A DNA stretch of 64,000 nucleotides from Nitrospirota bacterium (GTDB taxonomy: Bacteria > JACPQY01): contig JACPAV010000007.1 in assembly GCA_016180645.1 (NCBI GenBank), forward strand, positions 40,888 through 104,887. The letters are read 5' to 3'. The notes under the pieces are model-generated. The model saw only the letters and a program-made list of their open reading frames with translations. It searched no databases and was not told the origin of the DNA. Positions 1 to 64,000 of the stretch are shown piece after piece (position 1 is the first letter of the stretch; each line of letters starts with the position of its first letter). Both the position numbers and the translations under genes were made by a program.

Positions 1-76
1 GGTATCACCATGGGCTACAGATTCTTCCACTTGAGCGCAGATCTTGACAGCGAGTGAGGTCCAGACCGGACCCTAT

Positions 77-145
77 CAGCGCTTGACCTGCACCAATTCC
101 ACGGTGACCCCCGCGGCGCGGGCGGCGTCGGCTTGCCATTGGCAT
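77..145 (-). pseudogene. 3' remnant of a vapC (PIN toxin) gene; translates to ...QADAARAAGVTVELVQVKR* and ends at a stop
   Basis: Reverse-strand translation of 77..145 gives CQWQADAARAAGVTVELVQVKR*, near-identical to the C-terminus (QRQADAARAAGVSVELS*) of the intact VapC at 961..1356. A ~27-bp DNA repeat (cgcggcgcgggcggcgtcggc) is shared at 100-127 and 975-1002. The frame is closed by an upstream stop after ~23 codons. Confidence 0.4.
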
Positions 146-212
146 CACGTTATCTAGATAACTGGATATACGTCTTGACGGTAGTCTTCCGTTGCGGTAG
201 GCTGCCCGTAGG

Positions 213-452
213 ATGCAGAACAAGGTCGGAACGGTGCTGGAAGCGGGGCTGGTCGCCAAGGCGAAGGAATTGGCCGGACGCAGAGGGTTCACTTTCAGCA
301 AGGTTTTGGAATCGGCGCTTTCCGATTATCTCAGACGGGAGAGAGCGGCGTCGAAAGGTGTGTCTTCCGTTGAGGCCACGTTCGGCGCGATACGCCTGCC
401 TCCCCGCGCGGCCGTCCGGTTGGAAGCGGAGGACCCCTACGGATCTGAGTAG
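213..452 (+). CDS. ribbon-helix-helix (CopG/VapB-like) antitoxin
   Basis: 79-aa ORF lying directly upstream of a PIN-domain ORF, with its stop TAG at 450-452 where the PIN frame begins. Small basic N-terminal region typical of RHH DNA-binding antitoxins. Confidence 0.55.
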   Translation: MQNKVGTVLEAGLVAKAKELAGRRGFTFSKVLESALSDYLRRERAASKGVSSVEATFGAIRLPPRAAVRLEAEDPYGSE

Positions 453-939
453 CATTCCTTCCGGGGAAGCCGTCTTCATAGACGCAAACATCTTTCTCTA
501 TCACTTTACAGGCGTTTCAAGGGACTGCATGGAGTTTCTGAAGCGATGCGAACAAAAGGAGCTTTCAGGCTGGACGGCGGTCCCGATATTGGCCGAGGTT
601 TGCCACAAATTGATGGCGGCCGAAGCCTTGGCCAAGAAATTCGTGAAGCCGGGCCGGGCCGTCGAGCAACTTCAGCGGAAACCAGGTCTGGTGCGGAAAC
701 TATCAGACTACGCCGCGCAAATGGTGGCCCTGCACGGATGGGGCCTCTCGCTGGCGTCTGTGCCGGAGGACCTAATCCTTCGAAGCCAAGTTTTCCGTAC
801 TCGGTTCGGCCTTCTGACCAACGACTCCTTTGTTCCCGTCCTGATGCGTGAAGCAGGCGCGAGTTTTCTCGCCACCCGCGACGAGGCTTTCGACAGCTTG
901 CCATCCATCCGATCGGCGCGGCCCACGGACATCGGCTAG
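451..939 (+). CDS. vapC: PIN-domain toxin (VapC-like); start codon uncertain
   Basis: Translation begins ...AVFIDANIFLYHF (first acidic PIN motif) and continues with the conserved acidic residues of PIN nucleases (…TNDSFV…ATRDEAF). It immediately follows the antitoxin ORF. No ATG is present at the junction, so the start may be a non-ATG codon overlapping the antitoxin. Confidence 0.6.
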   Translation, partial: SIPSGEAVFIDANIFLYHFTGVSRDCMEFLKRCEQKELSGWTAVPILAEVCHKLMAAEALAKKFVKPGRAVEQLQRKPGLVRKLSDYAAQMVALHGWGLSLASVPEDLILRSQVFRTRFGLLTNDSFVPVLMREAGASFLATRDEAFDSLPSIRSARPTDIG

Positions 940-960
940 CGCCACCCCGGCCGGAGGACT

Positions 961-1356
961 CTAACTCAGCTCGACGCTGACGCCCGCGGCGCGGGCGGCG
1001 TCGGCCTGGCGCTGATCGAGAGTCCAGAGGGGAAGATTTCGCACGGAAGCGACGGCGATGAAGCAGGAATCGGTAAAGGAAGTCCCGTGTCGAACCGAGA
1101 GATCGAGGGCCGTAGGGAGCCAGGAATCCGTTGGCAACTCCAGGGCGGGAGCAGACCAAACCTCGCGCATCAGCTCAATTTGGACCTCAGCCGGCGTGCT
1201 GCGCCGCTTCCGGATGGCATTGCAAACTTCAAAGCGCAACAGCGGGCCTGGAACGACCCATCTGGCCGCGCCGATCTTGGCTGCGATGTTTTCCCACTGC
1301 TCCTCGCGGAGCATAAAGGCTGAGACCACGCTACTGTCAGGAACCAACTCAGCCAT
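961..1356 (-). CDS. vapC: VapC PIN-domain ribonuclease toxin
   Basis: 131 aa, MAELVPDSSVVSAFML...D...FIAVA... matches the PIN (VapC) architecture. It overlaps the upstream antitoxin ORF by 8 nt. Confidence 0.75.
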   Translation of the reverse strand: MAELVPDSSVVSAFMLREEQWENIAAKIGAARWVVPGPLLRFEVCNAIRKRRSTPAEVQIELMREVWSAPALELPTDSWLPTALDLSVRHGTSFTDSCFIAVASVRNLPLWTLDQRQADAARAAGVSVELS

Positions 1357-1699
1357 CGCGGTACTCCCTGATCCATTTTACAACTGTCCCCTTGGGCAGT
1401 TCGGGGAGCCCCAGCTCGTCGTTCAAACGATTCACCTCGTCCAACCATCGGCGTTGGTCGGCCAGTTGTTTATCGCGGCGGATTGCGATCTCCGGCAGAA
1501 AGCGTGCGGCTTCCTCGAAAGCCTGAGAGAGCGTCTTGTTGTATTGGGCGGCGTATTCCTTCGCGAGTCGAACGGCGTCTTCCGCGACACCGCGTAGGAA
1601 GAGATTCCGGGATAGGCGTGGTCCGGGCCACGCCGGTGCGCGTTCGGCCAATTCAGTCCTGGCAGTTTTGGCCTTTCGGTACATGCGCCGTTTTCTCAT
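1349..1699 (-). CDS. vapB: VapB-type antitoxin (start taken at the internal Met of the long ORF 1349..1834)
   Basis: The ORF ends overlapping the vapC start; product MRKRRMYRKAKTARTELAERA... is basic with an N-terminal DNA-binding-like region. Confidence 0.55.
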   Translation of the reverse strand: MRKRRMYRKAKTARTELAERAPAWPGPRLSRNLFLRGVAEDAVRLAKEYAAQYNKTLSQAFEEAARFLPEIAIRRDKQLADQRRWLDEVNRLNDELGLPELPKGTVVKWIREYRDG

Positions 1700-1803
1700 G
1701 GTCAATTCTTGATATCTAGGATATCTCACCTCCAGCAGCGCAGTCAATGGCGACTCAACGAGCAGCTTGACAAACTTGAGCAGGCGGGAAATACTTCCGG
1801 GAA

Positions 1804-1819
1804 GAACGACGCGTCGTTC
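1804..1819. promoter_or_regulatory. perfect 16-bp palindrome GAACGACGCGTCGTTC, candidate TetR operator upstream of the tetR gene
   Basis: Seen directly in sequence; an identical 16-mer recurs at 2452..2467. It lies just 5' of the TetR start at 1828. Confidence 0.55.
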
Positions 1820-1827
1820 TAAACAAG

Positions 1828-2436
1828 ATGGCACACAGGGCGATTCAGAAGCACCCCGGGAGACCGGAGACGAGGAAGGAAATCCTCGATGCGGCCCGGT
1901 CGGTCTTTTCGGAAAAGGGCTATCACGAGACCCAGATTCGCGACATCATCAAGAAATGCGGATGCGGGATCGGGACGTTCTACCAATACTTCAAAAACAA
2001 GGACGAGATCTTTCTCGAGATCGTGGGAAAGGGATCGAAACTGCTACGGGAGGTATTGCACCGCGAAGTGGAAGGGCTGCACGGCGTGGAACCGACGCTC
2101 CAACGAGGGCTCAAGGCGTTTCTCGACTTTGTAGAGCGGGAGAGAGCCTATTTTGTGGTGTTGTTCCGGGAGGGATACGTGACGAGTCCCGCTGTTCGCG
2201 CGGTAATCAATGAAGCGACGGGCGCCCTTTCGCTTCTCATGCGGGACATGATCCGGCGGGGGATCCAGTCGGGTGAAGTCCGAAAAATGTCGGAGGAGGA
2301 AATCGACGTGGTCAGTCAATGCATGATTGGAACGTGCATGTACGCGGCCACGCTCACCGTATCGGGTTACGGTGTGGCAAAGGAAAACATGATCAAGCAC
2401 ATGACGAATACCCTCGTACGGGGGATTCGATCGTGA
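1828..2436 (+). CDS. TetR/AcrR-family transcriptional regulator (FadR/AtuR-like lipid-catabolism repressor)
   Basis: N-terminal HTH signature ...TRKEILDAARSVFSEKGYHETQIRDIIKKCGCGIGTFYQYFKNKDEIF... typical of TetR. Flanked by identical palindromic operators. Confidence 0.85.
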   Translation: MAHRAIQKHPGRPETRKEILDAARSVFSEKGYHETQIRDIIKKCGCGIGTFYQYFKNKDEIFLEIVGKGSKLLREVLHREVEGLHGVEPTLQRGLKAFLDFVERERAYFVVLFREGYVTSPAVRAVINEATGALSLLMRDMIRRGIQSGEVRKMSEEEIDVVSQCMIGTCMYAATLTVSGYGVAKENMIKHMTNTLVRGIRS

Positions 2437-2451
2437 GGTCCGTGAATCCAG

Positions 2452-2467
2452 GAACGACGCGTCGTTC
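2452..2467. promoter_or_regulatory. second copy of palindrome GAACGACGCGTCGTTC, candidate operator for the acyl-CoA dehydrogenase operon
   Basis: Identical to 1804..1819; positioned ~35 nt upstream of the ATG at 2503. Confidence 0.55.
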
Positions 2468-2502
2468 GTACGGCGACGCGCCCGTTCCTGAAGGAGGAAT
2501 CC

Positions 2503-3714
2503 ATGGCGAGTTTTGAGCTGAATGAAATGCAGAAGATGGTGAAGGACGTGATGCACCAGTTCGCGGAACAAGACATCCGTCCCGTTTCCCACGAATACGA
2601 CGAGAAGGAAGAGATGCCCTGGCCGGTGATGGAGAAAGCCGCGGCCATCGGGCTGGGAACGGCGGAAACCTTCGGCCTCACCAAGAAAAGCAGCAACGGC
2701 GGCGGCGATAGCATGGCCGGGGAGGCTCTCAAGGCGGGCGGGCGGTCGTTCCTGGGCGCGATCGTGAGCGAGGAGCTGGCGTGGGGTTGCGCGGGGATCA
2801 CCAACGCAATCAACGGAAGCGGGCTGGCGGCCGTGCCGGTGGCCGGAATGGGGAACGACGAGCAGAAAGACCTCTTCATTCAATGCATGAGTGGGAAGGA
2901 TGAGAACGGCCACATGAAAATCGCCGCGATGGCGATGACGGAGCCGAAAGCGGGTTCGGACATCTCATCCATCCAGTGCTCCGCCGTGAAGGACAACGGG
3001 AATTACATTCTCAATGGAAGCAAGCAGTTCATCACAAACGGCCACTCGGCGAGTATTTTCGTCGTATGGGCAACCGTCGATCCCAAGGCCGGGCGCGCCG
3101 GGCATCGGGCTTTCGTTATTCCGCGAGGTACGAAAGGGCTTGTGCCGGGGCCGAAGGACAAGAAACTCGGAATCCGCGCAAGTGAAACTTCTCCGGTATT
3201 TCTGGAGGACTGCAAAGTTCCTGCGGGATGGATGCTGGGCGGAGATCGGGCCGGCTTCGGCGGGGCGAAGAAGATGTTCGATGCGACGCGTCCCATGGTG
3301 GCCGCGATGGCGATCGGCATTGCGCGTGCGGCGGTCGAGTACGCCGTGCAGTACGCCACGGAGCGCGAGCAGTTCGGCGCGCCCCTCGCCTCGAAGCAGG
3401 CGATCGCGTTCATGCTGGCGGATATGGCGATGTCCGTCGAATCGGCGCGGTTGCTCGTGTGGAAATCCGCGTGGATGGCGGACAAGCAAATCCCGAACGT
3501 GAAAGAGGCGTCGATGGGGAAGGCGCTTGCCGCGCAGGTGGCCATGGACGTTACGCTCAAAGCCGTGCAGATCCTCGGGGGCTACGGATTCATTCGCGAC
3601 TACCCCGTGGAAAAGTGGATGCGCGACGCGAAGATCTTCAACATCTTCGAAGGCACCGGCGAGATCCAGCGCTCGATCGTGGCGAGGGAACTCACCGGAG
3701 TGCGCTGCCTGTAG
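2503..3714 (+). CDS. acyl-CoA dehydrogenase
   Basis: 403 aa with ACAD N-, middle- and C-domain signatures (…AMTEPKAGSD…, …IFEGTGEIQRSIVARE… C-terminal motif). Confidence 0.9.
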   Translation: MASFELNEMQKMVKDVMHQFAEQDIRPVSHEYDEKEEMPWPVMEKAAAIGLGTAETFGLTKKSSNGGGDSMAGEALKAGGRSFLGAIVSEELAWGCAGITNAINGSGLAAVPVAGMGNDEQKDLFIQCMSGKDENGHMKIAAMAMTEPKAGSDISSIQCSAVKDNGNYILNGSKQFITNGHSASIFVVWATVDPKAGRAGHRAFVIPRGTKGLVPGPKDKKLGIRASETSPVFLEDCKVPAGWMLGGDRAGFGGAKKMFDATRPMVAAMAIGIARAAVEYAVQYATEREQFGAPLASKQAIAFMLADMAMSVESARLLVWKSAWMADKQIPNVKEASMGKALAAQVAMDVTLKAVQILGGYGFIRDYPVEKWMRDAKIFNIFEGTGEIQRSIVARELTGVRCL

Positions 3715-3735
3715 AGCAGACTGGAGCGAGGGATC

Positions 3736-4179
3736 ATGGCTGAAAACGTCATCCGACCCGACTTGACGCCCGAGAAGGTCAAGGAGTGTCTCAAGGCGAT
3801 TGACTTCCACGACCGGAAAGCCGTGCGCGAAGCGATCTGGGATGCGACTCCAAAACAGGTGTTCGAAATCGTGATCCCCACGGGACACGAGCAACTCAAC
3901 CGCGGGGGCGCGGAGCCTCTCGAAGAAAACACCGTCGTCCGGTTCGTGGTCGATGGCGACGGCGGCGGCTCGTGGGACATGGAAGTTCGAAAGGGGAAGC
4001 TGGTCGTGTCGCCTTCCGGGAACGCTTCCCCGAGGACCACGATCACGATGTCCGCCGAGACCTTCGCCAAGCTCATGCGCGGGCAGACGAGCGGCATGAC
4101 CGCCTTCATGATGCGGAAACTCAAGGTGGACGGCGATCTCATGCTGGCCACGAAAATCCAGCCGTTGTTGCTGGGCTGA
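3736..4179 (+). CDS. SCP2 sterol-carrier-like lipid-binding protein
   Basis: 147 aa ending ...[23 protein letters not shown], the characteristic SCP-2 C-terminal helix motif. Confidence 0.75.
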
Positions 4180-4213
4180 GCCGGCGTCGGCCCAGACGAA
4201 AGGAGAAATCAAC

Positions 4214-6210
<1,997 letters not shown>

Positions 6211-6222
<12 letters not shown>

Positions 6223-6447
6223 GCCTGCTCCTTCCTTGAGCCTCTCAGCCAGCCAGAGCTTGATGATCGATTGACGGGTTACCCCGAGCCGGCGGGCTTC
6301 CTTGTCGAGGGATTCGACCATCCAAATGGGAAAGTCGACATTCACCCGCTTCTGTTCCCTACCCGGCCTGTGGGCTTTGGACCGGTCAAGAAATCTGGTG
6401 ACGTCTTCTCCGCGATCGAATCGCTTGTCAAATATCTTCGCTTTCAT
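6211..6447 (-). CDS. brnA: BrnA-type (RHH/CopG-like) antitoxin
   Basis: 78 aa, …KRVNVDFPIWMVESLDKEARRLGVTRQSIIKLWLAERL matches the BrnA family signature. Its start overlaps the stop of the upstream BrnT-like ORF. Confidence 0.7.
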
Positions 6448-6697
6448 ACAACTCCATTTCCTCCTTTCGGGAGCGCCGCACGCAAATCAACCGGACCTTT
6501 TCCCCCCGGTAAGCGATCACGGCCGACCAGACTCTTTCCCCGATTCGGCCGATCACCATCCATCGGGATTCGTCCGACGTCTTCGCCGGGATCTCGATTC
6601 GGTCCGGGTCGAGCCACAGCTCTTGGGATTCCACGAAATCGATCCCATGTTTCCTTTCGTTCGATTCGCTCTTCTTCGGATCGAACTCGAACTCCAC
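6428..6697 (-). CDS. brnT: BrnT-type toxin (DUF497 ribonuclease)
   Basis: 89 aa, MEFEFDPKKSESNERKHGIDF…RVWSAVIAYRGEKVRLICVRRSRKEE matches the BrnT/DUF497 fold motif. An AT-rich tataaaatatata lies just upstream at ~6703-6716. Confidence 0.7.
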   Translation of the reverse strand: MEFEFDPKKSESNERKHGIDFVESQELWLDPDRIEIPAKTSDESRWMVIGRIGERVWSAVIAYRGEKVRLICVRRSRKEEMELYESEDI

Positions 6698-6787
6698 GGT
6701 ATAAAATATATACCTTTTCTATTTACCCGTCCATCCCGGTTTTGCGAAGTCGGAATCGGGGGACAGCATTCTCCCTGCTGGGCGCGC

Positions 6788-8434
6788 TCAAAGGCGGGGT
6801 ACGCCGAAACTGGTTTCTCGCGTGATTCGCTTCCCGGCCTCCAGGCACGTGTCCAGCACGAACGAGACGACCTTGCGGGTATCCCTGGGATCGATGATGC
6901 CGTCGTCCATCAGGCGGGCGCTGCAATACATGGACTCGGAGACGATCTCCAGCCCCTGTTCGATCATGGTTTGACGGGCCTTCAGTTGCTCCCGCGCGGA
7001 ATCGTCCGGCGTGAAGCCCGTGCGTTTCCATTTCTCCTCCGTGATGATGCCGATCACTTTTGCCGCCTGAGCGCCCCCCATCAGGGCCTGCCGGGCCGTC
7101 GGCCACGAAAAAACGAAGTTCGGCTTGAGCGCGCGGCTGGCCATGGCGTAATTGCCGGCCCCGTAGGAATTCCCGAGGAGGACGGTGATCTTCGGCCCCC
7201 GAATATTGGCCACCGCCTGAATGAGTTTGGCGCTGTGTTTGACCTGGCCGGACCGCTCCACGTTTTTCCCCACCCAGAAGCCGGTGGTATTTTGCAGAAA
7301 GAGCAGGGGCGACCGCGCCTGCTCACAGAGCTGGATGAATTGCGCGGCCTTCAGCGCGCCCTTGGGAGTGATGGGCCCGTTGTTTCCAATGATGCCGCAT
7401 CGTTTTCCCTCGATTCTGGCGTGTCCGCAGACGGTGTGTTGATCGATGGCCGGATTGAATTCAAACCACTCCGAGCCGTCGACAATCCGGGCGATCACTT
7501 CCTGTACTTTGTACATGGTCCGACGGTTGACGGGCGCGAGGCCGATCAGCTCTGAAGGATCGTACTTCGGAGGCTCGATCGCCTCGTCCATGTGGTCAAG
7601 CTTGGGGTCCTTTGGGAGTTGAGCGACTATTTCACGCGCGATGCGGATTCCGTCGGCGTCGTCCCCGGCCAGGTATTCACCGGTTCCCGATACGGTGGCG
7701 TGCATCTCGGCTCCCCCCAGTTCCTCATGTGTCGTTTCCTCTCCCGTGCCGGCCTTCAGAAGGGGCGGTCCTGCCAGGAAGAGCTGGGTTTTCCCCTTCA
7801 CAAGAACGATATAGTCCGAAAGCGCGACTTGGTACGCGCCTCCGGCCGTTGCGTTCCCATGGGCGACCGTGATCTGTGGTATGCCCGCTGCGCTCAATTC
7901 CGCCTGCTGGCCGTACACCCGCCCCGCGTCCGTGAAATTGGCCGCGGCCCAGGGGTCGCCGGCCGCCGATTCCTGGCCCAAATCCCCGCCGCCGCTCTCA
8001 TGCAGGGAGACCAAGGGGAGCTTGGCTTGGAAAACGATTTCCTGGATCCGCAGCATCTTCTTGACGTTGACGGAGTTGATCGTTCCTCCCTTGATCGCGA
8101 AGTTCCAGACGATGACCATGCATCGCCGGCCCGAGATGCTTCCGATGCCCGTAATGATGTTGCCGCCCGACTTGCTCCCATCGCTGTCGTCGAGCATTCC
8201 GTATCCGGCGATCGAGCACAGCTCCAGAAACGGCGCGCCGGGATCCAATAGAAGGGACAGCCTCTCGCGAGGAAGCAACTTCCCCTTTGCGCGCGCCTTC
8301 TCCCGGTATCCCGTTTCCGTTTCGAGCTGTTTCTTCTCGACGTCGCGGACTTTTCGGACATAGTCCTCCATGTGCTTCGCATTGGCCGCGAAGGATTCTC
8401 CCTTCACATTGATCTTCGATTCGATGACAGGCAT
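6788..8434 (-). CDS. acyl-CoA carboxylase carboxyltransferase (beta) subunit, MCCB/AtuC/LiuB-like
   Basis: 548 aa; strong colinear similarity to methylcrotonyl-/geranyl-CoA carboxylase beta chains (…REVIARIVDGSEWFEF…, …FIQLCEQARSPLLFLQNTTGFWVG…, …ITVLLGNSYGAGNYAM…). Confidence 0.9.
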   Translation of the reverse strand: MPVIESKINVKGESFAANAKHMEDYVRKVRDVEKKQLETETGYREKARAKGKLLPRERLSLLLDPGAPFLELCSIAGYGMLDDSDGSKSGGNIITGIGSISGRRCMVIVWNFAIKGGTINSVNVKKMLRIQEIVFQAKLPLVSLHESGGGDLGQESAAGDPWAAANFTDAGRVYGQQAELSAAGIPQITVAHGNATAGGAYQVALSDYIVLVKGKTQLFLAGPPLLKAGTGEETTHEELGGAEMHATVSGTGEYLAGDDADGIRIAREIVAQLPKDPKLDHMDEAIEPPKYDPSELIGLAPVNRRTMYKVQEVIARIVDGSEWFEFNPAIDQHTVCGHARIEGKRCGIIGNNGPITPKGALKAAQFIQLCEQARSPLLFLQNTTGFWVGKNVERSGQVKHSAKLIQAVANIRGPKITVLLGNSYGAGNYAMASRALKPNFVFSWPTARQALMGGAQAAKVIGIITEEKWKRTGFTPDDSAREQLKARQTMIEQGLEIVSESMYCSARLMDDGIIDPRDTRKVVSFVLDTCLEAGKRITRETSFGVPRL

Positions 8435-8527
8435 GAGTCTTTCTCCTTCCTACCGATTCACCACATTCCGGGCATACGTGCAAATCTTGGACCGACCGCA
8501 TCTCACGACCTAATCCTAGACGCTCCC

Positions 8528-8609
8528 GAAATCGGAAATCGGCGAAATCAGGAAATCGGGGGACACCCTACCGATTCTTCCAATCGTGAAATCTGTAGGG
8601 TGTCCCCGG
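8528..8609. promoter_or_regulatory. divergent promoter region with a 4x tandem GAAATCG heptamer array followed by a 13-bp perfect inverted repeat (ggggacaccctac ... gtagggtgtcccc)
   Basis: Read directly: gaaatcg gaaatcg gcgaaatca ggaaatcg ggggacaccctac cgattcttccaatcgtgaaatct gtagggtgtcccc. Lies between the divergent carboxyltransferase and radical-SAM genes. Confidence 0.5.
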
Positions 8610-8693
8610 ATTCACGTAGAGATGGCTGCGACTCTGAAGCCGATCCATCTCCCATGGGGGCTTGAACCCCGCCGTGAGTTAGCATACATTAGT

Positions 8694-9812
8694 ATGGTCA
8701 TGGGAATGGAGAGATCTACTGTGGCTCCGGGCATTCGGCGGGGTCGGGGGGCGGCGACGAATGAGACGGGCCGGTACGAGGCGGTTCGAGCCGAGGCTTT
8801 TGACGATGGGTGGGGTCCGGACGAGCCGGGGCCGCCGCCGCTGAAAACCAGCGTTACTGAAGATCGATCCCGCTCCGTGATCACACGCAATGATTCGCCC
8901 GATGTGCCGTTCAAACAGTCCATCAACCCTTACCGGGGATGCGAGCACGGCTGCGCCTACTGCTTCGCCCGGCCCACGCATGCCTACCTCGGATTCTCAC
9001 CCGGACTCGATTTCGAAAGCCGCTTGTTCGCCAAGGCCGATGCGCCTGAAGTTCTCCGCCGGGAACTCCGGAAACCCGGCTATCGCTGTTCCACCATCGC
9101 CATGGGAACGAATACCGATCCGTACCAACCCATCGAGCGGGAGTGGATGATTACCCGAGGCATCTTGGAGGTGCTTTCGGAATGCGGACACCCTGTCAGT
9201 ATTGTCACGAAGTCGGCATTGGTAGAGCGCGACATGGACATCCTTTCGTCCATGGCCAAGCGGCGATTGGCCGAGGTGACTCTTTCGGTGACGACGCTGA
9301 ACAAAGATCTCGCTCGCCGACTCGAACCGAGGGCGGCCGCGCCGTGGAGGCGAATTCAGACGCTGCGAGCACTGAAGGAGAACGGCGTTCCATGCGGAGT
9401 ACTCGTCGCACCCGTCATCCCCGGCCTCACGGATTCAGAAATGGAATCGATTCTCGAGGAGTGTACGAACGCGGGCGCCCGGTGGGCGGGATTCCAGCTC
9501 CTTCGTTTGCCCATGGAAGTGAAAGGTATTTTCTCCGAGTGGCTTCAGGCCAACGAGCCGGGGAAGCGGGAACACGTGCTCAACCTCATTCGGGAGACAC
9601 GCGGCGGCCGACTCACCGATTCAGATTTCGGCGTGCGTCAAACCGGGACCGGGCCCTACGCGGAAATGCTCCGGAAAAGATTCCATCTCGCCTGCACCCG
9701 TTTGCACCTGAACGAGGCGGGCGACGAGATCGACATCACCGAATTCCGACCACCCGGCAGGGCGGGTGATCAGATGGGGCTATTCCAGGTCAGTCCTTCT
9801 TCGAATACTTGA
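8694..9812 (+). CDS. radical SAM protein, PA0069/Rv2578c family (SplB-like); start chosen at an internal Met
   Basis: …RGRGAATNETGRYEAV…INPYRGCEHGCAYCFARPTHAYLGF… (CxxxCxxC radical-SAM cluster motif in the arrangement typical of this family). Confidence 0.75.
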   Translation: MVMGMERSTVAPGIRRGRGAATNETGRYEAVRAEAFDDGWGPDEPGPPPLKTSVTEDRSRSVITRNDSPDVPFKQSINPYRGCEHGCAYCFARPTHAYLGFSPGLDFESRLFAKADAPEVLRRELRKPGYRCSTIAMGTNTDPYQPIEREWMITRGILEVLSECGHPVSIVTKSALVERDMDILSSMAKRRLAEVTLSVTTLNKDLARRLEPRAAAPWRRIQTLRALKENGVPCGVLVAPVIPGLTDSEMESILEECTNAGARWAGFQLLRLPMEVKGIFSEWLQANEPGKREHVLNLIRETRGGRLTDSDFGVRQTGTGPYAEMLRKRFHLACTRLHLNEAGDEIDITEFRPPGRAGDQMGLFQVSPSSNT

Positions 9813-10005
9813 ACGAGACGTTGACGCGCGCGCGGTAGGCGTTGACCTTCCCGTTCGCCATCGTTACGTCCAGCTTGGTGACCTCGCCCACGCGAAGGTC
9901 TTTGAGCGACTTACCGGCCATTTCCAGGGCGGTCTTCACCGCATCTTCCCAGGATTTGCTGCTGGTGCCCACGAGTTCGATGATCTTGTACACGCTTGAA
10001 GACAT
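9790..10005 (-). CDS. dodecin-family flavin-binding protein
   Basis: MSSSVYKIIELVGTSSKSWEDAVKTALEMAGKSLKDLRVGEVTKLDVTMANGKVNAYRARVNVSFKY matches the dodecin signature. Confidence 0.7.
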   Translation of the reverse strand: MSSSVYKIIELVGTSSKSWEDAVKTALEMAGKSLKDLRVGEVTKLDVTMANGKVNAYRARVNVSFKYSKKD

Positions 10006-10103
10006 GGTTCCTCCTTTTGTTTGCCTACCCATTGTCCATCATTCAGATCAAGACTCAACTGAAAACGCGTGCGGTGGATCGGGCCGTTCCTGTGAAGGGC
10101 CGC

Positions 10104-11219
10104 CTACAGGACCGCTCCGCGATCCGCCGGTAGGACCACGCGGAACGTGGAGCCGACGCCCAGTTGGCTCTCTGCCTCCAGCGTTCCTCCCATGCGTTCC
10201 ACGATGCGGTAGGAGAGATAGAGGCCCAGCCCCATTCCCTTCCCCGCGGGCTTTGTGGTGAAGAAGGGTTCGAACAAATGCGGCATGTGTTCGGCGGCGA
10301 TGCCGGCTCCGGTGTCTTCGATCTCGACTCTCACCGTGCCGTTTGATTCCCGGGTTCGGAGCCGAATGGTTCCCTGCGTCGAGATCGCCTGGGCGGCGTT
10401 CAACAGAAGATTGAGAAACACTTGAGTGAGACGGCGGGGCGCGCAGGGGATTTTGGAAACGCTACCGTACTCCTTCGCGATTTCGGCTTTGTGTCGAAGT
10501 TCATTGGCCATGATTCCCAGGGCGGAGTCGAGTATGGCGTTGATGTCCGTCGGCTCGATTTCGCTTTCATCCACGTGGGCGAACTCGCGGAGGTCCGACA
10601 CGATCTTCGAGATTCGGTCGGCCCCTTCGTGCGATTCCCGAACGAGGTCCCCCAGATCCCCGGTGATCCGATCCATCTTCTCCGACTCGCGAATTCGGCG
10701 GATGTCGGCGAGCGATTCCTGGAGATCGCCCTGGGGTAACCGGCCCGCCCTGTCCTCCAGGGTTCGATACGCCCGCAACACGGTGATCAGGCTGCGAACG
10801 TATCGGGCCAGCACGGCGAGGTTGTTCTGGAGAAAGGCCATGGGATTGTTGATCTCGTGCGCGATGCCCGCCGTGAGCGTTCCGAGGGAGACCAATTTCT
10901 CCGCTTGAATGAGCTGCGATTCGTGGGAGCTCAGAAGCTCCAGCGCCGCCTGGCGTTCCTCGAGAATCCGGTTCACGGCCCGCGCGAGATCCTGAAGATG
11001 AAGCGGCGCGTCCGGGTCCAATGTCAGCCTCGCGGCGGGGCCTTTTCGGGCCAAGGTGTTCAGGGCGTCGATGAGCGACTGGATTTCCTTCGGATGCCGA
11101 GGGCCGCGGCGACGATCGGCGGGAGGGATTTCGGATGACGCGGGCGGCTTCCGACCCCGCGCCGATGCGCTCGATTTCCGCATCCCCATGCCCGCAACTA
11201 TGCCATAACCGCCTGTCAT
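10104..11219 (-). CDS. cytoplasmic sensor histidine kinase (HisKA + HATPase_c; no TM/sensor domain); start approximate
   Basis: H-box …AGIAHEINNPMAF…, then N/G1/G2 boxes (…LLNAAQAI…, …DTGAGI…, …GMGLGL…). No hydrophobic segments N-terminal. Confidence 0.8.
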   Translation of the reverse strand: MTGGYGIVAGMGMRKSSASARGRKPPASSEIPPADRRRGPRHPKEIQSLIDALNTLARKGPAARLTLDPDAPLHLQDLARAVNRILEERQAALELLSSHESQLIQAEKLVSLGTLTAGIAHEINNPMAFLQNNLAVLARYVRSLITVLRAYRTLEDRAGRLPQGDLQESLADIRRIRESEKMDRITGDLGDLVRESHEGADRISKIVSDLREFAHVDESEIEPTDINAILDSALGIMANELRHKAEIAKEYGSVSKIPCAPRRLTQVFLNLLLNAAQAISTQGTIRLRTRESNGTVRVEIEDTGAGIAAEHMPHLFEPFFTTKPAGKGMGLGLYLSYRIVERMGGTLEAESQLGVGSTFRVVLPADRGAVL

Positions 11220-11311
11220 TTTCCTCCCGCCTCGAGTGAAGGCGGCGCGTTTCCATCGGTGTTGCTCCGCCCGCTCGCGGTGTATACTCTGCGCATCGTA
11301 TGGGAGGAGCG

Positions 11312-12685
11312 ATGGAGACACTCTTGGTGATCGATGATGAGCGAAACATCTGCACCTCCCTCGCCCGTCTCTTCGAGCCGGAAGGTTACCATGTCGCCTG
11401 GGTCACCGAGGCCCGGGAAGCCCTCCCGAAGTTCCACGAAGTCCATCCTCACGGTGTGTTATTGGACCTCAAAATGCCGGAACTGGACGGCCTGCAGGTG
11501 CTCGAAGCGCTGAAGGCCTCGGACGCCGGCGTTCCCGTGGTGATCATGACCGCCTACGGTACGGTGAAATCGGCGGTGGACGCCATGAAGAAGGGGGCCT
11601 ACGACTACATTCTCAAACCGTTTTCCGAGGATGAGATCCGGCTGGTGGTGGCCCGGGCGCTCGAGACGCATCGGCTCCGAAGAGAAGTGGGCGAACTGAA
11701 GGCGAAGTGGTCGAAGCAGTTCGAGCTTGAGGCGCGGATGGGATCGAGTTCCGCCGTGCAGGCCGTGATCCGTCAGGTGAATGCCGTGGCCGCCACGGAC
11801 ACCACCGTGCTGCTGATGGGGGAGAGCGGCACGGGAAAGGAACTGGTGGCGCAGGCGATCCACGAGCGCTCGGCAAGACGGGAAAAGCCGTTCGTTCCGG
11901 TGGACTGCGCGGCGCTCCCGGAAAATCTCGTGGAGGCGGAACTCTTCGGGCACGAAAAGGGCGCGTATACCGGCGCCGTCACCTCCGAAATAGGGAAGGT
12001 GGAGATGGCCGATGGCGGGACGTTGTTCTTCGACGAGATCGGGGATCTCACCGCCAAGTTGCAGCCGAAACTGCTGCGATTCCTCGAGACGCGGAGGTTC
12101 ATGCGACTGGGCGGGCGGAAGCAGGAAACGGCAAACGTTCGTATCGTCGCCGCCACCAACGCGCCGCTGGACAAGCTCGTTCGGGAGAAGACGTTTCGGG
12201 CCGATCTTTTCCATCGATTGAATGAGTTCCCCATTCTCCTTCCGCCCCTGCGCCATCGGAAGGAAGATTTGGCCGCCATCGCGCGCGGCTTTCTGCCGGA
12301 CGTGGCTTCCCAATGCGGGAAGAAACGGCTGGAGATTTCGGCGGACGCGTTGAAGAAGCTGAAGTCGCATGCGTGGCCTGGGAATGCGAGAGAGCTGCGA
12401 AACGTCCTCAAACGGGCGGGTGTGACCTCGGCGGAGCGGATCGAGGCGGCGGACATTGTCCTCGACGGAACCGGCGAAATGGCGGAGGAAAGTTCTCGGT
12501 CCGTACGAATTCAGATTGAGGCCGGCCGGCCTCTGAAGGAAATCACGGACACGGCACTCCGGGACGTGGAGCGCGAGGCGATCCGGGAGGCAATGGAGCA
12601 GTCCGGGGGGCATCGCGGGAAAGCGGCGTTCCTCCTCGGGATCGACGCAAAAACGCTCTACAACAAACTCCGCGGCATCGGCTGA
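11312..12685 (+). CDS. sigma-54-dependent response regulator (NtrC family: REC + AAA + Fis HTH)
   Basis: REC domain …LLVIDDE…LLDLKMPELDG…; Walker A GESGTGKE; GAFTGA-like …GHEKGAYTGA…; C-terminal HTH. Divergent from the kinase gene. Confidence 0.9.
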   Translation: METLLVIDDERNICTSLARLFEPEGYHVAWVTEAREALPKFHEVHPHGVLLDLKMPELDGLQVLEALKASDAGVPVVIMTAYGTVKSAVDAMKKGAYDYILKPFSEDEIRLVVARALETHRLRREVGELKAKWSKQFELEARMGSSSAVQAVIRQVNAVAATDTTVLLMGESGTGKELVAQAIHERSARREKPFVPVDCAALPENLVEAELFGHEKGAYTGAVTSEIGKVEMADGGTLFFDEIGDLTAKLQPKLLRFLETRRFMRLGGRKQETANVRIVAATNAPLDKLVREKTFRADLFHRLNEFPILLPPLRHRKEDLAAIARGFLPDVASQCGKKRLEISADALKKLKSHAWPGNARELRNVLKRAGVTSAERIEAADIVLDGTGEMAEESSRSVRIQIEAGRPLKEITDTALRDVEREAIREAMEQSGGHRGKAAFLLGIDAKTLYNKLRGIG

Positions 12686-13363
12686 ACCGGTCCGGTCGGG
12701 CGGCACCTCCCGAATTCAGGTCCGGATTCCCGTGCTTTCGGTCACTCCATCGTCCGTTCGGAGCCGGAGGATTGTTCGGCGGCCCGGCCGAACGGACGGG
12801 ACGTCCATCCGACAACGGTGAGCACCCGGATTTCTCCGTCTTCTCGGGTGGATTCCAGCGCTCGGAAAAACACACCCCTTGCGCCCATCACTGGCACGGT
12901 TTCTGCGTATCCACTCAACATGAGATTCACCATCATGATTCGAAACCTGCTCGGTGCGTCGGAACCTCTCGGGAGCGCAGGGTTTCCCATCCTTCATCAT
13001 CCGTTACTCTACCGGAGCGAACAGGCGCTGGCGGCCAACGAATACTCCGGCCCCAGACGATCGGGCTGGCGTCGACTGGTCCGTGAGATACGCCGATACC
13101 CGCGATTCTATTTCATGTCCGGCGTGCTCACCGGGCTGATCAGCTTCTTCGTGGTGAGCTGGTGGGTGGGCCAGGGACCGGCGGAGATTCGATCGGCGTC
13201 CGCTCAGAGTCTGGTGGCGTCTGCCACTGAAGTGGACGTGGATGCGCTCATCCAAGCCCAGCTCGTGATCAATCAGGCGTTGGCTCAGATGTACACGCGG
13301 CAGCAGATGGGAACCGGAAGACTCCCCCCGCGTTAGGTCCGATCCGGCCGACGCGGCGGGAAC

Positions 13364-14014
13364 CTACCTCGGACCGGGCGCGACGCGAACCCCGCCTCGA
13401 ACCCCGCCTCGAACGCCAAGCGAAACCTGGATCGACGATCCGGCGGGCGGAAATGTGGCCCCCTTGGCACTGAAGCTGTGGGTATCTGACGCGGCATTGG
13501 GCAACGAGGCATTTGTGACCACCCCGAACGGGCAGGAGGTTGCGCACATCCGGTGTCCCGGGGATTGTCCGGCCTGCTGCTTGTTGTTGCCGGTAAATCG
13601 GAGGTCGACCGTGCCGCTGCTCGGAGCCGAGCCGGAGGAGATGGCGAGAAGCTCCGCAACGGAGATGGTTTGAACTTTTCCCTGGGCGTCGGTCCAGCTC
13701 ACTACGGCGTCCATCTCGGTGCCCTGATCCATCAGGGCACTTCTCCAAGCATCGCCATTCAGATCGGACTCATCATATCCGGGCCGGGCGCCGATCGATT
13801 GAACTCCATCGTACATGGCCTGCCAGTCCATGTCGGTGGCGAACAAGGCACTCTTCGCCGCCTCGCCGGAAGCAACGATGAAATGAGGAGACTCCGAAAC
13901 TTCACCCATCCTCGCTTCAAATTGGAGAGTCTGCGGTTTCTCGTCGTCGCTGCATGTTGAAAGGAGCGGCAGCAGCATCACCGCTGCCGTCATTCGCCAA
14001 TTTCTCATTCCCAT
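13364..14014 (-). CDS. lipoprotein with C-terminal (GVRGG)n repeat, function unknown
   Basis: Signal peptide plus lipobox …AAVMLLPLLSTCSDD…; ends …GVRGGVRGGVRVAPGPR. Confidence 0.5.
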   Translation of the reverse strand: MGMRNWRMTAAVMLLPLLSTCSDDEKPQTLQFEARMGEVSESPHFIVASGEAAKSALFATDMDWQAMYDGVQSIGARPGYDESDLNGDAWRSALMDQGTEMDAVVSWTDAQGKVQTISVAELLAISSGSAPSSGTVDLRFTGNNKQQAGQSPGHRMCATSCPFGVVTNASLPNAASDTHSFSAKGATFPPAGSSIQVSLGVRGGVRGGVRVAPGPR

Positions 14015-14193
14015 CGTAACCCCCAATCTCAGTTCCACTTGTTCCGCCCGATCCGCCAAGTCACCGTCCTTCCGTCACCCCATGTGGATCTGGGTAGCCC
14101 CATCATACCTTGACTACGGCGGTCGTCAAATGCCCGTTTGATTTGCAATGGGGAGTCCGAATAGGCAAACTTCAAACCATGGCAGATCGGTGG

Positions 14194-14835
14194 ATGAAAT
14201 CCGTATCGTTATACGTGCTCTTGGCCATCTTCGTCTCGTGCGGGGGCGAGGGAGATGCCCCATCGGGAGCCGCGAAGAACACGAGCGAGATTACCTTTCA
14301 CGCGCCGCTCGACGCCACTCAGGCGTCCGTGGCTTCCCTGGTTGAGAGCAAAGGCCAGAACCTGGCGGCGGATTTTCAAGTCGATGGAAACACCCTCAAC
14401 AGCGGCGTGCGCGGGGGTGTGCGTGGCGGAGTTCGCGGCGGCATACGGGCGGCCGCTCCGAGGGGCCAGTCCGCCGCGGCGGACTACGCGTGGGAAGTTT
14501 CATTTCCTCTTTCACAGCAAGCCACCGTCGAGAAGGGCTCGCATACCGTGGGCATCCTGGTATTTGCGGAAGACAAGCCGCACATCCGGTTGCTCAAGTC
14601 GGAGACCACCACGAGTCTGAGCATCCGAAGCGGATCAGCCGAAGTGGAAGAGACCGAGTCGGCAACGGTGGCACTGATCACGGACTCGGGCCGGAAGGTG
14701 CCGAACATCATCAACCTGGCCGCCGGAATCGATCCCACGTCTTCCGCGCCGGACGCGACCCAAGCCCAGATCGAAAAAATCCTCGCCGACGGCTCCCTCG
14801 TCCTTCCGACCGTTCCCGCCGGAAAGAAACCATAG
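14194..14835 (+). CDS. lipoprotein with internal (GVRGG)n repeat, function unknown (divergent paralogue-like neighbour)
   Basis: MKSVSLYVLLAIFVSCGGEG (lipobox); contains …SGVRGGVRGGVRGGIRAAAP…. Confidence 0.5.
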   Translation: MKSVSLYVLLAIFVSCGGEGDAPSGAAKNTSEITFHAPLDATQASVASLVESKGQNLAADFQVDGNTLNSGVRGGVRGGVRGGIRAAAPRGQSAAADYAWEVSFPLSQQATVEKGSHTVGILVFAEDKPHIRLLKSETTTSLSIRSGSAEVEETESATVALITDSGRKVPNIINLAAGIDPTSSAPDATQAQIEKILADGSLVLPTVPAGKKP

Positions 14836-14919
14836 TCCGATTCCGAACCTGGATCGTGAGGTGGCGGCGGCCGTGCGGTTCGGGTTCAATCACCGCCTCT
14901 CTTCCAAATCGGCCGAGGA

Positions 14920-16377
14920 GTGCTAAGATTTCCCGCGATGTTCAGGCCCAAGAAAGCTGCGTGTGTGATTGCCCTCGTTTTTGCGGACCTCTTCGTCCTC
15001 TGGGCCATCTGGTATTTCAACTACTGGGTCCGCAGAGAGATCCTTCCGCAAGCCTTCTTTCGAATCGGCCTGTCGCTGCCGCAAAACACCCCTGAGTGGT
15101 CACACTACTGGCGATACTACTACTTCATCTTCCTCTGGCCTCTGATCTTCATGTACCTCGGCATCTACACCAAACGGTACCTCTTCTGGGACGAGGTCAA
15201 GCAGGTCCTGAAAGGGACGACCGCGGTTTTCCTCACCCTGATCGCGCTCCTGTTCATGACGAAGCAGTCGAGGGAATACTCCCGATCCATTCTCGTATAC
15301 TCCTATTTCATGAGCTTGATCGCGCTGCCCGCCGTTCGATTCGGGCTGAAATCGTATTTTGTGAAGATCCGCTGGTGGACCAAGAACGTGGTGATCCTTG
15401 GCGCGGCGAAAACCGGCGAACTGGTCGCGCAGGGATTGGCGCGACATGCCTATCTGGGCTACATGCCCGTGGGCTTTTTGGATGACGATCCGGCGAAACA
15501 AGGCAAAACGATCGCCGGTCTCACGGTGATCGGCCCGCTGGAACGACTCCCCGCGGTGCTGGAGGAAAGGCGCATCAAGGACATCGTCATCGCCATTCCG
15601 ACGCTTAATCGAAACCGGCTCACCCAGCTGATCTCGTGGAGCGAGGACCGGCTGGACAGCATCAAGGTTGTCCCGGATTTTTTCGGGCTGGCCACGTCCG
15701 GCGCGGAAACGCAGGCGCTCGACAGCGCGCTCATGATCAACATGAAGAACAACTTGAACAAGCGGCTGAATCAGGGATTGAAGCGCGCGTTCGACCTTCT
15801 GCTGGGTTATGTGATGCTGCTGGTGTTGATCCCGGTGCTGGCCCTCGTAGCCCTCCTCATCCGCCTCGATTCGCCGGGGCCGATTATTTACGGCCATCGC
15901 CGGATGGGTCAAAACGGCCGGAAATTCTGGTGCCTCAAGTTCCGCACGATGGTCGAGCGGGCGGATCAGATGCTGCAGGATCATTTGGCCCAAAATCCCC
16001 AGGCCCAACGCGAGTGGGATGCAAACTTCAAACTGCGCGAAGACCCGCGCGTAACGCGTCTCGGCGGTTTTCTCCGGAAGTACAGCATCGATGAGCTGCC
16101 GCAACTTCTGAACGTGCTCCGTGGCGACATGAGCCTCATCGGCCCCCGCCCCATCGTGGAAGGGGAGATTCCGAAGTATCAAGCGGACATCGACATGTAC
16201 TACAAGGTTCGTCCCGGCATCACGGGAATTTGGCAGGTAAGCGGGCGGAACGACGTGGACTACGGGGAGAGGATCAAGCTGGACTCCTGGTATGTGCGAA
16301 ACTGGAGCCTCTGGCTGGACACGGTCATCCTGCTCCGCACGATCCGGACGGTGCTCGGCCGTGAGGGGGCGTATTGA
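14920..16377 (+). CDS. exopolysaccharide priming polyprenyl-phosphate hexose-1-phosphate transferase (WbaP/EpsB-type bacterial sugar transferase)
   Basis: N-terminal TM segments, then C-terminal sugar-transferase domain (…[14 protein letters not shown]…[27 protein letters not shown]…[21 protein letters not shown]…). Confidence 0.85.
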
Positions 16378-16470
16378 GAAGAGGCGGTCAGCATTCAGCG
16401 GTCAGCTCCCAGCGGGAGTTTCCGAGAATTCTTCTTTTCCGGAAGCTGATGGCTGAACGCTGACTGCTCT

Positions 16471-16986
16471 CTACCCACACCGATACGGTTTGATCTTTCC
16501 CTCTCGGTAGAGGTTTTCGATCCCCTCGATGGTCTGATCGGAGAGGGCCGACTCGGGCCGTTCGGCCACGATCTCACCGCCCTTTCCGGCGTGGGCGTCC
16601 TTTTTCTTCATCAAGAGCCAGTTCTTCTCCTGGTTCTTGAGTCTGAAGAGCCCGAACGCGCCCTTGAGCTTCTTGCCGTCCAACTCAAACTCCAATCGTC
16701 CCTTCTTCAAATCCGATCTCAAATCTGAAATCTGAGATTTGAAATTGACGATGCCCGTGTCCCACACGATCACCGGCCCGGCGCCGTACTGCCCTTCCTC
16801 GATCACGCCCTCGAATGTGGCGTAGTCCAGGTCATGATCGTCCACCTGCACGGCGAGCCGCTTCACGGCAGGATCGATCGAGGGCCCCTTGGGAATCGCC
16901 CACGACTTGAGGACGCCGTCGATTTCAAGCCGGAAGTCGTAGTGGAGAGTGGTGGCTTTATGCTTCTGAACGGTGAAGAGGGGCAA
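16471..16986 (-). CDS. stand-alone LigD 3'-phosphoesterase (PE) domain protein
   Basis: …FTVQKHKATTLHYDFRLEIDGVLKSWAIPKGPSIDP…VDDHDLDYATFEGVIEEGQYGAGPVIVWDTG… matches the LigD-PE signature. Confidence 0.8.
   Translation of the reverse strand: MPLFTVQKHKATTLHYDFRLEIDGVLKSWAIPKGPSIDPAVKRLAVQVDDHDLDYATFEGVIEEGQYGAGPVIVWDTGIVNFKSQISDLRSDLKKGRLEFELDGKKLKGAFGLFRLKNQEKNWLLMKKKDAHAGKGGEIVAERPESALSDQTIEGIENLYREGKIKPYRCG
16707..16748. repeat. heptamer-array repeat embedded in frame in the LigD-PE coding sequence (encodes …FKSQISDLRSDLK…)
   Basis: atttcaaatctcagatttcagatttgagatcgg on the coding strand matches the aaatctcaaatctcaaatctgaaatc core of the 4HB-associated repeats. It translates to the same KSQISxLxS peptide as in the 4HB gene. 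Confidence 0.6.
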
Positions 16987-16995
16987 GGAAAGGGA

Positions 16996-17673
16996 TCAGG
17001 CCTCCGCTCTCCGGGTCCCCCGACCGTTGAGCAGGTGCCGCTTGACCATGGCAACGGCCTCCGCGGGAGACTGCGCCAGATTCACCAGCCGGTAGTCGCC
17101 GTCCCGAATGAGGAGTTCTTCGCCGAAGACGGCAAAAACGCGGTTCCAGAAATCGCCGAGGAGGATGATGGGTTTCTTGACGATCCCTGCCTGGCGGAGC
17201 GACCAGATGAGTGTCAATTCCGTGAGCGTCCCTACGCCGCCACGAAGCACGACAAAGGCGTCCGCCATCGAAATGAATCGCTTGAGCCTCTTGTAGATCT
17301 CGGGATGGTGGAAGACCCTGTCCAGATAGCGGTTGGGCTTGTAGTCCTTGAACTCCTCTGTGGTGAGGCCGGCGGTGGGACCCCCGGCTTCCCTCGCGCC
17401 GCGCGAAACGGCTTCCATGCTGCCCTGGTAGCCTCCCGTGATGACTTGGAATCCGGCTTCAGCGAGCATCCGGCCCAGCGAGCGCGCATCGCGGTAGTTG
17501 GGATCGCCGTCGGACGTCAGAGAGCCGCAGAAAACAGCCACCGTCTTGATCTGACCTCCACGATGGGGGAAATGTCGCGGGAGGGCAGGAGCCCGGAGCG
17601 ACCGACCTCCACGATGGGGGAAATGTCGCGGGAGGGCAGGAGCCCGGAGCGACCGACCTCCATTTCGTTTCAT
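16996..17673 (-). CDS. LOG-family protein (cytokinin riboside 5'-monophosphate phosphoribohydrolase-like); N-terminus carries a tandem 17-aa duplication, true start uncertain
   Basis: …IKTVAVFCGS…; …PGGYGTLEE-like GGVGTLTELT…; …KPIILLG…. The N-terminal extension GGRSLRAPALPRHFPHR occurs twice. Confidence 0.75.
   Translation of the reverse strand: MKRNGGRSLRAPALPRHFPHRGGRSLRAPALPRHFPHRGGQIKTVAVFCGSLTSDGDPNYRDARSLGRMLAEAGFQVITGGYQGSMEAVSRGAREAGGPTAGLTTEEFKDYKPNRYLDRVFHHPEIYKRLKRFISMADAFVVLRGGVGTLTELTLIWSLRQAGIVKKPIILLGDFWNRVFAVFGEELLIRDGDYRLVNLAQSPAEAVAMVKRHLLNGRGTRRAEA
17555..17662. repeat. 51-bp perfect tandem duplication (2.1 copies), in frame at the 5' end of the LOG gene
   Basis: Unit cctccacgatgggggaaatgtcgcgggagggcaggagcccggagcgaccga repeats at 17555-17605 and 17606-17656, with a partial third start. 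Confidence 0.9.
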
Positions 17674-17884
17674 GAATGACCTCCTTGGAGATGGGGATGA
17701 AGCATGGTCTTTCGGGAGGGGAAAAAGCGACCTTTCAGCCCAAGTACCATTTTCAGAAATTACCCCTTAGAGGATTATTGTAGCCCGGAATGGCGGCAGG
17801 GTAAAGCGGCGCGGGTCACCATGAAAGTTCCATTCGCCGTCCTTGGAGCCTTCGCGGAAAGGGCGGCGCGGGCGAGCGATGGAT

Positions 17885-18799
17885 CTATAGCTTGAAAACG
17901 TCCCGCGCGGTCTTCCACAAGAGGGCGTCGCATGCCTCCGGCTTGAGATCGAGCTTCTCGACCTGATCGAGGGTCTCCGTGTGGAGGAGAATGGGGTAGT
18001 CCGTTCCCCACATTACCTTGCCGATTCCTCGGGAATTCATGAATTGTACAAGCTTGGGGTCCCAATACTTCGGCGCGTGCGCCGCGCAGCCAATGAAGAC
18101 GTTTTTATGCTTCCAGGAGACGGCCACCAATTCTTCCACCCACGGCCAGCCCGTGTGCGAGGCGACGAATTTCAGTTCAGGGAAGTAGAGGGCGATGTCG
18201 TCGATGTAGATTGGCCGCCCCATCTCGGAGGGCATCCGCTCCGCCGAGTGGCCCACCTGCGCCACCACCGGAACGCCCAGTTCTTCGCATTTGGCGTAGA
18301 ACGGCCACACGTCCCGTCCATTCAGCGGTACGTTGAAACCGAAGGGGTGAAAAAAGACGCCCTTGAAATTGTAATTGCGCACGAGGCTCTCGATTTCCTT
18401 CACGCCCCTCATGCGCTGGTACGGGTTCAGGCGGGCGATGCCGTAGAAACGGTCCGGGTACTTCTCCGTGAGCGGAATCACGTCCTCGGGATCCACGGTA
18501 TGAACCGAACCGGGAAAATCGTACGATCCCAGTGCGGAAATCGGGATCAGCACCTTGTCGATTCCGGCGGCGTCCAGGACATCGATGAACGCCTCGGGAG
18601 AATGGCCCTTGATCCGATCCTCGATGTTCCACCATTTGAGTACGGAGCCGACTTCGGGATTGTCGAGGAAGATCTTCTTCAACCCCTGCGGTGTGAAGAC
18701 GTTGCAGAAGTAATCGATGACTTTCGCGGTCACGATGGGGAAGCTACCACACGGCCGAGCCCGTCGCCAAGGCGCTCGTTCGCCGTCAGGACCTTGCAT
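17885..18799 (-). CDS. amidohydrolase-2 family (TIM-barrel metal-dependent hydrolase/decarboxylase-like); start approximate
   Basis: …NVFTPQG…; …FHPFGFNVPLNG…; …HTGWPWVEE…; …MWGTDYP… are characteristic of the ACMSD/amidohydrolase_2 fold. Confidence 0.65.
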   Translation of the reverse strand: MQGPDGERAPWRRARPCGSFPIVTAKVIDYFCNVFTPQGLKKIFLDNPEVGSVLKWWNIEDRIKGHSPEAFIDVLDAAGIDKVLIPISALGSYDFPGSVHTVDPEDVIPLTEKYPDRFYGIARLNPYQRMRGVKEIESLVRNYNFKGVFFHPFGFNVPLNGRDVWPFYAKCEELGVPVVAQVGHSAERMPSEMGRPIYIDDIALYFPELKFVASHTGWPWVEELVAVSWKHKNVFIGCAAHAPKYWDPKLVQFMNSRGIGKVMWGTDYPILLHTETLDQVEKLDLKPEACDALLWKTARDVFKL

Positions 18800-18836
18800 G
18801 GGCGCCGATCCGTTGACATTGCACGTCGGCCGAGCG

Positions 18837-18864
18837 GTAGGGGCGAGGCATGCCTCGCCCCTAC
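18837..18864. repeat. 28-nt perfect palindrome gtaggggcgaggcatgcctcgcccctac (REP-like); second copy at 37722..37745
   Basis: Read directly; the two sites share 24 identical nt. The first is in a divergent intergenic region, the second immediately after the dnaK stop. Confidence 0.7.
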
Positions 18865-18902
18865 ACCTTCACGCCGGGTTATGATAGGGGATTTGGAAGG
18901 CG

Positions 18903-19973
18903 ATGGAATCAACATCGGAACGGAAACTGCTTCAGGAATCGCTCGCGCGTTTGCTGAAGGAGCGATGCGGCATCGAGAAGGTGCGGGGGTTCATCAAGAG
19001 CGGTGAACCGGACGGCGGCCTCTGGAAGGAGTTGGGTGAAATGGGCTTCCTGGGCCTGCTGGCGCCCTCGGAGTTGGGCGGCATGGCGGGCTCGCCGGCG
19101 GACCTTCTCGCCGTACAGTCCGAGATGGGGCGGCGACTCGTTCCACTTCCGTACCTTCAGCACGTTGCTGCGATCTACCTTTTGTCTCAAACCGGCGCGA
19201 AGGCGTCCTCGGACATTCTCAGGAAGGCGATTTCCGGCGAGGTGAGACTTTCCCTACCCCTCGGAGCCGATTCGCTCCGATGGTGCGCGAAGGGCACGGG
19301 AAAGTCTCCGGAGAAACATCTGCTGCCCTTTGGTCCGGCCGTGGACCACGTCGTCGGGGCTGCGGCCGAACGCGGGAAGGTCGAGGTCCGGTTGATTCCA
19401 TCGGCCGGCAAGGGGATCGTGCTCAAGAGAGTGGACTCGATCGACCTGACGCATCCCCTTTACACATTCAAGTCGTCGTCGAAAACATCGACGGATCTGC
19501 GGTTCCAGGTTCCAAAGGACAGATGGGCAAAGGTCCTGGCCGAAACGGATCTCCTTACGACGGCCGCCGTATGCGCCGAAATCCTGGGGGGCGCGGAGGA
19601 AGCGCTTCGACTCACCATCGAGTACACCAAGGCGCGCACGCAGTTCGATCGCCCTATTGGGACATTTCAAGCGGTACAGCACAAAGCCGCCAACGCCGGT
19701 GTCCTGCTTGAAGGGATTCGATCCTACGTGGCGCAGGCCTCGGTCTTGGTTTCCTCGAACAGTCCCGGCCGCAAGAGAGCCGTTCAGATGGCCAAGGCGT
19801 ACGCGTCGGACGCCTATCTCAGGATCGCGGAGACCGGTCTCCAACTCCACGGCGGCATCGGCTATACGTGGGAGCACGACATCCACCTGTACCTCCGCCA
19901 CGCGAAACGGTGCGGGCAGTCGCACGGCGATCCATCCAGCCTCCGCGAACTCCACGTGCAGGCCATCCGGTAA
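18903..19973 (+). CDS. acyl-CoA dehydrogenase-family protein (shorter, possibly a non-catalytic partner subunit)
   Basis: …LGLLAPSELGGMAG…; C-terminal …IAETGLQLHGGIGYTWEHDIHLYLRHAK… is an ACAD C-terminal helical-domain motif. No obvious catalytic Glu context. Confidence 0.7.
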   Translation: MESTSERKLLQESLARLLKERCGIEKVRGFIKSGEPDGGLWKELGEMGFLGLLAPSELGGMAGSPADLLAVQSEMGRRLVPLPYLQHVAAIYLLSQTGAKASSDILRKAISGEVRLSLPLGADSLRWCAKGTGKSPEKHLLPFGPAVDHVVGAAAERGKVEVRLIPSAGKGIVLKRVDSIDLTHPLYTFKSSSKTSTDLRFQVPKDRWAKVLAETDLLTTAAVCAEILGGAEEALRLTIEYTKARTQFDRPIGTFQAVQHKAANAGVLLEGIRSYVAQASVLVSSNSPGRKRAVQMAKAYASDAYLRIAETGLQLHGGIGYTWEHDIHLYLRHAKRCGQSHGDPSSLRELHVQAIR

Positions 19974-19987
19974 GTCCACCGGGGCGG

Positions 19988-21199
19988 ATGGTCTCCGACG
20001 ATCTCCTCGCGCGTGAAGTCGTCAGCGATCCCTACCCCTACTTCGCGTGCCTCCGTTCGGAAGACCCCGTCCATTGGAACGAGCAATGGGGCGGATGGAT
20101 CCTGACGAAATACGACGACATCTTTTCGATGCTTCAAAGCGCGCCGCTGTCATCCGACCGCTACACGCCGTTCAAGAAACTGAAGGGCTCATCGGCAGAC
20201 TCGGAGGCCGTCTACAAGGTGCTGGCGCTCTGGCTCGGTTCACAAGACCCGCCTCTCCATTCACGCCTCCGCAACGCCGTTCAGAAGGCTTTTACGCCGA
20301 TGACCATCGAAGCGCTGGTTCCGGAGATTCAAGCGACGGCCGATCAGCTCCTGCTCGGAATGCGCGGGCGGGACCGGATGGAACTCCTCCAGGATTTCAC
20401 TTATCCGTTGGCCGCCACGGTGATCGCGCGGATGCTCGGAATGCCGCTCCGCGATCTGAATCTCATCAAATTGTGGGCCGACCGCGTCGCCCCCATCATG
20501 TTCATGATGCTGGGCGAGAAAGGGCGATACGGACGGGCGCGGCAGGCCCTCGATGAAATGACAGAGTACTTCAAAGCTCTCGTACACGAACGACAGGCTC
20601 ATCCTACGAGCGATCTCACCTCCGCGCTCGTGGGCGTGATGGAAAAGGGCGAGCTCGCCGAAGAGGAAGTCATCGCGACGTGCATGGTCGTGGTCTTCGG
20701 CGGCCACGAAACGACGATGAACCTGATGGCCAACGGCCTCCTGGCCCTGCTTCGGAATCCGGCCGAAAGCGAGCGGCTGCTGCGGAATCCGGAGATCATC
20801 GATACGGCGGTGGAAGAATTCCTCCGGTTCGACGGGCCCGCCAAATCAACCGTCCGCTGGGCCAAAGAAGATTTCAAACTGGACGGAAAAACGATCCAAG
20901 AGGGCCAGCGCGTCCTCGTCGTGTGGGCCGCGGCCAACCGGGACCCGGCCCGTTTTTCCGAGCCGGACCGTCTCGATCTCGGCCGGCATCCCAACCCCCA
21001 TTTCGCCTTCGGTCAGGGCATCCACTACTGCCTCGGCGCCCCCCTGGCGAGGCGGGAGGCGAAGGTCGGATTGACCACACTCGTGCGCCGATTGCAGGAA
21101 ATTCGACTGGCCGTTCCCGAGACCGATCTCGAGTGGCATCCGACGATCATCATACGGGGATTGAAATCTCTCCCTATCCGATTTACGGCGATTCAGTAG
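19988..21199 (+). CDS. cytochrome P450 monooxygenase
   Basis: Heme-binding loop …FGQGIHYCLGAPLARRE… (FxxGxHxCxG); I-helix …VVVFGGHETT…; ExxR …EEFLRFD…. Confidence 0.9.
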   Translation: MVSDDLLAREVVSDPYPYFACLRSEDPVHWNEQWGGWILTKYDDIFSMLQSAPLSSDRYTPFKKLKGSSADSEAVYKVLALWLGSQDPPLHSRLRNAVQKAFTPMTIEALVPEIQATADQLLLGMRGRDRMELLQDFTYPLAATVIARMLGMPLRDLNLIKLWADRVAPIMFMMLGEKGRYGRARQALDEMTEYFKALVHERQAHPTSDLTSALVGVMEKGELAEEEVIATCMVVVFGGHETTMNLMANGLLALLRNPAESERLLRNPEIIDTAVEEFLRFDGPAKSTVRWAKEDFKLDGKTIQEGQRVLVVWAAANRDPARFSEPDRLDLGRHPNPHFAFGQGIHYCLGAPLARREAKVGLTTLVRRLQEIRLAVPETDLEWHPTIIIRGLKSLPIRFTAIQ

Positions 21200-21217
21200 A
21201 ACGAAGAGAGGGTATCC

Positions 21218-22414
21218 ATGACTACAGGCATCGAAACAGAAAGCGCGGCGAATCTGAGATCCGAGGCGCGGTCTTGGATCCGAAAAAACCTTCCCAAAGA
21301 GTGGCGAGCGGCTTCCGCTGAAACCATCGGAGAGGAAAACTACATGGAGATCCGCCGTGCCTGGGCGAAGAAACTCTACGAGGCCGGCTGGGTCGGCCTC
21401 TCCTGGGCGAAGGAGTACGGCGGAAAAGGATTGTCGCTCGTGGAGGAGGTCGTTTTCGCCGAGGAGGAAGCGCTGGCGCAGGCGCCGGACTTCATCAGCC
21501 GGAACAGCGTGTACTACATTGGTCCGACGATCATTGCGCATGGGAACGAAGAGCAGAAGCGGCGATACCTCCCGAAGATGTTGTCCGCCGAGGAAGTCTG
21601 GTGCCAGGGGTATTCGGAGCCGAATGCGGGATCGGACCTGGCCTCCCTGCGGACGGCGGCGATGAAACGGGACGGACGCTGGATCGTGAACGGGCAGAAA
21701 ACGTGGACCACCATCGGGAACCACGCCACGTGGTGCTATTTCCTGGCACGCACGGATCCGTCGGCGCCGAAACACAAAGGCATCACGGCGTTTGTGGTCG
21801 ATATGAAAACGAAGGGCATCACCGTTCGTCCGATCACCACGATCACGGGCTCCACCGAATTCTCGGAAATGTTTTTCGACGACGTGGAAGTGCCGGAGGA
21901 GAATGTGCTCGGCGCGCTGAATCAGGGATGGAAAGTGACGATGACGACGCTTGGGTTCGAGCGGAGCATGAACAATTTCGCCCGCGCGGTGCTCCTCCGC
22001 TCCGAAGTGGAGGAAGTGGCCCGACTGGCCCGGCGAACGAGGCGGCACGGCCGGCCGGCGATCGAAGACGGCTGGATCGCGCAGCGCCTCGCCCAGTGCG
22101 CGGAAGAGGCCGAAGCGCTCAGGCTCACGATTCATCGCTACCTGCCCAAATGGGCGGAGACGCATCAGCCGGGGCCGGAATCGTCGGTCATCAAGATCAT
22201 GTGGTCCGAGGCTCATCAAAGGCTGATGGAATTGGCGCTCGAGGTCCTGGGACCGGGCGCTCAGCTTCGGACGGGTCCCGATGCCGAAGCCAAGGGCCGT
22301 TGGCCGATGATGTATTTGTTCACGCGCGCCGAGACCATTTACGCGGGGACGTCCGAGATTCAGCGGAACGTGGTAGCCGAGCGAATGCTGGGGATGCCGA
22401 GGGCGAAAGAGTGA
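21218..22414 (+). CDS. acyl-CoA dehydrogenase
   Basis: …CQGYSEPNAGSDLASL…; …GQKTWTT…; C-terminal …YAGTSEIQRNVVAERMLG…. Confidence 0.9.
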   Translation: MTTGIETESAANLRSEARSWIRKNLPKEWRAASAETIGEENYMEIRRAWAKKLYEAGWVGLSWAKEYGGKGLSLVEEVVFAEEEALAQAPDFISRNSVYYIGPTIIAHGNEEQKRRYLPKMLSAEEVWCQGYSEPNAGSDLASLRTAAMKRDGRWIVNGQKTWTTIGNHATWCYFLARTDPSAPKHKGITAFVVDMKTKGITVRPITTITGSTEFSEMFFDDVEVPEENVLGALNQGWKVTMTTLGFERSMNNFARAVLLRSEVEEVARLARRTRRHGRPAIEDGWIAQRLAQCAEEAEALRLTIHRYLPKWAETHQPGPESSVIKIMWSEAHQRLMELALEVLGPGAQLRTGPDAEAKGRWPMMYLFTRAETIYAGTSEIQRNVVAERMLGMPRAKE

Positions 22415-22450
22415 TTTGACATTTGAGATTTCAGATTTGAGATTCGGGAA
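22415..22450. repeat. heptamer-array repeat (atttgagatttcagatttgagatt), inverted copy flanking the 4HB gene on the left
   Basis: Its reverse complement aatctcaaatctgaaatctcaaat matches the arrays at 22722-22763, 22946-22977, 24705-24740 and 16707-16748. Confidence 0.8.
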
Positions 22451-22948
22451 ATGACGTACGAACGTTTTGAAGACTTGCCCGTGTGGAAGGCGGGGATGGA
22501 GCTCGCCGAGAAAGTGTATGCGCTCACGAAATCGCGGGAGTTTCGGCCCCAGCGATCGCTCCGAGACCAGATCGAACGGGCGGCCGTGTCGGTCTCCAAC
22601 AACATCGCCGAGGGCTTCGAGCGCGGAACAACCAACGAACTGCTCGCATTCCTCTACATTGCTCGCGGCTCAGCCGGCGAAGTCCGCTCCATGCTTCTTC
22701 TCCTGGACCGCCTTCCCGATTTCTTCAATTTGAAATCTCAAATCTCAAATCTGAAATCCCTGGCCGAATCCATCTCCTGCCAGCTTCGCGCTTGGGCCGA
22801 CTCCCTCCAGAATTCCCCCATCCAAGGCCAGCGCCACCTGACGGACAAAGTTCGGAAGCTTGAAGCTGAAAAGAAAGCCCGTAACGAGTTCATCCTCGAA
22901 ATCCACCGCATTTCCGGAAAGAAAATCCTGCGCGTGGACGAATCATGA
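22451..22948 (+). CDS. four-helix-bundle protein (23S rRNA intervening-sequence protein family, TIGR02436-like)
   Basis: …LPVWKAGMELAEKVYALTKS…QIERAAVSVSNNIAEGFERGTTNELLAFLYIARGSAGEVRSML… is the signature of this family. Confidence 0.8.
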   Translation: MTYERFEDLPVWKAGMELAEKVYALTKSREFRPQRSLRDQIERAAVSVSNNIAEGFERGTTNELLAFLYIARGSAGEVRSMLLLLDRLPDFFNLKSQISNLKSLAESISCQLRAWADSLQNSPIQGQRHLTDKVRKLEAEKKARNEFILEIHRISGKKILRVDES

Positions 22949-22977
22949 AATCTCCAATCTCAAATCTGAAATCGAAG
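22946..22977. repeat. heptamer-array repeat (gaaatctccaatctcaaatctgaaatc), right flank of the 4HB gene
   Basis: Direct-orientation copy; together with 22415-22450 it forms imperfect terminal inverted repeats around the 4HB ORF. Confidence 0.8.
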
Positions 22978-23006
22978 AAGTTAGAAGCAATGAAGGAGGA
23001 ATTGCG

Positions 23007-23912
23007 ATGGAAGTGAATTCAAAAGTGCGTTTGGACGGAAAGGTGTGCATCGTGACCGGATCGGGGAGGGGGATCGGGTTCGGGATCGCGAGGACGATGG
23101 CCGCCATCGGAGCGAGGGTCGTGGTGAACGATATCGACCAGGAGCCGCTGGACGCCGCGGTGAAGGAGATCCAGAGGGCGGGCGGCGAAGCGATCGGCGT
23201 GAAAGCTTCCGTCGGCTCCGTGGAAGACGGCCAGAAGCTGACGAAGTCGGCGCTGGACAAGTGGGGAGGTGTGGACGTGTTGGTGAACAATGCCGGGATC
23301 ACGCGCGACTCGCTCTTCCACAAAATGAGCGAGCAGCAGTGGGACGAAATCATGAACGTTCATGTGAAGGCCCTTTTCTGCTGCACGCAGCCGGTGATCC
23401 AGCATCTCGTCGAACGCCAGAAGAGCGGAGGGGCGGGCGGCAGCATCGTCAGCATGTCCTCCACGGCGGGGCTCAAGGGCAATGTGGGGCAGGCGAACTA
23501 TTCCGCCGCGAAGGCCGGCGTCCTCGGCTTCACCCTCGCGCTTGCCAAGGAAATGGAACGGTTCAAAGTCCGCGTGAATGCCGTGGCGCCCTCGGCATGG
23601 ACGCGGTTGACCTCGGCCATACCCGAAGAGGTTCTCGTCAAGAGCGTGGGGCAGGAAGGTGTGGATCGCATGAAATCGCGCAGGCCGGAGGATCTTGCGT
23701 CGATCATCTGCTTCCTCGCGTCCGATGCCGCCGACGGCGTGACCGGCCAATTCGTCCGTGCCGCGGGCAACATGATCGGCCTTTGGAACCATCCCGATGC
23801 GAAGGTGACGATCTACACCGAAGACGGTTGGACTCCCGATACCGTGGCCGCCGCCTTTGAGGACAAGCTCCGCCCCCGGATGGAGAAACTGGTGGGTATT
23901 TTCAATCAATAG
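23007..23912 (+). CDS. short-chain dehydrogenase/reductase with C-terminal extension (MFE-2/Hsd4A-like)
   Basis: RBS aaggagg then ATG; …CIVTGSGRGIGFGIA…; …NNAGI…; catalytic …YSAAKAG…. Roughly 60 extra C-terminal residues. Confidence 0.85.
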   Translation: MEVNSKVRLDGKVCIVTGSGRGIGFGIARTMAAIGARVVVNDIDQEPLDAAVKEIQRAGGEAIGVKASVGSVEDGQKLTKSALDKWGGVDVLVNNAGITRDSLFHKMSEQQWDEIMNVHVKALFCCTQPVIQHLVERQKSGGAGGSIVSMSSTAGLKGNVGQANYSAAKAGVLGFTLALAKEMERFKVRVNAVAPSAWTRLTSAIPEEVLVKSVGQEGVDRMKSRRPEDLASIICFLASDAADGVTGQFVRAAGNMIGLWNHPDAKVTIYTEDGWTPDTVAAAFEDKLRPRMEKLVGIFNQ

Positions 23913-23936
23913 CTGACGGCTGAACGCTGATTATCG

Positions 23937-24695
23937 ATGGCTAGTATCTTGAAAGGCAAAGTCGCCCTAGTCACCGCTGCCGCCGGCGCGGGGATCGGCC
24001 ACGCCACCGTGCGCGCTTTTGCGGAATTGGGCGCCGATGTGGTGGTGACCGACATCCACGAGGGGCGAACGAAGCAATTTTGCACCGACTTGGAGAAAGA
24101 ATTCGGAAGGCCCTTCCTGGGTTTGGCTGTGGACGTGACCAAAGAGGACCAGGTGAATCTTGCCGTTTCCGAAACGCACGAACGGTACGGCCGGATTGAC
24201 ATTCTGGTGAACAATGCCGCAAGAAATGTCCCCAAACCGGTTTGGGAAATGCCCACCGAAACCTGGCGATTCATTCTGGAGGTCTGCCTCACGAGCCAAT
24301 TCTTCTTCATTCGCGCGGCCCTTCCGAACATGATCGAGCGGAAATCCGGCTGCATCATCAACGTCTCGTCGGGCGCCGCGTGGGTGCCGTTCAAGTGGGG
24401 CGATTCGGCGTACTCGGCGGCCAAGGCGGGCGTGCTTGCGCTCACCCGCGCCGTGGCCGCGGAAGTCGGACCCTACAATATCCGCGTGAATGCCATTGCG
24501 CCCGATCTCATCTGGAACGATCACCTGGCCAAAATTTACCCGCCCGAATATTTCGACGACCTGAAGAAAATGTCGGTTACCGGCAAGACGGGACGCCCCG
24601 AAGACATGGCCCGCATCGCGCTTTTCCTTGCCACGGATACCTATCTTACGGGTCAAGTCATCAACGGCTCCGGCGGTATCTACATGCACCCTTGA
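23937..24695 (+). CDS. short-chain dehydrogenase/reductase
   Basis: …VALVTAAAGAGIGHA…; …NNAAR…; …YSAAKAG… Rossmann/SDR motifs. Confidence 0.85.
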   Translation: MASILKGKVALVTAAAGAGIGHATVRAFAELGADVVVTDIHEGRTKQFCTDLEKEFGRPFLGLAVDVTKEDQVNLAVSETHERYGRIDILVNNAARNVPKPVWEMPTETWRFILEVCLTSQFFFIRAALPNMIERKSGCIINVSSGAAWVPFKWGDSAYSAAKAGVLALTRAVAAEVGPYNIRVNAIAPDLIWNDHLAKIYPPEYFDDLKKMSVTGKTGRPEDMARIALFLATDTYLTGQVINGSGGIYMHP

Positions 24696-24704
24696 AACGC
24701 GGAC

Positions 24705-24740
24705 GATTTCACATTTGAAATCTCAAATCTCAAATTGCCG
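24705..24740. repeat. solo heptamer-array repeat (gatttcacatttgaaatctcaaatctcaaattg) between the SDR and AtuA-like genes
   Basis: Same aaatctcaaatct core as the 4HB-flanking repeats. Confidence 0.75.
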
Positions 24741-26096
24741 ATGAAAACCGTCCGCCTTGGCGCGGGCTCGGCCTTTTGGGGCGATGCGCTCGGCCCGGCC
24801 GTCGAACTCGTGAAGAAGGGAAACCTTCAGTACATCGGATTCGATCACTTGGCCGAACTTACGATGGCGATCCTCCAGCGCCAGAAGCGCCGCGATCCGA
24901 AGACCGGGTTCATCCCGGATCTCATCCCCTGGATGGAAACGATCGTGCCCCTCGCGGCTCCCAATGGAGTAAAGGTGATCACAAACGGCGGCGGCGCGAA
25001 TCCCGAACAAGCGGTTGAGCAGATCCTGAAACTGCCCGCCGTGGCGAAATCGGGCTGGAAGGTCGGCATGGTTCTGGGCGACGACGTGACCGATCTCGTC
25101 CGCACAATGCACGAGCAGGGTCACTCCTTCCCAAATCTCGAAACCGGCGAGCGTGACATCGATGGGATTCTTCCCCGCATGGTCGCCGCGAACGCCTATC
25201 TGGGCTCGGACGGCATCGTTGATCTGCTTGCGCAGGGTGCGGACTTGGTTGTTACGGGACGCAACACGGACAATTCGCTCTTCCTCGCGCCCCTCATGTA
25301 CGAATTCGGGTGGGGCCACGGCCGCGATACGGACCGGATTGCGGCGGGCATCGTCGTCGGTCACGTCATCGAATGCACCTGTATGTGCATGGGCGGGGCG
25401 TCGAATTTCTGGGGCGACGTTCCCCAAGCTTGGAATATCGGATTCCCCATAGCGGAGGTAACAAGCGACGGCGAGGCCGTGATCACGAAACTCCACGATG
25501 CCGGAGGAATGGTGAACGAATGGACCGTGAAAGAACACCTCGTCTACGAAATCCACGATCCGCGGGCATATGTCATGGCAGACGGAGTGGCCGATCTGAC
25601 GACCGTGAGACTGAGCAACGACGGCAAAGATCGCGTGCGTATCAGCCAAGTCAGGGGCAGGCCGCGACCGGAAGCGTACAAAGTGTTGGTTGCGTACGAA
25701 GACGGCTTTATGGGTGAAGCGGCCGTTTACTTCCCGTGGCCCGATGCTCTTGCAAAAGCGAAGCGGGCCGAAGAGGTCTTGAGAAAACGATTCGAACCGT
25801 GGGCCGACCGCATCCTGGATCTGCGCATCGACCGACTCGGTGTGAACGGCCTCTTGGGGGAAACTTCGCCCGAACCCGTGGATCCCAACGAGATCGGCGT
25901 GCGCGTGGCCCTCCGAACGAGGACTCAGCAGGACATTGAGAAAATCAAGCGGGAGATCGTCCACCTCTGGACGGCCGGCGGCGTCGGCGCGGCCATTCAA
26001 GCGCCCACCCCGTCGAAACCGGTCGTCTCACTCTGGCCCACGCTCGTCCCAAGGGAAAACGTGCCGGTGAGAACGGTGTTGAAGCGAGCCTCATGA
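24735..26096 (+). CDS. AtuA-like protein (acyclic terpene utilisation family, DUF1446)
   Basis: N-terminus …VRLGAGSAFWGDALGPAVELVKKGNLQYIGFDHLAELTMA… and overall ~450-aa length match the AtuA family. Confidence 0.7.
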   Translation: MPMKTVRLGAGSAFWGDALGPAVELVKKGNLQYIGFDHLAELTMAILQRQKRRDPKTGFIPDLIPWMETIVPLAAPNGVKVITNGGGANPEQAVEQILKLPAVAKSGWKVGMVLGDDVTDLVRTMHEQGHSFPNLETGERDIDGILPRMVAANAYLGSDGIVDLLAQGADLVVTGRNTDNSLFLAPLMYEFGWGHGRDTDRIAAGIVVGHVIECTCMCMGGASNFWGDVPQAWNIGFPIAEVTSDGEAVITKLHDAGGMVNEWTVKEHLVYEIHDPRAYVMADGVADLTTVRLSNDGKDRVRISQVRGRPRPEAYKVLVAYEDGFMGEAAVYFPWPDALAKAKRAEEVLRKRFEPWADRILDLRIDRLGVNGLLGETSPEPVDPNEIGVRVALRTRTQQDIEKIKREIVHLWTAGGVGAAIQAPTPSKPVVSLWPTLVPRENVPVRTVLKRAS

Positions 26097-26410
26097 GAAA
26101 GGTTCAGCTCCGCGATCTCTGCTATGCCCGCTCCGGCGACAAAGGCGACACGGTTAACGTGGGCCTCCTCGCGAAGGATGCCACGGCGTATGATCTCCTC
26201 CGCCGTCATCTCACCCCCGAAAAAATCAAGTCTCACTTCGGAGCGATGGTCCGAGGCCCCGTCGAAATCTACGAAATGCCCAACATCCAAGCCCTCAACG
26301 TCGTCCTCCGCCAAGCCCTGGACGGCGGCGCCTCCCGAACTCTGCGCTTGGACCAAACCGGCAAGGCCATGGGCAGCGCCCTGTTGCGGATGGAGATCGA
26401 ATTGGACTGA
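26093..26410 (+). CDS. small conserved protein of the kind found downstream of AtuA-like genes (DUF4387-like); hypothetical
   Basis: 105 aa, …CYARSGDKGDTVNVGL…; 4-nt overlap with the AtuA-like gene suggests translational coupling. Confidence 0.45.
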   Translation: MRKVQLRDLCYARSGDKGDTVNVGLLAKDATAYDLLRRHLTPEKIKSHFGAMVRGPVEIYEMPNIQALNVVLRQALDGGASRTLRLDQTGKAMGSALLRMEIELD

Positions 26411-26527
26411 GTTCGGAAGGTACGGTCGAGGGCGACTGGATCGCTTTGCTCTGCCTCAGTTCCTTGGTGCCCCATCAGGGGGAACTGGATGCACCTCGTC
26501 GAGTCTGGCACCTGAAGATGCGGAAAT

Positions 26528-27427
26528 CTAATCCACCACATTTCGTTTGGCTGAAGAGGAGATGGCCTGGACGGCGGGATGGGAGATTCTCCTCTCGACG
26601 GAAACGGCATAGAACCGCTCGCGAACTCCGGGAATTCGGCCCACGGCGATGGCGCCGTGCTGGGCGCGCACGTCCCTCTCGATGATGACCGGCGCCGGGA
26701 AAAGGCCATGCCCGGTCTGTCCGAACACCTTCAAGAGGGCGCTGTCTTCAAATTCGCCCACGGTCTTGGGCCGGATTCCCTCTTCGTGGAACCACTGTTC
26801 CAGCGAACGTCTCAAGGATGTGTTCTCGGTCGGCAATAGCATGGGAGCGGCTTCGAGCGACTGGGGGAAGCGCCGCCGGTATCGGGCAGCGACAGCGGGT
26901 GCGCCGAAGATCGAAACCATGCTCTCTGCCAGGAGGTGGTTGAACGCCCGGACCTTGATCATGGGTGGGACGGGCGCGTCGGTCAGAACCATGTCCAATT
27001 CATGAATGGCCAGGTCCGCCAAAAGCCGGTCCGGTTTCCCTTCGCGACACACCAGTTGTACGGCCTCTGGGAGATGTAGGATGGGCGCCAGCAAGCGATA
27101 GGCCACCCATTTGGGCACCACATCCGCAATACCCACGACGAAACGTAGCGGTCGGTCCGGTGGCCGTCCCCTGACCGTTTCCATGAACTCCCTCCCCGTC
27201 GAAAAAATCGTTTCCGCATAGCGAGACGCAAGTTGCCCGAAATCGGTCAGAATCAGTCCCCGGCCTATCTTCCGGAAGAGTTTTTCTCCCAACGCTTTCT
27301 CCAAAGCGCGGATCTGGCCGCTGATCGTGGGTGGAGACAGATGGATCTCTTCGCTCGCGCGGGCAATCGACCCCAGGCGTGCCACCGTCCAGAAATAGAG
27401 CAGGTGGTGGTAGTTGAGCCATTCCAT
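26528..27427 (-). CDS. LysR-family transcriptional regulator (NhaR-like N-terminus)
   Basis: MEWLNYHHLLYFWTVARLGSIARASEEIHLSPPTISGQIRALEKALG… HTH plus LysR substrate-binding domain. Confidence 0.85.
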   Translation of the reverse strand: MEWLNYHHLLYFWTVARLGSIARASEEIHLSPPTISGQIRALEKALGEKLFRKIGRGLILTDFGQLASRYAETIFSTGREFMETVRGRPPDRPLRFVVGIADVVPKWVAYRLLAPILHLPEAVQLVCREGKPDRLLADLAIHELDMVLTDAPVPPMIKVRAFNHLLAESMVSIFGAPAVAARYRRRFPQSLEAAPMLLPTENTSLRRSLEQWFHEEGIRPKTVGEFEDSALLKVFGQTGHGLFPAPVIIERDVRAQHGAIAVGRIPGVRERFYAVSVERRISHPAVQAISSSAKRNVVD

Positions 27428-27516
27428 CGGTTGATCATACATCGAAATAACCGAATGATTAAGTCATAACTATCTTATTTTCATATCGTTCAGATCGGGC
27501 TATCCAGTCAGGCACC

Positions 27517-27870
27517 ATGCGCCTGAAGGTAGTCGGCAAAGGTTTCAAGGTGACGGACAAGCTCCGGTCGCACATCAATCTCCGTCTTCGCTTCGCTCTA
27601 GGCCGCTACGGCCCGCAGATCAATACGGTGACGGTCGATGTCTCAAGATCGGTCAAGCCGCGCGAACAGTGCCCGGTCCGATGTCGCATCAGAATCCGGG
27701 AGACGCAGGATAGAGTCCTTTTCGCGGAGGGCTCCGAAAAGGATCTTTACACCGCGGTTGCGGTGGCCGCGGAAAAGGCGGCTTGGCAGGTGGAGCAGAG
27801 CGCGCTGCGGGAGCGGGAACCCCTTGCGTTGAACGGGCGCGGGCCCCGCGTCGGCTTCAGAAACCGATGA
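27517..27870 (+). CDS. possible ribosome hibernation factor / sigma-54 modulation protein (RaiA/HPF-like); weak
   Basis: MRLKVVGKGFKVTDKLRSHINLRLRFAL… resembles the HPF N-terminal beta-alpha-beta pattern. Similarity is modest. Confidence 0.4.
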   Translation: MRLKVVGKGFKVTDKLRSHINLRLRFALGRYGPQINTVTVDVSRSVKPREQCPVRCRIRIRETQDRVLFAEGSEKDLYTAVAVAAEKAAWQVEQSALREREPLALNGRGPRVGFRNR

Positions 27871-28448
27871 ACAGGATGAAAGAAAGGTCCGGTGATCCTA
27901 TCCCCGTGAGAGGGCGAGACGACGTTCTGACCGATTATCGGGATACACCGGTCGGTGACCTCCTCCGCCATCACAACCTCTGCCTGCATCCGAAATACTC
28001 GGACCGTCCGCGGCTTTTCATTGCGGCCTGCATGGACTATCGGATCTCGCTCCGGGTTCCGGATCGCTTCGCTTTTTTCATGCGCGTCCCGGGGGCCAAC
28101 CTGCGGGGGCATGAGTTCGGTCTCTCCAGTGCCGTGGCCCTGTTCGGAATTCGCGCGGTCTGCCTTATTGGGCACGACGACTGCGCCATGGAGAATGTGT
28201 CGGCCTCGCGTGAGGCGTTCGTATCCGGTCTCGTCAAGAACGGGGGCTGGAACGAAGAGGAAGCAGCCCGGCAATTCAACCGGTTCCGCGCCTTGAATCA
28301 GACCGGCGGCGTAACGGTGTTTCTCCGAAGCGAAACAGCGCGCCTGCAAGCGCTCTATCCGAAAGTCTTCTTTGCCGCCCTGCTTTATCGGGTGCGTGAG
28401 GACCGGCTCTACCAGATTCCTCCCGAGTCCCACAAGGCATCCGCTTGA
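27867..28448 (+). CDS. beta-carbonic-anhydrase-like protein (variant motifs); tentative
   Basis: …ACMDYRISLR… (CxDxR) and …LIGHDDCAM… (GHxxC) resemble the beta-CA zinc ligands with non-canonical spacing. Confidence 0.4.
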   Translation: MNRMKERSGDPIPVRGRDDVLTDYRDTPVGDLLRHHNLCLHPKYSDRPRLFIAACMDYRISLRVPDRFAFFMRVPGANLRGHEFGLSSAVALFGIRAVCLIGHDDCAMENVSASREAFVSGLVKNGGWNEEEAARQFNRFRALNQTGGVTVFLRSETARLQALYPKVFFAALLYRVREDRLYQIPPESHKASA

Positions 28449-29560
28449 GCATGGAATCGATTGGAACACCCGTCTTTTGGGTCGGATTCACAATCTCTGT
28501 TCTGGTCCTGTTGATTCTGGACCTCGGCGTCTTTCATCGAAAGGCCCACGCGGTCGGTTTTCGCGAGGCCCTGGTGTGGAGCGTCGCCTGGATTTCTCTC
28601 GCCCTGCTTTTTAACGGATGGGTCTATCACGGGTTCGGATCGGAGAAGGGGCTGGAGTTTCTCACGGGTTATCTCATCGAACTCTCGCTCTCCGTGGACA
28701 ATCTTTTCGTTTTTCTCGTGATCTTCTCGTACTTTTCCGTTCCGGTCTCGTTGCAGCACCGGGTCCTCTTCTGGGGCATCCTGGGGGCGGTGGTGACGCG
28801 GGCGACGTTTATCTTCGCCGGAACGGCCCTCATCCAGTCCTTCCACGCGGTGATCTACGTGTTCGGGGCCTTGCTTATGTTTACGGGCGTCAAGCTATTG
28901 GCACAACAGGAGCACGAGGTTCACCCGGAACGCAATCCGGTCCTGCGCCTTTTTCGCCGATGGGTTCCGTTCGTCGAAAACTACCACGGGGCGAAGTTCG
29001 TCGTGTCGGAATCGGGCCGCCGCTTCGCCACCCCTCTCCTGGCGGTCCTCGTCGTCGTGGAGGCGACGGACGTGTTCTTCGCGGTGGACTCGATTCCCGC
29101 GATCTTCGCCATCACGACGGACCCGTTCATCGTGTATACGTCCAACATCTTCGCCATCCTCGGCCTTCGGTCCCTCTTTTTCCTCTTGGCGGGCATGATG
29201 GGAAAATTCAGATACCTCCGGGTGGGGCTGGCCCTTGTCCTCACGTTTGTCGGATGCAAAATGGTGCTTCAGGAAGTTTACAAACTCCCCATCACGATCT
29301 CCCTTGCCGTTGTCGCAACGCTCCTGGCGGGTTCGGTCGCGGCCTCCCTTCTCCGTCCTCCCCCCGTTCCCGTCCGGGAGCCGTTGCGAGACCGTTCTCG
29401 CGAAGATTCTCTCTCGGCGTCGCCGGATTCCAAGGAGCGATCGGAGGCGACGCAACAACCCCATGACAAAACCTTTCGTCGTCCCGGTGCCGATCCTCAT
29501 ACCCTCCCGACCACCGTCCCCGGAGGGGGCCGAAGCGGAGCGAAGGGGGCGGCTCCATGA
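28445..29560 (+). CDS. TerC/Alx-family integral membrane protein with disordered P/R/S-rich C-terminal tail
   Basis: Multiple TM helices; …YLIELSLSVDNLFVFLVIFSYF… and …FAVDSIPAIFAIT… TerC motifs. Confidence 0.8.
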   Translation: MSMESIGTPVFWVGFTISVLVLLILDLGVFHRKAHAVGFREALVWSVAWISLALLFNGWVYHGFGSEKGLEFLTGYLIELSLSVDNLFVFLVIFSYFSVPVSLQHRVLFWGILGAVVTRATFIFAGTALIQSFHAVIYVFGALLMFTGVKLLAQQEHEVHPERNPVLRLFRRWVPFVENYHGAKFVVSESGRRFATPLLAVLVVVEATDVFFAVDSIPAIFAITTDPFIVYTSNIFAILGLRSLFFLLAGMMGKFRYLRVGLALVLTFVGCKMVLQEVYKLPITISLAVVATLLAGSVAASLLRPPPVPVREPLRDRSREDSLSASPDSKERSEATQQPHDKTFRRPGADPHTLPTTVPGGGRSGAKGAAP

Positions 29561-29811
29561 GTTCCCCGCCGTTGCAAAACCGTTCGACGGGGCTTGGGGG
29601 CCGGGTTCTGCGTTCGACGGCAGTTGCGGGCGGGTTCATTTTGACCGCTATGGGTTTGGTGTTTCTTTTCCTACCGGGACCCGGTCTGCTGCTCCTGTTC
29701 CTCGGACTGACCCTGCTCGGCACGGAGTTTATCTGGGCGAGGCGGATCCTTGAAAAGGTGAAAGGTCAGGGGAAACGCCTGGGTTCTATTTGGGAAAACA
29801 GGAGGAGGTAA
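29557..29811 (+). CDS. small PGPGW-motif transmembrane protein
   Basis: …LFLPGPGLLLLFLGLTLLGTEFIWARR… contains the PGPG(L/W) hallmark. Confidence 0.5.
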   Translation: MSSPPLQNRSTGLGGRVLRSTAVAGGFILTAMGLVFLFLPGPGLLLLFLGLTLLGTEFIWARRILEKVKGQGKRLGSIWENRRR

Positions 29812-29845
29812 ACCAACCATGAACCAATCACGGGGCAAAAACTGA

Positions 29846-29929
29846 TGAGCCTCTTCAGCACCCACCCGCCGATGGCGGAACGGGTCCGCAGGCTCGAGAA
29901 CATGAGCGCCGCGAAGGCGGCCGGATAAG
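29846..29929 (+). pseudogene. isolated htpX 3' fragment (27 codons)
   Basis: [27 protein letters not shown] parallels the C-terminus of the intact HtpX at 38944-39804 (…LLSTHPPIEERIARLRSMTF*). Confidence 0.45.
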
Positions 29930-29947
29930 GGCGCAACACGACCGAAG

Positions 29948-30874
29948 ATGAACGCTCATTCACTCGCGATAGACCTCCCCGATCCGGCCGGTGCACTCCT
30001 CTCAACGGATTTCCAGAACATCAAGCCCCTTCGCCGGGGCAAGGTGAGGGACATCTATGGGGCGGGGAGAAACTTGCTCATCGTGGCAACGGACCGGATC
30101 TCGGCCTTCGACGTGGTCCTGCCGACCGGCATTCCCGACAAGGGGGCGATCCTGACTCAAATATCGGCCTTCTGGTTCCGCGAGCTCGCGCGGATCGTGC
30201 CGAACCATCTCATCAGCACGGAGGTGGCCGATTTTCCCAGGCCCTTTCATCCGCACGAAGACGCGCTGGGGAAACGCAGCATGCTCGTGCGCCGCGCGAA
30301 GCCGCTGCCGATCGAGTGCATCGCTCGGGGGTATCTGTCGGGGTCGGGGTGGACGGAGTACCGGGAGTGTGGCACCGTGTGCGGGATGCGACTTCCGAAG
30401 GGCCTACGCGAGTCGGACAGACTTCCCGATCCCATTTTCACGCCGTCGACCAAGGCCGAGAAGGGGCACGACGTGAACATCTCCTTTGAAGAAGCCTGCC
30501 GGATCTTGAAGGACAAGGGCGTGGCTCGTCGCGTGCGCCGAATCAGCCTCGACCTGTATGCGGCGGCCTCAGAGCACGCGGCCCGCCGAGGGATCATCAT
30601 CGCCGATACGAAGTTCGAATTCGGCTGGTGCGGAGATGAATTGACCCTGATCGATGAGGTTCTCACGCCCGACTCCTCCCGTTTCTGGCCGTGGGACGGG
30701 TACGAGCCGGGTCAACCCCAGGAAAGCTTCGACAAGCAGTTCGTCCGGGATTACTTGGTCGGTCTCCGGTGGGACAAAACGCATCCCGGCCCGGACCTTA
30801 CCCAGGAAATCGTTGAAAAGACTCGGCAGAGATATGGGGAGGCTTTGAGGAAACTCACTTCGAAGGGCCGCTAA
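29948..30874 (+). CDS. purC: phosphoribosylaminoimidazole-succinocarboxamide synthase
   Basis: …[28 protein letters not shown]… and overall SAICAR-synthetase colinearity. Confidence 0.9.
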
Positions 30875-30889
30875 AGAAGGAGGTAGGTT

Positions 30890-31243
30890 GTGCCCGTGAA
30901 ACCCAGCGAAGCGGAAAACGAATACTTCACGCGGATCGAGCTCGAGCGGTTGAGACGCGCGGAAGAGGAAAAGCAGAAGACCCTCTCCGAAGAGGAGCGA
31001 CACAAACTGAAAGAAATCCACTTCATGTGCTGCCCGAAATGCGGGATGAAATTGGTGGAGATCCGTTACAAGGGTGTCGAGATCGACGAATGCTCGCACT
31101 GCGAGGGAGTGTGGCTTGACGCCGGAGAACTGGTGAAAATGTTGGCAGAGGAGAAAAAGCGAAAGATCCCCCTGTTGTCTCTCTTTACGGCGAAAGCCCA
31201 CCCGCACAAGGAATCAGCCCGGAAGTCGGGATCGAAACACTAA
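30890..31243 (+). CDS. zinc-ribbon (zf-TFIIB-like) domain protein with N-terminal coiled coil
   Basis: …CPKCGMKLVEIRYKGVEIDECSHCEGVWLDAGEL… (CxxC…CxxC). Confidence 0.5.
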   Translation: MPVKPSEAENEYFTRIELERLRRAEEEKQKTLSEEERHKLKEIHFMCCPKCGMKLVEIRYKGVEIDECSHCEGVWLDAGELVKMLAEEKKRKIPLLSLFTAKAHPHKESARKSGSKH

Positions 31244-31571
31244 GCTCGACTTTTGCCATTTTTCCATGCTGTGTGAACATCACTTCACGAGGGAAGGCCA
31301 TTTCCACGCCGTGAATTTTGAGACAGGAGCCGTTTTCCGCAAAAGTCGAGCTAAGGATGGCGCAGCATGGAACTCGGCCTCGGCACGGGGGGGGAGTGAA
31401 AAAGGCCATCGCTTCATGCGGAATTTCGTCCGGAGGCCATCAGGCCCCAGGTGGACAGAATCCGGAAAGTCTGCGAAGGTGAAAAACGAATCGGCGATGC
31501 CCTCAATCTCGACGATCACAGGGACGACCGCAAAAGCAACGTGAAATAAGCGATCACTAAAGGAGGACGCA

Positions 31572-32429
31572 ATGGACGATAGTGATATCGACGCGGCCAA
31601 AGATGCCGTGCGGTCTGCCATGAAGAAAGGCCCTTTGAGGTCGGCTCTGATTGTTGGAGCCATACTGGTGGGTTTCCTGTTTTTTGCGCCATGGGTTCAG
31701 GTGGGTCCGGGTGAAAGAGGGATTGTCCTCAATTTTGGCGCCGTTCAGGATACGGTGTTGAGTGAAGGACTCCATTTCAGGGTGCCTGTCATGCAGAGGG
31801 TGGCCATGATGGATGTCAAGGTGCAGAAGGCCGTGACGGATTCCGCATCGGCCTCGGCTGATCTTCAGGATGTGACGATGTCGGTTGCGCTCAACTATCA
31901 TGTCCTGCCTGACAAGGCCAATGTGGTCTACCAAACCATCGGGGTGCAATTCAAGGAGCGTATCATAGACCCTGCCATACAAGAGGTGATGAAAGCCGTG
32001 TCGGCCAGATACTCGGCGGAAGAACTTATTGCCAAGAGGCCGGCCGTAAGCGAGGCCATGAGAGGGGCCCTTTCTGAAAGACTCCTGGCGTACAATATAG
32101 CCGTGGATGCGTTTTCCATCGTCTCGTTCAGTTTCTCGCGGATATTTACGGAGGCTATTGAGTCCAAGCAGACGGCGGAACAGCTTGCGTTAAAGGCAAA
32201 AAGAGACTTGGAAAGGATAAAGATTGAGGCGGAGCAGAAGATTACGGCGGCAAGGGCAGAGGCGGAGTCGTTGAGATTGCAGAGGGCGAATATTTCGGAA
32301 GACCTGATCGAGCTGAGAAAGATTGAGGCCAATCTCAAGGCCATAGAGAAATGGAACGGAATTCTCCCGCAGGTCACAGGCGGCGGCGCGGTGCCGTTTA
32401 TCGGCGTGGGTGATGTGCCGAAAAGGTAG
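31572..32429 (+). CDS. SPFH/band-7 (prohibitin-like) membrane protein
   Basis: N-terminal TM, then …GERGIVLNFGAVQDTVLSEGLHFRVP…; C-terminal coiled coil. Confidence 0.8.
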   Translation: MDDSDIDAAKDAVRSAMKKGPLRSALIVGAILVGFLFFAPWVQVGPGERGIVLNFGAVQDTVLSEGLHFRVPVMQRVAMMDVKVQKAVTDSASASADLQDVTMSVALNYHVLPDKANVVYQTIGVQFKERIIDPAIQEVMKAVSARYSAEELIAKRPAVSEAMRGALSERLLAYNIAVDAFSIVSFSFSRIFTEAIESKQTAEQLALKAKRDLERIKIEAEQKITAARAEAESLRLQRANISEDLIELRKIEANLKAIEKWNGILPQVTGGGAVPFIGVGDVPKR

Positions 32430-32513
32430 ACTCGGAAACGCTGGCTCCGCCCTTTACAGCTCTTGCGACACCGGCTACAATGCGCGCCCATGTTTAGCAA
32501 AGGAGAAACAAGA

Positions 32514-33254
32514 ATGAGCAAACATTTGGCGGCCCTTTTCGCGGCGGCGGCGGTCGTAGCCTGCACGTCCGCCGGGAACAAGGGTCTCGAAGAACGCGTC
32601 AAGAAGCTTGAAGACCAGGTCAAAGACCTCCGCGTGGACGTGAACAACGTCAAGACCGCGCGCCCCAGCGGCGGCGGTGAAGAGGAACCGGCCAAGGAGG
32701 TCACCGTCAAGATCGGGGAGTACTATCAGGGAGACGAGGATGCCAAAGTCGGCATCGTCGAATTCTCTGACTTCCAATGACCGTTCTGCGGTCGTTGGTA
32801 CAACGACACATTGAGCAAGCTCAGAGCGGACTACATCAACAAGGGCAAAGTGGTTTTCTCGTATCGTCAATATCCTCTTCCCTTCCATCCCCACGCTCAG
32901 AAAGCGGCGGAAGCCAGCGTCTGCGCGGGCGACCAGGGCAAGTTCTGGGAAATGCACGACGCGATCTTCCAGGACATCCAGAAGATTGAAGTGCCCGCCC
33001 TGAAGGAAAGGGCCAAGAAGATCGGACTGAAGCAATCCAAGTTCGATTCCTGCGTGGATTCCGGAAAACTCAAGGAGGCGGTGGAGAAGGATGCGAGCGA
33101 TGGCGCTGCCGTGGGCATCCGTGGTACGCCCGGGTTCGTCGTCGGCAAAGTGGATCACAAGAACAAGACCGTCACCGGGAAGATCATCTCCGGCGCGTAT
33201 CCCTATCAGACCTTCAAGGACCAGATCGAGGAGAGCCTCAAAGCGATTGACTGA
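32514..33254 (+). CDS. DsbA-like thiol:disulfide oxidoreductase lipoprotein with in-frame TGA at 32778-32780 replacing the first Cys of the CxxC motif (candidate selenoprotein, UPFC)
   Basis: RBS aaggag, then ATG at 32514. Lipobox …AAVVACTS…. The ORFs 32463..32780 and 32811..33254 are in the same frame and read …VGIVEFSDFQ-TGA-PFCGRWYND…YINKGKVVFSY…. This aligns with the DsbA/BdbD pattern EFxDxxCPxC with TGA exactly at the first Cys. A 7-bp stem hairpin starts 10 nt downstream. Confidence 0.6.
32791..32807 (+). promoter_or_regulatory. candidate bacterial SECIS-like hairpin (gtcgttg-gta-caacgac) 10 nt downstream of the in-frame UGA
   Basis: Perfect 7-bp stem read directly. Position relative to UGA is compatible with bacterial SECIS spacing. 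Confidence 0.35.
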
Positions 33255-33399
33255 TTTCGGGCGGGGCGCACACTGGGTTAGACGCATTCTCACCCTTCGA
33301 CGGCGCTCAGGGCGAGCGGCATGTGCTGATGGGAGCGAAAGCTCCGTTCGTGGTGAGCCCCTCGATAAACTCGGGACCTTATGGGGTCCTGAGCGAGTC

Positions 33400-35673
33400 A
33401 AAGGGCCTGTCGAACCACGGGCCGATGCCTGCTTCATCTCTCTGGGACTACTTGCCGCTCTCCTTCTTTCCGCCTGCTACACGGACAAACCCCAGTACGT
33501 GGGTGGGTTCCGGGTGCAGCAATCGGGAAACCGTTTCACTCTATCCGGACCGGACGGCCGGAAACTCCTGGTGGATGCCTCGGCCCAAGTAGGCCAATTC
33601 ACCTTCCAACCCTGCTATCCGGACCCTCTCGGCCTGTCGTGCGGGAGTGGACAGGACATTCTCGGATGGGTGAGGATCGCTCGGGACTGGTCCGATTGGG
33701 CCGGTGAAGGAAGCGGCGGCGCAAGTTCTGATGACGGTACGGATCGCCGTCCCCGGAGCGGAGCGGAGCGGGGGGCCAAAGTCGATTTCATCGAGGAAGG
33801 GAAAGGCGTGATCCGAATCCACATCGAGAGCGCGGACGGGCGGGACAATGGAGGATTTCTCTCGTTCGACTGCGACTCCCGCGATGCCTTTCTGGGCTTG
33901 GGCGAACGGTTCGACGGCGTCAACCAACGCGGGCGGATCGTTCCGACCATCGTGGAAGAGGGTGGCGTCATCTACTCCGGAAACGACCGGCCCAAACCGC
34001 ATCTGGCCACGTACTATCCCGTGCCGTTCTATCTGAGCCCCCGCGGCTATGGGCTTTGGGTGGACGTCTCCGAGCCGACGTACTTCGATCTCTGCTCTTC
34101 CGATCCCAAACGCGTCTCCATCGAGGTTCTAAAACAACCTTTCGACGTGTGGATCTTTTCGGACAAAGACCCTCTGAAGATCATTTCCCTCTTCACCGAG
34201 CGCACGGGACGCCCAAAACTCTCGCCGCCGTGGGCCTTCGCGCCGTGGAACGATTCCGTGGCGTGCAGTTTCATCTCCTCCGAGACCAACTACGGCGAAA
34301 CCTGCGATATCGCCAAGGAGCCAGGCCTCGGTGAACGAAAAGTCCGCGCGTTGGCAAAAGAGCTCAAGGAGAAAGAGGTCCCCACGTCCGTCATCTTCTC
34401 CGAAGATTGGATCGGCGCCGAGCCGGCAAGCCCCTTCGGCTACACGATTGTCGCCGACGCCACGATCGATCGCGGGCTCTACCCGAACATCGAGTCGCTG
34501 GCCCAAGATCTCCACGCGCAGGGGATACGGTTCCTAGTGTACTACTTCCCCTACCTGATCGAAGAATTGGACGAGAACGGCGAACCCCGCAAGGGCAGCG
34601 ACTACGCCGAGGCACTCTCGAAGGGATACGCCCTCAAGGATGCCGCTGGGAAGCCCTACAATTTTCTCATGATCACGCGCCGTGTCGCTCAGGTCGATTT
34701 CACGAATCCGGCCGCACGGAAGTGGTACAAGGGCATCCTGCGCCGCGCGATCGACCTCGGCGCGGACGGCTGGATGGCCGATTTCGGTGAATACACGCCG
34801 CTGGACGCGGTGGCGTACGACGGCACCAGCGGCCTCGCCCTCCGAAACGCGTTCCCCGTCCAGTGGCACAAGATCAATCGCGAAGTGTGGGACGAAGCGA
34901 GACCCAACGGCGACTACGTCTTCTTCACCCGCTCCGGATACACCGGCACCCAGCAGTACTCGCCCGTTTCCTGGCCGGGAGACCAGAACACCGATTGGAG
35001 CCTGCTGGACGGCCTTCCCTCCATTCTTCCCTCCGCGCTCGCCCTGGGCATTTCGGGTCAACCCATTTTTGGGCACGACATCGCGGGCTACACCACCATT
35101 CCCGGCGCGAAGAACACCGACAAGGAATTGTTCATGCGGTGGACGGAACTGGGCGCCTTCTCGCCCATCATGAAAACCCACCACGGAAACGAGGCCGGCC
35201 AGAATTGGACGTTCGATCGGGACGACGAAACGCTGGCCCATTTCAAGCTCCATGCCGAGGTCCACACCGCGCTCTTCCCGTATCTCTACGGCCTGGCCCA
35301 GGAGGCATCGGACACGGGCCATCCCCTCATGCGTCATCTCTACCTCCAATACCCGGAGGATGCCGAAGCGTCCTCCATCGAAGATGAGTATCTCCTGGGC
35401 CCGGATCTCCTGGTCGCGCCGGTAGTGACACCAAGTACGTCATCACGCACAGTCTACTTTCCGAAAGGGCGATGGATCGATTTCTGGAGACTCTACTTTG
35501 GCAATCCGGAGCCGGAGGCGTACGGGGGTCCCGGCCGCCATGATGTTCGCGCATCGCGTATCCCGGTCTTCGTGCGCGCCGGGGCCTCGATCCCTGTGCT
35601 CGACCCGGTGCCCCTGACTCTCGACGGCATAGATCTGGACAATCTCAGCTTGAGAACCATCGAGGCCCAGTAG
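33400..35673 (+). CDS. glycoside hydrolase family 31 (alpha-glucosidase-like) lipoprotein; start unresolved (no canonical start before the signal peptide)
   Basis: …ISLGLLAALLLSACYTD… lipobox; GH31 catalytic-region motifs …WMADFGEY… and …GHDIAGY…. Confidence 0.75.
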   Translation, partial: KGPVEPRADACFISLGLLAALLLSACYTDKPQYVGGFRVQQSGNRFTLSGPDGRKLLVDASAQVGQFTFQPCYPDPLGLSCGSGQDILGWVRIARDWSDWAGEGSGGASSDDGTDRRPRSGAERGAKVDFIEEGKGVIRIHIESADGRDNGGFLSFDCDSRDAFLGLGERFDGVNQRGRIVPTIVEEGGVIYSGNDRPKPHLATYYPVPFYLSPRGYGLWVDVSEPTYFDLCSSDPKRVSIEVLKQPFDVWIFSDKDPLKIISLFTERTGRPKLSPPWAFAPWNDSVACSFISSETNYGETCDIAKEPGLGERKVRALAKELKEKEVPTSVIFSEDWIGAEPASPFGYTIVADATIDRGLYPNIESLAQDLHAQGIRFLVYYFPYLIEELDENGEPRKGSDYAEALSKGYALKDAAGKPYNFLMITRRVAQVDFTNPAARKWYKGILRRAIDLGADGWMADFGEYTPLDAVAYDGTSGLALRNAFPVQWHKINREVWDEARPNGDYVFFTRSGYTGTQQYSPVSWPGDQNTDWSLLDGLPSILPSALALGISGQPIFGHDIAGYTTIPGAKNTDKELFMRWTELGAFSPIMKTHHGNEAGQNWTFDRDDETLAHFKLHAEVHTALFPYLYGLAQEASDTGHPLMRHLYLQYPEDAEASSIEDEYLLGPDLLVAPVVTPSTSSRTVYFPKGRWIDFWRLYFGNPEPEAYGGPGRHDVRASRIPVFVRAGASIPVLDPVPLTLDGIDLDNLSLRTIEAQ

Positions 35674-35820
35674 GCCCTCGCCTTGCGTCAATTTGACGTG
35701 CCGATTTTCCAGTTCTCGCCGCGGGCGCATGAGAAATGACCTCCTATCAATACAATCTTGAATTTCCCATGGCATCGGAATTGCCCATCTATACCCGACA
35801 TCGAATGAAGGAGGTTTGAA

Positions 35821-37725
35821 ATGGCGCAGGCACAAGCGAAAATTATCGGCATCGATTTGGGCACCACCAACAGCGTGGTGGCCATCATGGAGGGCGGCGA
35901 ACCCCTGGTGATTGCCAACGAAGAGGGAAGCCGGCTGACTCCCTCCGTTGTCGGATTCGGCAAAGACGGAGAAGTCATGGTGGGCCAGATCGCCAAGCGC
36001 CAGTCCGTGACCAATCCCGAGAATACCGTCTACTCGATCAAACGCTTCATGGGTCGGCGATACGAGGAAGTCAATGAAGAGATGAAGATGGTTCCGTATC
36101 GCGTGCTCAAGGAAGGGGACATCGTGAAAGTGGACGTCAGCGGCAAGAAATACTCGCCGCCGGAAATCTCGGCGCACGTTCTGATGAAGCTCAAGCGGGC
36201 GGCGGAGAACCATCTCGGCCATCCGGTGACCGATGCCGTTGTCACCGTCCCCGCTTATTTCAACGATGCGCAGCGAAAGGCGACGCAGGACGCGGGCAAG
36301 ATCGCGGGACTGAATGTGCGCCGGATCATCAACGAGCCGACGGCCGCTGCGCTGGCCTATGGCCTGGACAAGAAGAAGGATCAACTCATTGCGGTGTACG
36401 ATTTCGGCGGCGGCACGTTCGACATCTCGATCCTCGAAGTGGGCGACAACGTGGTGGAAGTGAAGGCCACCAACGGCGATACCCACCTGGGTGGCGACAA
36501 CATCGACCAGCGGATCATTGAGTGGCAAATCGCGGAGTTCAAGAAAGAATCCGGGATCGACCTTTCAAAGGATCGCATGGCGCTCCAGCGGCTGCGCGAA
36601 GCCGCCGAGAAGGCCAAGATCGAGCTCTCCAGCGTCAAGGAAACGGAAATCAATCTCCCCTTCGTCACGGCGGACGCGAACGGGCCGAAACATCTCTTCT
36701 TGAAACTGACGAGGGCCAAGCTTGAAAGCCTCGTCGGCGACCTCGTCGAGCGAAGCCTCGGCCCCCTCAAGCAGGCGCTCAAGGATGCCGGCGTGAAACC
36801 GTCCGACGTTCACGAGGTCGTCATGGTGGGCGGCCAGACCCGCATGCCGAAAATCCAGGAGGTGGTGAAGGAGTTCTTCGGGCGCGAACCTCACAAGGGC
36901 GTGAACCCGGATGAAGTCGTGGCCGTGGGCGCGGCGGTTCAGGGCGGCGTTCTCCGCGGCGAGGTGAAGGATATCCTCCTGCTGGACGTGACTCCGCTCT
37001 CGCTCGGTGTCGAAACGCTCGGCGGCGTGATGACCACGCTGATCCAACGGAACACGACCATCCCGACGCGAAAGAGCGAAGTCTTCACCACGGCGGCCGA
37101 CAGCCAGACGTCCGTTGAGGTCCACGTCCTCCAGGGCGAACGCCCGATGGCGAAGGACAACCGGACGCTCGGCCGGTTCCATCTCGTGGGCCTGCCTCCC
37201 GCACCCCGCGGCGTTCCGCAAGTGGAGGTGACGTTCGACATCGATGCCAATGGCGTCATCAACGCCTCCGCCATCGACAAGGCCACGGGCAAGGAGCAAA
37301 AAATCACCATCACGTCATCGAGCGGTCTCAGCGAAAAGGATGTGGAGAAGATGGTGAAGGAGGCGGAATCGTTCCGCGAAGAGGACGCCCAGCGGCGCGA
37401 GGTGGTGGATGCGCGGAATCAGCTCGATTCCCTCGTCTACTCCACCGAGAAGCTCCTGAACGACAACAAGGACAAGATTCCCGAAAAGGAAGCCAAGGCT
37501 ATCGAGGAGGCCCTCAAGGAAGCAAGGGAAGCGTCGACCGGCGAAGACTTGAAAGCGGTCAAGAAGGCCACGGAGCAACTGACTCAGGCCACACACAAGC
37601 TCTCCGAAGTCCTGTACAAGCAGGCGTCCGGCCCCACCGGCGCGCCGGAGGCGGAAAAAGGCAACGGCGCCGGCAAGGCCGAGGAGGCGGAGGTCGTGGA
37701 CGCGGAAGTCGAGGATTCGAAGTAG
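35821..37725 (+). CDS. dnaK: molecular chaperone DnaK (Hsp70)
   Basis: …[14 protein letters not shown]…; …DLGGGTFD…; full-length Hsp70 colinearity. Confidence 0.97.
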
Positions 37726-37809
37726 GGGCGAGGCATGCCTCGCCCGAGCCAAGGCGGCGGCTAGTGCGGTCGTCTTTACACGGGCCGCCTCCGTCTCTAC
37801 ATTAGGAGC

Positions 37810-38760
37810 ATGGGCAAGGACTACTACAAGACCCTGGGCGTCTCGCACAACGCGTCGACGGACGATCTGAAGAAAGCCTACAAGCGGCTGGCGAAGAAGT
37901 ATCACCCCGACTTGAATCCGGGCGATAGATCGGCCGAATCGAAGTTCAAGGACATCAGTGAGGCGTACGCCGTTCTGGGGAACGCGGAGAAACGCCGCCA
38001 GTACGATCACGTCGGCCCGTCCGGCTTTCATTTCGATCCGCGCGAGTACCGGACAACGGGGGGCGGCGTTCAATTCGATCTCGGCGGGTTCGATCTCGGC
38101 GACTTGTTCGACGGTATCTTCGGCGGGCGCGGCGGGCGGGGTCGCGGCGGCAGCGCGGATCCCCGTGACGGATCCTTCCGCCGTCCGCGGAGCGGAGCGG
38201 AGTGGGGCGGGTTTGGTCAGCAACAGATGCCGCACGGCGGCGATCTGGAATATACGCTGGAGCTTGAATTCGATCAGGCCATCGAAGGCTACACCGCGGG
38301 CATCAACGTGAACGGTGAGATCATCAAGGTCAAGATCCCTGCAGGAGTGGACAACGGGTCCAGGGTCCGGGTTCGTCAAAAGGGAGCCGTCAGCCCGTTC
38401 GGCGGGCCTCGGGGCGATCTCTATATCCGGGTGCTGGTCCGCCCTCACCCCCTGTTCGAGCGAAAAGGAAAAGATTTGCACGTGGAATTGCCCGTGACGT
38501 TTCCGGAGGCTGCCCTGGGCGCCACGGTGGAGGTGCCTTCATTGCACGACCGGACGAAAATCAAGATTCCGCCCGGCACGTCGAGCGGCAAGGTCTTCCG
38601 GATCTCCGGGAAGGGCGTGCGGGTGACCAATGGTGACGGTCCGGGCGACCTGTATGTCAAAGTGAAAATCGTGGTTCCGAAGGATCTGAAAGGCCGGGCG
38701 AAAGACCTCGTGGAGCAGCTCGGAGAGGAGCTTTCCGAAAATCCCAGATCGAGTTTCTAA
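37810..38760 (+). CDS. DnaJ-class co-chaperone lacking the zinc-finger domain (CbpA-like)
   Basis: J-domain …YYKTLGVSHNASTDDLKKAYKRLAKKYHPDLNPGD…; G-rich linker; C-terminal substrate-binding domains; no CxxCxGxG repeats. Confidence 0.85.
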   Translation: MGKDYYKTLGVSHNASTDDLKKAYKRLAKKYHPDLNPGDRSAESKFKDISEAYAVLGNAEKRRQYDHVGPSGFHFDPREYRTTGGGVQFDLGGFDLGDLFDGIFGGRGGRGRGGSADPRDGSFRRPRSGAEWGGFGQQQMPHGGDLEYTLELEFDQAIEGYTAGINVNGEIIKVKIPAGVDNGSRVRVRQKGAVSPFGGPRGDLYIRVLVRPHPLFERKGKDLHVELPVTFPEAALGATVEVPSLHDRTKIKIPPGTSSGKVFRISGKGVRVTNGDGPGDLYVKVKIVVPKDLKGRAKDLVEQLGEELSENPRSSF

Positions 38761-38858
38761 GTGCGTCTAACAGAATGCGTAGGGGAGGGTCTTCAGACCC
38801 TCCCGACAAGAGGGAGCATCTGAAGATGCTCCCCTACGAATCGGCATTCTGTTAGAGG
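38761..38858. repeat. nested-hairpin repeat element, copy 1 (shares the gtgcgtctaacagaatgcgtaggggag … ctcccctacgaatcggcattctgtta architecture)
   Basis: Contains inner palindromes gggtcttcagaccc and gggagcatctgaagatgctccc inside an outer ~19-bp stem; near-identical copy at 39859-39952. Confidence 0.85.
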
Positions 38859-38943
38859 TCTGTTAGAGGCTCTAAGAATGATAATCTGGTGCAGAGCCTT
38901 CAGGCTCTGCCAGTAAAGTGCGCAAGGACTCTTGCGAGCATAG

Positions 38944-39804
38944 TTGGATGGAGGTGATGACATGAACAATCTTCGAACCGTTTTCCTGCTCGGAACACTC
39001 ACCGCGCTCCTGCTCTTCGCGGGCGGCATGATGGGTGGTCAGCAAGGACTCACCATGGCCCTCTTCATGGCGGGCCTAATGAACTTCATCGCGTACTTCT
39101 GGTCTCACAAGATCGTCCTGGCCATGTATGGGGCAAAGGAAGTGTCGGAAGCCGAAGCGCCCGATCTGCACCGAATCGTCAACGAGCTCGCGATGCGCGC
39201 GGGAATTCCGAAACCGCGCGTGTTCATCATGCCGTCCGAGGCCCCCAACGCGTTCGCCACGGGACGCAATCCTCAGCACGGCGTCGTCGCGGTCACCCAA
39301 GGCACCCTCAAGCTCCTCAGCCGGAACGAACTCGAAGGGGTTCTGGCCCATGAAATGGGACACATCAAGAACCGCGACATCCTTATTGCGACGATGGCGG
39401 CCACGATTGCGGGCGCTATCGGTTACCTCGCGCACATGGCGCAGTTCGCGGCCATCTTCGGCGGCGGGCGGAGCGACGACGACGATCGAGGCGGAGCCGG
39501 TTCACTGATCTTCATGGCCATTCTCATTCCAATCATCGCGATGCTGATTCAGATGGCCGTTTCGCGCTCGCGCGAATACGTGGCGGACGAAACGGGAGCG
39601 CGCCTGGCCGGAAATCCCTTCGGATTGGCCGATGCCCTTCAGAAATTGCAGGCCTACTCTCAGAGAATCCCGATGGGCGCGAATCCCGGCACGGCGCACC
39701 TGTTCATTGTGAGCCCCCTGAGCGGCCGGGGCGTCATCCAACTCCTCAGCACCCACCCGCCCATCGAAGAACGCATCGCCCGCCTCCGCTCGATGACGTT
39801 CTGA
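38944..39804 (+). CDS. htpX: zinc metalloprotease HtpX
   Basis: TM helices, …HEMGHIKNRD… (HExxH), …LLSTHPPIEERIARL… C-terminus. Confidence 0.9.
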   Translation: MDGGDDMNNLRTVFLLGTLTALLLFAGGMMGGQQGLTMALFMAGLMNFIAYFWSHKIVLAMYGAKEVSEAEAPDLHRIVNELAMRAGIPKPRVFIMPSEAPNAFATGRNPQHGVVAVTQGTLKLLSRNELEGVLAHEMGHIKNRDILIATMAATIAGAIGYLAHMAQFAAIFGGGRSDDDDRGGAGSLIFMAILIPIIAMLIQMAVSRSREYVADETGARLAGNPFGLADALQKLQAYSQRIPMGANPGTAHLFIVSPLSGRGVIQLLSTHPPIEERIARLRSMTF

Positions 39805-39818
39805 AAGTACCGAATTGT

Positions 39819-39848
39819 CACACAGAGGCTAAACCTCGACAGTTACTA
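39819..39848 (+). terminator. hairpin aaacctcga-cagttacta-tcgaggttt after htpX (terminator-like)
   Basis: 9-bp perfect stem read directly, followed by a short T-containing tract. Confidence 0.35.
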
Positions 39849-39858
39849 TCGAGGTTTA

Positions 39859-39952
39859 GTGCGTCTAACAGAATGCGTAAGGGAGGGTCTTCAGACCCTC
39901 CCGACTAGAGGGAGCATCTGAAGATGCTCCCCTACGAATCGGCATTCTGTAA
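39859..39952. repeat. nested-hairpin repeat element, copy 2
   Basis: gtgcgtctaacagaatgcgtaagggagggtcttcagaccctcccgactagagggagcatctgaagatgctcccctacgaatcggcattctgtaatgg; ~95% identical to copy 1. Confidence 0.85.
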
Positions 39953-39973
39953 TGGGCCCTTAGCCTCGAAGTC

Positions 39974-41284
39974 TTGGAGGTGAAGATGCTGCGGCTTGGA
40001 GTCACTTCGCTGAGTGTCCTGCTTCTGTTCTCCTGCGATCAATCCAAACCGAAGCAGTCGTACCCCACTCCCATCGAGCACGTTATTTTCATCAGCAAGG
40101 AGAATCGGACGTTCGACACATATTTCGGGGCCTATTCGTCTCCCTCCGGTGATCACGTGGAAGGAACCACAAAAGGAAAGCTGGGATCCACCGTAATCGA
40201 CCTTCCGAGAGGGCAGGACGTCGGGCCCTACGTCATGCACGAGCACTCGAACGCCCTTCTTTCATGGAACGGCGGCGCGATGGATGGGTTCTACCTGACT
40301 CCCCGTTTGTACGGACCCCCCACCCAAGAGGAGAAATTGGAATCCTACGTGCAGTACCTGAGGGACGATATCCCGAACTATTGGGCGCTCGCCGACCGCT
40401 TCGCGCTGGCCGATCATTACTTTACGTCCGTCATGACCTCGACCTTCCCGAATCGGCTCCATTCCGTGGCCGCGCAGGCGGCCGGGATGTATCAACTGCC
40501 GATCTCCAAGCCGTGGAGTTGCCAAATCAAATACGCCGCCGCGCCGGTCTTTAAGGAAGACTGCTCCACAGACATGGTTGTCCCCTGTTTCGACATCCCG
40601 ACCATTTTCGACCTCGTGGAGGCGAAGGGGCTGACCTGGAAGATGTACATTTCGCCCAGGGATGGAGGCGGCAATTTCAATGCGCTCTACTCCATCCGCC
40701 GCTACTATGAAAAAGTTCAATCGGACCCCGCCTATGCCGACAAGTTCTTTCCACCTGTCAGCCAATTGGCGGAAGACGCGAGGCGGGACCGGCTGCCCAA
40801 CGTGGCCTTCGTGATCTACCCGATGGAACTCAGCGAGCACGCTCCGGAAGGACCGGTCTGTTGCGGCGAAGAGGCCACCACAAGAGACATCTGGGCCCTC
40901 ATGGAGAGCCCGGCGTGGAAACGGAGCCTCATCATCCTGACGTGGAACGACTACGGCGGCTACCACGACCACGTGCCGCCGCCCGAGCCGCACGCGTGCC
41001 CTTCGGGCGAGGGGCACTACGAGCCCGGCTTCAGAGTGCCCGCAATCTTTGTTTCCCCATACGTCAGGCGAGGGTCGGTCGTTTCAACGGTGCTTCAACA
41101 CGGATCGGTCCTGCGTGGAATCGAGGACATCTTCTCGCTCGGAATGACGCTCCACGACCTGGACCCGCGGGCCAACGATCACACGATGAATTCCATCGCC
41201 GAAGTTCTGAATTTCGCCTCCCCCGATTTCACCGTCCCCCCTCGCACCGCCCGCTCCTGCCCAAACGCCTGCCTCGCAGATTAG
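39974..41284 (+). CDS. phosphoesterase-family lipoprotein (phospholipase C / AcpA acid-phosphatase-like)
   Basis: Lipobox …VLLLFSCDQ…; …IEHVIFISKENRTFDTYFG… phosphoesterase family signature. Confidence 0.75.
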   Translation: MEVKMLRLGVTSLSVLLLFSCDQSKPKQSYPTPIEHVIFISKENRTFDTYFGAYSSPSGDHVEGTTKGKLGSTVIDLPRGQDVGPYVMHEHSNALLSWNGGAMDGFYLTPRLYGPPTQEEKLESYVQYLRDDIPNYWALADRFALADHYFTSVMTSTFPNRLHSVAAQAAGMYQLPISKPWSCQIKYAAAPVFKEDCSTDMVVPCFDIPTIFDLVEAKGLTWKMYISPRDGGGNFNALYSIRRYYEKVQSDPAYADKFFPPVSQLAEDARRDRLPNVAFVIYPMELSEHAPEGPVCCGEEATTRDIWALMESPAWKRSLIILTWNDYGGYHDHVPPPEPHACPSGEGHYEPGFRVPAIFVSPYVRRGSVVSTVLQHGSVLRGIEDIFSLGMTLHDLDPRANDHTMNSIAEVLNFASPDFTVPPRTARSCPNACLAD

Positions 41285-41511
41285 GGATTGCGAGAAAACA
41301 AAGTTCACATGTTGGGCCGGCATCCGGCCTTCCCAGCCGCCTGGGCGGAGCGGGCAGCCGCCCCCTACGAAGGATCTCCTATCTTGGTAGGGGAGCAGCT
41401 TTAGCTGCTCCCTTTTCTCTTGGGAGGACCCAAAGGTCCTCCCCTACGCGATCGGCCTTGGCCGCGCTCTTCGCGCGATTGAGCAGCTAGTTTCCTCGCA
41501 ATCCCCTAGCT
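41281..41511. mobile_element. MITE-like element bounded by 11/12-bp inverted repeats (agggattgcgag … ctcgcaatccc) containing a third, diverged nested-hairpin repeat (41345-41470)
   Basis: Terminal inverted repeats read directly. Inner hairpins gggagcagctttagctgctccc and gaggacccaaaggtcctc show compensatory changes relative to copies 1 and 2. Confidence 0.5.
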
Positions 41512-41920
41512 GCATTTGGCCACGCCCCGCCTGCGCCGGACGACCTACACCGATCCGCATTGACCCTTCCCGGCAGTGGGTGATAAAGTGGGGGCTGTGG
41601 GAAAGTCGCTTTCGGCCGGGCGTGATGCCGGCCGCACTCTCGGCCTTCCTGGCGGACAGGATGTCAGCGATGGTGGGGAGAGTGCGTTATCGAATCGATA
41701 TCTAAAGCACGCGGAGCAACTGCATGCGAACTTCTATGAAGATTTCTTGAAAGTCCGGGAGCTCCGGCTACAGGCCGAAGACCTCAAGACGCTCGTACTG
41801 AAACTCCGATCCCTTTTGAATCAGAACGGCGCCCGTTAGCTCCCTTCAACGAAAAACATCCGAACCGATAGGACCCTGAAATGTCGGCAACGACGCATCA
41901 GAGGCCAACGCGACGGAAGC

Positions 41921-42254
41921 CAATTGACACGGAATCAGCCACCGGTAGAATTCGACGCATGGCTCCCATGACGATTCATTTCGCGGCGCAAAGGCCGAAC
42001 CACTGTTCTACTCGCCGTCCCCGAAGCCTGGCGAAGGGGGTCGCCCCCGGAGCGAAGCGAATGGGGTCGTTTGTCAGGCATGGACACCGCAACGGGGGCA
42101 AAACGGGGAATCAAATCGAAAATATCGGCTGAGATCGCTGACATGATAGTAGGCATCCGGCCTGCCCGCGCCCTTGGCAGGCGGGCAAAACCGCCCGAAC
42201 ACAATCCCGATACAAGAATATCAGGGCAAAATGCCAAGCTAATCAATGGTTAGG
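41921..42254. repeat. direct repeat A (~334 bp): consensus sigma70 promoter TTGACA-16-TAGAAT at 41924..41951 followed by a long conserved leader; partner copy at 45572..45846
   Basis: Two long blocks nearly identical between copies; copy A carries a ~60-bp internal insertion. Ends ~8 nt before the ATG at 42262. Confidence 0.85.
41924..41951 (+). promoter_or_regulatory. consensus sigma70-type promoter (TTGACA, 16-nt spacer, TAGAAT)
   Basis: Both hexamers match consensus, 6/6 and 5/6. Confidence 0.6.
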
Positions 42255-42261
42255 TTGTTCA

Positions 42262-42774
42262 ATGACACCTAGGAAACGTCTTCGTCGAGTGGCAATTCTT
42301 TGCTGCCATTGCCTCCGCAATCTGGCGTTTTACAGGGCCGGTTGGAGAGGAAGGACGCCTATCTTTGGGGGGCAGTTCTGGAGAAGTGTGAACGGAAACT
42401 TCCTAGACGTTTGTGTGTTGGAGTGGTGCAAGCTGTTTGGAGATGAACGCGGGAAACACTATTGGAGGAAAGTCATTTCCCACCCAGACGCATTCTTCCA
42501 AGAGTTGTTAGGCGAAATCGGCGTAGCCGAGTCCAAACTCGACGAACACATCAAAGAAATGCGGACATACAGGGATAAATTTGTGGCTCATCTCGACGAT
42601 GAAGAGGTAATGCAGATTCCAACTCTCACAATCACATTGAAGAGTGTGTCATGCCTTTATGACTATCTGCTCGCCAATGAAGGTGAGCCGGAGTTTTTTT
42701 CTGACGCCATAAAATATGCATCAACCTTCTATAGACGATTTCTTGTAGAAGGCGAAAAGGCATACAAAGCATGA
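42262..42774 (+). CDS. hypothetical protein in lower-GC DNA with an Rx5H (RDKFVAH) HEPN-like motif
   Basis: Compositionally distinct from flanking DNA (visibly more A/T). Motif …TYRDKFVAHLDD…. Confidence 0.4.
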   Translation: MTPRKRLRRVAILCCHCLRNLAFYRAGWRGRTPIFGGQFWRSVNGNFLDVCVLEWCKLFGDERGKHYWRKVISHPDAFFQELLGEIGVAESKLDEHIKEMRTYRDKFVAHLDDEEVMQIPTLTITLKSVSCLYDYLLANEGEPEFFSDAIKYASTFYRRFLVEGEKAYKA

Positions 42775-42911
42775 AAGAGCAACATGACCACGCGTTCAAC
42801 TCGACCTCGGCGACGCTGCGCACCCCCTCGGCTGGCTAGCTCGAAGGTGAGGCGCCCGAGGAGGGTGACCGTGACACGGGAATACCCAGCGCTCATGAAC
42901 GACTGGATCTC

Positions 42912-43870
42912 ATGAAGATTCGACGGATCAACGCTGACAAGCCGCACCTCTGGAAGGCCGACATCGCGGCCTCCGTTGACCAATTCAACCAGTGGTTCAT
43001 GCGCTTCGCGCCCGAGGCGTTCCGATCCACGCGGGTGGAGACGACCGAGCACGTCAAAGCGGCGCTTGTGGCAACCCAGAACCTGCGCGCCCTGAACGCT
43101 GCCACGTTGAAGGCCAACCCGGGCGCACTCCCGACTCTCCGCATGTGCACCGCCCCGCCGCTCGCCGTGGACCGCCTGATCGGCTTGGCCGACGCGAGCA
43201 AGAATCTCGTCGGCCGGATGGAGAAGGGTAAGCTGCCGACCAAGATTCAGGCTGCGGACCTTGACGCGGAGTTGACCAAGCTCTGCCGCATTCTGTCGCG
43301 GCTCTTGGACCGGGACATATTTCCCTGGCTCGACAACCGGACGGCCCCGACCGACCATGAGCGCGACCGGGCCTCAACGATCGTTGCCGATCGGCTGTGC
43401 AGCGCGGTGGCGAACCCGATCGTCCGCAACGCTCAGGAGCAACGACAACTCGCATTGATCGGCGACCATCTCGACGGCCGGGGCTATCGCAAGCAAGCCC
43501 ACCCGCCGGGCAAGCCGCTCACGCAGATGGAACCCGGCACGTATGCCTTCCGCATGAATCTGGCCGTCGGAAAGGCTCTCAAAGTCAACATCCCGGTCGA
43601 CGTCGTGATCTAGCCCAAGAGTCTCCGCAAAGACCGGCTGCCAATTCTGATCGAAGCCAAATCCGCGGGTGATTTCACGAACACCAACAAGCGCCGCAAG
43701 GAGGAGGCAACCAAGATCCACCAGTTGCAGGCAGCCTACGGCGCGACCGTGGTGTTCGTGCTCTTCCTCTGTGGATACTTTGGCAGCGACTATCTGGGCT
43801 ACGAAGCTGCCGAGGGGATCGACTGGGTGTGGGAGCACCGAATCGAGGACCTCGCGAAGCTGGGGCTGTA
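42912..43870 (+). pseudogene. type II restriction endonuclease (PD-(D/E)xK) interrupted by an in-frame TAG at 43611..43613
   Basis: The frame continues through the TAG for 85 more codons to a TAA at 43868, which abuts the MTase ATG. The amber falls between …NIPVDVVI (PD-like) and …[11 protein letters not shown]… (ExK). Confidence 0.55.
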
Positions 43871-43875
43871 ACACC

Positions 43876-45472
43876 AATGATCACGCCACGCGAGAACCCG
43901 ATTGAAGCTCGACGACAGGCCATTCAGGCGGCGCTCGACGCAAGGAAGTCGGCCGCCGAGAGGAACCGCCTCGGTCAATTCGCGACTCCCAACGCCCTCG
44001 CGATCGAGATTGCCCGCTACGTTCGGTCCATTGCGGGCCGCCGTCTCCACGCGGTCCATTTCGCCGACCCCTCCGTCGGCACGGGCAGCTTCTACAGCGC
44101 CGTGCTCGCCGTTTTCGGCTCCGAGCAAATCGAGAACGCCGTCGGCGTCGAACTCGACCCCGGCTTCTGCGATGCCGCCCGCGACCTGTGGGCGGAAGCG
44201 GGCCTTGATGTGATGCAGGGCGACTTTACCCGCATTGTCGCAAGTGCCGGTTGCCCGGTCGCACCTAACCTGATCCTCGCCAACCCGCCCTACGTCCGGC
44301 ATCATCACTTGGAGCGCAAGGACAAGGAACGCCTGCAAGCCCTCACGCACCGGATGGCGGGTGTCGAGGTCAATGGCCTCGCGGGTCTATACGTTTACTT
44401 CCTTCTTCTCGCCACGGCGTGGATGGAGGAAGGCGGCTATGCCGCGTGGCTTATCCCCTCCGAGTTCATGGACGTCAACTACGGCGCGGTGGTCAAGCGC
44501 TTCCTGACGGACCGCGTGGAGCTTCTCCGCGTTCATCGTTTTGACGCCGAAGATGTGCAGTTCGGCGACGCCTTGGTCTCATCCGTCGTCTTGGTGTTCC
44601 ACAAGGCGCCACCGCCACGCGATCATGCCGTGGAGTTTACCTTCGGTGGCACGATCGCTGAGCCGCATGCCCGCGAATCCGTCACGCTGGACCGGCTGCG
44701 CGACTCACGCAAGTGGACCGCGTACCCCGAGCACGATCGGAATGACCGTCGCTCGTCCACGAACGGCGAAGGGCCAACGCTTGGTGACTTGTTTCGAATC
44801 CAGCGCGGTATCGCCACCGGTAACAACAAGTTCTTCGTCCTTGACCGGTCCGACGCGGCCAAACGCGGCCTACCGAAGAAGTTTCTACGCCCGATCCTCC
44901 CCAGCCCGCGCCACCTCAAGGCGACGATCATCGATGCCGGCGAAGATGGCTACCCGCTGATTGACCCACAGTTCTGCGTTGTCGACTGCGAGCTGCCGGA
45001 GCATGTTGTTGCGGCCAAGTACCCGGCCCTTTGGGCATACCTGCAAACCGCCGAGGCGCTGGGGATCAAAGATGGCTATCTCGTCGGTAAGCGTTCGCCG
45101 TGGTACAGGCAGGAGCAACGGTTGCCTGCACCCTTCCTTTGCACCTACATGGGTCGGGGCGCCGAAGAAAAGCAACCATTTCGCTTCATCTGGAACCGCT
45201 CGGCTGCCATCGGGACAAACCTCTACCTCATGCTGTATCCACAGCGCACCCTCGCTGCGAAACTGCGGGCACAACCAGAGTGCGGCGCAGCGATCCACGA
45301 TCTCTTGCGATGTGTCACCGGGCACGAGCTGCGCGGAGAGGGACGTGTCTACGGCGGTGGGCTCAACAAGATAGAGCCGAGTGAGTTGGGCCGCATTTCG
45401 GCGGCACCGTTCATCGCGCGTTGGCCAGAGCTGAAGTCCGCTGTGCAGCGCCAGGTAGGGCTCTTCGGGTGA
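43876..45472 (+). CDS. N6-adenine DNA methyltransferase (gamma-class, NPPY; TaqI/Eco57I-like with C-terminal target-recognition domain)
   Basis: Motif I …[11 protein letters not shown]…; motif IV …[14 protein letters not shown]…. Confidence 0.85.
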
Positions 45473-45571
45473 CTCGCAGCAGAATCGGAGTGGGCACCCC
45501 CGGGGTGCCTAGCAACCGGTTGCGCGGATGGTCCGCTGCGCGGCCCGCCGGGTAGAGGAACCTCAGAGAGT

Positions 45572-45846
45572 CAATTGACACGGAATCAGCCTCCGGTAGA
45601 ATCCGACGCATGGCTCCCATGACGATTCATTTCGTCGTCCCCGGAGCGAAGCGAATGGGGCGCTTGTCAGGCATGGACACCGCAACGGGGGCAATACGGG
45701 AATCAAATCGAAAATATCGGTCGAGATCGCTGACATGATAATAGGCATCCGGCCTGCCCGCGCCCTTGGCAGGCGGGCAAAACTGCCCGAAAGCAGTCCC
45801 GATATCGCCTTGTCAGGGCAAAATGGCAAGTTAATCAATGGTTAGG
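45572..45846. repeat. direct repeat B (~275 bp) with consensus sigma70 promoter at 45575..45602
   Basis: Matches 41921..42254 apart from the insertion in copy A. Confidence 0.85.
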
Positions 45847-45862
45847 GGGCGAGACATACTCT

Positions 45863-46234
45863 ATGGATTACGTTGCCTTCCATAACAAGCAAGGCCGGCC
45901 TGTCGCATGGATTGGCGATAACCAGGACTACCCGTCAATCTTTCTGTTCAACGGTAAGCCTGTTGCGTGGATAGCCGATGACTGCGTCTATAGCTATTCC
46001 GGAAAGTACTTGGGTTGGCTCCAGGACGGATGGATACGGGACAGAAACGGTCACGCCGTGTTCTACACCGGCGAGGCTTCTGACGGTCCTGCCAAACCTG
46101 CTAGACAGGCTCGACCTGCTCGCGGGGCTCGTGGTGCGCGACCCGCGCGTGGCGCGCCCGAGGCTCGACCAGCAAGACCTGCGCGCTCAACATCTTGGTC
46201 ACCACTCAGCGATGAGTCGTTCTTTGAGCAATAG
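45863..46234 (+). CDS. hypothetical protein with three internal G(K/R)PVAWI…Y…GK(Y)LGW repeats and a PAR-rich tail
   Basis: Repeats visible in MDYVAFHNKQGRPVAWIGDNQDYPSIFLFNGKPVAWIADDCVYSYSGKYLGWLQDGWIRD…. Driven by the repeat-B promoter. Confidence 0.4.
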   Translation: MDYVAFHNKQGRPVAWIGDNQDYPSIFLFNGKPVAWIADDCVYSYSGKYLGWLQDGWIRDRNGHAVFYTGEASDGPAKPARQARPARGARGARPARGAPEARPARPARSTSWSPLSDESFFEQ

Positions 46235-46322
46235 CGGCGCGCCCCCTAACAATTCATTCAAGCCGACGCCGCTTCGTGCCGCGGCTGATGCCGGACCTTT
46301 CCCCTGAAAGACGCAAAGCGCC

Positions 46323-46946
46323 ATGTCGTTCTATAAGGCCAGCGACACGAGCAATTTCGTAATCTCCTTTACACGTGACCCGAAAGGAGATTTCAGCGCG
46401 TTCGCGAAGGGCTACACACGCGCGGCAAATCGTTTGGCGGCGGCACTGCTCGGGGGTCCGAGGTTCCCTGACTATGAAGCGTACCCCGTTGTTTTCTTGT
46501 ATAGGCACGCGCTCGAACTGTCGCTAAAGCACATTATCTACGGTGGAGCCGAACTCGCAGCGTACCGGTGCATGGATGAAATAAACGAACAGTTGCAGAT
46601 CAACCATAACCTTGCTGAGCTTTCGCGGGTAGCCGGCAAGGTGCTTTCGCTCCTCTTTCCGAATGACGAGATGCTCAACCGTGTCAATGCAACTGTGGCA
46701 GCGATTTGCGCCGACTGGTCCAAGATAGACCCCGGCTCCTTTGCGTACCGATATCCCATAGTCACGAAGGGCCTACCCACTACAGAACGAAATCAAACTG
46801 TGAGCCTGCGCGCGCTCTCAACCCATATGGCAGCTGTCCTGGAAGATCTCGACACTGTTCAGTTTGGTCTTGATATGGAAACTTACAAGGCGCAGGAACT
46901 GTACGGAATTCTTGAGCAGTTCGTTCCATCCGGCCGTGCACATTGA
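46323..46946 (+). CDS. hypothetical protein (first gene of a three-gene candidate defence module)
   Basis: 207-aa ORF in lower-GC DNA, same strand and tight spacing with the next two ORFs. Confidence 0.4.
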   Translation: MSFYKASDTSNFVISFTRDPKGDFSAFAKGYTRAANRLAAALLGGPRFPDYEAYPVVFLYRHALELSLKHIIYGGAELAAYRCMDEINEQLQINHNLAELSRVAGKVLSLLFPNDEMLNRVNATVAAICADWSKIDPGSFAYRYPIVTKGLPTTERNQTVSLRALSTHMAAVLEDLDTVQFGLDMETYKAQELYGILEQFVPSGRAH

Positions 46947-47062
46947 CAGCTTGTAGGCCAACAACGCACTTCAGCCGACGTCGCGCTCGCTGCGCTCGCG
47001 CACCGCGGCTGAGCGCGGGCATTGGGCGGACATGAACAACACCAACTGGGATTGAGGCGGCT

Positions 47063-47623
47063 GTGATCCAACTCTACCAAGCCGGCGGCGCGGGCGACTT
47101 CGCCATCCTCCAAGATGCCTGGACTCATGAACAGTGTCGACTTCTCTTCGAGAACGCGGGGCGTCTTCTTAATGAACGCGTGCACTCGCGAGCCGCCGAG
47201 CTCCTACGAGCCGTACCGTTTCGAGTCGCTGATGCAACGAACCATTTCAATGATGAGTTCTCGCTACTGCACGCTGTCGTACCGCTTGCGGAATATGAGC
47301 AGCTTCGCCGTGGGCAGGACGACCCGGTTAATCGGCAGGCGGTACGACAGATCGCCGCCGTATTGTCCGAACTCGGAACGCCGATCCGGTTCATAGCAAT
47401 CGAACTAGCCTTGGAAGCGCCAGTGCATCCGGCCACGCGGGCCGGTGGCGGTCTGAAGCAATCGGAGGTCAACAAGCTCGTATCGAGGTACATCGGCGTC
47501 TCGGGGGGCTACCTGGGTGATTTCTCGTATCGAAGCCACCATGAGTTCTACATCGAGCTGGATCTCGATATTGACCCCTACAACTACGATGGGACCACCC
47601 GCGAACGATTCACCAGGTTCTGA
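47063..47623 (+). CDS. hypothetical protein (second gene of the module)
   Basis: 186-aa ORF; ends 15 nt before the next ORF. Confidence 0.4.
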   Translation: MIQLYQAGGAGDFAILQDAWTHEQCRLLFENAGRLLNERVHSRAAELLRAVPFRVADATNHFNDEFSLLHAVVPLAEYEQLRRGQDDPVNRQAVRQIAAVLSELGTPIRFIAIELALEAPVHPATRAGGGLKQSEVNKLVSRYIGVSGGYLGDFSYRSHHEFYIELDLDIDPYNYDGTTRERFTRF

Positions 47624-47637
47624 GCGAGAGCTCGCCC

Positions 47638-48207
47638 GTGGTACAGGCCAAGATCCTCGAAGGCGTCTTGGCTCGCTTCCCAGTTAGCAGCTCCGAATTT
47701 CGTACATCGGACAGGGCTGCGGAGATTCGACGCTGGATCGCGCGTCTCCGCTCTGGCCCCGAGGTCGAACAGCCGACCCTGCGGATCACCAGCGAGGTGG
47801 TGGAACGCGCTTTGTTGGATGCCCAACAGCTCGTTCGCGCCACCGGAGCTACTAGTGGGGTGGATAGGCTCCACACCGCGCTTCACGGCTATCTCCGCGT
47901 AGTCTGCGGTGACGCGAATATCAAGGTCGACGGTGATGCGTCGCTGACCGACCTCTTCAAGCAGCTACGGGAGAGACATCCAGCCTTTCGCGATCTTGGC
48001 CCCCGGAGCGGCGACATCCTTCGAGTTCTCAGGGCGCTGGGGAGCATTCTTGACACACTGAATCCCTTACGAAACAAGGCCAGCCTCGCGCACCCAAATC
48101 CAGTGCTCCTTCCCGGGCCCGAGGCGATGCTGGCCATCAACGCGGCCCTCTCAATCCTGCACTACGTTGATGAAAAGGTGCACCGTAATGCAACTGGAAG
48201 CAGCTAG
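47638..48207 (+). CDS. Abi_C/HEPN-like protein (RNKxxxxH motif), candidate abortive-infection effector
   Basis: …LDTLNPLRNKASLAHPNPV… fits the Rx4-6H HEPN motif with the R-N dipeptide typical of the Abi C-terminal family. Confidence 0.45.
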   Translation: MVQAKILEGVLARFPVSSSEFRTSDRAAEIRRWIARLRSGPEVEQPTLRITSEVVERALLDAQQLVRATGATSGVDRLHTALHGYLRVVCGDANIKVDGDASLTDLFKQLRERHPAFRDLGPRSGDILRVLRALGSILDTLNPLRNKASLAHPNPVLLPGPEAMLAINAALSILHYVDEKVHRNATGSS

Positions 48208-48369
48208 CTCTTGGTGCCACGGTCTTGGTGCCTGGCATGACTTATTGACTTATTTGAACGCGTGAGACCGTCCCTCGTGCTGGTGGGCAGATTAAAGCCA
48301 AGCATCAATGCAGTCTTGACCATGTAGTCCGGCTACGGCCGGAGTTGACCTGGTTTCGGGGACGCTGCT

Positions 48370-49341
48370 CTACACCATGTGGCAGGCGGCCCAGTGGCTC
48401 GGGCGGACCTCGCGCCAGGCGGGCATCTCGCGGGAACATATCTCCTTCTTGATCGGACAACGCGGTTCAAAGGGGCAGCCCTTCGGTAGGTTGTAGGGAC
48501 TGGGCACGTCGCCCTTGATCGGCTCCGCGCCGTCGTGAAGACTCAGCGTCAGCCCCGGAACGGAATTGAGAAGCGCCTGCGTGTAGGGATGCTGGGGATT
48601 GTTGTAGAGCTCCATTGAGGGCGCCAGCTCGATCATGAAACCGAGATACATCACGGCCACGCGATGGCTGACGTACGTGACCACGCGCAAATCGTGTGAG
48701 ATGAAGAGGTACGAAAGTTTCAGCTTCTCTTGGAGCTCGATGAACAGGTTGATGATCTGGGCTTGAATGGAAAGATCGAGTGCCGAGACCGGTTCGTCCG
48801 CGATGACGAGCCGGGGCGACACCGAGAGCGCCCTCGCGATGCACACGCGCTGCCGTTGACCGCCGCTCATCTCGTGCGGGTAGGCCCTGAGCAGGGCCTC
48901 CGAGAGGCCCGCCATTCGCATGAGCTCGACCGTCCGCTCCCGGACCTCTTTCCCCTTGGCGAGATGGTGAACCTTTATTCCTTCCGAAATGGTCCCCTCA
49001 ACATTGATACGGGGGTTGAGCGATGCGAAGGGATCCTGGAAGATGACCTGCACGCTCCGGCGGTAGGCCTTGAGGTCATGGGCCGACATGTGGATGCTCA
49101 CCGGCTTGCCGTCGAATCGAATGGTTCCGCCATCGTGGGCGAGTAGAAGAAGAACGGTGCGGGCGAGGGTTGTCTTCCCGCAACCGCTTTCGCCGACGAG
49201 TCCGAGTGTCTCGCCGGGGAAGATTTCAAAGGTGACTCCGTTCAAGGCAAAAACCTTGCGCTTGGAGACGCTAAAGAACCCCTTCCTGGACTCGTACCCC
49301 TTGCGGAGTTCATCAATTTTCAGGAGGGCGGAATCACTCAT
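48370..49341 (-). CDS. oligopeptide/dipeptide ABC transporter ATP-binding protein (OppF-like)
   Basis: Walker A …GESGCGKTT…; signature …LSGGQRQRV…; Walker B …LVIADEP…; C-terminal oligopeptide-ABC extension. Confidence 0.85.
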   Translation of the reverse strand: MSDSALLKIDELRKGYESRKGFFSVSKRKVFALNGVTFEIFPGETLGLVGESGCGKTTLARTVLLLLAHDGGTIRFDGKPVSIHMSAHDLKAYRRSVQVIFQDPFASLNPRINVEGTISEGIKVHHLAKGKEVRERTVELMRMAGLSEALLRAYPHEMSGGQRQRVCIARALSVSPRLVIADEPVSALDLSIQAQIINLFIELQEKLKLSYLFISHDLRVVTYVSHRVAVMYLGFMIELAPSMELYNNPQHPYTQALLNSVPGLTLSLHDGAEPIKGDVPSPYNLPKGCPFEPRCPIKKEICSREMPAWREVRPSHWAACHMV

Positions 49342-50389
49342 AGAGGTAACACTTTACAACGCGTCCGTCGGCCTGCCGGACATCGTGCGGCTCCGATTGG
49401 CGGCAGATATCCATGACGCGTGAGCACCGGTCGGCGAATCGGCAGCGGTTCCCGCCTTCCCAACGCAACGGGACCGATCCGGGAATCGGATTGAGCTTCT
49501 TCTTGTGCCCGTCCTTGAAAATCTGCGGTTCTGAGGCCAGGAGTCCCATGGTGTAGGGGTGAAGGGGATTCGAAAAGATCTCCTGGACGTTGCCTTGCTC
49601 CACGATTTGTCCGAGGTACATCACGGCAAGCCGATCGCAGGTTTCCTCGACTATGCCCATGTTGTGCGTGATGAGCAGCATGGCCATGCCCGTCTCTTTC
49701 TGGAGCCGGTTCAGGAGCTGGAGAATCTGCGCCTGTATTGTCACATCGAGCGCCGTGGTAGGTTCGTCGGCGATCAGGAGCTTGGGATTGAGGGCGAGCG
49801 CCATTGCAATCATGGCCCTTTGTCGCATTCCCCCGGATAGCTGGTGCGGATATTCGTCGAATCGATCATCCGGTGCCGGGATGCCGACTTTCTTGAGAAG
49901 CTCGATGCCCATCTTCCGCGCTTCGCGCTTGGAAATCGATTGATGGGCCAGGATGCCTTCGGCGATCTGGTAGCCGATGGTGAGGACGGGGTTCAGGGCG
50001 GTCATCGGCTCCTGGAAAATCATGGCGATTTCTTTGCCCCGAATGGTTCGAATCTCTCTCCGGCCGAACGACAGGAGGTCGCGCCCTTCAAAGTAGATCC
50101 CTTTCGCGCGCACTTCGGCGGGCGGTTCCTGAAGGAGGCGCAACGTCGAAAGGGCCGTAACCGTCTTGCCGCATCCGCTCTCGCCCACCAGGCCCAGCGT
50201 CTCGCCTTTGCGGAGGGTGAGGTTCAGATTGAAGACGGCGTTGTGGACGCCCCCGCCGGGCGATCGGAAGGAAATATGGAGGCCTCGGATTTCGAGAAGA
50301 TCACCGGAAGCGCCCGGTGATGGGGTGGGGTGTTGGCTCGGATCAGGAGCGATCGCCAATGGCATCGGATTTCGAATGTCTTGCGCCAA
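49334..50389 (-). CDS. oligopeptide/dipeptide ABC transporter ATP-binding protein (OppD-like)
   Basis: …GESGCGKTVT…; …LSGGMRQR…; …LLIADEPT…. Confidence 0.85.
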   Translation of the reverse strand: MAQDIRNPMPLAIAPDPSQHPTPSPGASGDLLEIRGLHISFRSPGGGVHNAVFNLNLTLRKGETLGLVGESGCGKTVTALSTLRLLQEPPAEVRAKGIYFEGRDLLSFGRREIRTIRGKEIAMIFQEPMTALNPVLTIGYQIAEGILAHQSISKREARKMGIELLKKVGIPAPDDRFDEYPHQLSGGMRQRAMIAMALALNPKLLIADEPTTALDVTIQAQILQLLNRLQKETGMAMLLITHNMGIVEETCDRLAVMYLGQIVEQGNVQEIFSNPLHPYTMGLLASEPQIFKDGHKKKLNPIPGSVPLRWEGGNRCRFADRCSRVMDICRQSEPHDVRQADGRVVKCYLYE

Positions 50390-50470
50390 TAGAGGCCGAG
50401 CTTCGATAGCCGCTATCGAGGTTCGGCCTCGGAGACCAAGCAGGAGATGAGAACATTTGTGTCGATTGCC

Positions 50471-52615
50471 CTAGTCATAGGATACGACGGGCGGCTCATC
50501 CTTGTACAGCCACGAATAGACTTGGTAAGAGGAGAGCACTTTCTTCACGTAGTCGTGCGTCTCCCGATAGGGAATGAACTCTGCAAATTCGGCGTCGTCC
50601 CGGTAGGTCCGTTCGGCCATCCATCGTTTGACGTTGCCCGGACCCGCATTGTACGCGGCCAGCGCCAGAATCACGCTCCCGTCGTATTGATCGAGCAAAT
50701 CCTTGAAGTGCGTCACCCCGAGCTTCACGTTGAAGTACGGATCGAACAGGTCCTCCTTGTTCATGAACGTCATTCCGGTTTGATTCTGAACGATCCGGGC
50801 GGTGGAGGGAATGAGCTGCATGAGTCCGCGTGCGTTGGCGGAGGAGGTGATTTTCGGGTTGAACGTGCTCTCCTGGCGGATGAGGGCATAGAGCAGGTTG
50901 GGATCGACCTTCTCCTTTTCGGCCATGTAGGAGACGAACTGCCGGTACCCCCGCGGATACAGGAGCGGCCAAATTTCATCGCAGGGGAGCATGCTGGGCT
51001 GGAGCGGGACAGAGAATCGCCGCCGTCCGTCGCTGATCACTGTCGCGTACTGCTTGATGCCCACGAGTTCCTGATAGGCAAGGTAGACGGCGCTGGGATC
51101 GTTCTTGCTCTCTAAGAGGCCTTGAAGCTCCATGCGGGCCAGCTCTTCGAGGCCGATTCGGGCCATGCGGCTGGCGCGATCCAAATAGCGCGTAGCGGCG
51201 GGCGACTTGTTCAGGTAGCAGGAGTCCTCGGCGGAGGCGCCGCGCATCGCCGATCGGGCGAAGGAAGGTCGTTCCGGGCCCGACACCTTGGCGATCCGGG
51301 AGTCGCCCACGACCTGCTCGATGAGATACGCGTAGTAGCTGAGGGGATAGTTTTGCAGGACTTCCTGGTAAAAGTAGTGAGCCATGTTGCGGTCGCCCAT
51401 CCATTCGGACAAGCGCCCGAGCCAGTAGACCGCCGCCGGGGCCTGCCACCAATTCTCTCCCGGCGTCTTGATTTGAAGCAGCAGCTCCCTCGCCGGGTAG
51501 TACTCGCCGCCGTTCAGTTGTTCGAGAGCGGCGCGCCAGCGGTATTCGGTTCTCCGGTTGCTCACGTCCGGATCCTGCGCCAGGCGGAGATACATCGGCC
51601 CAAGTTCATCCGAAGCATCGGGCCGCTTCTTGAGGCTCTGGACGAGCGCTTCCGCCGCGCGGGCCTTCAACTCGCCGGTGGCCGGATGCTCCAAGAGTTC
51701 GCGCAGAAGGCCGTGTGCCCGTTCATACCATTTTTTCTGGATGTAGGCGCGGGCCAGACCGAGTTGAGCCTCCGCTTCGAGGAAGTCGACCGAGACCAGC
51801 CTCTGGAACGCCTGAATCGCCGCGTCGGATTTTTCCTGGGCGAGATAGATCTGGCCGAGTTTCAGATCGAGGTACTTTTTCTGGCTGGGGTCCAGCCCGC
51901 CCCGCTGGTTGAGCGTGCGGATCTCAGAGAGGGCTTTCGAGTACTGTTCCTCCCGAACGAGCACGTCCACACGGGCGATCGAATCGCGAAGCGTCCACCG
52001 GGAACGGAATTCCTTGAGCAGCGGCTTGTTGCGCTGAACTTCCGACCACGCTTGGTCGGCCTCGGAGCGATGGGGGAATCCCCGATACAGGTCGAGAAAA
52101 ATCGGCAGGGCGCTTTCATGGCCCGCGGAAAGGTGGATGCGAAAGAGCCGATAGAAATAGAGAGGCTTCTGCTCGTTGTCGTCCCCGAGGAGGCTGTGGT
52201 AGATCGGATCGGCTTGCTTGTAGTTTCCCGACTGATAATACGCGTTGGCCATGGCCGCGCGATGGGCGCGGGCCAGGGGAAAATCCGGGTATTCGTCCAG
52301 GAGTTCCTTGTAGGTTTCCACGGCCTCCTGCCATTGGCCGAGCCGTTCCCGCGAGCGCGCCGCGAGGTGGAGCGTGTAGTCCCGGAGCCAGTAGGACCGG
52401 TCTTCAAGCAGAAATTGAAGCGAGCGGAGGGTCTCCGAATAGCGGCCCCGTTTGTACGCCTGGTAGGCACGGACAAAAGTGAGGTCTTGATCGGGGAGCG
52501 TTCGCTCCCATCCGGGAATAGACCGGCTAGAGGAGTAGGCTGCTGCTCCAGTCCGTTGGAGCGGCGAGGCCAGAATCAGAACACCGGCCAGAACGGCCTC
52601 GATAGTCATCCACAT
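50471..52615 (-). CDS. soluble lytic murein transglycosylase (Slt70-like: superhelical N-domain + SLT domain)
   Basis: C-terminal …ALIRQESTFNPKITSSANARGLMQLIPSTA… (SLT catalytic ES motif and the LMQ…); long TPR-like N-terminus; signal peptide. Confidence 0.85.
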   Translation of the reverse strand: MWMTIEAVLAGVLILASPLQRTGAAAYSSSRSIPGWERTLPDQDLTFVRAYQAYKRGRYSETLRSLQFLLEDRSYWLRDYTLHLAARSRERLGQWQEAVETYKELLDEYPDFPLARAHRAAMANAYYQSGNYKQADPIYHSLLGDDNEQKPLYFYRLFRIHLSAGHESALPIFLDLYRGFPHRSEADQAWSEVQRNKPLLKEFRSRWTLRDSIARVDVLVREEQYSKALSEIRTLNQRGGLDPSQKKYLDLKLGQIYLAQEKSDAAIQAFQRLVSVDFLEAEAQLGLARAYIQKKWYERAHGLLRELLEHPATGELKARAAEALVQSLKKRPDASDELGPMYLRLAQDPDVSNRRTEYRWRAALEQLNGGEYYPARELLLQIKTPGENWWQAPAAVYWLGRLSEWMGDRNMAHYFYQEVLQNYPLSYYAYLIEQVVGDSRIAKVSGPERPSFARSAMRGASAEDSCYLNKSPAATRYLDRASRMARIGLEELARMELQGLLESKNDPSAVYLAYQELVGIKQYATVISDGRRRFSVPLQPSMLPCDEIWPLLYPRGYRQFVSYMAEKEKVDPNLLYALIRQESTFNPKITSSANARGLMQLIPSTARIVQNQTGMTFMNKEDLFDPYFNVKLGVTHFKDLLDQYDGSVILALAAYNAGPGNVKRWMAERTYRDDAEFAEFIPYRETHDYVKKVLSSYQVYSWLYKDEPPVVSYD

Positions 52616-52676
52616 CCGTAGTCAAGATAGTCTAGCAGGATGAGCCGGGTTTTTCAACTGGAAATGGGGGGGGGGC

Positions 52677-52913
52677 TTACTCGATGAGGGCGACGACCTG
52701 GCCCTCGATCACGTTCTGGGTTTCCTTGACCTTGATTTCCTTCAGCGTGCCGGAGGCGGGCGCCTCGATGGGAATTTCCATCTTCATGGATTCCAAAATG
52801 ATGAGCACGTCGCCTTCAGAGACGGCGTCCCCGGTCTTCTTCTCGATCTTCCAGACGTTGCCCGTGATGTGGGCGGTGACTTCAGTTGCCATGATTGAGG
52901 GGCTAGTTAGCAC
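52677..52913 (-). CDS. biotin/lipoyl-attachment (biotin carboxyl carrier-like) protein
   Basis: …GDVLIILESMKMEIPIEAP… with the (A/S)MKM biotinylation motif. Confidence 0.7.
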   Translation of the reverse strand: MLTSPSIMATEVTAHITGNVWKIEKKTGDAVSEGDVLIILESMKMEIPIEAPASGTLKEIKVKETQNVIEGQVVALIE

Positions 52914-52928
52914 ACGGCCGGTGGGGGG

Positions 52929-53342
52929 TCAAACAGATTCTCTCATCAGGAACTTGTGCGAGGCCATGATGCAGGTGTCCATCACCACGATCAGACCGGC
53001 CTTCTCGGCCTTGGCCGCATCATGACGGATGCCGAGCTGCATCCAGACGATCTTGGCGCGTTTGGCGATCGCGTCGTCCACGGCCGATTCGACGGCTTCA
53101 GGCCGAAGAAACAGGTCTGCAATATCGACGGGCTCCGGGATGTCACGCAAACTGGCATAGCTGTCCGGCCAGACCGACCGGAGCTTCGGATTCGGACTTA
53201 CGCCGAAGACCCGATACCCTTTCGATTTCAGATACTCGGCCGCCCTGAAGCTGTCCTTCGTCTTGTCCGTGGAAAGACCGACAATCGCAATCGTGCGGGC
53301 CTCCCTCAGTATTTTGATCAACTTCTCCGCCGGTTCGGGCAT
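52929..53342 (-). CDS. CoA-binding domain protein
   Basis: …ARTIAIVGLSTDKTKDSF…GYRVFGVSPN… CoA-binding Rossmann-like signature. Confidence 0.65.
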   Translation of the reverse strand: MPEPAEKLIKILREARTIAIVGLSTDKTKDSFRAAEYLKSKGYRVFGVSPNPKLRSVWPDSYASLRDIPEPVDIADLFLRPEAVESAVDDAIAKRAKIVWMQLGIRHDAAKAEKAGLIVVMDTCIMASHKFLMRESV

Positions 53343-53490
53343 CGGCGAAGGATAGTCGCCCGGCAGCCTCTTGGCAAATATTGCAAGACTTGACGGCTCG
53401 GCCCTCCTGCTCCATAGTGACCCCGGGAAAAGGGACCTTCTCTACAGATGGTAGGCAACGAGTCCCGGGAACTCAGAAAAGGGGGAACGA

Positions 53491-54642
<1,152 letters not shown>

Positions 54643-54801
54643 CCGCCATTCCCGCCGGGAAATGAGTGAATGAGCGTGTCCACGGGCGCTCAGCCGTACC
54701 GGATTAGAGCAAATGGCCGGCATCTCGGCCAGGCCATGGTGTCGGAAAACGTTTTCAACAACCGGCGCCTTGTGCCCCGCGCCAAGGAGCGGCGTGAAAA
54801 G

Positions 54802-55698
54802 ATGATCGCCTTCGGCTACTACGGCGGCAAGTTTTCACACTTGGATTTCCTTCTCCCCCTCTTGCCCACCCATCTTACGCACTTCTGCGAACCCTTCGGA
54901 GGTTCAGCCGCCATCATCATCAATCGCCCTCCAGCACCGGTGGAAACGTACAACGACTTGGACTCAGAAGTGGTGAATTTTTTTCGCTGTCTTCGCGATC
55001 ACGGCGCAGAACTTGTGAAGCTGATCGGCTTGACGCCGTTTTCTCGTGAGGAGCTTGTGAAGGCATGCACCCCGCAGCCTGGACTCGCTCCTCTGGAACG
55101 AGCACGGCGATTCTTCGTTCGCGCCCGACAGACCCGAACCGGCTTGGCCCAAACAAGCTCGGAAGGCAGATGGGCACATTGTGTACTGACCTCGCGGGCG
55201 GCGATGGCCGGCGCCGTCTCCCGCTGGCTGGGAAGCGTTGAGGGCCTCCCGGAAATAGTCCAGCGTTTCCAGCGGGTCCAAATCGAAAACGCGCCGGCGG
55301 TTGAAGTCATTCGACGCTTCGATTCTCCTGACACCCTGTTCTACTGCGATCCGCCATATCCGCACGAAGCAAGGGGCGATAGCAAGGCATACGGATTCGA
55401 AATGACGGACCGGGAGCACGCTGACCTTGCCGAGGCGTTGCGTTCATGCCGCGGGGCAGTGGCCGTGTCGGGATACGATTGTCCTTTGATGGAACGCCTC
55501 TATCGAGGATGGCGCCGAGTGGACGCGGATCTTCGTCTCTGCAATTCCTCAAAGGGTCAACGCAGGGAATCTGTGTGGATGAACTATGATCCGGCTCATT
55601 TCGCGGCACGGAGTGATGGAGGGCGTGTCGAGGAGACTTTGACCCTGCTTGAGCGATCCCGACCCTATGGAAGAAAGAGGCGTGGCAAAAAGAGCTAA
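54802..55698 (+). CDS. Dam-family (D12-class) N6-adenine DNA methyltransferase; start set at an internal Met
   Basis: …FGYYGGKFSHL… (motif I region) and …FYCDPPY… (motif IV). Confidence 0.8.
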   Translation: MIAFGYYGGKFSHLDFLLPLLPTHLTHFCEPFGGSAAIIINRPPAPVETYNDLDSEVVNFFRCLRDHGAELVKLIGLTPFSREELVKACTPQPGLAPLERARRFFVRARQTRTGLAQTSSEGRWAHCVLTSRAAMAGAVSRWLGSVEGLPEIVQRFQRVQIENAPAVEVIRRFDSPDTLFYCDPPYPHEARGDSKAYGFEMTDREHADLAEALRSCRGAVAVSGYDCPLMERLYRGWRRVDADLRLCNSSKGQRRESVWMNYDPAHFAARSDGGRVEETLTLLERSRPYGRKRRGKKS

Positions 55699-56809
55699 AC
55701 CGCCATTCACGCTCGATCACTCCAAGGCGCAATTGATCCTTGAAGACCATTGGAAGACAATCGGGCAGGAGGCAGCGGCGAACCCAAATCTCGCTTATCT
55801 GAGCGACCCCGCGCTCTTGGAGGCAATTCGATCTTCTCTGAATCACAAGCAGGTTGCGTACAGATTCTGCCTTCCCATCCAATTGCTCGGTAAGCTCGCG
55901 GATCCGGCTATCGACTGTCTTCGACTTCAGAGGAAGAAAGGGAGCAAACGCGATGTAGGAGGATGGGATGCGCGCAGTCTCGGAAGCAAGGTCGTCGCGC
56001 CCTTCAATCAACGACAAGAAGGCGTGTTGGGATCCTCCGCCGACCCCTATGTCGGCAACCCCATGCGAATTCCACGAATGCGCAGAGACGACCCGAGCAA
56101 GAAAGACATAGCCGGTTGGAACGTACTCGTTGGTGTCCTTGAAGAGGTAGAATCGAAAAATGATCCGGAGCTTACGGTCAAGGTCTTTCGGCAGGTTCTG
56201 CTGGAAGTGTTCAGATGCCAGCAGGCTTTGCGATTCGCTTTTCCCCTGCCTCCCCGAATCAGTCTCGAGGATACTCTGGTACTTGCGGATCAATTCCTTC
56301 GCGAGAAATCCGGTGGAGACCGGGCGTTGGCTCTTTGCGGCGCCCTTTTCGATACAATCGGACTTCATTTCGGCCTGTTCAAGTCCGTGAATCGTGCCCG
56401 CATCAACGCGAGCGATGAGGCCATCGGACAGGCTGCCGACTTGGAATGTATGGACGAGAACGGGAATGTTGCCTTGGCGGTCGAAGTCAAGGACAGGTTT
56501 CTTTCTTTGACGGATGTGGAAGGTACAATCCGAAAGTCTCGCCGCCGCGAGATAAGAGAGGTGTTTTTCGCCACCCCGTCCGTTTTACTTGCGGACCAGG
56601 ACGCCGTGAAAGAACGGGTCCAAAAAACATTCGCGGCCGGTCAGAACCTCTACGTTTTCGACTTTTTCCAGCTCGCAAGGAGTGTGCTGGCTTTGGGCGG
56701 AGAAGCTGCCAGGATAACATTCATCAAGTGCGTCGGTGAGCACTTGAATCGCTGGAATACCCAGCCGGCGCACCGGCAGTCTTGGAAGAAGCTCTTGGAT
56801 TCGGTGTAG
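55667..56809 (+). CDS. putative cognate restriction endonuclease (PD-(D/E)xK-like: D…EVK); tentative
   Basis: Overlaps the MTase 3' end; …ECMDENGNVALAVEVKDRF… fits the D-x(n)-E-x-K pattern. Confidence 0.4.
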   Translation: MEERGVAKRAKPPFTLDHSKAQLILEDHWKTIGQEAAANPNLAYLSDPALLEAIRSSLNHKQVAYRFCLPIQLLGKLADPAIDCLRLQRKKGSKRDVGGWDARSLGSKVVAPFNQRQEGVLGSSADPYVGNPMRIPRMRRDDPSKKDIAGWNVLVGVLEEVESKNDPELTVKVFRQVLLEVFRCQQALRFAFPLPPRISLEDTLVLADQFLREKSGGDRALALCGALFDTIGLHFGLFKSVNRARINASDEAIGQAADLECMDENGNVALAVEVKDRFLSLTDVEGTIRKSRRREIREVFFATPSVLLADQDAVKERVQKTFAAGQNLYVFDFFQLARSVLALGGEAARITFIKCVGEHLNRWNTQPAHRQSWKKLLDSV

Positions 56810-56926
56810 CAACGGAGAATTTGGCCCGCCACCTCCTGCATGTTGGCAACAATCTTCATCAGGTCAGGCCTTTGCACGCCCTGATCGCGCGTGTACTCAC
56901 ACCTTTCCGCAGTGTAGAATGACGCC

Positions 56927-58078
56927 GTGATATTAGAGCCCTATCTCCGATTTGCGATTCAGGTGGGGGCTTCGGACCTCCACATCAAGGTCGGCAGCCA
57001 GCCCATTCTGCGCATCAACGGCAAGCTCGTGCCGGTGAAGAACGGCAAGCGGATGAACAACGAAGAATTGACCCGCGCTGCGTACGAGGTTCTCAATGAT
57101 GAACAGAAGGTTCGGCTGGAGCGGCTGCATGAGGTCGATCTTGCGCTCAGCGTAGCCGGGCTGGGGCGGTTCCGGGCCAACGTCTTCCACCAGCGTGGCT
57201 CCATCGAGATGGCCCTCCGCGTGGTGCCGTTTGGCGTCGGCACGATCGAATCGCTGAACCTGCCCAAGGTCATCGAGAAACTGGCTGATGCCCAGCGGGG
57301 AATGATTCTCGTGACCGGAACGACGGGGAGCGGGAAATCCACCACGCTTGCCACGATGGTCGAACGGATCAATACGCGGCGAACCTGCCACATCGTCACC
57401 ATCGAGGATCCCATCGAATTTCTGCTCAAGGACAACAAAAGCATCGTGACGCAACGGGAGATCGGACAGGACACCACCTCATTCGCGTCCGGACTCCGAA
57501 GCGCGCTTCGGCAGGATCCGGACGTCATCATGGTGGGCGAAATGCGCGATGTGGAAACGGTGGAGGTCGCCTTGCAGGCGGCCGAAACGGGACACTTGGT
57601 GTTGTCTACCGTCCACACGCTTGATGCGACCGAAACGATCAACCGCGTCATCTCCTTTTTTCCGTTGCACCAACATCAGCAGGTCAGATTTCAGTTGGCC
57701 GCCGTACTGAGGGGGATCGTTTCCCAGCGTCTCCTGCCGAAGACCGATGGGAAAGGGCGAATTCCGGCGGCAGAGGTGCTGGTGGTCAACGGCGCCGTGC
57801 GGGAATGCATCCTCAACCAGGATCGCACGAAGGAAATCCCACAGTTCCTGGCGAAGGGCTACTCGACCTATGGGATGCAGACCTTCGATCAATCCCTGAT
57901 GCAGTTGTACTCCAAACAGCTCATCACCTATGAGGAAGCCCTGAGAAGCTGCACGAATCCCGACGACTTTGCCCTCCGCGTCAAAGGCGTCCACGTCACC
58001 GGCGAAGACCTCCAGTGGAAGGACTTCGAGCAGAAACAGGAAAAGGACTCCGAACCCGAATTCAACATCGATATCTGA
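56927..58078 (+). CDS. pilT: type IV pilus retraction ATPase PilT
   Basis: …GASDLHIKVGSQPILRINGKL…; Walker A …GTTGSGKSTT…; …IVTIEDPIEF…. Confidence 0.9.
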   Translation: MILEPYLRFAIQVGASDLHIKVGSQPILRINGKLVPVKNGKRMNNEELTRAAYEVLNDEQKVRLERLHEVDLALSVAGLGRFRANVFHQRGSIEMALRVVPFGVGTIESLNLPKVIEKLADAQRGMILVTGTTGSGKSTTLATMVERINTRRTCHIVTIEDPIEFLLKDNKSIVTQREIGQDTTSFASGLRSALRQDPDVIMVGEMRDVETVEVALQAAETGHLVLSTVHTLDATETINRVISFFPLHQHQQVRFQLAAVLRGIVSQRLLPKTDGKGRIPAAEVLVVNGAVRECILNQDRTKEIPQFLAKGYSTYGMQTFDQSLMQLYSKQLITYEEALRSCTNPDDFALRVKGVHVTGEDLQWKDFEQKQEKDSEPEFNIDI

Positions 58079-58129
58079 TCCATCCTGCCGGCGCTTGCCG
58101 GTTTTGGGCATACCGATACAATAGACTCC

Positions 58130-60808
58130 ATGGCTCAACATTCGGCGCAGTCCGCCGAGAAAGTGCGGCAGGAGTTCATCGACTTCTTCACGAAGGACAA
58201 GGGGCACACGTATGCCCACAGCATCCCGCTCGTGCCGGCGGGCGATCCGACGCTCCTCTTCACCAACTCGGGCATGGTCCAGTTCAAGGGGATCTTCCTC
58301 GGAATGGAGCAGCGACCCTACACGCGCGCCGCCAACTCCCAACGCTGCCTCCGCGTGAGCGGGAAGCACAACGATCTGGAGGACGTCGGGAAGGACACCT
58401 ACCACCACACTTTTTTCGAGATGCTCGGCAACTGGTCCTTCGGCGATTACTACAAGCCCGAGGCCATCGAATGGGCGTGGGAACTTCTGACGAAACGCTA
58501 CGGAATCGATGGGTCCCGGCTCTGGGCGTCGGTGTACAAGAACGACCCGGAATCGAAAGGTCTCTGGCCGAGAATCGTGGGGATGCCTTCCGAACGGGTC
58601 TGGGAATTCGGCGAGAAGCATAATTTCTGGGAGATGGGGGAGACCGGCCCATGCGGTCCCTGCTCGGAAATCCACTATGACCGGGGCGAGAAGTATGGCT
58701 GTAGCAAGCCCTCATGCGGGCCGAACTGCGATTGCGGCCGATACATCGAACTGTGGAACCTTGTCTTCATCCAGTACAACCGGGAGGCGGATGGGAAACT
58801 GACGAACCTGCCCAAGACGCACGTGGACACAGGGATGGGGTTTGAACGGCTCGTGGCCGTACTTCAGGGGAAGGATTCCAACTACGACACGGATCTTTTC
58901 GCCCCGCTCCTCAGCGCCGTGGCGGATCGCACGGGATTGGAATACGGGCAGGATGGGCGGAACGACATGTCCTTCCGGGTGCTGGCCGACCACATCCGGG
59001 GCGTCACTTTCTTGATTGCGGACGGTGTCGTCCCCACCAACGAAGGTCGGGGGTATGTGCTCCGCCGAATCATGCGTCGCGCGATTCGTCACGGAAAGAA
59101 ACTGGGACTGCACGAACCCTTCCTGTTCGAACTGTCCGGACGCGTCATCGATGCGATGCGACAGGTGTTCCCCGAAATTGTTCCTCAAGCGAGGCTGATC
59201 GCGGATGTCATCAAGAACGAAGAAGAACGGTTCATGGAGACGCTCGACATGGGACTCCAACTGGTGGGCGAGGAGGTTGAGCACCTCAAGTCGGCGGGTA
59301 AGACGATCCTTCCGGGAGACGTGGTCTTCAAGCTCTACGATACCTACGGATTTCCGGCGGATCTCACGCGGACGATCGCGGACGAAGAAGGACTCCACGT
59401 GGATGAGGACGGTTTCCACGCCGCCATGGAGAAGCAGCGCGAAATGGGCCAGAACGCCCGCAAGTCGAAGGAAGCGGGGGTGATTGCACCCGAGATTCTC
59501 GATCGAGTGAAGGCCCTCAAATCCACATTTTCCGGTTATGAACGGTTGGAGGACGATGGGCGCATCACGGCGCTTTTCAGCGGCTCGCGGGAAGTCCGCG
59601 AAGCGAGAGAAGGTGAGACGGTGGATCTCGTCGCCGATGCCACGCCCCTCTACCCCATGGGGGGGGGGCAGATCGGCGACCGAGGAAGAGTGTCGTGCGC
59701 CGCCGGAGAGGGCGAAGTCGTCGATACCGTGCCCATCGGAACGGGAGACAGCAGGGTAATTCTCCACAAAGTCAAAGTGCTCCGGGGTCGGCTGGCGGTG
59801 GGGGAGGACGTGAAGTTGAAAGTGGATGCAAGGCGGCGCGAGGCGACACGCCTAAACCACAGCGCCACACATCTTATGCACGCGGCGCTTCGCGAAGTGC
59901 TGGGGAAACACGTCCGGCAGTACGGCTCGCTCGTAGAACCGGAGAGACTCCGGTTCGACTTCACGCACTTCGCCCCGTTGACGCCCGTCGAGATCAAGAA
60001 GATCAACGGCCGCGTTCAGGAAGCCATTCGCGCGAACCTCAAGATCGAAACGCTGATCGCCGGAATGGACGAGGCCAAGAAAATGGGCGCGCTCATGTTC
60101 TTTGGGGACAAATACGGCGATTCGGTCCGAGTGCTCCGGATGGGGAATTTCAGCATCGAACTGTGCGGCGGTACGCATGTGTCGACCACCGGAGAAATCG
60201 GGATCTTCAAGCTCATCCAAGCCGGCGGCGTGGGGGCGGGAATCCGGAGAGTCCAGGCCGTCACGGGCGAAGGCGCGGTGCAAGAGTTGGATCGCATGGT
60301 GGAGTGGCTTGAACGGTCCGCGGGAACACTCCAGCTCCAGGATGCGTCACAACTTCCGCGAAGGATCGAGGAGCTTATTGAGGAAAATCGTAAGCTGAAA
60401 TCGGAGTTGGAATCCGCCCGCAAGCGCGCCATGGCCGGCGAGGCCGAGGAGGTTGCCGGAAAGGCCGAAGTCGTCGCAGGCGTCAAGGCCGTCTACTATT
60501 GGTGCCCGGAAGAAAAGAGTGCGGGGGAGCTTCGCGTGATTACCGACCGAATCCGGAGCAACATCAAGTCCGGCGTGGTGTTCGCGGGAAGCATCACCGC
60601 AGGGACTGTCGCACCCATTGTCGTTGGAATCACGCCGGACCTCACCGGCCGATACCACGCTGGAACGATTCTGAAGCAGGTGGCTCCTGCCCTCGAGGGA
60701 AAAGGCGGAGGGAAGGCGGACTTCGCTCAAGGTATAGGCAGGCCAGAGTTAAGGGAAAAGGGAAGGGAAAGGTTCATATTCACGCTCAAGTCTTCGGAGG
60801 CCAAGTGA
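58130..60808 (+). CDS. alaS: alanine--tRNA ligase
   Basis: …FTNSGMVQFKG…; …HHTFFEMLGNWSFGDYYK…; editing and C-Ala domains; 892 aa. Confidence 0.97.
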   Translation: MAQHSAQSAEKVRQEFIDFFTKDKGHTYAHSIPLVPAGDPTLLFTNSGMVQFKGIFLGMEQRPYTRAANSQRCLRVSGKHNDLEDVGKDTYHHTFFEMLGNWSFGDYYKPEAIEWAWELLTKRYGIDGSRLWASVYKNDPESKGLWPRIVGMPSERVWEFGEKHNFWEMGETGPCGPCSEIHYDRGEKYGCSKPSCGPNCDCGRYIELWNLVFIQYNREADGKLTNLPKTHVDTGMGFERLVAVLQGKDSNYDTDLFAPLLSAVADRTGLEYGQDGRNDMSFRVLADHIRGVTFLIADGVVPTNEGRGYVLRRIMRRAIRHGKKLGLHEPFLFELSGRVIDAMRQVFPEIVPQARLIADVIKNEEERFMETLDMGLQLVGEEVEHLKSAGKTILPGDVVFKLYDTYGFPADLTRTIADEEGLHVDEDGFHAAMEKQREMGQNARKSKEAGVIAPEILDRVKALKSTFSGYERLEDDGRITALFSGSREVREAREGETVDLVADATPLYPMGGGQIGDRGRVSCAAGEGEVVDTVPIGTGDSRVILHKVKVLRGRLAVGEDVKLKVDARRREATRLNHSATHLMHAALREVLGKHVRQYGSLVEPERLRFDFTHFAPLTPVEIKKINGRVQEAIRANLKIETLIAGMDEAKKMGALMFFGDKYGDSVRVLRMGNFSIELCGGTHVSTTGEIGIFKLIQAGGVGAGIRRVQAVTGEGAVQELDRMVEWLERSAGTLQLQDASQLPRRIEELIEENRKLKSELESARKRAMAGEAEEVAGKAEVVAGVKAVYYWCPEEKSAGELRVITDRIRSNIKSGVVFAGSITAGTVAPIVVGITPDLTGRYHAGTILKQVAPALEGKGGGKADFAQGIGRPELREKGRERFIFTLKSSEAK

Positions 60809-61827
60809 ACCCACTCTCCCCTGAAGTTGAACGCCAATACCGTGCAGCCCGCTCCAATGCCGTGGTCTTCGAGTGGCCGCAGGCCGGGGTACTTCGCGTG
60901 ACCGGACTCGACGCCCGCGATTTCCTGCACAACATCGTGACCAACGATGTGAAGTCGGTCCGCCCCGGCTCGGGCTGCTACTCGGCTTTTCTGACCAGCA
61001 AAGGCAAGGTCATTGGGGATTTCCTCCTGCTGGCGAAGGAGGAGGAGTTTATGATCGTCAGTTACTTCGCGCCGGCGGAAGCGCTGGCCGAGGCGATCGG
61101 GCGTTTTGTCATCTCAGAAGATGTGACGATTGAGAACGAAAGCCGCCAATATTCGATCATCTCCGCGCAGGGGCCGGAGGCCGAGCGATACCGGAGCGGC
61201 AAGGGCGATGGGGCGCCGGGCGCATTTCAGCACGCCAGTGAAAATATCGACGGCCTCGAAGTCTTGGCCTGCCACGTGGATCATTTCGGCGACGGGGGAG
61301 TGGATTTTCTGGTGAATCGGGAGGCGGCCCGGGGTCTCACGGAGAGTTTGAGAGCGAAGCTCACCGGTTCCGAGTCACTGGACGAGGATGCCCGTGAAGT
61401 CCTCCGGGTGGAGGCAGGATGGCCCCGGTACGGATTGGACATGGACGAGAGCAGTTTGCTTGTGGAGACCGGCCTTGAACAGTTTGCCGTCAGCTTCACG
61501 AAGGGTTGTTACGTGGGCCAGGAGTTCGTCACGCGAATCACGCAGCGCGGTCAGGCCGCGCGGCACCTTCGGGGCCTTGTCATTCAGAATCCCGATCTTC
61601 CCGATCGAGGAAGTTCAATTCTGCTGGCGCCGTCCGATCCCAAACCGATCGGTGAAGTGCGGAGCGTCGCTTTTTCACCGGCCATTAACAAACCGGCCGC
61701 GCTGGCCTACATCTCGACCCGACCCGAGGGCCTCAAGCACGTCTTCGTTCAGACCTCCGCGGGCACCGCGCCCGCCGAAATCATCGACCTCCCCTTCTAC
61801 CACCCCGTCCACCGCCTGAACTCCTGA
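60805..61827 (+). CDS. YgfZ/CAF17-type folate-binding protein (GcvT-like fold)
   Basis: GTG start overlaps the alaS stop (GTGA). C-terminal …TKGCYVGQEFVTRITQRGQ… is the YgfZ signature (K-G-C-Y-x-G-Q-E). Confidence 0.75.
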   Translation: MNPLSPEVERQYRAARSNAVVFEWPQAGVLRVTGLDARDFLHNIVTNDVKSVRPGSGCYSAFLTSKGKVIGDFLLLAKEEEFMIVSYFAPAEALAEAIGRFVISEDVTIENESRQYSIISAQGPEAERYRSGKGDGAPGAFQHASENIDGLEVLACHVDHFGDGGVDFLVNREAARGLTESLRAKLTGSESLDEDAREVLRVEAGWPRYGLDMDESSLLVETGLEQFAVSFTKGCYVGQEFVTRITQRGQAARHLRGLVIQNPDLPDRGSSILLAPSDPKPIGEVRSVAFSPAINKPAALAYISTRPEGLKHVFVQTSAGTAPAEIIDLPFYHPVHRLNS

Positions 61828-61951
61828 AGCCGGCTTCAGCTTGCCTCTTCCTGCCAGAGCGGGGATTGTAACTTCCCTCTTCTTGAAACGGAGAAGACCG
61901 GGAGTCCTGCGAGACAGCCGGGAGATTGGAAGGGAAGGGGGGGGTGGAGTC

Positions 61952-62194
61952 TCAGCCGCGCAGAAGTGCGGCAACGGACAGATCCTCGTCCAACGCCTCC
62001 CAGTGGATGCCCACACCGTTGCCGATCAGCCTCCACTCCTTCCGTTGGGAGGGAGTCGCGTCACGGAGTTTCGGAAACCATTCGAGTGGGACACTCACCT
62101 GACGGCCATCCAGCAGTCGGATGTGAATGAAGTCGGGATCGAAGGACACTCCCGAAGCCAGCGCCGTCGATGTATCAGATCTTAGAGTGCTCAT
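61952..62194 (-). CDS. DUF2442-domain protein
   Basis: 80 aa; tightly coupled downstream of a DUF4160-like ORF, a recurrent two-gene arrangement. Confidence 0.45.
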   Translation of the reverse strand: MSTLRSDTSTALASGVSFDPDFIHIRLLDGRQVSVPLEWFPKLRDATPSQRKEWRLIGNGVGIHWEALDEDLSVAALLRG

Positions 62195-62504
62195 TCCATT
62201 TATCCTTGAAGAGCTGTGCGTTCCCCGAAACCACCGTTCTCAAGCGGCCGATCTCGTAAGCCGGAAATCCGACCGACCGGGCAAGCGCCACGGGCTCCAG
62301 CCAAAACTTGGCATATTTCTCCCCTGCTTCCACGTGCACGTGAGGAGGCTCATGCCCTTCATTGCTGAAGAAAAAGAACCTGACCCCCTCGATCCTCGCA
62401 ACCGTTGGCACCTCGGCATCGAAGCACGATTCTTCGCCATCTGCATTTGGATATTGTACTACGAACCACAGCCCGGAGGCAGCGGGCCCTTCGTTGGCGC
62501 CCAT
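62175..62504 (-). CDS. DUF4160-domain protein
   Basis: 109 aa, …FFFFSNEGHEPPHVHVEAGEKYAKFWL… motif. Confidence 0.45.
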   Translation of the reverse strand: MGANEGPAASGLWFVVQYPNADGEESCFDAEVPTVARIEGVRFFFFSNEGHEPPHVHVEAGEKYAKFWLEPVALARSVGFPAYEIGRLRTVVSGNAQLFKDKWNEHSKI

Positions 62505-62574
62505 TAGTTCCTGATCTCCCGCCTGAATTCCAGGAGGGCGCGGATCGTAGGGGAGCCCTTTATCGGCTCCCGAT

Positions 62575-62700
62575 CACGGGCCATGTTCTTAGCGGCCCAT
62601 CTTGGGCCGCAACCTTGCATGGCCCCGTGCCGTCCTGGGCACGGGGAGGGGATGAACCCCTCCCCTACGGGCGAACCCCAATCAGGGAAACAGGGCGGGA
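62575..62700. repeat. nested-hairpin repeat element, diverged copy 4 (contains ggggaggggatgaacccctcccctacgggcgaa, then gggaaacag x3)
   Basis: Shares the …ctcccctacg(N6)… motif of copies 1-3 plus several additional perfect hairpins (gggccatg…catggccc; ccgtgcc…ggcacgg). Confidence 0.5.
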
Positions 62701-62879
62701 AACAGGAAACAGGCTCAACTCTAGACACTGGACAAACTGGCTGCGTCGGAAAAACCTCCCGGCATGGAGGCGGATGGCCGCCCGCGGGCTCTCGATCCCG
62801 TCGAGTAGCGTTCCGCCTCGGCCTCTTCTACCGATTCGGCGGGAGAGGGAATCAGGGCTGAAGGCCCGGCGGTCGGGAA

Positions 62880-63092
62880 TTAGTGCTTGCGCCCGCGGCG
62901 GGTGCGGGCGCCGTTTCCGCCGAACCGGCCATTCGAAACAATCCGGCGGAGGAGACGATTGCTTTCCTCTTGAAGCCACACCCGCCTTCGCAGCAGGGCC
63001 ACGATCAAATTGCCCTTCCGATTGATGGATTTCGCCATTCCGCGCAACACTCTCTGGTCCTTGTCAATTATTCCACGACCCGTGGGACTCAT
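62880..63092 (-). CDS. small basic hypothetical protein (downstream member of an overlapping two-ORF pair; TA-like organisation)
   Basis: 70-aa ORF, overlapped at its 5' end by an unlisted 59-codon ORF (63064..63243, minus strand). Confidence 0.3.
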   Translation of the reverse strand: MSPTGRGIIDKDQRVLRGMAKSINRKGNLIVALLRRRVWLQEESNRLLRRIVSNGRFGGNGARTRRGRKH

Positions 63093-63319
63093 TCAACGAG
63101 CCTGTCTCCACCGCCTGGAGCCGATCCTTCTCCGCTTGGATCCGAAACGCACGGCCTTCCTGGACGAATGTTGCCGTCGTTGCCTCTATACTGCGGAGGA
63201 TGTCTCGGATGGAATCCTGCTGACCCCGCTCCTCACCATTCATGTCATCAAGCTACCCCTCCAAGTCCCGTGGTGTCAATAATCAGCGGTGGGAGGTGGA
63301 GAGGGGAAGAACCAGCCGG

Positions 63320-63826
63320 CTACAACCGGATGGTGGTCGAGACGGCGAGGAGGAAGATGCCGTGTTCGTATCGGCCGTTGCCGACGGGTTTGGGCTTCAG
63401 CCTGAAAAGGTCTTTCACCGTGGAGTCGCCGATGAGGGTCGTTTCCAGACCGTTGATTTCGAGGACCTGGCTGTCCATGACCTCCCGGTCCTCGTAGAAC
63501 AGGTAGCCTGAAGCCAGATCAAACGAAACACGATTCCAAGTGAAGGTCGCCCCGCCGGCGAGCGCCTTCTTGGTCGCGTCTTGGAGCGAGGGGGTCTGCG
63601 TCTGCGGCGGAATGGCCGCGGATTCGTAGAGGCCGCCGGTACGAAGCGTCAGGAAGGGCGTCGCTTCCCATTCGATGCCGAGTCGCAGATCGTAGGAGTC
63701 CTTGAATTCCAGCGGAACGACCACGTCGCTGATTTCGATGGCTTCGATCGGGGGGTCGCCAAGACTCGTGATGGGCTGGGACAGGTTGAAGGTGTTGCTG
63801 TCGAGATCGCCGACCAACTGTTTCAA
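63320..63826 (-). CDS. 3' portion of an outer-membrane beta-barrel protein gene (FadL/OmpP1-like?); may extend beyond the window
   Basis: Alternating hydrophobic beta-strand pattern (…ATFTWNRVSFDLASGYLFYED…). Confidence 0.3.
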   Translation of the reverse strand: MKQLVGDLDSNTFNLSQPITSLGDPPIEAIEISDVVVPLEFKDSYDLRLGIEWEATPFLTLRTGGLYESAAIPPQTQTPSLQDATKKALAGGATFTWNRVSFDLASGYLFYEDREVMDSQVLEINGLETTLIGDSTVKDLFRLKPKPVGNGRYEHGIFLLAVSTTIRL

Positions 63827-64000
63827 AGTTCCCCACTGGGTGTAGGTGAAACCTGCCTCGGCGTAGATGCTTCGCAGAATGTCGTATCCGACCCCGACCC
63901 GGTACTGGGAGGGAAGCTTGAGGGGGACGGTGATTCCCTTTGAATCATGGATCTGGACGGGAATGCCGGGTGTCTCTTCCGGATTGTTCGGATCACGGCC

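Follow-up and report, generated by a model that had tools for sequence, protein, structure and literature searches.

The segment from ~41.9 to 48.2 kb of the 64-kb stretch of DNA analysed here (the window), from a Nitrospirae metagenome-assembled genome, is best explained as a decayed, CALIN-like integron cassette array with phage-defence cargo, in which two direct repeats act as promoter-bearing modules on the recipient side of cassette junctions. We put the probability of this reading at roughly 55%. Within it, the modules may be attI-like sites, non-canonical promoter cassettes, or the product of insertion at a secondary site. Coordinates refer to the window throughout, and the repeats, the insert, the promoters, core sites, attC sites, genes and small ORFs described below all lie on the + strand.

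The repeat is a non-coding promoter-leader module present in two direct copies: copy A at 41918..42254 (337 nt), which ends at an integron core site, and copy B at 45569..45846 (278 nt). A first-pass annotation of this DNA had described two direct copies of a ~300-bp element, and the BLAST comparison bears this out, with ~92% identity overall (95% in the first 66 nt, 90% in the last 215). The longest identical runs common to both copies reach 42 nt. Copy A alone contains a 57-nt insert (41984..42040), which had been called internally duplicated. The insert itself was confirmed, while the duplication holds only loosely: a 27-nt unit of the insert, 42014-42040, resembles the unit that adjoins it, 42040-42066, at 74% identity. 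Besides the insert, two 1-nt indels separate the copies in the alignment. Similarity stops at 42254 in copy A, 7 nt short of the ATG at 42262, and at 45846 in copy B, 16 nt short of the ATG at 45863, in agreement with the earlier observation that both copies end a few nucleotides before a start codon.

Exactly two copies were found in the 64-kb window, both by searches allowing three mismatches, with shuffle controls, and by BLAST. A candidate third copy of the 3' end at 48294-48310 was dropped as not significant, since 9% of random chunks score equally, and similarities of the GAGCG-rich unit to 33731-33772 and 38162-38209 were set aside as simple-sequence resemblance in other settings. Three genes lie between the copies, for a HEPN-like protein, a XamI-type restriction endonuclease (with an in-frame stop) and a methyltransferase, so the repeats do flank a restriction-modification (R-M) islet, as annotated. 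The sole other record of the locus is a Logan contig (SRR12113431; L001/L012, 3472 nt), which starts inside copy A and stops inside copy B, the pattern expected of an assembly break at a repeat.

Each copy begins with a sigma70-type promoter sequence, TTGACA-16-TAGAAT, at 41924..41951 in copy A and 45575..45602 in copy B. The description of these sequences as near-perfect was accurate: both match 11 of the 12 positions of the sigma70 consensus, which may not be the consensus of the Nitrospirae host. No other site within 41000-48500 reaches 11/12. The predicted promoters face the cassettes and lie ~300 nt (A) and ~245 nt (B) upstream of the core. The transcription start predicted 7-8 nt past TAGAAT (41959 and 45610) coincides with the A of an ATG, and a transcript from there could be a leaderless mRNA that encodes a short ORF (57 codons in A, 42 in B); because of an indel, the two frames part after ~25 common residues. 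On an unrelated contig carrying a homologue of the gene downstream of copy B (L016, positions 178-245), a non-attC stretch with a promoter-like TTGACA-17-TAGGAT lies 32 nt upstream of the core GTTGGGG, a layout which hints that the order of promoter, core and cassette may recur.

Both repeats end at G|TTAGG and a different cassette starts after each, which identifies the repeats as the upstream partners of two cassette junctions. At the first junction, the core site GTTAGGT (42249..42255) is where the identity between the repeats stops and homology to HEPN-like cassettes elsewhere begins. BLAST homology of the HEPN-like locus to five other loci (L006-L010) starts at 42249, the G of GTTAGGT. 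In L006 the equivalent position is occupied by the R' (GTTATGC) of an upstream attC of canonical form with CCCTAAC at its start, and in L005 it reads GTTATGT, each preceding the HEPN-like homologue of that locus. At the second junction, the core site GTTAGGG opens the cassette start GTTAGGGGGCG (45841..45851), just upstream of a gene for a 4-fold beta flower (Bflower) protein. This sequence is the exact inverse complement of CGCCCCCTAAC (46240-46250), found just past the Bflower stop, and an inverse pair of this sort is characteristic of cassettes in which R' pairs with R''. The Bflower gene of L016, 81% identical, has the same layout, with GTTGGGGG at its start and CCCCCAAC...GTTGGAT past its stop, and the bottom strand of its attC folds as a hairpin that pairs R' with R'' (z = -3.9).

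An R' core of the form GTTRRRY is therefore present at the 3' end of both copies, at the cassette boundary (42249 and 45841). That the repeats stop just before start codons is explained by this integron cassette context, which the first-pass annotation missed. GTTAGG is a short motif, and the case for its significance is made mainly by the homologous cassettes. Within the module we recognise an R box; the only possible L box is putative, a weak CTAAT...GTTAG inverted pair in copy A and a weaker one in copy B.

Two attC sites lie near each other past the second junction. Site 3 (46240..46290) is a left half only, made up of R'' (CCCTAAC) and L'', with the right half (L'-R') missing or decayed, and is 90-95% identical to presumed class 1 integron attC sites. 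The sequence past the Bflower stop, CCCCTAACAATTCATTCAAGCCGACGCCGCTTCG (46243 onward; match 46240/46245-46286/46290), has matches in at least 5000 plasmids; identities range from 80 to 99% and mostly lie within 80-95%. Thousands of the matched plasmids are from Enterobacterales and Pseudomonas; the site itself is in a Nitrospirae MAG. The plasmid records carry no attC annotation at the match, and we take the matching sequences to be class 1 integron attC sites from the close resemblance of the sequence to the aadA1 and aacA4 attC sites. The annotated entries among the listed plasmid matches (H1, H7 and H8) show the aminoglycoside-resistance cassette genes aac(3)-I and aacA4.

Site 4 (46954..47028; GGCCAAC...ATTGGGC) is complete, forms a bottom-strand hairpin and is homologous to an attC in L005, where the R' core reads GTTGGCC as against ATTGGGC at 47020-47026 of the window. 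To our knowledge, the GTT triplet of the attC core is invariant, and with its change to ATT site 4 is probably inactive. A profile of the attC left half found sites 3 and 4 and nothing else in the window, and both sites had been in the training set of the profile. No integron integrase gene (intI) was detected near the two sites: a tblastn search of the 64-kb window with an approximate IntI1 query had its best match at E = 0.87 and none near 41-48 kb. The genes that follow Bflower differ between arrays, the 207-aa gene in the window not being homologous to the one in L013, which argues that site 3 was once a real cassette boundary. The spacer after Bflower in L013 is also decayed.

The cargo of the array is typical of cassettes and of defence systems (HEPN/AbiU2-like, R-M, Bflower and Abi_C/AbiJ-like genes), matching a report of integron cassettes that encode phage defence (10.1101/2024.07.02.601719). 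Behind copy A, the HEPN/AbiU2-like cassette gene (42262..42774; 170 aa, 47% GC) has a start codon that is backed by N-terminal conservation among its homologues. It is followed by the XamI-type restriction endonuclease gene (42912..43613), which is truncated by an in-frame TGA at 43611-43613 that ends the protein at residue 233. The frame runs on to ~43840 and retains a 12-residue motif past the stop. Next is an intact gene for an Eco57I-like type II N6-adenine methyltransferase (43829..45472). With the endonuclease truncated and the methyltransferase intact, the R-M pair looks like a decaying system with an orphan methylase. Behind copy B, the Bflower cassette gene (PF21784; 45863..46234), whose L016 homologue is a canonical cassette, is followed by the 207-aa cassette gene (46323..46946) and by a last cassette with a 186-aa gene and a 189-aa Abi_C/AbiJ-like gene (47063..48207).

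The R-M pair has 63% GC, against 47% in the HEPN-like gene, and no functional attC separates the two; probably two cassettes, one with the HEPN-like gene and one with the R-M genes, were fused after attC decay. The spacer between them (42775-42911) contains a very weak attC-like remnant (GCGTTCAAC..., E = 27 in the left-half profile) and an inverted repeat, CCTCGGCG/CGCCCGAGG. A naive scan for AAC...GTT hairpins as attC candidates was dropped, as it does not discriminate in GC-rich coding DNA. Its top match was a perfect 11-bp inverted repeat, CACGAACACCA...TGGTGTTCGTG, at 43676-43760 (85 nt), in the C-terminal part of the broken endonuclease frame. Both recognisable attC sites are defective, and the array may be a fossil without present recombination. 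Its decay is read from the lost right half of site 3, the ATT of site 4, the want of a working attC between the HEPN-like and R-M genes, and the in-frame TGA of the endonuclease.

Searches for relatives of the module outside the window returned only chance matches. Exact-pattern scans with three conserved stretches gave three chance matches in unrelated DNA in the genome collection, none and then two chance matches in coding DNA in the metagenome collection, and none in viral contigs. BLAST of the repeat against plasmids gave a single 38-nt chance match and no similarity to known attI regions. The module was also absent upstream of the homologues of both cargo genes in other loci. With two copies only and no relatives found, nothing comparative supports a function of the module.

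On a rival reading, the repeats arose by ordinary segmental duplication of a native promoter with its 5' UTR and owe nothing to integron recombination, with GTTAGG either a coincidence or the trace of one attG-type insertion that was then duplicated. A 45-nt piece of the repeat is ~80% similar to 41319-41363, in an adjacent intergenic region that looks native, and this similarity hints that the module may consist of host DNA. Cassettes are also documented to insert at non-att GWT sites close to resident promoters (10.1101/2022.09.11.507474). Against this, two different cassettes start at the identical nucleotide of both copies, which would be unlikely for random sites or for the arbitrary end of a duplication, and the homologous cassettes fix that nucleotide independently. 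We therefore regard a native duplication as unlikely. The region of similarity at 41319-41363, which resembles the hairpin region of the repeats, lies within a 240-nt intergenic element (41270-41520, + strand) directly after a phosphoesterase stop codon. This element has a 24-nt closing inverted repeat and perfect internal hairpins, and its RNA fold reaches -125 kcal/mol (z = -5.8 versus shuffles). It occurs once in the window and matches nothing in Rfam; candidate identities are a MITE, a structured RNA and the boundary of the island.

The first-pass annotation had suggested, as one of two possibilities, that the leader is a cis-regulatory RNA with alternative hairpins, and one may think of a riboswitch, an attenuator or a free-standing sRNA with the defence genes downstream as its targets. 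GC-rich, mutually exclusive hairpins are indeed present in the sequence of this 240-300-nt leader, but the fold energies of the two copies are not clearly better than those of shuffles (z = -1.8 for B and -0.5 for A). Rfam gave no match at the gathering threshold in the whole window, and none even at E<=10 in 41800-46000. In a joint fold of A and B, all six stem substitutions retain pairing and the 57-nt insert lands in a loop; these six are one-sided G-C/G-U changes, and no compensatory pairs were observed. When substitutions were placed on the fold of each copy alone, only 2 of 20 broke pairs in copy A (P = 0.02), as against 13 of 20 in copy B. The + strand of the leader has no terminator-like site and no other expression platform was seen, the two cargoes are functionally unrelated, and homologues of both cargo genes occur elsewhere without the leader. 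Given the weak z-scores, the lack of compensatory pairs and the opposite outcomes for the two folds, a conserved RNA structure as modelled here is unproven, and we consider regulation by the leader RNA quite improbable.

A further alternative is that each repeat is a canonical integron component, either an unusually long attC or a whole gene-less cassette with its own attC. The repeat does occupy the place where an attC is expected, after the last gene of a cassette. It terminates in an L'-R'-like TTAATCAATG-GTTAGG, and weak R''-like AAC motifs occur near or just upstream of its left edge. An attC, however, requires an inverse core R'' (RYYYAAC), an imperfect inverted repeat of L'' and L', and a bottom strand that folds, and the repeats lack this combination. 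In both copies the 30-nt L'-R' end has no R''/L'' partner within 420 nt, the best duplex (-9.5 kcal/mol) not involving the core. The core end is likewise unpaired in the bottom-strand folds, for which z ranges from -0.3 to -1.1, while in the L016 attC used as a control (z = -3.9) R' and R'' are paired. The left-half profile scored nothing in or beside the repeats, and the left edge of the module has no recognisable core site. Giant attC sites with an R'' at the left edge or at CCATGAC (41969) were ruled out for want of pairing support. The usual length of an attC is ~57-141 nt, and the 278-337 nt of the repeats far exceed it. Nor does the module have an attC on both sides, as a gene-less cassette would: the flanks at 41840-41925 and 45473-45575 do not fold as attC, and the module has no attC of its own. 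It matches no defined integron component exactly, and an identity as a long attC or a complete gene-less cassette appears very unlikely.

The reading of the repeats as fragments of a duplicated protein-coding gene is essentially refuted: open frames of 81-103 codons do cross both copies on both strands, but two 1-nt indels put the long + frame out of register from one copy to the other, nearly all differences in the common 36-codon frame change the amino acid, Pfam gave no match at E<=1, and protein searches gave no match among 5.8 billion proteins and just two tandem-repeat artefacts among 1.84 billion representatives. The common frame is a small ORF of 36 codons at 42143..42253 in copy A and, in the same frame, at 45735..45845 in copy B. 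Its TAG stop occupies positions 3-5 of the core site, so that it ends 8 nt (A) and 17 nt (B) before the cassette ATGs. As this ORF shows no purifying selection and no clear ribosome-binding site, we mention it as a remark and not as evidence, and any function would be speculative.

The preferred reading, a promoter-bearing module on the recipient side of cassette junctions in a decayed array, was compared with known integron arrangements. The nearest in layout of parts is the class 1 platform with its Pc promoter and attI1 site. In both, a strong outward sigma70 promoter, a predicted one in the module, lies a few hundred nt upstream of GTTRRRY, the first cassette gene follows directly, and the site lacks an attC-type hairpin. 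The promoter of the module, facing the cassettes upstream of the crossover, is predicted from its consensus match. The small ORF of the module stops at the core-site TAG as ORF-11 does in attI1, where ORF-11 couples translation to cassettes without a ribosome-binding site (PMC8876359). The module differs in having no similarity to known attI sequences and no identifiable integrase-binding repeats. Two points stand against its membership in this class: no integrase gene was found adjoining the module or elsewhere in the 64-kb window with the approximate IntI1 query, and the module exists in two copies, of which the second lies within the array.

Gene-less cassettes that carry promoters have been described in the superintegrons of Vibrionaceae (Blanco et al. 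2024, PMC11014356). Like these, the module is a non-coding unit in an array, its sense-strand promoter could switch on downstream promoterless cassettes, and it can recur within an array. The Vibrionaceae cassettes are bounded by canonical attC sites, whereas the module has an R' end only and no attC fold; the host here is a Nitrospirae MAG, and no integrase was found in the window with the same query. A third comparison is with cassettes inserted at non-classical genomic sites (attG) and expressed via resident promoters (Loot et al., 10.1101/2022.09.11.507474) and with integrase-less arrays (CALIN/SALIN; Cury et al. 2016, PMC4889954). The window shares with these its chromosomal cassettes away from any detected integrase, joined at GTT to non-att sequence with a promoter nearby. 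Unlike in attG insertion, one recipient nucleotide is used in both copies of the module, which points to a preferred site rather than to a GWT taken at random. The module fits non-att genomic insertion only if the same nucleotide was used twice. Finally, fused cassettes with decayed attC sites have been reviewed (PMC8876359), and the HEPN-like gene and R-M pair resemble them in sharing one "cassette" with no functional attC between, as do sites 3 and 4 with their lost or mutated R'. This likeness concerns the surrounding array and not the repeat.

If the repeats are promoter-bearing modules of this kind, each would form the upstream, or recipient, side of a junction and end at the integrase crossover G|TTAGG. 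The promoter, judged by its consensus match only, would fire to give a transcript with a leader of 240-300 nt followed by the promoterless cassettes. Transcription from copy A would take in the HEPN-like gene, the broken XamI endonuclease gene and the methyltransferase gene, and that from copy B would cover Bflower with the genes that follow. In function, the module would be comparable to a Pc promoter joined to an attI-type site, or to the gene-less cassettes with promoters found in Vibrio superintegrons. The first-pass annotation had raised the idea of a portable promoter-leader cassette. This is sustained in part, as a near-consensus promoter leads into unrelated, apparently promoterless genes and the right edge of the module coincides with a core G|TTRRRY, although the integron context had gone unnoticed.

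The duplication of the module may have come about in several ways. In the simplest, a circle with the module and the HEPN/R-M block would have joined a resident module by site-specific or homologous recombination, or the copies would have arisen by unequal exchange. Either circle integration or unequal exchange would leave direct repeats around the 3.6-kb block. Alternatively, two insertions may have taken place at a preferred site. Excision of the block by homologous recombination, as proposed in the first-pass annotation, is plausible, since the repeats have stretches of up to 42 nt in common.

A bolder possibility is that the module is a self-contained "expression-and-capture" site of a kind not described before, combining a promoter, a structured leader and an integrase core, that can be copied within an array; a related idea is that the leader RNA regulates the defence cassettes. 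We hold both to be long shots. If expression and capture were indeed combined in the module, each captured cassette would arrive with, or land behind, its own strong promoter, with no need for a linked integrase. Cassettes at a distance from the platform promoter, or in arrays that lack an integrase, are commonly taken to be silent. A promoter module repeated at the position of the recombination site would show one way for such arrays to remain expressed in hosts other than Vibrio; the present array sits in a Nitrospirae genome and its cargo is of the defence type. Even after the decay of the integron, the 3.6-kb HEPN/R-M block between 92%-identical direct repeats could be lost or moved by homologous recombination.
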